Of a stretch of 64,000 bases of DNA, positions 1 through 64,000 are shown piece by piece. The stretch's first letter is position 1. The number at the start of each line of letters is the position of its first letter. The translations under genes were made by a program, and so were the position numbers. The stretch lies in assembly GCF_009914755.1 (NCBI RefSeq), contig NC_060936.1; one strand, given 5' to 3'. Under the pieces are notes generated by a model. It saw nothing but the letters and a program-made list of their open reading frames with translations. It searched no databases and was not told the DNA's origin. This DNA comes from the human T2T-CHM13v2.0 reference genome, Homo sapiens.

Positions 1-900
1 TTCAGGGTACATCAATGAAGAAAGAAAGTTTATTTTTTCAGAACTGACAAGTATAACAGGAAATACAGACAAGTTTACAGTTATAATGAGAAAGACATTA
101 TAACAAGAGTAGATTCAGAAAACAGTATAACCGGATAAAGAGGTATAGAAACCAGATTAAAGGAGTTAAAGAAGGCTATAAATAAGGAGAATGACTCAGG
201 AGTATGATTTAAGCATGCAAGAGAGAAAGGGCCAACCATTGTAAGAATGTGGAGGTTGAAGTATGATAATTTTTAGAAAGTCACAGGTTTGGTATAAAAG
301 CACTGGAATGATCTTTGGGCACAGGTAGTTACTACATGGTTTTAACTAAAAAGGTGAAGGAGTTTGAGAGTATTCTCAATAGTAGCTGGTGACATAAATT
401 AGTACTAAGTGGAAGTGAGAGAGAGAAGATAAGAAATCAAAGAAATTAACCTTGTAAGGGGGGAAAATAAAAGATAGAAGAAAATTGATTTTAAAAAGTG
501 GGACATTTTAACTTAAATTTTAAATTAAAGTTTCAGAGTTAGAGCAGAAGGAAATAACTTTTTTTAAAATTTAAGACCATTTTAAAAGAAAAGTAATCAG
601 AACTTTGAAAAGAGACATAGTGGGTTATCCTTCAAAAACCAAAGAAAATGCCTCATTTACAAAAAATATTTCAGGAAACAGAGTAAAATGCTAGAAGACT
701 TCTAGTTAGTATTTTCAATAGTTGTATCTAAAAATATAGAGAAGATTATCATCAAGGGAAAACCAGCTGAAATCTCAAAAAGATTTTTCAGAATTTAAAA
801 ACTTAACTGACAAATTATAAGCCACAGTGAAAATAGTAGAGTAAATATTGTAAAAATCGTACCAGTAACATTAAGAGAGAAAAATCAAGAAGTACTCCTA

Positions 901-1160
901 GGCCGGAAGTCAAGGCACATTCCTATAATTCCAGCACTTGCAAGGTCGAGGCGGGAAGATTGCCTGAGCCCAGGAGTTTGAGACTAGCCTGGCAAACATA
1001 CAGAGGCCGTTTTTTATACAAAACATTTAAAAATTAGCCAGGCATAGTGGTGCACAGTTTTAGTCCCAGCTGCTTGGAAGGCTGTGGTGACCCGTGATTG
1101 CACCACTGCATTCCAGCCTGGGTGACAGGGCAAGACCCTGTCTTTAAAAAAGAAAAAGAA
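901..1160 (+). mobile_element. Old Alu (AluJ-like), right arm internally deleted
   Basis: Diverged Alu left and right arms with A tail; TSD AAGTACTCCTA at 890-900 and 1161-1171. Confidence 0.85.
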
Positions 1161-1532
1161 AAGTACTCCTAGAATTCAAAGTGAATTAACTTAAAAAAAA
1201 AACTTCTTAAATTGAAGAACTTCATATTAAAGTTAAATGGGAGAAGAGAGTTACAATGTGTAAAATCATTATGCAGCATATGCCTTCTTCAAATGAACAA
1301 CAAAAAGAGAGCACAAGGTATGAAATGGCAATTTACAGATGGCTAACAAAAAGCTAACAAGTATATGTATAGATAATCAACTTTTGCACAGAAATGCAAA
1401 ATGAAACATAAATTATACTGTTCTTTACATTCATCAGAGGGGTGAATGTTTGAAAAGTAGATAATGTCAAGAGTTAGTAAGGATGCTTGGGGACTGGGAG
1501 CTTCATGAATTACTGATAGAATTGTCAACTAG

Positions 1533-1833
1533 CGGACGGGCACATTGGCTCACAGTGTAATCCCAGCACTTTGGGAGGCTGAGGTGGGCGGATCACGAGG
1601 TCGGGAGATGGAGACCATCCTGGCTAACATGGTGAAACCCCGTCTCTACTAAAAAAAAAAATACAAAAAATTAGCCAGGCGTGGTAGCGGGCGCCTGTAG
1701 TCCCAGCTACTCGGGAGGCTGGGCAGGAGAATGGTATGAACCCGGTGGAGCTTGCAGTGAGCCGAGATCACACCACTGCACTCCAGCCTGGGCGACAGAG
1801 CGAGACTCCGTCTCAAAAAAAAAAAAAAAAAAA
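1533..1833 (+). mobile_element. AluY-like
   Basis: gatcacgaggtc, ccatcctggctaac, ggagcttgcagtgagccgagat; CpG-rich; pure A tail; TSD GTCAACTAG at 1524-1532 and 1834-1842. Confidence 0.9.
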
Positions 1834-1858
1834 GTCAACTAGTATGGCCATGTTGACA

Positions 1859-1968
1859 TGAATTTTGCCAATAATTTAGTGACACATTAACCTAGTATCC
1901 CATGCAAACCCAGTGAATTTTGGCAATAATTTAGTGAAATATTAATCAAGTATCCCGCATAAACCAGC
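1859..1968. repeat. Diverged ~55-bp tandem duplication
   Basis: tgaattttgccaataatttagtgac...tagtatccc repeated as tgaatttttggcaataatttagtgaa...aagtatccc. Confidence 0.8.
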
Positions 1969-2713
1969 TATCCCATTCCTATGTATAAACAGTAGGGCAA
2001 TTCTTCCACTAGCCTATAGGAAACACATAGGAATATGTCTTAGTGAAGTATTTATAATAGTGGGTAATTTGTGTTTATCATTAGAGGAATATTTATATGA
2101 TATATGTACACCATGTATTACTATGTCCCAGATGAAACAAATTAATAATATAAACTTTAGAAAGAGAAAAATCTTAAAGCAGAGCATGTTAAGAGAAAAA
2201 TTAAGAAATAAAATAGTAGATATGACACAATACACTTATGTAAACTAAAAACACATATGAACAAAAATAATAAATATTTTATAAGGATATGTATAGACAC
2301 ATATCCAATAAAATAGATCAAATACTTTAGAGTGAATATCAGTGTTAAAGAAGGGAAATAGCTTACTAAAAGAGAGTAATCTTGTATACATCTATAATGA
2401 CAGTTCCCCATAAAGAATATGTCTAACTCAAGTGTCTCTTAGTTCCAAAAGGAAAAGCATGAGAAAATAATTAGAGAAATTATAAAATAAATTATGAAAA
2501 ATAAGAAATACCTATCCAGAGGAGGCAATGAACATACTCATGCATATTATACCTTGACTGTAAATCAAAACATATATTTTATTCTTTATCTATATTACAG
2601 AACAAAATAGACAAAGCAAAAATAATTCTCAAAGGAAGAAAATGAAGCAAAATATTTTCTAAGCTGAAAAAAATCCAAAATCTGGCAATCAAAAGAGCTA
2701 TATGAAAATACAG

Positions 2714-3090
2714 TGTATTAGATAGGATTGATTGAGTTATATTGCAAACAACCTCCAAGTTAACTATCTTAACCCAACTGAAGTATTTTTCTTGCTTCTA
2801 AAAAGTCTGCTAAGGGTCTAGTAACATTTGAGGGCAGCTGTTCTCCACACAGTGGCTGAGTGTTCCAAGCTGTTTCTACATTGTGGCACTCAATTTCAAC
2901 ATGAGCATCCACAATTCATGTGGTAGAGAAATAAAACTCAGAGAATCAAAGACCAACTCTAAAATGCACACGTCCCTTCTGCTCTCAGCCCGTTAATTAG
3001 AACTCATGACATGGCCAGTTATCAAGAATACTAAAAAATAAAAGGTTGCATAAGCCCAGGAACAGAGAAGAAACAGATATATGGGTAAGC
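2714..3090 (-). mobile_element. Ancient ERVL/MaLR solo LTR (LTR33/MLT1-like)
   Basis: tgtattag... terminus and degenerate LTR33-like motifs. Confidence 0.4.
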
Positions 3091-3339
3091 ACAAGTAATA
3101 CTTCTTCATACAGTATATAAATCTCTTAATTGAGGCAAATTGATAATTTAAAAAATTAGTGAATAAATATTTATAATGATTCATCCAAAATGAAGTTTAT
3201 GTGTAAGAAAGGAAATCCTTCAACTAGAGGTTTGAATGTTTTCAGTATACTCCAGGTGCATGCATTTATTAACGATGTAATTATTAATAAATAAATAAAT
3301 TTCTTAGAGTCACAATCTAATTATCCTGAATATAATAGT

Positions 3340-3575
3340 TGATAATAGTACAAATGTTCTCAGTGCTTACCCTGTGTAAGTCATTCCTCTAAATGTTTTG
3401 CATGTATAGCTCATGTAATCTTCACAACCACCTCTGAGGTTGGATTAAGTATCCTCATTTTGTAGTTGAGCATACTCAGAAAGGTTAAATAATTTTTTTG
3501 AAGTCACAGAGATACAATAATAGAGTAGCAGAAATCAGAGCCTAGGCAGGTTGACAACATCCCAGCATGAAGCTT
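3340..3575 (-). mobile_element. MIR
   Basis: MIR core (atcctcattttgtagttgag...ctcagaaaggttaaataa). Confidence 0.7.
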
Positions 3576-3617
3576 TTGTCATCTTATGTCATTCCTATCT
3601 TCTCAATGTCACATGAT

Positions 3618-3966
3618 TGTATTAGTCTGTTTTCATGCTGCTGATAACGACATACCTGGGACTGGGAAGAAAAAGGTTTAATTGGACTTACAGTTCCACA
3701 TGGCTGGGGAGGATTCAGAATCATGGTGGGAGGCAAAAGGTACTTCTCACATGGCAGCAGCAAGAGAAAATGAGAGGACGAAAGAGGAAACCCGTGATAA
3801 ACCCATCAGATCTCGTGAGACTTATTCAGTATCACGAGAATAGCATGGGAAAGACCATCCCCCATGATTCAATTACCTCCCCCTAGGTCCCTCCCACAAC
3901 TCGAGGGAATTCTGGGGGATACAATTCAAGTTGAGATTTGAATGGGGACACAGCCAAACCATGTCA
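3618..3966 (-). mobile_element. THE1 (THE1C-like) MaLR solo LTR
   Basis: tgtattagtctgttttcatgctgctg...ggggacacagccaaaccatgtca; 5-bp TSD ATGAT/GTGAT. Confidence 0.9.
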
Positions 3967-4232
3967 GTGATCAACTGGAATAACAAATGAGATTATAAAA
4001 GTACTTTACAAATTACAATGCTCCGCACAAAAAATAGATGATTCACAAAAATCTGCAGATACTTTTCTCACATTGTTTGGCTACCATACCTTTGAGTCAT
4101 CTTATGTCATTCCTATCCACTCAATGTCAGGTGATCAATTGGAATAGCAAATAAAATTATAAAAGTACTTTACGAGTTACAAAACTCTGCACAAAAATAG
4201 ATGGTTTACAAAAATCTGCAGATACTTTTCTT

Positions 4233-4274
4233 TTTTATTTTATTTTATTATTATTATACTTTAAGTTTTAGGGT
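4233..4274 (-). mobile_element. Ultra-truncated L1PA insertion (~20 nt of 3'UTR plus tail)
   Basis: ttattatactttaagttttagggt flanked by CTG[C/A]AGATACTTTTCTT TSD (4216-4232, 4275-4291). Confidence 0.85.
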
Positions 4275-5254
4275 CTGAAGATACTTTTCTTACATTCTTT
4301 GGCTACCATACCTTTCAGACATAAAATATTCAGTTAAAAATAAAAACAGTAAGATTTGTTATTTCTTGCCACCCCTCACATCTTAGGATTTTTTCCATCA
4401 TAGGTATAGATTACTCTTGCCATTATCTTTTTAGAAATAGAGAATTATAAAAGTATACTAATTATTTGAGCTCCACTATAAACAATGCTATCCAGAAAAA
4501 GATAAACTTTTCCAAACATCACTTAATCTGTTCAAATCTGTATGGAAATACTTTTTTATTAAAATCTACCATATTAAGCTTGCAAATTTATCCTGTGAAA
4601 ATATGAGCATTTTACCCATAATTATACTATTTTCATTGTGTCAGACAACTATATTTTGTTTCATAATTTGATTTATTTATGCCAAATAATTGATTTGATT
4701 AAGTATTTTCACTTTCAAGCAAATGTTTTGTTTCCTCTTCTTCATATTTCTTTCTATGTCAACCTAGTGAAAGCTACCTCCTTAGATGGGAAGATACCAC
4801 TCGTAATTTGATAATTACAATTGGTTTGTATCTAACCTGTTAACTGAGAAGTTTTACTGGGCCTCTGCTACTCATGGCCCTTAGAGTCCAGAAGCAGGAG
4901 TTAACTCTAATCCTGTAAGCCTTCCTGATCTCTGAACTTTATCCACTCCTTACAAACTATGTTTGAAAACCAAACAATTCATACCAGAACTCATATCTTC
5001 TTGTAATATCTTGCTAAAGGCAGCCAATATTAGCCAACAATGGCTCTCATATTCTAGTTCTTCATAACAATTCTCTTCCATCTTTAGGTTCACTGAGCAC
5101 ATGGCTGCCTTCAAAGTTACCACAGGCAACAGCTGCCTTACAGCATCACAGAGCTTTTGTGCCTCCTACTTTATTTTATTTCTTCTTCTTTGTTGACTAT
5201 CATTCAACTACAAAGTCATAACCACACAGTTTAGATATGTTATGGCAGAACCCC

Positions 5255-5700
5255 ATTATTAATTTTTTTATTAGTTAGAATAATGTTAATAAACATATCT
5301 GAAATATGAGTGGCTTGATATAACTACATTTCTTGTGTGTGTAAAAATCCAATTTGTAGGCATTCCAAATTAGAAGGAGGGACTTTTGATATGTACTCAG
5401 GATAACAGACAATGTCATATTTAATACATGAGCTAAGGTTACCCTGCACATTGACTTCTGTCCAAGAGAGGAAAAGAGTGTTTGGAGAAGATAATCTTTC
5501 TTCTTAACTACCTTGGCCTAAAAGTAGAACACATCATTTTTCTTAGCTTTCCCCTGTAAAAACAAGACACAGGTACTGCCTAGATGCAAAGATTATTGAA
5601 AAATATAATCTCTGCATAGGTAGACAACATGAAGCAGTAACACCACATGACAGAAAGAGAATGAATATTGTCATTCGACAGCCAACCATTTCTGCCAAGC
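5255..5700 (-). mobile_element. Ancient LTR33-like LTR
   Basis: Degenerate motifs resembling 2714-3090. Confidence 0.3.
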
Positions 5701-5874
5701 AGAAACAATCAGACATTTACTGCTCAAAGTTTATTGGCTATTTTTTTTTTTTTACTGGTTACTGTTATATTGCTTTCATTTAGTCTAGGAAACACCTATA
5801 CTTGCATCCCTGTTTTCTAGGGTTGGCTTCTTCTAACTCAATAATGATTTATTTATTTGTCATCATATTTGAAA

Positions 5875-6003
5875 CACTTAGGAGCCTTAATGAATACTGA
5901 TATCTGGATCTAATCATAATCTCTGGGTTAAAGACTTAGGTACAGTACTTAGTAAAATCTTATCTGGTGATTCTAATTGGCTGCCAGAGTTGAGGACCTC
6001 TGC
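5875..6003. mobile_element. MER5-like hAT MITE
   Basis: ggtgattctaat...gccagagttgaggacctctg terminus. Confidence 0.55.
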
Positions 6004-6493
6004 CTGCCATGTGTGAGAAGTCAGAACTCTTGTAATTATATACCTCCTGAGTGGACTATACTCAATGATCAGTTGCCTCCTGTTCCTTTGCAGGCTTATA
6101 TTCACTTTGCTGCTAAGTTTCCTGAAACCCCTTTTGCTTCTCTGTTGGCACCAGCAAAAAAAGTGAATGTGGGGTCCCCTAAAAATAATTACAATTTGGT
6201 GTTGGGTATGGGTGTGCAGGTGTAATGTGACATAACTTGGAGTTGGCTTGAAATCTTGCAAGTTGTTTTCTAATATTTAAAGGTTCTTTTGAGAAGATAC
6301 AACTCAATGACAGAGAGGATAGGCAGAACTCTTTGTTATTTATGATCCAAATGGGAGAAGGTTGACAGGCAAGAACAAACAGGAAGTTGCATCCAGGGAC
6401 AGGGTGACAGCAAGCAGTAGCTGCACGGAGGGTAGTTTATGTGTGGGAGTTGGAATGGGGAAAGCTAAGTTTCTCAAGCTCCCTATTGGTTGG

Positions 6494-6872
6494 TGTATTA
6501 ATCCATTCTTGTGCTGCTATAAAGAACTACCTGAGACTGGGTAATTTATAAAGGAAAGAAGTCTAATTGACTCACAGTTCCACAGGGTTGGGGAGGCCTC
6601 AGGAAACTTAGAATCATGGCAAAAGGGGAATCAAGTACATTCTTCTTCATAAGGTGGCAGGAAGGTGAAGTGCTGAGCAAAGGGGGAAAAGCCCCTTATA
6701 AAACCACCAGATTTCATGAAAACTCACTCACTATCCTAAGAATAACAATGGAGTAACCACCCCCATGATTCGATTACCTCCCACTGAGTTCCTCCCACGA
6801 CATGTCATGTGGGGATTATAGGAAATACAATTCAAGATAAGATTTGGGTAGGGTCACAGCCAAACCATATTA
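6494..6872 (-). mobile_element. THE1D-like solo LTR, apparently nested in an older LTR (~6260-7070)
   Basis: tgtattaatccattc...cagccaaaccatatta; TSD GTTGG/ATTGG. Confidence 0.85.
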
Positions 6873-9320
6873 ATTGGCTAGTTTGAATAATTTTGAGGAC
6901 TTCCAGGGTTAGGGGCTTTCATTAGTTATGGCCCCAGGACAATTAAGTCAGCTACTTAGTGGACCTAGAGTGTAAGAGTCTGATAAGAGATGTGGTTGGG
7001 GTGTGAATTTAACCAGTTGCTTAAGAAGTAGAACCTACCAACCTCTAGCCAGAACCTCAAAACTGGGTCAAGGTAGAGAGTATGAAATGATGGTTCAGTA
7101 AGGTATAGGTAAAGGTTAGTGGTATGTGATTGCAGTCAAATAGTTGTGGTGGTCACGGTAAGCAACTTGGAGTGCGAGGTCATGGTGGAAGGCTAGATCG
7201 GTGAAATAAGAGAAGGTGCTGGAGAGTGAGAGATATTCTCCCAAGGGAATCAAGGAATGGGTCAATATGAAGCAGTTGCTTCCAGAGGAAAGCAATAATC
7301 TCTTTTTTTTTTTTTTTTAGGATGGCACAGATACCATTAATAGTGCCTTCTACAAGGTTTTTTAGGATTGGGAATGTAGGGGTGAACTTGCGGTGTGTTG
7401 CTTCCATAATTCAAGACATAATGGGAAGGTGGGTACAGAGGGTCACAGGCTCAGGATCTGTGACAGCCTTTATTTTCAAAAAAGAACAGTATGTGGGCAG
7501 CAGTTGCTGCTCTAATGGTGTATAGCACAGGATGAAAAAGAACCGTTTCTTGTATCAGAAGCCCATGGGCAATGTAAGGCCATCATAAGTCATCCAGAGA
7601 CGCTGGGAGATTGCCAAAGCTTCTAAATTGAAGGAGTTTCTGAGGACGGTAACAGGATTGCCTGCTGGTTTTAATTCGGACAGATTCTAGAACGTTTTGT
7701 TGAGCCTTAAATGGCTTTCCATTTAAGATGGACTGATTTGTTAGTAGCAGCAGCAGTGAGATTAAATAAAATTTGTAAATGAGGAATCTGTTGCCTCCAA
7801 AATCCAAAAAAGACTAAGATATTGGACTTGCATGTCCTTAATAAGTATGTCAAATGAATCTCTTCAGGGGAAGATTCCATCACTGTAACATCCTACCTAT
7901 GCTTCTAGAAAAGATGCTGCATGTAAGGTCTTGTCTGCGAAGACTGTGTGTGACGAAAAGCTATTGAGACACCCTCTGGGTAGCCCTGTGAAAGTGTGCT
8001 ACATTCCTTCTAAGGTGAAAGCAAACTGCAGCTGAGACGCTGGTGTGAAATAGCCACTGTATAAAATGTATTATCCAAACCTATAATGGCAAGAAATTTA
8101 TCAATTATTGATTGGATGAAGTTAGCAATTTTATTAATATTGGTTATTGGGTAGGAAGGCCTTAATGGATAGAGACACAGCATTTAGGTTACAGTAATCA
8201 CTGTGTGGTGCCATTCATTCTTTCCAGGTTTAAGAAGACGCCTAATTGGACTGTCAAATAGAAAATCAGTGGCAAACCCATTGATTAATTAGGTCTTACA
8301 TAGAAGAAGTTATCATCTTCAAAGTCAAGCTTCAACTTATTTTGGGCCATATTAACTGTTTTAACTGGGGATCTATGAGGTCCCATTTTGTCAAACCAGT
8401 TTGTTACTGTCAAAGATTTAATTTTAATTTCCTACTCACTGTGTCAGAGTGTCTATGCCTCCTATGGGATATTTTAGATCCATGAGTACTATGGCTGTGG
8501 GAAATTTAGGCAAAGCTATATAGTTAAAATGAAGCAAACCTATTTTCCTCTATTTTATATTTAGTTATTTTCCCATGATTATAGGGGATACCATGTTTAT
8601 GCATAGTAGGATCCCATATGCAACTGTAATTTGATCCCCAGTATTGATTAAATCCATGAAGCTTGGCCAGTTGGTGCATTTTAGCAAATGTTCAAATTAA
8701 TCCAGATTCTATGCTGTAGAGGCACAAAAGACAATCAGCAACCTTTCTGTTTGTTATTAATATATAAATTATTTTAATACATTTTGGATTCCCAATTGGG
8801 TCATATTATAGATCTTTGTTTCAATTTAACTGCATAATAATTAAACACATATAATATTTAAATATGTTTGTTAATGTTATATGGTTAAATATGTAATTAA
8901 AATGAAACAAAGGTCTATGACATATATCTGTGTATGTGTATGTGCTTTTAATTCCCTCCCCTTCTATCCAAGATATGTTTTATTCTTTTTTTTTCACTAT
9001 TACTATACTTTAAGTTCTAGGGTACATGTGCACAATGTGCAGGTTTGTTACATATGTATACATGTGCCATGCTGGTGTGCTGCACCCATTAACTCATCAT
9101 TTACATTCGGTATTTCTCTTAATCTATCCCTCCCCCATCCCCCACCCCACGACAAGCCCTGGTATGTGCTGTTCCCCGCCATGTGTCCAAGTGTTCTCCT
9201 TGTTCGATTCTCACCTATGAGTGAGAACATGTGGTGTTTGGTTTTCTGTCCTTGCGATAGTTTGCTCAGAATGATGGTTTCCAGCTTCACGCTTCATCCA
9301 TGTCCCTAGAAAGGACATGA

Positions 9321-9640
<320 letters not shown>

Positions 9641-9698
9641 ACAACTAATCCTTTCTTATGGCTGCATAGTATACCATGGTGTATATGTGCCACATTTT

Positions 9699-10085
9699 TT
9701 TTCTTTTTCTTTTTTAAATTTTATTATTATTACACTTTAAGTTTTAGGGTACATGTGCACAGTGTGCAGGTTTGTTACATATGTATACATGTTCCATGTT
9801 GGTGTGCTGCACCCATTAACTCGTCATTTAACATTAGGTATATCTCCTAATGCTATCCCTCCCCTCTCCCCCCACCCCACAACAGTCCCCAGAGTGTGAT
9901 GTTCCCCTTCCTGTGTCCATGTGTTCTCATTGTTCAATTTCCACCTATGAGTGAGAACATGTGGTGTTTGGTTTTTTGTCCTTGCGATAGTTTGCTGAGA
10001 ATGATGGTTTCCAGTTTCATCCATGTCCCTACAAAGGACATGAACTCATCATTTTTTATGGCTGCATAGTATTCCATGGTGTATA
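9699..10085 (-). mobile_element. 5'-truncated L1PA4-like element nested in the host L1
   Basis: Second 3'UTR with its own tail and younger diagnostics (ttttagggtac, tttaacattagg, tcatcatttttt); flanked by GTGCCACATTTT at 9687-9698 and 10086-10097. Confidence 0.8.
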
Positions 10086-10849
10086 GTGCCACATTTTCTT
10101 TATCCAGTCTATCATTGATGGACATTTGGGTTGGTTCCAAGTCTTTGCTATCGTGAATAGTGCCACAATAAACATATGTGTGCTTGTGTCTTTATAGTAG
10201 CATGATTTCTAATCCTTTGGGCATATACTCAGTAATGGGATCCCTGGGTCAAATGGTATTTCCAGTTCTAGATCATTGAGGAATCACCACACTGTCTTCC
10301 ACAATGGTTGAACTAGTTTACACACCAACCAGCAGTGTAAAAGTGTTCCTATGTCTCCACATCCTCTCCAGCACCTGTTGTTTCCTGACTTTTTAATGAT
10401 TGCCATTCTAACATTCTAACTGGTGTGAGATGGTATCTCATTGTGGTTTTGATTTGCATTTCTCTGATGGCCAGTGATGATGAGCATTTTTTCATTTGTC
10501 TGTTGAATGCATAAATGTCTTCTTTTGAAAAGTGTCTGTTCATATCCTTTGCCCACTTTTTGATGGGGTTGTTTGATTTTTTTCTTGTAAATTTGTTTAA
10601 GTTCTTTGTAGATTCTGGATATTAGCCTTTTGTCAGATGGGTAGATGGTGAAAATGTTCTCCCATTCTGTAGATTGCCTATTCACTCTGATGGTAGTTTC
10701 TTTTGCTGTGCAGAAGCTCTTTAGTTTAATTAGATCCCATTTGTCAATTTTGGCTTTTGTTGCCATTGCTTTTGGTGTCTTAGTCATGAAGTCCTTGCCC
10801 ATGCCCATGTCCTGAATGGTATTGCCTAGGTTTTCTTCTAGGGTTTTTA

Positions 10850-10990
<141 letters not shown>

Positions 10991-11307
10991 TCATTTCTTG
11001 TTTTTGTCAGGTGTGTCAAAGATCAGATGGTTGTAGATGTGTGGTGTTATTTCTGAAGCCTCTGTTCTGTTCCATTGGTCTATATCTCTGTTTTGGTACC
11101 AGTACCATGCTGTTTTGGTTACTGTAGCCTTGTAGTATAGTTTGAAGTCAGGTAGCAGGATGCCTCCAGCTTTGTTCTTTTTGCTAAGGATTGTCTTGGC
11201 AATGCAGGCTCTTTTTTGGTTTTGTATGAACTTTAAAGAAGTTTTTTCCAATTCTGTGAAGAAAGTCATTGGTAGCTTGATGGGGATGGCATTGAATCTA
11301 TAAATTA

Positions 11308-12117
<810 letters not shown>

Positions 12118-12120
12118 TCA

Positions 12121-12272
<152 letters not shown>

Positions 12273-12582
12273 TCATTGGAATAGTTTCAGAAGGAATGGT
12301 AGCAGCTCCTCCTTGCACCTCTGGTAGAATTCGGCTGTGAATCCGTCTGGTCCTGGACTTTTTTTGGTTAGTAGGCTATTAATTATTGCCTCAATTTCAG
12401 GGCCTGTTATTGGTCTACTCAGGGATTCAACTTCTTCCTGGTTTAGTCTTGAGAGGGTGTATGTGTCCAGGAATTTATCCATTTGTTCTAGATTTTCTAG
12501 TTTATTTGTGTAGAGGTGTTTATAGTATTCTTTGATGGTAGTTTGCATTTCTGTGGGATAGGTGGTGATATCCTCTTTATCA

Positions 12583-12903
<321 letters not shown>

Positions 12904-15900
12904 TCAGAGATTCTGGTATGTTGTGTCTTTGTTCTCATTGGTTACAAAGAACATCTTTATTTCTGCCTTCATTTTGTTATTTACCCAGTAGTCACTCAGG
13001 AGCAGGTTGTTCAGTTTCCATGTAGTTGTGTGGTTTTGAGTGAGTTTCTTAATCCTGAGTTTTAATTTGATTGCACTGTGGTCTGAGAGAGAGTTTGTTG
13101 TAATTTCTGTTCTTTTACATTTGCTGAGGAGAGCTTTACTTCCAACTATGTGGTCAATTTTGGAATAAGTGTGATGTGGTGCTGAGAAGAATCTATATTC
13201 TGTTGATTTGGGGTGGAGAGTTCTGGAGATGTCTATTAGGTCTGCTTGGTGTAGAGCTGAGTTCAAGTCCTGGATATCCTTTTCAACCTTCTGTCTTGTT
13301 GATCTGTCTAATATTGACAGTGGAGTGTTAAATTCTCCCATTATTATTGTGTGGGAGTCTAAGTCTCTTTGTAGGTCTCTAAGGACTTGCTTTATGAATC
13401 TGGATGCTCCTATATTGGGTGCATATATATTTAGGATAGTTAGCTCTTCTTGTTGAATTGATCCCTTTACCATTTTGATCTTTGTTGGTTTAAAGTCTGT
13501 TTTATCAGAGACTAGGATTGCAACCCCTGCTTTTTTTTTGTTTTCCATTTGCTTGGTAAATCTTCCTCCATCTCTTTCTTTTGAGCCTATGTGTGTCTCT
13601 GCATGTGAGATGGGTCTCCTGAATACAGCACACTGATGGGTCGTGACTCTTTATCCAGTTTGTCACTCTGTGTCTTTTAATTGGAGTATTTAGCCCATTC
13701 ACATTTAAGGTTAATATTGTTATGTGTGAATTTGATCCTGTCATTATGATGTTAGCTGGTTATTTTGCTGGTTAGTTGATGCAGTTTCTTCCTAACATCA
13801 ATGGTCTTTACAATTTGGCGTGTTTTTGCCGTGGCTGGTAGTGGTTGTTCCTTTCCATGTTTAGTGCTTCCTTCAGGAGCTCTTGTAAGGCAGGACTGCT
13901 GGTGACAAAATCTCCCAGCACTTGCTTGTCAGTAAAGGATTTTATTTCTCCTTCACTTATGAAGCTTAGTTTGGCTGGATATGAAATTCTGGGTTGAAAA
14001 TTCTTTAAGAATGTTGAATATTGGCCCACACTCTCTTCTGGCTTGTAGAGTTTCTGCCAAAAGATCTGTTAGTCTGTTAGGAACAGTTAGTCTGTTAGTC
14101 TATTAGGAATAGTTTCTGCCAAAGGAACTGATGTTAGGAAAGGGAAACGCCCCGACCCCTTGCGCTTCCCGGATGAGGTGACACTCCGCCCTGCTTCGGC
14201 TCACCCTCCGTGGGCTGCATCCACTGTCCAACCAGTCTCAGTGAGATGAGCCACCTACCTCAGTTGGAAATGGAGAAATCACCCATCTTCTGTGTTGATC
14301 ACGCTGGGAGCTGCAGACTGGAGCTGTTCCTGTTCAACCCTCTTGGAACCAGAATCTATTTTTTTTTTAATTAAGCCACTTAATATATTTCACAGGTGTT
14401 CTCTTTGTCATGTATCTCTTCATCTAAATTTATAAATGTCTTCCTCTAGAGAATATCCAATCAGTATCATCAGGGTTAGGGACCTCCCTCATCGCAATGA
14501 GTATATGTTTTAAAGATCCCAGATGTAAGTCAGATTACTCCTTCTTTGTGACACAGGAGTACTAAAGGTGTTTTCTACTATAACCTTGAAAGTTAGTTTT
14601 TTTTTTGTTGTTGTTGTAACAGAGCCATAGTAGTACAGTGGCACAGCAAGAGTGCTAGACACTCAAACTAAAACTTATCAGAACAAAACCAACTTCCATT
14701 ATGGCTTTGCTTTCTTAAGTAGTGGTTTTCAGCTTTTGTATTTGTCCAATGATTGTCATCTTATCTTCACCCAATAATTCACAGTAGAAACCTTCTAAGT
14801 ATTACTGGGAAAAGGGGCAGGGGACCCCAATGGCCTGTCTCATAGAAGGCCATCCATCTCTCATTCCAAGGCTCTCCAGTCCAGCTCTGAGAGATTATGG
14901 TTTGCACTTAGAGAAGATTACAGCTGCTCCTTGAGAAAACACAGTCAGCCCCCTTGTCAAAAGTACCAGTGCCTTTGAATACTGATATGGAAGAACACTT
15001 AATTAAGCACAAGCATCCTGGCTGTGGGTCTTGCATTGTTATGCAGTTGGATAACTTTGACAAGTATTCCAAAGAGGGTGAGGGATGCAGGGATGAGAAA
15101 TTCATTCTGTTGTTCTTTTGGATAAACATTGACTCCTGGCCTCGGAAGTTGACATTCACTAATCCTTGACCGTTTGGGGAACACGAAGATTGCCAGGGAC
15201 AGCAGCAAGATACACAGCTGTAGAGAAGATAAGTGAATCTGCTACTCTCACTCAAGCAATATTACTCAGAGTAATAATAGTAACAATGTATTAGGAGATT
15301 ATAGCTTATGAATAAGTAAAATGAATGTGATAAGATACTAGATAAAAGATTTAGGAATATATATATATATATTCCTATATATGTAAGGTACATGTGATTC
15401 CTATGAAGTGGTGTAGTGTTATGAGGATGGAATTAGATTCATTATAAGTGGATATTGCAAACTCTAGGGAAACCACTGAACATTATTTTAAAAGAAGTAC
15501 AGTTTATATGGTAAGAGGATAGACAATATAATAATATAATATATTTAATCAAAGCCATGGAGGTCAGAAAAGGGAGCAAAAAAACAAAGAAACAAAGAAC
15601 AACTGCAATAAACAGAAATAGTTACAAATATGGTATATATTAATATAAATATATAAATAATTATCTTAAATGTAAGTAGTATAAATGCAACAATTAAAAG
15701 ACATAGAATGTCGAAGTGTATAAAAAGCAAGACTCAACTATATGTTGTCTACAAGAAACACACTTTAAATATAAAACCATGGCTAGGTTAAAAATAAAGA
15801 AAAAAAAACTATATATCATGCTCACATTATTCAACAGAAAGCTGGAATAGCTATACTGGCATGCCTCAGAGATATTGTGGATTGAGTTCCAGACCACCAA

Positions 15901-17716
15901 AATAAAGTTAATCACACATATTTTTTGGTTTCCCAGTATACATAAAAGTCATGTTTAAAACATATTGTAGTCTATTAAGTGTGGAATAGTATTGTCTAAA
16001 AAACAATATACCTATCTAAATTTAAAAATATTTTATTGCTAAGAAGTGCTAACAATCATCTGACTCTTCAGTGAGTCACAGTCTTTTTGCAGGTGAAGAG
16101 TCTCACCTCAGTGTTAATAGTTGCTAATTGATCAGGGTGGTGGTTGCTGAAGTTTGGGGTAGCCATGGCAATTTCTTCAAATAAGACGATAATGAAGTTT
16201 GCTGCATTCATTGACTCTTCCTTTCACAAAAGATTTCTCTGTAGCATGTGATGCTGTTCGATAGCATTTTACCCACACTACAACAGCTTTCAAACTTAGA
16301 GTTAATCCTCTCAAGCCCTGCCCTGGTTTATCAACTAAGTTTATATAATAATATTCTAAATCCTTTGTTGTCATTTCAACAATGTTCATAGCATCTTCTT
16401 CAGGAGTAGATTCCATTTCGAGAGACCATTTCCTTTCTTTATCCATAAGAAGCTACTCCTCATCTGTTCAAATTTTGTCATGCACTTGCAATAATTTAGT
16501 CATATCTTCAGGCTCCACTTTTAATTCCAGTTCTCTTGCTATTTCCTCCATATCTGCACTTACTTTCTTCATGAAGTCCTGAACCCCTAAAAGTTATCTA
16601 TGAATGTTGGAATCAACTTTCAAGCTCCTGTTAATGTTTATATTTTGGCCCTTTCCCATGAATCACAAATGTTCTTAATGGTATATAGAATGGTGAATCC
16701 TTTCCAGAAGATTTTCAATTTACTTTGTCCAGATTTATCAGAGGAATCACTCTGTATAGCAGCCATAGACTTATACAATATATTTCTTAAATAATAAGAC
16801 TTGAAAGTCAAAATTAATCCTTGATCCATGGACTGCAGAATGGAGTTGCTTTTAGAAAACATGAAAACAACATTAATCTCCTTGTATACCTCATCAGGGC
16901 TCTTGAGTAACTAGGTACATTGTCAATGAGCAGTAATATTCAGAAAAAAAAATATTCTTTCCTGAGCAGTGAGCCCTGACAGTGGGCTTAAAATATTCAA
17001 TAAACCATGCTGTAAACAGGTGTGCTGTCATTCAGCCTTTGTTGTTCCATTTACAGAGAACAGGCAAAGTGGATTTAGCACAATTCTTAAGGGCCCTAGG
17101 AATTTCTAAATGGTAACTATAATGGAATTTCTAAATGGTGAATAACTATTGGCTTCATCTTAAAGTCTCCAGTCACATTAGCTCCTAACAAGGAAGTCAT
17201 CCTGTCCTTTGAAGATTTGAAGCCAGGCAGTAAAATATCCTCTTAAGCTATAACAATCCTAGATGACAATATCTTCCAATATAAAACAATCCTAGATGAC
17301 AATTTTTTCCAATATAAAACAACGAAAATTTGTTTTTTAGTGTAGCCCCCTTCATCAATGATCTCAGCTAAATCTTCTGGATAACTTGCTGCAGCTTCTG
17401 CATCAGCACTTGCTGCTTCACCTTGCACTTTCATGTTATGGAGATGGCTGCTTTTCCTAAACTTCATGAAGCAACATTTGCTAGCCTCAAACTTTTCTTT
17501 GGCAGCTTCCTCACCTCTCTCAGCCTTCGGAGAATTGAAGAGAGTTATAATCTTAGTCTAGCTTAGGATTTGGCTTGAATGAATCTTGTGGCTAGTTTGA
17601 TCTCCTAACCAGACCACTATAACTTTCTCCATAACCGCAATAAGGCTGTTTTGTTTTCTTATTATTTGTGTGCTCACAAATAATAAAAAATAAATAAACA
17701 AAAAGTAGCACTTTTA

Positions 17717-20288
<2,572 letters not shown>

Positions 20289-21021
20289 TGGTAGCACTTT
20301 TATTTTCCTTTAAGAAATTTTTCTTTGCATTCACAATTTGGCTAACTGTTTCATTCAAGAAACCTAGCTTTTGCTAGTCTTTGCTTTCAACATGTCTTAT
20401 TCACTAAGTTTAATCATTTCTAGATTTTGGTTTAAAGTTAGAGACTTATCACTCTTCCTTTCACTTGCACAATTAAAGGCCATTGAGGGTTATTAATTAG
20501 CTTAATTTTAACATATTTTGTTTTAGGAAATAGGGAGTCTCAAAGAGATGAAAGGTGATTGGGGAAAAGCCAATCAGTGGTGCAGTCAAAACACACTCAT
20601 TTATTGATTAAGTTCACCATCTTATAAGAGTATCTTACAAGTTCATGGTGCCCCAAAACAATTACAATGATAACATCAAAGATCACCTATCCCACTTCAC
20701 CATTACAAATATAATAATAATAAAAGAGCTTGAAATACGGAGAGAATTACCAAAATGTGACAAAAAGACAAAAGTGAGCACGTGCTATTGGAAGAGTAGC
20801 ATCGACAGACTTCCTAGTTGTAGGGTTGCCACAGACTTTCAATTTGTAAAAACTACAATATCTGCAAAATGAAATAAAGTGAGGTGCAATAAAATCAGGT
20901 ATGGTTGTATTTATTTCATACAGATCATACTTAAGAACAGTAAAATTTATCACTGAGAAAGTGTCATTACATAATGATGAATGGTTCAATTATCCAAAAA
21001 GATATAACCATCATTAACATG

Positions 21022-21367
21022 TGTCTTTGCTCTCTTTGCACTGGTAAAATAAAATATCACAGACTGGGTAATTTATAATGAAGAAAAATGTATTAACTCA
21101 CAGATCTGGAGGCTAGAAAGACCAATTTCAAGGTGCTGGCATCTGGTAAGGGCCTTCTTGCTACATCATCACATGGTGGAAGGTAGAAGGACAAAGAGAC
21201 AAAAGAGGGCCAAATATGTTATTTTATTATGGCATTTATCCCATCCATGAGAGCACAGTTCTCATAATCTAATCTCTTTTTAAAGATTCTACCTCTTAAT
21301 GCTGTTACAAAATGAGGATTAAATTTCAACATGATATTTGGAGGAGGCAAACATTCAAACCATACCA
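21022..21367 (-). mobile_element. MST (MSTB/C-like) solo LTR
   Basis: MST motifs ending acattcaaaccatacca; TSD ACATG/TCATG. Confidence 0.8.
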
Positions 21368-22340
21368 TCATGTACGCACTTAAAAATGAGAGTGTCAAAA
21401 TACATGAGGCAAAAATCTGATAGAACATGGGAAAATAGACAAATCTACTATTATATTTGGAAACCTCAGCATGCCTCTTTCAGTAATTGATAGGTCAAGC
21501 AGGCAGAAAATCGATAAGGATATAGTTGACCTAAACAAAATTATCTGTTAAGTTGATGTACTGGCTTTTGTAGAATATTCCATCCAACTACAGCAAAGCA
21601 AACATTTCTCTCAACATTTCCTGGTGCATTCACCAAGAAAGAGCACATTCTAGGTCATAAGAGACACCTAAACATTTTTTTCTAAATAGAAATTAGACAA
21701 GGTATATTTTCAGACTCTACAATGGAATTAAACTAGAAATCAATAACAGAAAGACTGCTGGCTGGAAAAATCCTAAAATACTTGATAATTAGACAGCACA
21801 TTATAAAATAACACATGGAGTGAAAAAGTCAGAAGATGAATTTTTAAAATTTATAAAATAAATAAAAAGAAAATATAATATTAAATTTGTGAGATACAGG
21901 AAAAGCAATTGTTAGTTTATAACATTAAACGCATATATAATAAAGAAAGAAAAACCTAAAATCAATAACCTAAACTTCTAATTTGACAACTATGTAAAGA
22001 AAAACAATTTAAACTAAAGTAAGCATACATAAAAAGAAATAATGAAAATTAAAGCAAATATCAATATTTAATACATAAAAATAATAAAGAAAATTAACAA
22101 AATCAAACACTAATTCTTTAAAATATTAATAGAGTTGATAATCCTCTAGTTAAAATAAAAAATTAAAATTGATGAAAATTACTAGTATCATAAATAAAAG
22201 AAGGGTCATCACCACTGATTCCATCCCATGGACATATAAAGGCTAATATTCAAATATTATAAATAGCTCTATGCAGTTAAATTTTTTAGCTTAGATGGAA
22301 TGAACTAAATTTTGAAAGACATGAGCTACCAAAATTTATC

Positions 22341-22715
22341 TGTATTAGTTCGTTCTCACACTGCGATAAAGATACTACTGAAGAATGGGTAATTTATAAA
22401 GAAAAGAGGATTAACTGATTCACAGTTCCTCATGGCTGAAGAAGCCTCAGGAAATTTACAATGCTGGTGGAAAGAGAAGAGGAACATTTTATATGGCAGC
22501 AGGCAAGAGAGAGAAGTGTGAAGAGCAAAGGGAGAAGAGCCCTTTATAAAACCATCAGATCTCTTGAGAACTCACTCACTATCATAAGAACGGCATTTGG
22601 GAAACTGTCCCCATGATTCAACCACCTCCCACCAGTTCTCTCCCTAGATACATGGGGATTATGGGGATTACAATTGAAAATGAGATTTGGGTGGGGACAC
22701 AGACACACCATATCA
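22341..22715 (-). mobile_element. THE1D-like solo LTR
   Basis: TG...CA ends, perfect TSD TTATC. Confidence 0.9.
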
Positions 22716-22909
22716 TTATCCAAGGAAAAATATACAATCTGAATAAGCATACATTATTTAAATGAATTGAATCAATAATTAGTAATCCCTCAAATAAGAA
22801 AGCACCAAGCCAAGGAGATTTTATTACTAAATTCTACCAAACATTGAAGGAAAAAGTGATTTCAGTTCTCAACAATAATCTTTTCATGAGAACTGAAGTA
22901 AACACTTCC

Positions 22910-24263
22910 TTTTTTTTTTTTTCCACGGGATCAAAAAATACTTTATTATCTGGTGCAGAAAGTCAACATGATGAACTATATCAGGGTTTGGTCGGGTTAC
23001 TTAAATCCATAAATCAATATTACTGTGGCTGCTTTGTACTGATATTTAGTACCCATGCTACATTTTGTAATCCCTAATCTGATACCTGTTCTCTCGGATT
23101 CACCCATGAATTAGAAACCTGGTTTACTTCCCTGTTTATCTACTTACCTTCCTCTTTCCACAAACTTTTCTTCCCTTTTTCTTTTTTTTTTCTTGTGCCA
23201 GTCATCCTTACTCCTCTAAATTTCTTACCCTTTCTGCTTTCCTAAAAAAAAATCCAAATCCCTTTAAAGAACTGACGGTTTCTCTATCCTAACTCTGTCA
23301 TAAAAGCAGGGTGAGGAAATGTGACATGAGATCCTAATGTTGTCTACATTGCCTTTGAGGAAGCGTTGATCAATGCCTGTGATATAAATGCATATTTATT
23401 TTTTTATTTTATTATTATTATACTTTAAGTTTTAGGGTACATGTGCACAATGTGCAGGTTTCTTACATATGTAAACATGTGCCATGTTGGTGTGCTGCAC
23501 CCATTAACTCGTCATTTAGCATTAGGTATATCTCCAAATGCTATCCCTCCCCACTTCCCCCACCCCACAACAGTCCCCAGAGTGTGATGTTCCCCTTCCT
23601 GTGTCCATGTGTTCTCATTGTTCAATTCCCATCTATGAGTGAGAACATGCGGTGTTTGGTTTTTTGTCCTTGCGATAGTTTACTGAGAATGATGATTTCC
23701 AATTTCATCCCTGTCCCTACAAAGGACATGAACTCATCATTTTTTATGGCTGCATAGTATTCCATGGTGTATATGTGCCACATATTTACAAGAAAAAAAC
23801 AAACAACCCCATCAAAAAGTGGGCGAAGGATATGAACAGACACTTCTAAAAAGAAGACATTTATGCAGCCAAAAAACCATGAAAAAGTGCTCATCATCAC
23901 TGGCCATCAGAGAAATGCAAATCAAAACCACTATGAGATACCATCTCACACCAGTTAGAATGGCAATCATTAAAAAGTCAGGAAACAACAGGTGCTGGAG
24001 AGGATGTGGAGAAATAGGAACACTTTTACACTGTTGGTGGGACTGTAAACTAGTTCAACTATTGTGGATGTCAGTGTGGCGATTCCTCAGGGATCTAGAA
24101 CTAGAAATACCATTTGACCCAGACATCCCATTACTGGGTATATACCCAAAGGATTATAAATCATGCTGCTATAAAGACACATGCACACGTATGTTTATTG
24201 CGGCACTATTCACAATAGCAAAGACTTGGAACCAAGCCAAATGTCCAACAACGATAGACTGGA
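22910..24263 (-). mobile_element. L1PA3-like insertion with 5' inversion (23784-24263, + strand) and 3' transduction (22923-23394)
   Basis: TSD TGAAGTAAACACTTC at 22894-22908 and 24264-24278; distal T13 tail; AATAAA on the minus strand at 22942-22947. Confidence 0.92.
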
Positions 24264-24826
24264 TGAAGTAAACACTTCTTAACTCATTCTATGAAGCCAA
24301 CATTATCCTGATAAAAAAAGAGATGTAGATATTTCATGAAAGAAAAATTATTGACTAATATCTGTGATAAATATTGATGCAAAAATCTCAATAAAATATT
24401 AACAAATCAAACAAAAAATATATAAAATTCAATAGTATCTAAAAGAATTACACACCATAACTTTATCCCAAGTATGCAAGGCTGATTCAACATTGAGAAA
24501 TTAGTTGATGCAATTCATCATGCCAACAGAATTTTTTTAATCATATGATTATATCAATTCATGTAGAAAAAGCACTTCAGAAAATCCAACATTCATTTAT
24601 CATTTTTTTATAAAAGCTCTGAGTAAAATGTAAATACAGGAGACCTTCCTCAACTTAATAAAGAACATCTAAAAAGAACCTACTGTTAACATCATACTTA
24701 ATGATGAAAAAGTGGATACTGACCCCGTAGTATCAGAGACAAAACAAAGATGTCCTCTCTCAGCACCTGTATTTAACACTGTACCATAAAAACCTTATTT
24801 CATAGATTTGCATTAAATCAAAACAA

Positions 24827-24827
<1 letters not shown>

Positions 24828-24861
<34 letters not shown>
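24828..24861. repeat. (TG)n microsatellite
   Basis: Direct reading. Confidence 0.95.
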
Positions 24862-24862
<1 letters not shown>

Positions 24863-25564
24863 TTAAGAAGGAAAGCATAAAGCTGTCTTTGCAGACAAAC
24901 ATATGATTGTCCATATGAAAAATCTAAACAATCAATCACATACTTACTAAACTGATAAGTAATATAGCAAGGTCACAAGATACAATGTTAATATGCAAAA
25001 GTTAATTTCTTTTCTATATAGCAGCAATGAACAGTTGGAACTTAAAATTAAAAACACAATATAATTTACAAAGCACACAATTTAAATACGTATGCATAAG
25101 TATAACAACATATGTACAAGATTTCTATGTGGTAAACAATAAAACTCTGATGAAAGAAATCAAAAAAGTTCCAAATAAGAGGATAGATATTCCAGGTTCA
25201 TGGATTATAAGACTCAATATTCTTAAGCTATCAGTTCTTCCCAGCTAAATCTATGGATTTCATGTAATTCAAATCAAAATCCCAGAAAACTATTTTGTGG
25301 ATATCAAGAAAGTGACTCTAAAGTTTACATGGAAAAGGCAAAAGACTTGCAATAGCCAACACAACCCTGAAGGAAAACAAAGTTGGATGACTGATATTAC
25401 CCAATTTTAAGACAATGTAAGACAAATCAACAAAGACATCATGGTATTGCTGAAGGAAGAGACAAACACATCAATGGAACAGAATAAAAGGCATAGAAAT
25501 ACACACACACAAATATATTCAAATTTGAACAAGAAGAAAATGTCATTCAGTGGAGAAAGGATAG

Positions 25565-25908
25565 TGTCTTAGTCTTCTTTGGCTGCTACAGCAAAATACT
25601 ATAAGCCAAGTAGCTTAGAAATAACAGGAATCTATTTCCCACAATTCCAGAGACTGAGAAACCCAAGATCAAGGCACTGGCAGATTCACTGTCTAGTGAG
25701 AACCCTCATTTTTATAGAGGGCACATTCTAGTTGTATCCTCACATAGTGAGAAGGGCACAGGAGATTTTTAGGGCCTCTTTTAGTAAGGGCACTAATCTT
25801 ATTTATGAAAGTTCCACCCTTATGACCTAATGACTTCCCAAAGCCCCCCACTTCCTAATACCAACAACATAAGTGTTATGATTTCAACACATGAGTTTTG
25901 AACACATA
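25565..25908 (-). mobile_element. MLT1A-like LTR
   Basis: tgtcttagtc...ggctgctacagcaaaatac; ccaagatcaagg motif. Confidence 0.75.
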
Positions 25909-27237
25909 ACTGATAAATGACTTGTGTCCATAATATGAAAAAAACTGTTTAAAATTCAACAATAAGAAAGCAAATATCCAATTAAAAATGAGCAACAACC
26001 TAAACAGATACCTCACCAAATAAATATACAAATGGCATATAAACATGTGAAGGTATGTGTATCTTTTCTCATTAAGAAATTGAAAATAAAAACAACAATG
26101 AGATACCAATACACACCTATTAGAGTGGTGAAATTAACATTAGTACCAAATGTTAGAGAAGATGCAGAGCTACAGGAATGCGAATTGATTGCTGGTGGGA
26201 ATGTAAAATGTTACAGCCACTTTGGAAGACAATTGCTAGTCTGAACATATATCTTATAAAATTCGGATCCAGCAATTGTTCTACATATTTATCTAATTGG
26301 CTTGAAAACCTATGTTCACATCCCAATGTTTATAGAAGTTTTATTAATAATAAATCAAAACAGAAAGCAACCAAGATGTCCTTCAATAGGTGAATGAATA
26401 AACAAACTAGGGTACATTCATACAATGGAAATTATTCAGCAATGAAAATAAATAAGCTACCAAGTCTTAAAAAAAAAAAAACTCAGGAAACTTAGATGCA
26501 TTTTGTGGAGTAAAAGAAGTCAACAGAGAAAAATTATGTATTGTATGATTCCAATTATAGAGATTCTAGACAAAGTAAAACTATATGGGACAGAAAAATG
26601 ACCAGTGCTTGCCAGACAAAGGGGAGGCAGGAGGAAGAAATAAGTGGAGCACAAATGATTTTTACAACAGAAAAGTTATTTTCTATGATACAATGATGAT
26701 GGATACAAGACATTATTCATGTTTCAAAACCCATAGATCTTTATATAGCACAAAGAACTAATCTTACTGTATGAAAGTTGAAAAAAAATTCAGAATTTGG
26801 GAGAATCTGAAGAAATGCAGAATGTAACAAGAGAATCTAACTGTACTACAAATGTATGGAACAACTTCAATGAGAAAGATGGGAGAGAAAGGTACTTATG
26901 TAAGCAACTTTGGAAATGACAAATTCAGTAAAGCGAAAGACAAAAGGATCTGTGCATCTGCATTTTGTTCTTGATAAAGTTGTTTTCCAAAGATATACAG
27001 GTTCACAAGTCTGATACTGCTATACCTGTATACTAGAATAGAACAATTAAGTAAACGGATGGCAGATGGACAGAGTCAGGTTTTTCAATGTTGGAGTGGA
27101 AGTTTATAGATAAGCAAAATGAGGAAGTTATAATTATCCATGTTATAAGGGTTAAAGTTAAGAGATCTGTATGGATTCATGTCTAGCTTAATATAAATAT
27201 AGATGCTTACATATAGAAATATTTATAAATATACGCA

Positions 27238-27318
27238 TTTTATTAGTCAGTGTTCTCCAGAGAATCACAACCAATAAGATGTGTGCCTATGTGTGTATGT
27301 GTGTGCACAGATTTTATA

Positions 27319-27370
<52 letters not shown>

Positions 27371-27876
27371 CAGAGAGGCAGAGAGAAAAAGAGTTATTAC
27401 ATGAAACTGGCTCACATAGTTACAGAGCCTGAAAGTCCCAAGTTCTATAGTCAGCAAGCTGGAGATCCAGGATGGCTAATTGTGTAGTTCAAGTATGAGT
27501 CTGAAGACCTGAGAAACAGAAAAACAATCATATAATGTCCAGTCCCAGTCCAAAGGCCTAAGAAACAGGAGAGCCAATGGTGTAAATTTCAGTCTGGGTC
27601 TGAGTCCAAAGACAAGAGAAGACTCATGTGCCAGATCAAAAACAGTCAGGCAGAGAGCAAATTCTCATTTCTTCAGACTTTTTGTTCCACGCATAGAACA
27701 GCTGATTGAATGAGAGCCACTCACACCAGGGAAGGCAATATGTTTTTCTCAGCCTACTGTATCAAATGTTAATCTCTTTGAGAAGTACTCTTACAAGCAC
27801 AGCCAAAATAATATTTAATCAAATATCCAGACATCTGATGACTGAATCAAGTTGACACAAAAAATTAACCATCGCA
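27238..27876 (-). mobile_element. MLT2 (ERVL) 3' LTR with TG/TA/GA microsatellite
   Basis: tattagtcagtgttctccagagaa...caagttgacacaaaaaattaaccatcgca. Confidence 0.8.
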
Positions 27877-30530
27877 AGTCCACTATTTATCAACTTTGCA
27901 CCAATATGAATTTCTTTAAGTTATACTTAATCTCCAAATATAGACAATAACAAGGTCATAATTCCACCTAACCTTATACAAGTATCCCCCGTACAAACAA
28001 AACACACTAACCCCTTACCTGGAAGAAGAGGAAAGGTCTTTGAGTGATGTTCGCTCTTCTCCTTGATAACTTGAACCCTATGATGTAAAATTAACAATAC
28101 TTAAATACTACAATATAAAGTTAATACATCTTATATTACATGACAAGGGAATAAGAGAGAGAAAAACAGAGATATTTGCTACATACACACACAATATTAA
28201 CAACAAGAGAAAAAGTTACTGTTTCTGTAACTGGTTTATATATAGTCAGCTGGTCACTGAGACTTCGCCATGAGGCTGTAGGTGAAGGTTGGAAGAAAAA
28301 TAAGGCTGTGTAGGTGGAGTGTTCAACCATAGGTATTTGGGTCACTCTTTCATGCAACTTACTTGTGCCTTCAGGGCCTGCTCCAGCCTGATCATACACA
28401 TATTACTTCTATTTGCTGCTGTTCATGCCCAACTTCACAGCTTGTTGGTCAGAATAATACCAAATTCATGATGAGCAGGTCTGGTCAGATGAGAACTTGA
28501 TGTCCCATGGTTAAGTGTTCAGTTTCTAGTAAGGCTTAGATCCTCAAAAAGAGAGTAGTCATCTGCAAAGAATGGCAGGGCTTACACCCACATTTTAAAG
28601 GTCTACACTGCAATTCACCTATAGGGGCCTGCCAAAGGCCCTAACAGCAACCCTATCTGCCACTGAATCTTTGGGCACAAATTACCCTTACCTTAGAAGT
28701 GATATTTTGGCATGGCCTACACTACTGGACCACTACAGAATTCACTTAGGTAGAAAGCTTCTGAATTTATCATATTTATTTCCTACTCCTGACATGTAAA
28801 TATCTTACCAGTAATCCTAGAGCAGTTGTTACCTCTTGCTCACTAGGTCCAATCAGCAGAATATCATCAATGTAACAAACCAATGGGATATCTTGTGGGA
28901 AACAAAAAGGTAATCAAGATGCCCATTACCTACATCATTCAAGCTGAGAACAAAATCAAGAATAAAATCCCATTTACGATAGATACAGAAACCTAGGAAA
29001 ATATCTAACCAAGGAGGTGAAAGATCTCTACAAGGAGAACTTCAAAACACTGCTGAAAGAAATAGTAGATGACATAAACAAATGCAAAATCATTCCATTC
29101 TCATGGATTAAATGAGTCAATATTATAAAAATGGCTATACTGCCCAAAGTAATCTTTACATTCAGTGCTATTCCTATCAAATTATCAACATCATTTTTCA
29201 CAGAATTAGAAAAACTAGTTTAAAATTCACATGGAACTGAAAAAGAGTCCAAACAGCCAAAGCAATCCTAAACAAAAAGAACAAACCTGGAGGTATCACA
29301 TTACCCGACTTCAAATTATACTACAAGCCTACAATAACCAAAACAGCATGATATTGGTACAAAAAACAGACACATAGCTCAATGGAACAGAAGAGAGAAC
29401 TCAGATATAAAACTGCACATATACAACCAACTGATCTTTAACCAATTTGACAAAAATAAACAATTGGTGAAGGATACTCTATTCAATAAATGATGTTGGA
29501 AAACTGGCTAACCATATGCAGTAGAATAAAACTGGACTCCTACCTCTCATCATACACAACAATTAACTCAAGATGGATTAAAGACTTAAATGTAAGACCT
29601 GAAACTATGAAAATCCTAAAATAAAAACCTAGGAAATACTCTTTCAGACATTGGCCTAGGCAAAGAATTTATGACTAAGTCTTCATAAACAAATGCAACA
29701 ACAATAAAATTGGCAATTAGAACCTAATTGATCTAAGGAGCTTATGCATAGCAAAAGAAATTATCAACAGAGTAAACAGACAACCTACAGGATGGAAGAA
29801 AATATTTGCAAACTATGCATCCCACAAAGGTCTGATATCCATAGTCTATAAGGAACTTAAACAAATAAACAAGCAAAAACCAATGTTAATATTACAAGTT
29901 TTAATATTTCACTTCTAAGAACACCATGATCAATTAGCCAAGGTCATAGGTCAGCTTGAATCAAACTACTCTGATTGCCACTTTGACTCTGCTGTCTATT
30001 ACAGAAACATATTGTCACTTGAACAAGTGTCATTTGACCCATTCCACCCTGGGGTCCAATTACTCCATTGTATCTAGGTTTCCTAATTCAGTGACCATAA
30101 CCCCACTCTAAGGTCTACTTATGGGGAAGAGTGATCCCAGAGCTCTTCAAGGAGGCCAGGTCTCTTCGAGGCCAGGTCTCTTCTCACAGATTTACTTCTC
30201 GTAGCAGTGGTGACAAGTACATCTTCTGGACCCGTCCAGTTTGAGTAAGTTTTAACTACAAATTATATCTAACATTCCAATCTCCCTGAGCCCTTGAATA
30301 CCTTTCTCTACACTAAACCAAGTCAGGTACTGCATTTCTAACTCACTCATTGTGGACCACCTTTTGGTCCATATTTCAACCAACCAATCAACCACACTAA
30401 TTGTTAGAGCCATTTTTAATTACCAAGTTCCAACATTAAATGCAGAATCTGTAATTAGTAAGCCCACATCAATAAATTCATTCTGATCCAGCCTTATTAT
30501 CCCACACCTCTAGTATTCATCCCATCAGGG
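27877..30530 (-). mobile_element. Deleted ERVL internal region
   Basis: PPT-side sequence agtccac...tcaactt abuts the LTR; degenerate gag/pol-like sequence; no 5' LTR seen. Confidence 0.7.
28936..29880 (+). mobile_element. L1 (L1PB/old L1PA) ORF2 internal fragment within ERVL
   Basis: ORF2 thumb/wrist-region nucleotide similarity; no 3'UTR. Confidence 0.85.
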
Positions 30531-30536
30531 GTAGAT

Positions 30537-30915
30537 GCTATGGTCTGAATGCTTGTGCCTCCTCAATTTGTATGTAGAAACCCTAAGTCACAATGTGATA
30601 CTCTTTGGAGATGCAGCTTTTGTAAAACAATTAGGTTAGATTAGATCACAAAAGTGGGGCTCTCGTGATTGGAATTAGTGGTCCTATACAAAGTTGAAGA
30701 GAGAGAGTTATCTCTAAGTATACACAGTGAATAATGACCATGTTAAGACATAGGGGGAAGGTAGCCATCTGCAAGATAAAAGGAGAGCCCTCACCAGAAT
30801 CCAAAGATGCTGGCATTCTGATCTCAGGCTTCCATCCTCCAAAATTGTGAGGGAATACATTTCTCTTTTTAAGCCACCCAATCTATGGTATTTCATTATA
30901 TCAGCCCAAGCTATG
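30537..30915 (+). mobile_element. MLT1A/B LTR
   Basis: tgctatggtctgaatg...tttaagccaccc...atggtattt. Confidence 0.8.
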
Positions 30916-30990
30916 ATATGCATACACAGAAGCTGTGATATATATACATTCTAGCTTCTGTATATGCATATCATAGCTTGGGCTGATATA
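30897..30990. repeat. Inverted repeat: 38-bp arms, 1 mismatch, 18-bp spacer
   Basis: 30897-30934 is the reverse complement of 30953-30990. Confidence 0.95.
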
Positions 30991-31175
30991 TACACACACA
31001 TATATCACATATATATTTATATATATATTTGGTATATATATGTATATATATATGATATATATATATTTGTTATATATATGTATATATGTATATATATGAT
31101 ATATATATTTGTTATATATATGTATATATATGAGATATATATGATATATATAGATACATATAGATATATATATAT
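30986..31175. repeat. TA-rich low-complexity microsatellite
   Basis: Direct reading. Confidence 0.95.
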
Positions 31176-32309
31176 GTTACATCATATGAGCTCCCCTAAA
31201 AGAAATGCCTTCTCAGTCACAATGAGTACACCTCAGACCTTGGTTCCAATGCCACTCTCCAATAAAAATAACCAGGGATCTTTGGAGAAATGGATTATCG
31301 TAGGATGAGGAAAGAATAATACAAGATGAGTCTGCAGCAACTTGTAGTGCCAGAAAGTAAGAAAATGCTCAAAAAACAAGCACACAAACAAAAACAAAAG
31401 GGGATATTAAAAAAACAAAAACAAACAAATATGGTATCCTAAAAAAGGGATTTGGTAAAAACTAACAAAAGCTAAACAAACTACGGACATTAGTTAATAA
31501 AAATGTATCAACATTAATTTATTAATTGTAACAATGTATCATACTGGTATAAATGTTAATAATAGAAGAAGTTTGGTGGGGTATATGATGATTCTGTACT
31601 ATATTCTCAGTATTTCTTGTCACATAGTGGGGTGTTCTAATTAGATCTGCTGCCTGATGTTGTGTAAATCCATGTGCATGGATAATCAAAAAATCACAAA
31701 TGAGATACTGAACTGAACTACTTCTGTGTAATCCAGAGGGAAAAAAAATACATATTGATCTATCACATAGATTTTAAATATTTTAAAGTCAACTTAGATT
31801 TGGATTTAATACATTTCTTGTAGTATTAAAAGCAGGGTAATTGTTCGTTATGTAGAAGCTGAGTAGGAACATAAGTAAATGGAGTAATTACAAGCAAATC
31901 ACCTTAATTAATACAAAGCACAGAACACTCAATAATAAAGATTAGAATTGATCCTATACAAATGAATTTGGATGACTTACACAAGATTCATAGTCAAGAG
32001 TCAAGGAATAATCCAAGCTGGTATTTTGACCTCATGAATGTAAATTTAAGCATGTAAATAATACCATGGTTCTAATATATTTGATGTACTTGTTCAATCA
32101 AATGAGCTTTAGAGAGATTATCTTAGCTTTTGAAATCATTCACTTTTGAGCAAGGGAAACAATGATTTTGTTTAACTTGTAACATAACAAAGATAGGGTA
32201 TAGTTTGCTTCAAAGATACACAGTCAGAACGTTCTGACTGTGAGATATAGTCAGATATAGTCAGAAATAATCTATCAGGGCCATTGCAAGATATATTTCT
32301 CAAGTGTGG

Positions 32310-32710
32310 CAGTCATAGTTCCATCACGCAAGCAGAACCACTAGGTGTGAGGTAGAATATGTGATTTATTATAGAGATTAGACCTTGTCCAATCATGGCT
32401 ACAGGAGAACTCCGTGGAAGGTTGTTTATTTCCAGTCAGGAAGAGGCTCTAGAGGCACAGTGGGGCAGCAGAGCCAAGAGAAAGGAAGAAAATCTGGCGT
32501 GAACCAAGGGAAAGCCAGAAAAATCTCACAACCTCAAGAAAAAAATGCAACTCACAAGGGCAAACAGAAATTACATTTGCCTTTCATAGTCTCCAATCTC
32601 ATTAATGTGGATTGTGTGCAGGAACTGGTGCTTTCACCACAGAACAGCACAGAAAAGGAAATTCTGGGAAACCTAGTTCCAGCTTAACTACTTGACAGTG
32701 TAAAGCCACT
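32310..32710 (-). mobile_element. Old MLT2 (E/F-like) LTR
   Basis: gaattctgggaaac...ttgacagtgtaaagccac terminus. Confidence 0.45.
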
Positions 32711-32981
32711 TTAATAAGATTTTAATAACTCTTTTCCAAATGTTCTAGGGTCTAGGCTAACATAGGCAGTGATGCTGTGCAACAGCTTCCACTCAGAATC
32801 CGATAATCCAGCATTGGCACTTCAGCGACATTTTCTAGCTGTGTGACTCCTTTGAACAGTCTACTTAAACCTTTCTGAGTCTGTTTCTTCATCTGTTATC
32901 AAATTATAACATTATGCATTTAGCAATCTTGTTTTAAGCATTAAATAAAATTATATATATACATATATATATACACACATA

Positions 32982-33536
32982 TGTGATGGCTAATATTAAG
33001 AGTCAACTTGATTGGATTGGAGGATGCAAAGTATTGTTTCTGGGGATATCTGGGTGTTGCCAGAATAGATTAACATTTGAGTCAGTGGACTGGGAGAGGA
33101 AGACCCACCCACAATGTGGGTGGGCACCATCCAATCTGCTGTCAGCACAGCTAGAAAAAGCAGGTGGAAGAAGGTGAAAGAATCTGACTTGCTGAGTCTT
33201 CTGGCCTTCATCTTTCTCCTGTGCTGGATGCTTCCTGCCCTCAAACATCGGACTCCAAGTTCTTCAGCTCTCGGACTCTTGGACTTACACTAGCGTTTTG
33301 CCAGGGGCTCTCAGGCCTTCGGCAGCAGACTGAAGGCTACACTGGCGGCTTCCCTACTTTTGAGGTTTGGGGACTCAGACTGAACCACTAGTGGCTCCCT
33401 TGCTCCTCAACTTGCAGATGGCCAATCATAGGACTTCACCTTGTGATCCTGTGAGTCAATTCTCCTTAATAAACTCCCTTTTACATACACATGTATCCTA
33501 TTGGTTCTGTCCCTCTAGAAAACCCTGACTAATACA
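32982..33536 (+). mobile_element. MLT2A solo LTR inserted in a MIR
   Basis: tgtgatggctaatatt...ccctgactaataca; TSD ACATA. Confidence 0.9.
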
Positions 33537-34312
33537 ACATATATATCTTATCTAGTGCAATACCTTACTCATAGAAGGCGCTCAATAAATACCCAATCTA
33601 TGTCTTGATACCCAATCTATGTCTTGAAACTTAAACATAAAATACATAAAATTTATCTGGAACTTTAGCCTCAACTTTAAGCTATGTATGGCTGGGCATT
33701 CACCCAAAGAGTTAATTGAGCTATAAAAACAAGTGATCTGGGACTCATTCTACATAATCAGTCGAAAATTGACCACATGCCACCTTTCTATTAAAGAAAA
33801 AGCTATCACAGAAATAAACTGCTATTTATTTTATGGTACACTTAAGGACATAAGGATACTAAATGTTTCCATAGAAAAGCGAATGTTTATAAAATCAGCA
33901 TCTTAATCTTATCTAAGAATTATAATCAAAAGAAATTATTTATCATCTCCTGGGATGGCTGTTGGTGGATTAGTCGTTAATTATCCCAAATTTCCTTTGT
34001 GTACGGCATACTGGGATAAAATATTTGAGGATTTCTCTTTGTAGCATGACTATTAACCTTTGTCTTCAAGGTATTCTCTTCCTAACTTTGGGTACAATAG
34101 TCAAAACATGGAGCTTCATACTCTTGCCTTTTACAGCTATTGTTCTAACACTTGACTTTCCCTCATGGAGTTACTATTGCTTTTTTACTTCAAAATTGAT
34201 CCTATTCTCCACTAATACACTTTTCAATCATTATAGAGAGGAATGTATAATAGATATTTTTGATCACTAGTAGTTGATTTCATTTAATCTTACAAGAAAA
34301 TTGATATATCTA

Positions 34313-34516
34313 TAGTAAGTTCTCAGTTAACTTTGTCAATCGGTTTTTGGAAACTGTGACTTTAAGGAAAACTACATATAATAAGACAATATTTTTTCTC
34401 ATCAATGTTATAATAAAAAATGACATTAAAGGAAAGGATGTTATTCAAAGAACTGTACATTCTTATCTCTTAAAGTTGCAGTTTCCAAGAACCTATTACT
34501 TACCAAGGACTTACTG
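34313..34516. mobile_element. Tigger-family MITE (MER82-like)
   Basis: TIRs tagtaagttct / aggacttactg, subterminal ttggaaactgtgactttaa / ttaaagttgcagtttccaa, TA TSDs. Confidence 0.75.
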
Positions 34517-36143
34517 TATAAATAATCATCTTTTCCTAAATTGAAGCTCCAAGTTCAATAAACTATCCTGAGTTTCACATTCGTGAATTCCTGATTCATT
34601 ATACTGTCTGTGATCAAAAAGCCTGCCCATAATCTGTAATTTGCATAAGCAATTCTACAAGCATGAAAGCCAAAGAAATAAAGTACAAAGTTACACAATC
34701 AGGAACTTGTACCAGAACTGGGAAGATTATAGAAGTGAGAGTGCTAGATCATTTCTGCTTATCTTTCTTCACACAGTGTAGCATAGAACTTTGCATATTT
34801 TTCGCTTAATATGAACGATTTCCTGATGATAACCTGGAGAGACAAACAAGAAAAAAATTACTTGCAAAAAAAGTCAGATCACATAAGTGGGAAGAGGCAG
34901 CTTTTCACAGATTCTAATACCTAAGAGATGGGGAAGCCTACTATATATTGGTAGATGCAATATCTATCTCAACTTACTTTGATCTAGATAAGATATAGAA
35001 TAGCCCAAAAATTATCCACTGGCTGACTATCCATCTAGCTTTGTTAATAATATAATAGATTGACTTTGCTGATAGAAAAATTCCATGTCTTCGTAAATAG
35101 TAAGTTCCTTTGAATTTTTATGTCCTCTTTTAATTTGCCTCCTCAGAACCCTACTGCAGACATTACTGAAATCAATACACTAGTATTGTATAATATAATT
35201 TTAAAATGTTACAACACTGTGTAAAAAGCCTTTTTGAACAGTAACACGCTGATGCTAAATTGCCTTAATCCATATATTTAAACTAAAACCAGCTTTTCCA
35301 ATATGCATTCCATAAAATTGAAGCATAGTTATGGAGAGTTAGGGAATCAAGCAGCAAATCTTGTTGAGTAAAAGTTTACCCAAATATGAGAATATTATCT
35401 TTCTGTATGTCATGTAGACTGATACAGGTAGAATACATATGTTACCTGACCATTGGGCGAGATTTTTGTTTTTTAATTTTTCAGTGACCTCCTGACTACC
35501 TTGGTGAAATCAGCTCAAACTAAACTGTTGATCCATATTTCACTGTGAAAAATATTCTCTGATTTCTTACTTCAAAAGGGTCTTGCAGGTAGGTTTTTTG
35601 GCTTATTCAAACATGACATTATTTTTGATTTATACGTTAGCAAGGAAAAAATTATAAATTATTGTTTATTCTATGCTTTTAAAAAGTCTGATATCTGTTT
35701 AGAGGTTGGTACATTAATGTTGATGTAAAATACTGCAGTGGATTCCTGAGATATTCGAAAATACTTACAGTTTATGAGAATGTTTAAATAGTGGTTTAAG
35801 AAGATTTGTCCAATGAATTTTAAAACATTTTGAGCACTTCTAAATACGTTGCCATAATTTATGATGTAGTCAATAACTTTTTATGTAGCAAAGTTTTACA
35901 AGAGCAGGTACCAAAATTTATGCAAAGATACATAATCAATAAGCTTTTCAAGCTCCTACTACAGCCCAAGAAATGTAAAAGAGCTAAATTTTAATGTTGT
36001 TCTTAATTCTGAACTTGCAAGATTATATGAAAGACTTGTTGATGATTTGTAATTACTAATTTATTGAAAAAGTATTAATGGAGCACTTATGCAGTACTGG
36101 AAGCTGGGGCTATATATATGCAGGTTAAATAATATTTATGACC

Positions 36144-36632
36144 CTATGATAGGCCAAAAAAAATTCTCCCAAAGAGCTTCGTGTCCTAATTCCTCGAATT
36201 TGTAAATATGTAATGTTATCTGACAAAGGAAAATTAAGATAACTAATAGAATTAAAGTTGCTAATCAGTTTATCTTAAAGTAGGGAGATTGTGCTAGATT
36301 ATCTAGGTGGGCCGGATGTAAAAACAAGAGTCTTAAATCTGGAAGAGGGAAGCAGAAAAGTGAGTGTCAGGATAATGTGATGCAAGAAAGACTGACCAGT
36401 CATTACTGACCTTTAAGATGAAAAGCTGCAATGAGCCAAAGAGTTTGGGCATACTAGAAGCTGGAAAAAGCCTCCAGAAAGGAACAGAACCCCACCTATC
36501 AATACCTAGACTTTAGCCCAGCGAGACTCATTTGAAATTTCTGTTCTCCAGAACTATAAGAAAATAAATTTTTGCTGTTTTAAGCCAGATAATTTGTAAT
36601 AATATGTTACAGCAGCAATTAAAAACGCATAC
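36144..36632 (+). mobile_element. MLT1D-like LTR within an L2 remnant (~36060-37000)
   Basis: aattaaagttgctaatcag, tccagaactataagaaaataaat, gttacagcagc motifs. Confidence 0.8.
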
Positions 36633-39128
36633 TGACTCCATGTCAGAAATATGCTATAATAAAGGTAATCAGAGTATCAATGGGACCACAGGCGGGATGC
36701 TTAATTTAGCTGGTGGTGGTAGTTGGGGGAGGTCAAGAAAAAGCTTTCCTAAGGAATGACAGATACAAGAGTTGAGTTTTAATAAATGAGTGGAACACAA
36801 ACATGGAAGAAAGTTATTCTAAGCAGAGAGACCAACAAGTGCAAAACTTTACAGAGGCAAAAAACATGGACTTCTTGTATACGTGGCTAAATAAGTTGGG
36901 GAAATAAGTAGAGACAAGTGCATGGTGGGCTCTGTAAGTTATACTGAGGTGAGTGGATTTTATACTGCGGGCAGAGGGGAACCAGGATGGACAGAAGAGG
37001 AGGAGTGCAGAAAATTGGTAAGAGATCTCATGAATAATTGATTTTAATTTCAAAGCTCTATTTAAGTTTCCATACTTTTTTCAGTAGTGTTCTGTTAAAC
37101 CAGAAAAAAAAAAAGGCCACAATTCTAACTTGTAGCATTTGTCATTGTTTATTATGTAAAAATTCCCACCCTGGCCAATTTCAATATCATACCATTGAAC
37201 GTACAAGCACAAAGATATGCACAAATGGCTTTCCTAGGCTAGTACAAGCCATCTTTAGCACGTCACTTCAATATCTTCCACAGTTAATAATAAATCTAGA
37301 AAGGAAAAAAAAAGACTTATCTTTCTACCATTTGAATGGGATTAGGAGTGCTTCTTATAGGATTTCAGGGTTCAGGAAGCTGCCCTATCTCAGAGACTCC
37401 CATACTATCATGTATTCAACAACATGGACTTATTACGAGGGAAAAGAATAGAAGCTGAACTATGGGTCTTTGAATCAAAAGCCATTATGTTGCCCTCTAC
37501 AATCGGAGTCTACTTGCCTTCTCTGTAGTCTAGACTCCCTGCTTTTACAGTTCTTATTTTCCTACTGCAGATTGCTGTGCTTTTTCTTCCCTGTATACTA
37601 TATCTGCCCCCAGCATAAATATCTCAACTAAATAATTCTAGCTGACTCCCTGCACTGACACTATCTTAGTTTTCAGAGGAAATATACTAATGCCATTCCT
37701 CATAATTTTTTTCAGGCAATTATTCAATATTTTCCCACACAGTGGGGCTTCCAATGATTGCAGATTTTCCTGTGATACCCCTCTGAATCACAACCAACAT
37801 ACAGATAATTTTTTTCTAAAGAGAGATAATATTTAAAGGCTCATACAATCATAATCTCATAGCATATGTAGCTTGGGCAAAATTTTCAGTTCAAAAATAT
37901 TTCATGTTGCTTATCCCTAATTTATTTTAGAGGAGACATTTTTAAGATAAAACAAGCAATAAAATGTTTCATGTTTATACAGATAGAAAGGCTTGGAATG
38001 AAGACATCAATAAGGAAATATCAAATTATTACTTCATTCAGTGAACATTCATTAAGCCTTTACTATATCCCAGGGAGTGTATAAATTTACTATTTATCAG
38101 GCATTGTATAAATGTTAGAATTTCAGAGATGAAAGACACAATTCCTGTCCTCAAGGAATTAACAACCTAGAAAACCAGAAATATTTTAAACACATAATTG
38201 GCCAAGGTTTTTCCCTTTTCAACCCATAAATTGTTTAATTTATACTTTGCAGAAGAAATTAAAATTGTGGAAAGTCTAAACTTTTGAGTTAAATATGGGA
38301 AAGTCAAAGTCTGTGACAAGTTTACACAGTATTTTAAAATTCTATTGTGTTCTAATTTCTCCTTTTCTTCCATCTCCTTTGCAATGCTGGTAGTTGTATG
38401 GAACTGACAGTGTATTATTTTTGTGAATAATTGAATGTTTATGCCATGTCAACAAGATTTTTGTGCGCAGTGAGAAGTGTATCAGTGTTTCCTCCAAATA
38501 AGCCATCGGCCACTAAGGTGACAGCTAATTAGATGTGTTTTCATTTCATTTTTAGTATTCCTAAGCATCACCAGCAAATTTTGCCTCGTCACTTTAGGGT
38601 CTCTTTGAAGGGAACAAATAAATATATCCTGCTTCAGCTTCATAACTATTAATTAGCAGACTAGCTGTCTGTAATTCCTGTAAGATTTTTATACCACATT
38701 AACAAATTTCTAAGCACTCGCTTAGAAATAAGGTACAATCTAATTGATATTTTCAAAGTGATGTTTTTAATTAAGGAAAATACACACAAACGCCACTGAT
38801 TTCCATTCTGATCATTAAGGGCATATTGAGAGAGGCTATTCCAGGGAGCTTGAGGAAATGAAGATAGTCTCTTTTGCTAGCTCTTCACCAACATTTACTG
38901 GACACTGGCTGTATGTACATCCTACATTGTGTTAATTGCAAGAGGAAGGAGAGCAAGAACATAGCATGCGATTAATACTTGCTGAGTAAATCAGGAAACA
39001 AATGAAATTATAGTTCCTGTTCTTGAGGTTATGGTACCATAGGACATAGAGGACATGCGCAATAATAGCAGTAATATGGCATTCAATAAAAATTGATTTA
39101 ATAAAAAGGATATAAAAAAGTAATGTGA

Positions 39129-39589
<461 letters not shown>

Positions 39590-42500
39590 TTAGCACATTC
39601 TTAAATAGAACAAACTCATAGTAGATCCTCAAATTTGAAAATGAACTCAAACAGTAATGTAAAAATTTTCCTTAACTTCACTAGAGAACTAGAACCTTTC
39701 AAAATGTCTTGAAACTTCACTTGCCGGCTAGAGAAAAGTGTAAAACTTTACTTGGTTAATTAGAACTAATAGTTCATCAATACGTTTAAGAGGGATTCTG
39801 ACATTGAGGCATAAGTCTGTAACTAAGACTAAAGCAAGGTCATCAGTCCAGAAAAAGATGGTTTAGAGTTTAAATTTCTAGGCATCACTAGATGCAATTC
39901 CAAAGGAATGGTATATTTTTATTGAATATTCCAATTATACTGACTCAGGCCCCACAATCTTGATTTCCAGAATTTTAGCTCCCTTACTACTACTACCTCT
40001 ACCAGCAAATGTTTCATGTAATTAAATGCCCTCAAAATCTCTGCTATTTGGCCTGTCTCCTATAATATCACTTCTATAGCATATCACTGCTCTTGGGCAC
40101 GAGCGTCCTATAGTGGTGACAGCAACTGCAACAAATTCTGACCATGTTAGCTTCTCTCTTTCACTAACCCTTCCCTAGTTCCGCAACATAACCCCAGGAG
40201 CAATCTTTTTCCAGAAGGACTGACATCAGAAACATGTCTTTAAGGGAAAAAGGATTGTCTCTACAAAGGGATTGTCTTTCTTTCTAGTTCAAGTAGGACA
40301 ATTAAATAATAGATCAATACCAAAGTATTTTTGTTAGTCTAAATCTAGGGAATCAGTAGTATAGTTTATACTAAGATGACAAAGTGCTGGCCAATTCCTC
40401 TTAGTGTTTCTCTTTTTAATTAACAATTAAAGAGAAGAACAAGACTACACTTTCCTTAGTCTTTCTAGTTTCTCTTCCCAAACTACTTTGAGCAATACAG
40501 TAAGAATACACACAACTATCTTCTTAAGAGCTAAAGGAAGTAATAAAGTTATAAGACACTTTAAATCCACACTTTTAAAATAAATCTACTGTTAAAAGAA
40601 ACAATCTTTAAAGGTGAAACTACTAAAACTGTACTCAGCTAATATCTCTATAAACATAGAGCAGCTTAACTTGTTGAACATCTCCATCTTCAAACATCTG
40701 TTTCGGTGAAAGATATTTACTTTTCCTTTATGTAACTCAAAGGACCATATAAGTTGTAGGTTCTTTGTGTATTTATTAATATTTTATTTCAGGGAGTATT
40801 ATTTTGTTTCCCAAAACAAATAAATAGGTCCCCTAAAGATAGATTCAAACCTCAACTTATTGAAATTAGCATTCATTTTTAAAAGATAGTTTTGTTCATG
40901 ATTAAGACTCTCTTAAGTATAGCAGGATCCAGGCTCAGTTATAACACCCAACTGAGTACTGAAAGCAGATATATAAAATGATTCCTTGAACAGAATCAGG
41001 CTTTCTATCCAAGCAAAGATGAGAAGCAGACAGTGGAAGTTCAAGAGCATCAAACAGGAGAAGGTACAGAAATTTGAGAACATGAATCCAATCACTTGGA
41101 GATTTGTTGTTTCAAGACAGCTCAGCCCCTGAAGAACTGGAAAATAGAAATGGAACTGGTTTGCCAGATTAAAAAGTAGGTTTTTAATCAGAACAAACTG
41201 ACACATGGAACAGGACCGTGGGTCACAGGCAACCAACCTGGCTATCATGGCCACATCATAACTAGACACAAATTTACTGTGACTTTATGTTCCCCAAAGT
41301 TTTGACTGGTTTCCCATCCAAACATGTCTACCCATGAGCAGAGGTTGTGCAATGGGCAAGTATCCTGAAAGATAAAAAAAAAAACCCGGATGTTTCTTCT
41401 AATGTTAATATTCTGATTAAAAATCAAAGTCCTTTACCTATTTTCAAAGGTTTCAACAACGTATTCCAAGTACAAATTTACTTATATATTAGATTTAATA
41501 AGTGTTATTAAAATGCATCTGCTAAATCACATTCTTACATTACAACAGGCTCTTATTAGATTTAGAATTCTTGTTTAAGGTCATGACATTAGTTTTTAAA
41601 CTTTCTTGCTCGAGGAATACTATAAATGCAATTTTCTTGGATAGATCAAGCTGCCTAACTTGGGCAGAATATTTCACTATAGCCCAGGGTGGAAATGTGA
41701 GTTCTTTCATAGCAGTAAACCTAATTATCTTTTATTTTTATTCTTCCTATCAAAAGGGCACATTCATACCTTTAAAAAGAGCTTATTAAAATAGACTTCT
41801 TGCATTTACATATTTCAGTAATACTATACATAATGTGAAAAAGCCAACAATGTTACTGTAGCTCCTGTTAAAATTATTAACTTCTTTCATAAGAAAAACT
41901 GTCAAAAATATTTCATTTAGGGTGAAAAGCTTTGACCCCCCTTGTCTCCCACTAGGCATCTTTATTTTATGGCAATGAATATTTGCATTCCCGCCAATCA
42001 ACGAGTACTTACTGACCACCTTCAGGTCACATTCACCCATATAATGGGACAGCAAAGAAAGTAGGAATAAATGAAATTTAAGACCATTTTCAAACCTTAT
42101 TAAATCAAGAGCTTCAGAATACTTTCCTAATCAATTAATGGATAGGTTTGATTATTTGAGTTTTTCTACTTCCAGAAGAGTCTAAAGATAGAGGGCCCAA
42201 TATGAAAAATGGCATATGGGGTAGGGCAAAAATAAGATATTATCATCCGGGAAATTAGCTTGTTTTCAGTATTTAAAATAAGACAACATATATGTATGGG
42301 AAATAAAGTAATAACATTATTGACTTACTGTTAAAACATAATAGCTCATATAATAAACTCAGAGACAAATAAATGTTCTTACAGAAATAGCTCTCAGGAG
42401 TTGTCCATCACCATACTATCTAAATTTAACCAAGGAAATAATATGTCAATCAAAGGAATAGAATAGTAAACATCTGGCCAGCACTGGAAGTACAAAAAAA

Positions 42501-43804
42501 AAATGAAATAATTCTGGAAACATGTTTTGCCCTGTTAAGCCCCATCTAAAGAACATTAGACAATAAACTTTATTTAAGTACTTATGATCCCATTAGCCAG
42601 CTAATACCTCTGTGGACTTAGCTAAGCTCTGTGGAACTAGCTGAACTCCTTCCAACCACAAAATACACATACTTCTCATGCTCACATGGAAGATTCAACA
42701 AGAGAGACCACATTTTGGAACATAAAACATAGCTTAACAAATTTGAAAGCACAGAAACCATACATTTTTATTAAATTCTGTTTCTGATTCAACTAGCTAA
42801 ACTAAGTTCTGTGGTTTGTAACTAGACCACTATAAGAAACTCTGCTTACCTACAACTTCTAACCAGTATTTGGCTTTATACGCGGTCTCTGTTTAAACAG
42901 AGAATATGCTTGTCAATAAGCATTGAAAGGTTCATGTACCAGTTATAAATTAACAGTATTTTCTATTAGGACAAAGGTCACCCTACAACAATTCCCCACA
43001 GCAATGTGGCATAGTTACAAAGAGGCCAGCTTGATTTAGCAAAACAAACTTGAGTTTGTATCCAGACTCTGGGTTTTATCCTTGATTTGTCCTTCTTAGT
43101 TGTACTGCCTTAGGAAAGTTACAAAGACTCTCTAAATCTCTACTCACCTATAAATACAATAAAAACATTCATTGCCTCTGGAAGACATTATTACTTGCCT
43201 ACACATCAGTCAGTTCCTCTTATTCTTGTTTAGCACAATTCTAGTTTTATTCAGGTATCAGGTAGCAAGGTCCCACACCAGGTGATATCTCTTGATTGTT
43301 GTTAATCCTATTCCCACTTGTAAGTTAGTAATGGGCTTATTGTTTGATATGTGATTCATTTAGTTCAAAGGAACCTCATAGGACAGATTCTAGAGATTTC
43401 TGGAAAATATTTCATTCCTTGAAAAGGACAGAGTGAGAGAGAGCATGAGCAAGATCAAGAGTGAGAAGCTTTCTTTCCTCTTGCCTTTGAGGACAGTTAT
43501 GTGAGGGTATGATTCTTCGAGTTCTAGCAACCACCTTATCAATATGTAGAATGGAAAGACCAGCGGAATGACAGACCCACAGAGGTAGCACTATTAATTC
43601 ACTAAACCATCTTCAGAACCACCTTCCTCCAGATCCTCCATTCCTTGACAAAAATCAATCCTTAATGTTAAATCCAATTTCAGCTGAGTTTTTGCAGCTA
43701 ACACCATTATTATTGAAACGTTGCTCTGTGGGTTATTTGTAAGGACTGAATAAGGGACCCTTTTTAAACAAATGACAGATAACTTACTCCCCTACTCTAA
43801 CCCA

Positions 43805-44370
43805 TCCCATCGCTTCCCATCTCACTCAGAGTTAAACCCAAATACCTTACAACATTCACGGTTCGTTCTCCACTCTCCAATCCCGTCATTAAATCTGACC
43901 TAATCTCTTTCTACTTTTCTCCTTGCTCCCTATGCTTCACTCCTTCTGGCTTCCTTGCTGTTCCTCCCACAACCCAGGAAAGCTTCTTCCTAAGGATCTT
44001 TTCCTTAAGACTTTCCTCTACATTGACTGATCTTCCTCCAGATCATACACTTGAGTATCTCCCATCCATCCCTCTAATGAGACCTCATGTTCTCAATGGT
44101 ACCTTCCTGACCACTCTGTCAGTACACTTGACCCCCTTAGATAATTCCCCAGTTCTATTTTCCCCATAGCACATTTTGTCTTTTTCATAGTGGATAATTT
44201 ATTTATTTATTGGAATTATTACATACAATGTAAATATATGCAGAAGCTACATGAGGGCAGGATTTTTTATCTCCCTTGTTTAGTGATGTATCTCAAGCCC
44301 CAAAAGCAGTGCCTGACATATAGTTAGTAGGTGCTTAATAAATATATGTTCAATTAATGATGAATACATG
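43805..44370 (+). mobile_element. L2 3' end
   Basis: catgagggcagg...gtgcctgacata...gcttaataaatatatgtt...atgaat. Confidence 0.75.
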
Positions 44371-45559
44371 AATATATTCAAATGCCTGGCACATCCTAGC
44401 TACCCCAAGAAATCTTCCCATAATCGCTGTGCACGTCGTTCTTTGTCCTTGCCTACCTTGTGGTCCAGGCATGTGGTAAGATCCGTCTGGCTGCTTTTCA
44501 TGGTCCTGCTCTTTTTCTCCCTTTAATTTATATTTTCTTCACATTTTTTCTATATACAGTACTGCCACACTTCCTATGGTTTCTTCTTCTGATTTTCTCA
44601 TTGTATACACATTATCTTTCTTGTTCATTCAGCAAATATTTATTGTGTGCCTACTACGTGGCAGGTATTGTACTAATTTTTAGACTTTCAAAGAACAATA
44701 AAACAGAGTTTAAGCTTACAGCTATTCTGTTCTGTTTTCTCTCACATGCCAATGTGGTTAAAAAATGTATTTATGATTTTCTGTGACAAATTCATGAAGG
44801 TTTTTATACAACATGCCCAGGTCCAGGGTGAAAGGTGTGTGATGGTTACTGGTCAAGAAAACAAGTAGATTAAGCATGCTCAACAACAAACCATGGAAAG
44901 AAAGGTCAAGAGAACTGCAGCATGAATTACTGTACAAATGGGAGTTCAGTGCTCTGCTACTAAAAAGATAGTAGGACAGGGGTCTTTTTAGAGCATTACA
45001 GAAGTTGTGCTAGGAGTAAAGGAGAGTACACACATTACAAATGTGTAGAACACAACATATTTTAGTCACAGATAAATGTATTTTTAATAAATCTATTTTC
45101 CCAAAGAGTTGTAAAATATGTTATATATTTTATATTTATAAAATTATTGAATTATCAAAAACATTTAAAAACTCTTCTTTAAAGAGTTATCCCATTATAT
45201 TCTTTCCTTTGGCAAAGATATTTTCAGACAATTTTTTAATGCAAAAATTTCCAATTCTCAATAGCTGTCATAATGCCAAGTGAAGAAGTTATTCATCCAT
45301 GAAAGCTTTCTTTGTTAAAATACAGATCGCATTATTTATACAATCTGAATGTTTAATGAATGCATACAAATTCAAATGTCAATGTAGATAAACTAAAATT
45401 ACATTTCTATCAAGGAAGAAAGGCTTTTCAACAAAGAATAAGACTTTTGTTTTAAGGTGAAAAAGTTAAAGGATGAATTCTAAATTGTTTTCTAAGAATT
45501 AAATGACAGAGAAGTGTACGTAAAGGCTTCCTTAAAGGTTATCTTAAAAGCAAATATGA

Positions 45560-45953
45560 CAGTTCTGCACTTAATATTTATACCTACTTTATTTTTTGTT
45601 TTGCTTTGTTTTATTTTTTTATTATACTTTTAGTCCTAGGGTATATGTGCACAACGTGCAGCTTTGTTACATATGAATACATGTGCCGTGTTGGTTTGCT
45701 GCACCCATTAAGCAGCTATGCCAAGCACATCGCCTGTGGGTTAGCCCTGCTCTTCAAGGAACAGTACCTCTGCTGCTGTACACTGCCACTTCAATAAAAG
45801 TTACTAACACCACCAAAAAAAAAAAAAAAAAGAAAAAAGAAGAAAAAGAAATTGCCTTCCTTTTACAGTTAAATAACTCTCTCAGCCTGCTTCCTGCCCG
45901 TAGGAAGTTGGGGGCTTGGAAGGTTTTCTTCATTAAAAAAAAAAAAAAAAAAA
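45560..45953 (+). mobile_element. Composite TPRT insertion: inverted L1 3' end, MER41 LTR fragment, poly(A), 83-nt unique sequence, poly(A)
   Basis: Perfect TSD AAAAGCAAATATGA at 45546-45559 and 45954-45967, at a TT/AAAA site. Confidence 0.88.
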
Positions 45954-46741
45954 AAAAGCAAATATGAAACTATACCTTTAAACAATGAATAATGGTGTAG
46001 CCATTTCATCTTATAGTTTCTAGGATGAATTAAAATAACATATTTTATCCTATATTATGAAGAAAAGTGGTAAAAATCTTTCTCAAATTACTATAAGGAT
46101 AATAAATATAATTTAAGAATTTTGTCTATGCATCCAGACTAAAATGGCATAGAGACATAAGCCCTTATCAATAAAAAAAACTCTTGAGCAGAATTGCCAT
46201 TCATAGAAGGATTTGACCATAACAAAAGATTCTGTGAAGCTATTTTTTCAACTATATATAAAACTTTTCTCACATAAAATCATACACCCAGATTATTTTT
46301 TATTTCAAGATATTTATTTATTTACAGGTCAGATGAGGGGCTATAACAAACAGAAAATTATTTGATTCTCTCAGTTCCTTCCTGTCACAGCAGTGCAAGG
46401 AAGGACTTTTCGTAGAATGATTTTCAAAAGATTTCCCAGATAAAATAAAGTCACAAGGAAGGAGATTTAGATTCATTGCCTACATAGGCGCTTGCCAGCA
46501 AGGTTATTCTATTTGCAGACAAAGCAAATTTGTATAAACGATGTATATTATTGAGAACCTAACTGATGAAACAGTTTTCCCCCTCAGGCCTTTTCTAAAT
46601 GCTCCCCTTTCACAAAAATCTTTATGACTAAGATATTTTCTGTGAAATAGTCGACAAAGATTTTGGCAGTATTAAAACTGAGATTTTTTTTCCCTTTGTG
46701 TAAGGCATATAGAGAGAACAAGTTTGAGGGACAAGGAGTCA

Positions 46742-47060
46742 GTATCTTAGTTTGGGCTACTAGAACAGAGTATGATGAGCTGGAAGGGGTTATCAACAGC
46801 AGAAATTTATTTCTCATTGTTCTGGAGGATGGAAATTTGAGACTGTGGTGCCAGCATGATCAAATTCTGGTGAGGGCTGTCTTCTAGGCTGCAGACTGCT
46901 GACGTCTCTTTGTACCCTCACATGGTAGAAAGAGGGGAAAGAGAGCTCTCTAGGGTCCCTTTTACCAGGGTATGATGCCATTCACAATTGGCTCTACCCA
47001 AAGGCCACATGACTCTAAGTAAATGCCCTAATACTGTCATATCAGTGCTTAGGATTTAAC
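46742..47060 (-). mobile_element. MLT1A-like LTR
   Basis: tatcttagtttgggctac...aacagcagaaatttatttctca...ctggtgagggc. Confidence 0.75.
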
Positions 47061-47399
47061 CTGCTCAGTGATTTCAGGAAAATCATTAATCATCATTGAA
47101 CATATAAATCTCAACTGCTATAGGTCCTGGAGAAGCTATTCAATTGTCCCCATGAGAAACTGCTCAAGTAGAAATCAGTGTATACAATTTGGGACATTTG
47201 CACTTGTTAATTTCAATTTGAAGTCAGTATAAAGATGCTTTCAAATGTAAGATATGATATAAATTAAAATGATATAAGAAATAAAAGGTAATTATTTAAC
47301 TCATATAACCAAGAATGGTAAGGTCAGTTCTAGGTCTGAGGGTTTAAATGATGCTGCAAGGGGACTGGGCTCTTCTTTGCTCTATAAGGTTTCATCCAG

Positions 47400-47860
47400 A
47401 AAAAGTGGCCCTACATAACACCACAACAGAGAGTTATGAACTTTTGCCCAGTTCCAAAACCTAATCCAGTTTACAAACCCAAGTCTCCTCAATAAGAAGT
47501 CAAGATTTCCTTGAGAAAAACATATACTATAAAACTTTGCTCTAGTTTTTTCCAGAGAGACCTGCAGCCACTTACCAGAAAGGACTATACATTGGAGAAG
47601 AGAATATAGGACGAAAGTGGATACTGGCTCAAAATTAATCTCCAAGGATCAAAATTTTACTTCAATCCATCAGAAATTCCCCTCTCTGTTAAGTATAAAA
47701 CAAGACCATACTTCTTGAAGAAGAAAAATGTTTTGAGCTACCATCAAAGACTGAAGAGGCGAAGGTATGGTGTCTCCTATCACATCATGATTCAATTCTC
47801 CTATTTCAACCGTACAGAAGAGTGATGAGTCTTGAGTTATGACAGTGGCTTACTATAAGG
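47400..47860 (+). mobile_element. ERVL pro/pol fragment
   Basis: VDTGSKL protease-like motif; FNSPISTVQKSDES*VMTVAY matches the degenerate RT N-terminal motif FNSPIWPVQK.DGSWRMTVDY. Confidence 0.7.
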
Positions 47861-48009
47861 ACATAAATTCAAATTAACATTTATAGAAAACTGCATCCAA
47901 CAACAGCAAAATACATTTTTTCCTGTTTACATGGAATAATCACAAAGATAAAAGATGTCATGAGTCATGAAAAAAATTGTACTAAATATGAAAGAATAAA
48001 AATGATGAT

Positions 48010-50022
<2,013 letters not shown>

Positions 50023-53000
50023 TTATTTAGATATAAAAAAAGACGCAAATAAATAAATGGAGATATAGTCTGCATACCTGGATTAGAAGTTTCAAAGTTA
50101 TTAAGATTTAAATTCTTCCCAAAATAGTCTACATATTTATTGAAATCCCAATCAAAATCCCAGCAAATTATTTTGCAGATAATCACAAACTGACTTCAAA
50201 ATTTATATTGAAGACTGAAGACCTATAATAGCCTAACACAATCCTGAAGAAGATTAACAAAGTTAGAAGACTCACACAATACAATTTTAGCACTTACTAT
50301 AAAACTACAGTAATCGGGATATTACTCTATTTGCAGAATAGATACCTAGATCACTGGAACAAAATTTTAAAAACCAGAAATACACTCACACAAATATAGT
50401 CAACTCATCTATGAATAAGAGCAAAAGCAATTTAAAGGAGAAAAGATAATCTTTGCAAAAATGATGTTAGAGCTATTATGTACTATATGCAAAAAAAATG
50501 AAACTAAACACAGACCTCCTACCTTACACAAATATTAGCTCAAAATAAATCAAAGACCTAAATGTGAAATGTAAAGCTATAAAACTTCTAGAAAAAAATC
50601 TATGTGACCTTTGTTCAGTAATGGATGTTTAGATAAAACACCAAATCCAAGACCTGTGAAAGAAAAAAAATAATAAGTTGGATTTTCTTAAAATTAAAAC
50701 ATTTTTGTTTTGTGAAAGATATGGTTAAAAGAATGAAAAGACAAGCCACATACTAGGAGAAAATATTTACATAACACATATTGATGAAAAACTCCTGTTG
50801 AAAATGCACAATGACTTAAATTTCAATATTAGGAAAACAATCCAATTTAAAAATAGATGAAGTTTCTAAAAAGACAAATCAACAAAAATGATATATAAAT
50901 GACAAATATGAGAGAATTTATAACAGCATTTGTAATATTAAAACTATAATGAGATACAACTATACCCTTCTTAGAATGATTAACAAACAAACAAAAAACA
51001 ACCTGACAATTCTGCTGAGGATATGGAGCAACAGAAACTCTCTCATTCATTGCTGGTGGAAATGCAAAATGACACAACTACTTTGAAAGATATTTTGTAG
51101 CCTTTTTCAAAACTAAACATAGTCTTATCATATAATGCAGTAACTGCAATTACACTCCTAGTCATTGATCTAACAAATTTGAAACCTTATGTCCATACAA
51201 AGACCTTCAGGTAAATGTTTATAATAGTTTTCTTTATAATTTTCACATGCTAGAAGCAATGAAGTTGTCTTTCAACAGGCAAATGAAGAAACAAACCATG
51301 AAATATTAATCAGCAATAAAAAATGAGTTATCAAGCTACTCAACAACTTCGATGTATCATAAATGTGTATTGATAGGTTGAAGAAGCCCATCTAAAAAGG
51401 CTACATACTTTATGATTTTGACTAAATGATGTGTGAAAAGACCAAAACTATAGCAAAAGTAAAACTAATTGAGAGTTTTCCAGGAGTTTGCAGGGAAGTG
51501 AAGTAGGATGAAACAGTGAAGCATGGGGAGATTTTTAGTGTAGTGAAAATATCCTGTATGATACTGTAATTGTGGATATATAACATTATGTCTTTGTCAA
51601 ACACATAGAATATATGAATTAAAAAATAATCATTTAGGAGGTTGCAGGATACAAGAATGGAATTCAGAATGTGACAAAACAATCTAACAGAATTGCGTAT
51701 GTATGAAACAACCTAAATAAAGGAAGTAGGGCAAAAAGAAGTGGCAAAAGTGGAGTCTATAGGACTTAAGTTCAAAGAAACTATACATAGACAGTACTAT
51801 TGATAAAGTTATTTCCCATGAGGATGAAGTTAATAATTCTGATACTGCTATACATGTACACTGGATTTGAATAATTAAGCTTATAGATGGCAGATGGTAA
51901 GAGCTAGGTTCTCACTGTTGGACTGAGAGTTTACAGGTTAAGGGGAAGAGGCTAGAATGACCTGCATGGTAATGGATTAACATTAGACACAGTATGAACT
52001 CATGTGTAGTCTAGCATAGATACAAATGGTTGTATAAAGAAATAATCATAAACATATATATATATATATATATATATATAAGCATTGTGTATACATCTAC
52101 ATTTTTATGCTCTGTCAGCTGAAAAGCCTAGAAGCAACTACACACAATAGCAAGGAGCACACCTAGCGCTTAGATCTTAGATTCCAATAGCATTCTTCAA
52201 TAACACAGAGTCAGAGCTTTTTGGGGGAACCACCTGAATGTAGTACTAGCGTCAGAAAATATTCGAGGTAACTCTGGATCAACTTGTAGTGCCAGGGAGT
52301 GATAAAAAATAAATAAATAGGATGAAGAAAAACAAAAAAGGAAGAAAGGAAACGATGATTGGAATATGTCAAAGAGACATGGAGTCAACTTAAAGGGCTA
52401 CCAATGGCTGAAGCTGGAACAATTTGAAAAAACAAATTAAACAAAGGAGTATTGAACTACAACTACAACTCAAAATATACAATAATATGTATGAGCCTAT
52501 AATAATATAAATAGTTGGTCGAATCACTAAATAAGGGGATGAGAAAAAACAAATATCTCATGAAGAATTCCAAATAGTTTAATGCAGTTATCTTGTAACT
52601 GCCCACCTCTTCATTGTGTGCTGAGTAACTGTTGGCTAAAGAGTATATGATATGGAAGGAGGGAGTGAAGAGAGCAACCTTAGATGGAGAAACCAAACAA
52701 AAATGACCTCATTGCTACCCAAGGGTAGCATGAATAGTGATAAGTCACATGGATAGTATGTTCCTTGACTGTAATATGATGATAATAGCACTTTAGCTCT
52801 GTAGTTTTTCTCCGAAGATCACATAAACCCAGTATAATCAAGAGCAACATCAGGAAAAAAAAATTGAAGGTCATTCTACAGAATGCCCAACCACTAGTCA
52901 TCTGTTAAGGTCATTTAAAGAAAAGAAAGTCTGAAAAACTGTAAACAGTCAAATGGCTAAAGAGGCATGACAACTAGATCTATGCAAGACACCACATTAC

Positions 53001-53220
53001 TAGACTACTAGAACTACAAATGGACATTAAGTAAACATAAAGAAATCTGAATAAAGTATGACCTTATAAAGTAATACTAACAAAACATATTAACATTGGT
53101 GCATTGTTAACATATACATCATATAAATGTGACATGCTAATAATAGCAAACATTGAGTGTGTAGGATAATGCAACTCTATAGTTCTTCAGGAAATATATT
53201 TTCTAAAAAATAAAGTTTAC
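50023..53220 (+). mobile_element. Ancient L1M (L1MC/MD-like) ORF2 end and 3'UTR; upstream piece at ~47865-48009
   Basis: Similar to 25000-27235 (e.g. tgataaagtt...tctgatactgctatac). Confidence 0.8.
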
Positions 53221-56008
53221 TAAGAAATAGAATTTTAAAAAATAAGCAGCAGTCTAAAATTCTTTTCCATTAGAAGCTGCATTTTAAACAATGTAAGTGA
53301 AAATTGACAGCAGTTTTATAAATTGCTTATAGAAAAGGAAATTCTCACACTGTGGTCCTATCAAAGTCTTCTTGACAGCAAAATAAACCTTAATGACATG
53401 ACAAAAGTTCCTTTATTGAGGTGTTAGTGACACAGAAATAAACCACATTTGAGTCCTAACTTCTTAGCTTCTCTATATTAAACTTTTAATATTCTTTCTG
53501 CTGTCATATTATTTATGAAGACACTCGTTTGGTACTCTTTAAAATTACCGAACATCTTAATTTATGAGTTGTTATTAACTTTTGCCATTAGTCAAAAAAA
53601 GATTTGTCTTGGATTCTCTAGGAATGACAATGACTTGGTTTAGGTTTATTCACAATATATTCAAATGAGCAAAGATCGGGAAAATACTTCACATTATCAA
53701 ATCCAAATATTCCAAACATACGGAGGAACATACAAAGAGAAGAAAGCTTAGTGAGGAGAAAGTTCAAGGAGCATCATGGTCGATTGCACAGAAAAATGTG
53801 GCCAAATATTATACTGGCTTCCCAAGTTCACTATAATTTGCTGCAGAAATGGCAGCTAAAAAGGCAATATGAGAAGACCTGAAAAAAGTATCAATATTTT
53901 CTGGAGAAGCAAATGAGGATATATATTGCATATGCAGTGAGTACATTATATCTAATTTTGTGCATAAAATATTCTATGCTATATCCTAAAGAGAAATATT
54001 TTGAGACTAATGTAATTACATTCTACCAAACTAAAATCATTCATACCTGATCACTGATACTGAGTTAAATTGAATTAAAACAAATTAGCTAAGATAGGAA
54101 GTTTTTTTCATATTGTTTGTTTAGTTTAGGTTCAAAATGTCTTTTGGCCTACAGAAAAGCCTCTTAGTCACTTTGAAATTAATGCCTAATCAATCAATTT
54201 CTCCCAGAATGTTTGCAAAAGGCCCATAAGTGAGTTGATACACATTAAATCATTAGAATAAAACTCAAGGGTTTTTTTTTCTTTTAGATAACTACTTGTT
54301 TTTATAATAGTAAAAAAAAATCCGTAAAAGTTACATTAAATCCAAGTAATCTTTATGAAGAAGAAGAAAAAGGTTACTTTACCAATGTTACATAAAATTT
54401 CAGAGTTTCAAATGAAAGAAACCCAGAGACGTATTTGATGAATTCTTTTGTTCAAATTCAGGCCTAATCATGTGTCTCATAAAGAAGGCTTATCAGCAAG
54501 ATGTTCAAAAGAAAGTATCGACTTGCTCACATAAAGCCTTAAATCTCCAACCAGGAAATCTGAAAAGACTGAATAAGGATTTTGTCTTTTGGCGAAATGA
54601 AGGAATAATAACCTTGGGAAACTGAATACTTTCATTATGGATTACTGAAAAGACTTCTAAGATCCTTGTTCATCTTCTTCAAATAAAGTATATCTACAAC
54701 TACGAAACGTTATTTTATCTGAAGCCTATGAATAAAAATGTTACCCAAATTATTCCAGATGTAATTTAGTATTTATTTTAAACAAAACTACACTTCGTCC
54801 CCATACACATTTTCTTAGCATCAGTATGAGTTATTTCTAAAAGATTGCTTAGTGAGGAATGCTGTTGAATTTGTCTTGTTTCTTTCTTTCTCTCTCTTCA
54901 CCATCCTTTCACTTGCCTTTTCAACCTCATGCTTATTAGAAACATAGTGTTTATTCTTGATGATTTGGTCTGCTTGTAAACAAATTTTGTGGCAATTTAT
55001 TTATATTTATTTCAGATAGAAATTTTTGTCAGGTTAAATTGCAAATTATAGGCTGAATAAAGCCATGGTGAATTTTTAGATAGCCAATAGCCTAAACTCT
55101 TTCACAGTCTAAAATCCTCACTCTTAGCAATTTGTTCGTGGAACCAGTCCGTAGAAAGCTGCCGTCAAGATGGGAATATACCACTTTGCTCTCAGTTCTT
55201 CTACAATATAACTATTCATCAAGTGATTCCTTTCCAGTACTTTACTGTGAACACTAGTGGAGAAGTAAAGCATTCAGATTATGGGTCTCTGTTTCAGAAA
55301 TTTAGGCTTGCATATAACACCATGAGGAATTCCAGGAACTAAAGAAGTTAATGAGAAAACAGAAAAGGAAGGAGGCACAGAGTAAACAGAAGAGCTAAAT
55401 TCTAAGAAAACTCAGGGGCCACAGGCAACTTCAAAATTTTTAAAGTTCCAAAGTTAAATTGTTAATTAAAGAAAGAAAACATGCAAGAAATAATTTTGGT
55501 ATGGATGACCCAATAAGGTAGAAACGTGGAGCAAAAACTAATGCCAAATGAATGAAATTAAACAGATATACTAAATAAAATGTTTTTCTGTGTCCCGATT
55601 TGACACAGTAAGAAATAAAATAATTTTCACTAAGTTTGTAGGGTTTATGGAATTTATGAAATTCACTTGTTGAGATCCCTAAAGATGACCTCAAAGAATT
55701 AGACAATTGCCATTCAGGGAACTGGAGATATATTCAGACACCTGGTGTCACTACCAGTTGTGAAGGTCTCCTGATAGTATACTAAGATGCTGTGGTTGAA
55801 GAATGAGTTGACATCACCAAAAAAGTCTATCTCAAAGCTGAATTTATCAGCCTGTAAGTCATAAAAGAGCTCACCATGCCAGAGCAACTTTGGAGAGCTT
55901 CTCTGGGTGAAGAGTAAGAGAGCCAAGATAAAGCCTCTGAGTATGACTTTTGATTAGTTAAAAAGAGAACTGAAAGTCTCTTTCGGTAATTGTCCGTTTT
56001 TTTAATAA

Positions 56009-56297
<289 letters not shown>

Positions 56298-58939
56298 AGG
56301 GATTTGTCATTATCCAAGTGTGGTGTCATTGGTTTATGCTCCAACCATAGACTCGGTTCCCAACAAAGCCTGAAAACGGGTTTGTATTTTGTTTTCTCAA
56401 TGTTCTATGGATACAGAAAAAAAAATTAAAATGGCAAGAGCAGAATCTTTAAAATACAGGTGTGAATTGTAATTTAGCTCCTAGTTTTATTGGGATACTA
56501 TGTGGAAGTGATTCCACAATTAATTTTTAACAAGCAAAGTAGAGCAGAGTTAATGGTAATAAAGGTATAAATTCTCCAATTGTAATCTAATTTAAAATTC
56601 ACAGCAGCCCTAATGTTTGAGGTATCCTGTTTTAACACTAAAGAGACCAATTCTTATAGAACATAGACCTTCCCATCCCCACCCCCCTAAAAAAATCCTT
56701 CTTAGCTCCCTGGAAATTGAGAGAATGTAGGTTTATGCAATAATAAACTCTTTTTCCTCTACTGCATACTAATAAAGTAATTATTCTCCTCTCATCCTTT
56801 ATGTTAGGCCTTAGGAGTATTTCTCTTTCTTTGGTCAGAGACATTTGTGGTGAAAAAAAGACATATCATTAAAAAATTGTTTATTTTATTGTCAAAAGTG
56901 GTTTAAAGTATTGTTTTGCTTCCTTCACTCAGCTACCAGCTCCAATCTGAACATTTTACTACCACTCTCACAGCTACCTCTGACAGTTTTTCTAGGCTGT
57001 GATCACTTTTCTTTACCTAAGGATTGCAGAACTGCAATTGCTCAAAAATTCAGGAAGACATTTTTCAGTTGTTTTTGGTAATGGTTTCTTACTAACTTTT
57101 ACCTTATGTTGATGTGATATACTTTTAAATATCATACTTTTTTCCCCGGCTTACTTAAATTGCTTACTCTAACATTTTGTCCCAGGCAAGGGTTGTTCAT
57201 TTTAAATGTATTACACATTGTTTAGAACAGTTGTGAAAAAAAGTAGAAATTATATCTTATTTCTACTTACTTTGAAACTTCAGGATTTGAGTATACATAC
57301 TTTATTATTGTTTTTGCCAAGCATTATTCCAAGCCTCAAATAGAATATAGTCAATATCTAGCCATTTTCCTACTTTGTCATGCCTCTTTCCTACAAAGCC
57401 TCTTCTCAATTTTCCAAAATAAGCACACTGTAAAAACCTTGCAGAAATATCACCATTTAACACTTTCATAGCAAAATGCCTCTTTACTTTTCCATATCCT
57501 AATTTTATAGAAGGTATATCTGCCAAAGCAATATTTTTGGTCAATTTTTATATTGACCAAAAAATGTAAATTTTTATTCCTCAAACTCAATACAATATTT
57601 TTAATTAAGAAGGGAAAAAATCTGGAAGTACATTCCAAATGGAGTTATTAGAATGTCAAATCAGGTGAAGAGATTTTCAAAAAGTGCCAATAAAGGGACT
57701 ATGCATCAAGTATGTCATGTAAAAATTACCTCTAATTCCAAATTTTATTAATTATTGGGTGATCAGGATGTCATGTTTTATGTTTTTATATTTTAATATG
57801 ATGAAGTGTTATTATTTCTGTGCATTTCTCTATATTTTAGTTGCATTTTAGAAAATTTGTTGGGGTGTGAGTTTTCATGAAATGAGTTACAATTTTTCCT
57901 GCTTAAAATAATGAGAAATAGGCTTTTGGTTAGTGTTTCCATGCAGAACATCTAACTCTGGAGAAGAAATTTCTGGCATTCAATGGAGATAATCATAATT
58001 AGTTGAAAACTATTTTAGGTCACAAGAGTATCAATGTCCTGGTGAAATTGCCATGGGAGACCATTACGTTTACTCTCTTCTATGACTACCAGTTCTAAGC
58101 TTGTAAATGATATCATTGCCATTGTTACTTAAACTTGAGATCAAGCAAAGGGACTCCCTAATTTCTTCTAATCAGTATGTATAGTTATCATCTGCAGTTT
58201 CTGTCTGATTATTATTCATTCACTGCATTTCTAAAAGAATGTGCTGATTTTCCTTGGAAAAACTATTCTCCATCACTCTCAGTCTGGGGTGTAGGGAAAT
58301 GGGCCTATATATCATCTCTGATTCCAACGATGGGCATATGATTTACAAGTTTTCAATCAAACTACTTCATGATCCCAATCACAGTGGTTGGCTTCCAGAT
58401 GAGCATGTGACCCAAGCAAGATCAATAAGAACTTTAGTTAGCACTTTTGCTTGAATCATTGGAAAACAGCTGGTGGGTTTTTTGTTTTGTTAAGGTAATA
58501 GGCTGTAAGTCCAATTGTTTTGAAAGCCATTTTGCCACCATATGAAAAAGCTGGCATGAAAACACAAAAAAGGAAGGGCAAGTGATGAAGAAGGACTGAG
58601 TCCTAATGACATCATCTGAGTCCACCTATCCATGCCTTTCTAAAGCCCAGATGTTCTTTTAGATATAAGTCTAATTTTTTGTTGTTGTTGCTTAATATAC
58701 TTGCATAAGAATACTGGCTATTGCAGAATACCTTTTGGGTTAAATCAAAACGTATTTGCATTCTTCCTCTCTCACTGGATTATACACTAAACATCATAAT
58801 TAGGGCTGCCACTTTATGGATTAAATGAATAAACAAAAAAAGAGAAGAAAAAATAAAACTATCAGTTGCCTTCCCTTGAGCTCCTACTGGTGATCCTAAG
58901 AAAAAAAAAATGCTCCAAGGACCTTTTCATAGTAATTAA

Positions 58940-59160
58940 CAGTGCATTCTGTGAAGCAAGACATTCTGAGATCAAATCCTACTATACTATTATTAGCTCT
59001 ATAGCCTTAAGAAGGTTACTCTGTTCCTCAATTTTTTTCATTTATAAAATTTGGGCAATCTTTTGTAAGGTTGTTGTAAGAATTAAATGAGATGATACGT
59101 AATGTATTTAACATAGTGCCAGATAGATGGTAAACGCTCAATAGATGCCAATATCTGAGT
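58940..59160 (+). mobile_element. MIR
   Basis: cctcaatttttttcatttataaaat...gttgtaagaattaaatgagat. Confidence 0.7.
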
Positions 59161-60220
59161 ATTATTTTTATTTAATTTTGTATTATTATAAATTCAGTTA
59201 TATATAATTATAATATAGTACAATTATAATGCACAGGGAGCCAAAGAATGCTCCCTCCTAAATCTCTCATGGTTGGAATCTTCTTCCTTGCATATTTGTC
59301 CCCCATCAAAAAACCTGTGTTCACTAGAGCAGATAAACTTCTAAAAGGTCAATTATATCAAGCTTTGACATTTATTGGATACCACTATGTTCAAATTTCT
59401 GCTTGCAAACTAGGAATATAGCATGTAACAATTTAAATATGATTGCATCTCTCATGGAATGCACATTCTGGAAACTGCACAAAAAAAGTCGAACTAAAGT
59501 TCTTATTTATAATTTGAGAAGTGCTCAACTATGAGGTCGTATTTGAGAGTACTCTGGAGGGTCAAAAGGGCTTTCTGTAAGGGGTGATTTTGAGTTGAAA
59601 CTTTAAGAAAACTAAAGAAAGGAACACACTAGTATAGGAAAATGCTCAGGTAAATGACTAGATTTGAGAAGAATGGTGGCAAGTTGGAAGAGTGAGAAAA
59701 GACTATTTTATCTTAAGTACAGACAACAAATGAAAGCACAGCAAAAATAGGAGATTGGGAAATCAGAAGAAAGCAATCTGTATAGTTTAGAGCATATAAA
59801 GGAGTTTTGTTTCTGTTACTGTTTTAGTATTCCAGGAGAATTTGGAATTCATTGAAGGGTCATTTTATACATTAAAAATAATCATTTTGGCAGACTGTAC
59901 CTAAAAGAGATAAAAGAAAGGAAAAAAATGAAAGTGGAGGAAAGAGATTCAAACCTATTTCCATAGTCTTTGTAAAATATTGGGAGGTAAGTAAATTTAA
60001 GACATATTTAGATTAGAGAGCAGGATGCCCAGTTTCTGAGCAGAAGAAACATTCGTTAGCTCCAGCTATGCAAGAGAGAATTACATATGAGTGATGTTGA
60101 GAAAAGATTTTTGTTCAGAATTGTGCACCGTGCCACACCGTGGAAAGGAAAGCAAGCACAAAACTGGGCCAAATCTACATGGTCTGTTTGTGCAGAAGAC
60201 AGGTCAAGCTGTTGAATTTT

Positions 60221-63674
<3,454 letters not shown>

Positions 63675-64000
63675 TGAATTTTCTACACAGATGCCTATAA
63701 GAACAAAGGCATCACCTTGGGGGAGGATACACTGAGGGAGGATTTGGAGAATCCCAAGCAGTACATCCCTGGAGCAAAAATGACCTCTGCTGGCATTAAG
63801 AAGACAGAGACGATAGACTTGATAGCTTATCTCACAAAAGCTACTAATGAGTCATAATTGACCACTTAATAAAACAGAAATATCTCATGATTATTTTTTA
63901 TGTGTATCTCAATTCAATTGATCTCATACACCAGAATTCAGATCATGAATGATTGAAAGAATATTTTTTCTGTTTTTATTTTTATTTTATTTTATTATTA

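What the first reader, a model, noticed from the sequence alone, without database searches (positions are those of the whole stretch)
45546..45967. ~400-bp cassette that may record three L1 generations: serial 3' transduction via a MER41 poly(A) signal
Seen: a perfect 14-bp TSD at a canonical TT/AAAA site encloses four parts. (a) 45560-45711 reads, inverted, as an L1PA5/6-like 3' end, its A tail and ~28 nt of flank. (b) 45712-45814 is a MER41-like LTR piece ending 16 nt after its AATAAA, where an A tract replaces the rest of the LTR. (c) 83 nt of unrelated sequence. (d) A second A run. Inference: a grandparent L1 read through to a downstream MER41 poly(A) site, its offspring read through again into a new flank, and that RNA was inserted here by twin priming. 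Repeat annotation would show only unrelated fragments.
Basis: partly seen in the sequence, partly recalled or inferred. Interest (0 to 1): 0.75.

Follow-up and report, generated by a model that had tools for sequence, protein, structure and literature searches.

The report
Retrocopy of a promoterless L1's read-through
This 400-base insert on chromosome 12 is a partly inverted copy of a stretch next to the PTEN gene on chromosome 10 that holds a truncated jumping element and the DNA that element had itself dragged along, so it likely records three generations of copying, the last one likely made from a host read-through RNA because the truncated parent has no promoter of its own.

Summary
All of parts a-c match one place, G000:C10:88738773-88739132 (minus strand), 9.2 kb from the PTEN start codon on the divergent side. 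That place holds a 1.36-kb L1 plus a 130-nt LTR piece and A tail, inside its own 17-bp TSD. Part c is that TSD's 3' copy plus downstream flank, which fixes the direction chr10 to chr12. Part a is inverted only at chr12, so twin priming is supported.

Three corrections. The '28-nt flank' is the same LTR as part b, so the grandparent L1 likely sat inside the LTR. The LTR does not match the MER41 copy tested. The parent L1 is 5'-truncated flush against its TSD, so it never had a promoter.

The last step was therefore likely trans-mobilisation of an RNA started elsewhere, most likely KLLN-side read-through. That RNA ends without any poly(A) signal, at the most T-rich spot of the region. No grandparent was found in CHM13. 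Multigeneration transductions are known; a promoterless intermediate with a signal-less end is a variant. No function is implied.

The parts
45546..45559 (+). 5' copy of the 14-bp target-site duplication, at a TT/AAAA L1 endonuclease site
   Evidence: the left flank 45250-45559 has 1 match in the genome, itself
45560..45587 (-). Inverted 5' part of the transduced LTR piece (holds the LTR's TATA-like TATAAA); source G000:C10:88738989-88739015
   Evidence: homologous to the LTR family copies
45588..45617 (-). Inverted, decayed A tail of the L1 (inherited from the grandparent insertion)
45618..45711 (-). Inverted last 94 nt of an old primate L1 3' UTR; 8 substitutions in 94 against the chr10 parent
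45711..45814 (+). Direct 3' part of the same LTR piece, AATAAA at 45793-45798, cut 16 nt later; base 45711 is shared by both arms (1-nt microhomology) and 6 source nt are missing at the inversion
45815..45845 (+). A tail of the parent insertion (second generation), also present at chr10
45846..45862 (+). Copy of the 3' TSD of the chr10 parent insertion (16 of 17 identical)
45863..45934 (+). Downstream flank of the chr10 parent, ending at source base G000:C10:88738773 in a T-rich tract with no poly(A) signal
45935..45953 (+). Untemplated A tail of this insertion (third generation); the source has only 3 A in the next 20 nt
45954..45967 (+). 3' copy of the target-site duplication

Best explanation
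The cassette is a partly inverted copy of a chromosome 10 stretch beside PTEN that holds a 5'-truncated L1, an LTR piece and their downstream flank, and it was likely inserted by L1 proteins acting in trans on a host read-through RNA, most likely one from the KLLN side of the PTEN/KLLN promoter. Step 1 (inferred): a full-length L1 inserted into a roughly 490-bp ERV-type LTR at the family's TT/AAAA site just 5' of its TATA box. Step 2 (product shown, source inferred): it read through its own poly(A) signal, was cut 16 nt after the LTR's AATAAA, and inserted 5'-truncated at chr10 as 1.36 kb of L1 plus 130 nt of LTR plus tail in a 17-bp TSD. Step 3 (template and structure shown, promoter inferred): an RNA started upstream passed both signals and ended about 75 nt beyond the parent's TSD in a T-rich tract with no signal. 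It gained an A tail, possibly after T-tract termination, and was inserted at chr12 by target-primed reverse transcription with twin priming. The two arms are about 150 nt (inverted) and 225 nt (direct), with 6 nt lost between them. Age is roughly 12-25 million years (inferred from 17 substitutions in 310 aligned nt and a recalled neutral rate). No function is proposed.
For: One chr10 locus is the best non-self hit for parts a, b and c (87%, 92%, 99%), with a on the opposite strand. The parent TSD occurs at C10:88740392-376 and 88738864-848. Its 5' copy abuts mid-ORF2 sequence, while 4 of 9 related L1s that matched the junction motif continue further 5' (the other 5 did not match the motif). 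The two flanks of the parent are collinear in a chr18 paralog (left flank score 87 against a shuffle maximum of 55 in 300), so chr10 is the original insertion site. 16 of 26 LTR relatives carry TT/AAAA at the point where the L1 tail joins, and one more copy has an Alu inserted at that site. PTEN exon 1 is identified by an exact 26-residue PDB match. A 178-codon ORF on the minus strand (KLLN, name recalled; shared promoter per PMC6033966) ends 7,081 nt upstream of the RNA end in the same sense. No other L1 of this kind was detected between the parent and the promoter. No signal hexamer lies within 45 nt of the RNA end, and that end is among 3 of 2,603 positions with 10 or more T in 14 nt (window chosen after seeing the site). 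T-tract termination of Pol II is described in PMC11610936.
Against: No transcript data were available, so the promoter is not shown. An RNA from KLLN must pass 7 AATAAA and 5 ATTAAA and T runs of 13, 19 and 33. PMC11610936 finds T-tract termination mostly within about 3 kb of a start site, and this end is about 8 kb from it. The chr12 copy has a C inside the T6 run, so the run may have been shorter when it was copied. A full-length same-sense L1 lies 42.9 kb upstream inside PTEN. Parts a+b differ from chr10 at 16 of 224 nt but part c at only 1 of 86 (Fisher p 0.048; 0.19 without CpG), which is unexplained. The grandparent was not found.
Confidence: 0.6

Rival explanations
1. Same three-step genealogy, but the last RNA began at a nearer cryptic start: inside the truncated L1 or in the old LTR-like repeat at C10:88741.0-88741.7 kb, 2.3-2.9 kb upstream of the RNA end.
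For: The copy needs only about 360 nt of template. A near start avoids most upstream poly(A) signals and long T runs and fits the short range of T-tract termination (PMC11610936).
Against: No CpG island or other promoter sign there (1-6 CpG per 500 nt, against 23-59 at the PTEN/KLLN island). No promoter test was run.
Confidence: 0.15
2. The last step was a long orphan 3' transduction driven by a full-length L1 upstream (the one in the PTEN intron, or one since lost from the human lineage), reading through the truncated L1.
For: Such a case is published over 2.4 kb (L1 9q31.3-1, PMC13009371 section 10). A 6,184-nt same-sense L1 of similar divergence (91% to the parent) lies upstream.
Against: It is 42,933 nt away, beyond the PTEN/KLLN promoter and many poly(A) signals. 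No other such L1 was detected in the 9.6 kb directly upstream.
Confidence: 0.13
3. One reading: the chr10 parent was a full-length active L1 that transduced its own flank and lost its 5' end later.
For: It is the usual route for multigeneration transductions (PMC13009371), and later truncation has been offered for non-human primate sources (PMC4862182).
Against: The 17-bp TSD abuts the truncation point with no 5' UTR remnant. A later deletion would have to end exactly at the TSD edge.
Confidence: 0.04
4. Two templates: the A tail, or parts a+b, came from a different RNA than part c, by template switching or RNA ligation during insertion.
For: No poly(A) signal at the end of c. Uneven divergence, 16 of 224 against 1 of 86, with about 11 changes assigned to chr12 and 4-5 to chr10.
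Against: b, the parent's tail, the parent's TSD and c are contiguous in both loci. The imbalance is not significant without CpG sites (p 0.19). No second template was found.
Confidence: 0.06
5. DNA-level copying (templated repair insertion) from chr10, with no RNA step.
For: The copied stretch is unspliced and has no poly(A) signal at its end.
Against: Endonuclease-type site, perfect 14-bp TSD, an untemplated tail of at least 19 A, and a 5' inversion are the hallmarks of L1 insertion listed in PMC12016303.
Confidence: 0.02

Closest known systems
Multigenerational L1 3' transduction cascade (PMC13009371, section 10)
   Same: Two stacked transduced tags, each ending in an A tail, tracing source, intermediate and final insertion.
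   Different: Here the intermediate is 5'-truncated from the start, the event is old and germline, and the final copy is inverted inside the first tag.
Orphan transduction through a downstream truncated L1 (9q31.3-1) and 'proxy elements' (PMC13009371)
   Same: A truncated L1 in the reference appears to be the source of new copies.
   Different: No full-length L1 lies within the 9.6 kb upstream. It is not a proxy, because the copy carries the truncated element's own TSD and downstream flank. The end has no poly(A) signal.
Processed pseudogenes / gene retrocopies mobilised in trans, with twin-priming inversion (PMC4862182; PMC12016303: 3 of 23 inverted)
   Same: L1 machinery acting on an RNA it did not encode; TSD, tail, endonuclease site, 5' inversion.
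   Different: The template holds no exon or splice junction; it is intergenic repeat-derived sequence about 4.3 kb past the AATAAA at C10:88743091 (probably the main KLLN signal, recalled).
T-tract (DNA-directed) termination of RNA polymerase II (PMC11610936)
   Same: The RNA end falls in a T6-CA-T4 tract with no signal, downstream of a short gene.
   Different: About 8 kb from the presumed start rather than within about 3 kb; those RNAs are exosome substrates, and their retrotransposition is not described in the passages seen.

Membership tests
L1 target-primed insertion | Target-site duplication of 5-25 bp | tested here: met
   14 of 14 bp
L1 target-primed insertion | Endonuclease site TT/AAAA | tested here: met
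   45544-45549
L1 target-primed insertion | Untemplated 3' A tail | tested here: met
   23 A at chr12, 4 in the TSD; 3 A in the next 20 source nt
L1 target-primed insertion | Empty site in outgroups | not testable with these tools
   No primate genomes are held; the flank has no paralog
Twin-priming 5' inversion | 5' part inverted against the source, breakpoints adjacent with a small loss or overlap | tested here: met
   6 nt lost, 1-nt junction microhomology
Twin-priming 5' inversion | Complementarity of the target's 3' end to the internal priming site | tested here: inconclusive
   0 matches at the TSD's 3' end; 5 contiguous matches only if 9 TSD bases are skipped
Classical (cis) L1 3' transduction, step 2 (grandparent to chr10) | L1 3' end, tail, flank ending 10-30 nt after a poly(A) signal, new tail, one TSD | tested here: met
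Classical (cis) L1 3' transduction, step 2 (grandparent to chr10) | Full-length source L1 directly upstream of the transduced sequence | tested here: inconclusive
   0 of 30 inspected LTR relatives have an L1 end upstream; only the best 40 of 448 candidates were scored
Classical (cis) L1 3' transduction, step 3 (chr10 to chr12) | Source is a full-length L1 with its own promoter | tested here: not met
   1.36-kb element, TSD flush with the truncation
Classical (cis) L1 3' transduction, step 3 (chr10 to chr12) | Poly(A) signal 10-30 nt before the new tail | tested here: not met
   None of 12 hexamers within 45 nt; the nearest of 19 is 92 nt upstream. 79% of endpoints have one in PMC13009371, so absence is not disqualifying alone
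Trans-mobilised host RNA (retrocopy) | Template lies in a transcript from a non-L1 promoter | not testable with these tools
   Only position and sense relative to the PTEN/KLLN promoter were shown
MER41 LTR | Sequence similarity to a documented MER41 copy (upstream of AIM2, tandem GAS sites) | tested here: not met
   0 blastn hits for 8 queries; local scores 88-97 against shuffle maxima 86-93, within-family 587. One MER41 copy only; other MER41 subfamilies not tested
MER66 (MER4-group) LTR | Match to the family model | not testable with these tools
   No repeat library. The name is recalled from the ends and the 450-500 bp length seen
L1PA5-L1PA7 subfamily | Diagnostic 3' UTR positions | not testable with these tools
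   The closest genomic L1s are 91-93% identical over 1.33 kb; the subfamily label is recalled

The most novel reading that the evidence does not exclude
The insert is a germline fossil of a Pol II read-through RNA from the PTEN/KLLN promoter that ended at a T tract without a poly(A) signal, was tailed as a decay intermediate and was captured by L1. Promoterless truncated L1s would then act as secondary transduction sources through host transcription, which could explain why most non-human primate transduction sources show only truncated L1s (PMC4862182), and such pairs can be screened for genome-wide.
Probability: 0.3. Interest if true: 0.62.

Novelty: new variant of a known kind. Interest (0 to 1): 0.42.

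Why it matters
Transduction pipelines often admit only full-length L1s as sources (PMC9311842), yet most primate source loci show only truncated ones (PMC4862182). This case can be read unambiguously. The source's TSD shows that it was truncated from the start, and the copy carries that TSD plus flank. It therefore shows that a promoterless L1 can seed a further tagged insertion. It may also be a dated record of antisense read-through from the PTEN promoter region in the ape germline, and of a signal-less RNA end. It is a single, probably neutral fossil, so its value is as a worked example and as a template for a genome-wide screen.

Tried and rejected
Grandparent search: DNA searches with the LTR piece gave only chr10 and chr12 above 87% identity. 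A 33-nt pattern with up to 3 mismatches found chr10 only. A 34-nt pattern with up to 2 mismatches found 8 places: chr10, chr12 and 6 ordinary LTR copies, all 6 inspected with no L1 upstream. This does not prove absence: only 40 of 448 candidates were scored, and about 8% divergence could defeat the patterns.

Segmental duplicate as the true source: not found; the flank beyond part c has only 77-78% paralogs. Paralog of the chr12 empty site: none. MER41 label: rejected for the one copy tested. Internal priming on a templated A stretch: rejected. Pol III origin: considered unlikely, since the RNA would cross several T4 runs and no Pol III promoter lies in the last 1.2 kb; not tested further. APOBEC signature for the excess changes at chr12: no consistent context by eye. 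Shared derived L1 changes, to time the gap between steps 2 and 3: only 2 weakly informative sites in 94 nt. Pfam gave 0 families for the 178-aa ORF.

Literature: 10 searches. The two that paired KLLN with read-through or L1 terms listed nothing on this locus pair among the 20 of 25 and 10 of 3,640 papers shown. Szak 2003, Khan 2006, Ostertag and Kazazian 2001, Chuong 2016 and the paper sought as the T2T repeat survey (Hoyt 2022, id recalled) were not held. No supplements were read, so a T2T transduction table could already list this pair.

Full report
OBSERVATION. A 14-bp direct repeat at 45546-45559 and 45954-45967 follows TT, giving a TT/AAAA site. The chance of the 10 bases outside the A run is 2.3e-6, and 5 of 63,500 window 14-mers recur at this spacing. 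The left flank is single-copy.

THE PARENT. Separate searches with parts a, b and c each returned the same best non-self place on contig C10: 88738989-88739132 (87%, plus strand), 88738879-88738981 (92%, minus) and 88738773-88738851 (99%, minus). On the minus strand that locus reads: TSD, 1.36 kb of L1 3' end, A tail, 130 nt of LTR, A tail, TSD, flank. The TSD is 17 bp, at 88740392-376 and 88738864-848. The chr12 cassette holds the last 94 nt of this L1, its tail, the LTR piece, the second tail, the 3' TSD copy and about 72 nt of flank. The flanks on both sides of the chr10 element are collinear in a chr18 paralog of an old repeat (left flank score 87, shuffle maximum 55 in 300). So chr10 is the original site and the direction is chr10 to chr12. 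No segmental duplicate was found.

THE INVERSION. Part a is inverted only at chr12. Six source bases are missing between the arms, and one base is shared at the junction. This matches the twin-priming description in PMC12016303 (passages). Primer complementarity at the TSD's 3' end was not found; five bases match only if nine are skipped.

THE GRANDPARENT. The '28-nt flank' is the 5' part of the same LTR as part b: 15 other genomic copies span the join. Of 26 distinct relatives, 16 carry TT/AAAA where the L1 tail joins, and one further copy has an Alu at that site. The grandparent L1 therefore likely inserted into the LTR just 5' of its TATA box and used the LTR's AATAAA, with the cut 16 nt later. 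It was not found: 0 of 30 inspected relatives have an L1 end upstream, and patterns found no further close copy. The searches score only the best candidates (40 of 448), so this is not proof of loss. The LTR is 450-500 bp long. It does not match the MER41 copy with tandem GAS sites upstream of AIM2 (located; described in PMC7663688, passage): no blastn hit for 8 queries, and scores of 88-97 against shuffle maxima of 86-93, versus 587 within the family. From recall it resembles MER66, a MER4-group family (group per PMC5753468, passages); this name is untested.

THE KEY CORRECTION. The parent's 5' TSD abuts mid-ORF2 sequence. Four of nine related L1s matched the junction motif, and all four continue 5' of it. 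The parent was truncated at insertion and had no L1 promoter, so the third step cannot be a cis transduction. The locus lies on the divergent side of PTEN, whose exon 1 was identified by an exact PDB match. A 178-codon ORF in the same sense as the L1 ends 7,081 nt before the RNA end. I recall it as KLLN; PMC6033966 (passages) says KLLN possibly shares PTEN's promoter, and PMC9114392 (passages) places it over the PTEN enhancer. No similar L1 was detected in the 9.6 kb upstream. A full-length same-sense L1 lies 42.9 kb upstream inside PTEN. Host read-through is the best guess, but it is inferred. Such an RNA must pass 7 AATAAA, 5 ATTAAA and T runs up to 33.

THE RNA END. None of 12 signal hexamers lies within 45 nt of the end, and the next 20 source bases hold only 3 A. 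The end sits in a T6-CA-T4 tract, among 3 of 2,603 positions with 10 or more T in 14 nt; the window was chosen after seeing the site, and the chr12 copy has a C inside the T6. PMC11610936 (passages) describes Pol II termination at T tracts, used when poly(A)-site cleavage is absent, mostly within about 3 kb of the start. PMC13009371 (section 9 whole) finds a signal at 274 of 349 transduction ends, so signal-less ends are not rare.

DIVERGENCE. There are 17 substitutions in 310 aligned nt (5.5%; A tails left out). Parts a+b have 16 of 224 and part c 1 of 86, plus 2 gaps in each (Fisher p 0.048; 0.19 without CpG). Relatives assign about 11 changes to chr12 and 4-5 to chr10 (the LTR counts used wrong offsets and were redone). 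The imbalance is unexplained. The parent L1's closest relatives are 91-93% identical. With a recalled neutral rate the copy is about 12-25 million years old, so it should be shared by the great apes (untested).

COMPARISON. Multigeneration cascades, orphan transduction through a truncated L1 over 2.4 kb, and proxy elements are in PMC13009371 (section 10 whole). PMC4862182 (passages) found only small truncated L1s at most non-human primate source loci and read them as unrelated or truncated later. PMC9311842 (passages) admits only full-length sources. PMC2768975 (passages) reports L1 transcripts from upstream promoters. Passages of PMC4859970, PMC13192797, 10.1101/2024.08.27.596794 and 10.1101/2024.12.14.628481 added nothing specific. 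Ten searches showed no paper on this locus pair in the rows listed, but several key papers were not held and no supplements were read.

VERDICT. A real three-generation record. Step 2 works like, and meets most tests of, a classical 3' transduction. Step 3 fails two of its defining features and works like a trans-mobilised retrocopy. New variant of a known kind, probably neutral; interest 0.42.

Noticed in passing
G000:C10:88781706-88788212, minus strand (L067), inside PTEN: A full-length 6,184-nt old L1 with broken ORFs whose 17-bp TSD encloses an Alu and its A tail directly in front of the L1 5' end: an Alu-L1 chimera or a 5' transduction.
   Followed up: partly
G000:C10:88741072-88741596 (L037): A self-inverted repeat, 79% identical over a 552-nt alignment, in an old LTR-like repeat (MaLR-like by recall) 0.7-1.2 kb upstream of the parent L1.
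   Followed up: no
window 61078-63672: An L1 with an internal inversion relative to the window L1 at 9645-13822, lying inside the annotated span of CYCSP30.
   Followed up: no
L075 (G000:C4:6608790-6609110) and L018: An Alu inserted at the same TT/AAAA site of this LTR family (clear in L075, likely in L018), suggesting a recurrent endonuclease target just 5' of the LTR TATA box.
   Followed up: partly
window 45560-45814 against L002: About 11 changes fall on the chr12 copy against 4-5 on chr10 in parts a+b, while part c has 1 in 86; unexplained.
   Followed up: partly
window 45546-45552 and L002:1491-1499: The start of the TSD (AAAAGCA) equals the reverse complement of the source around the inversion breakpoint, as if the internal primer paired through the 5' half of the TSD.
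   Followed up: partly
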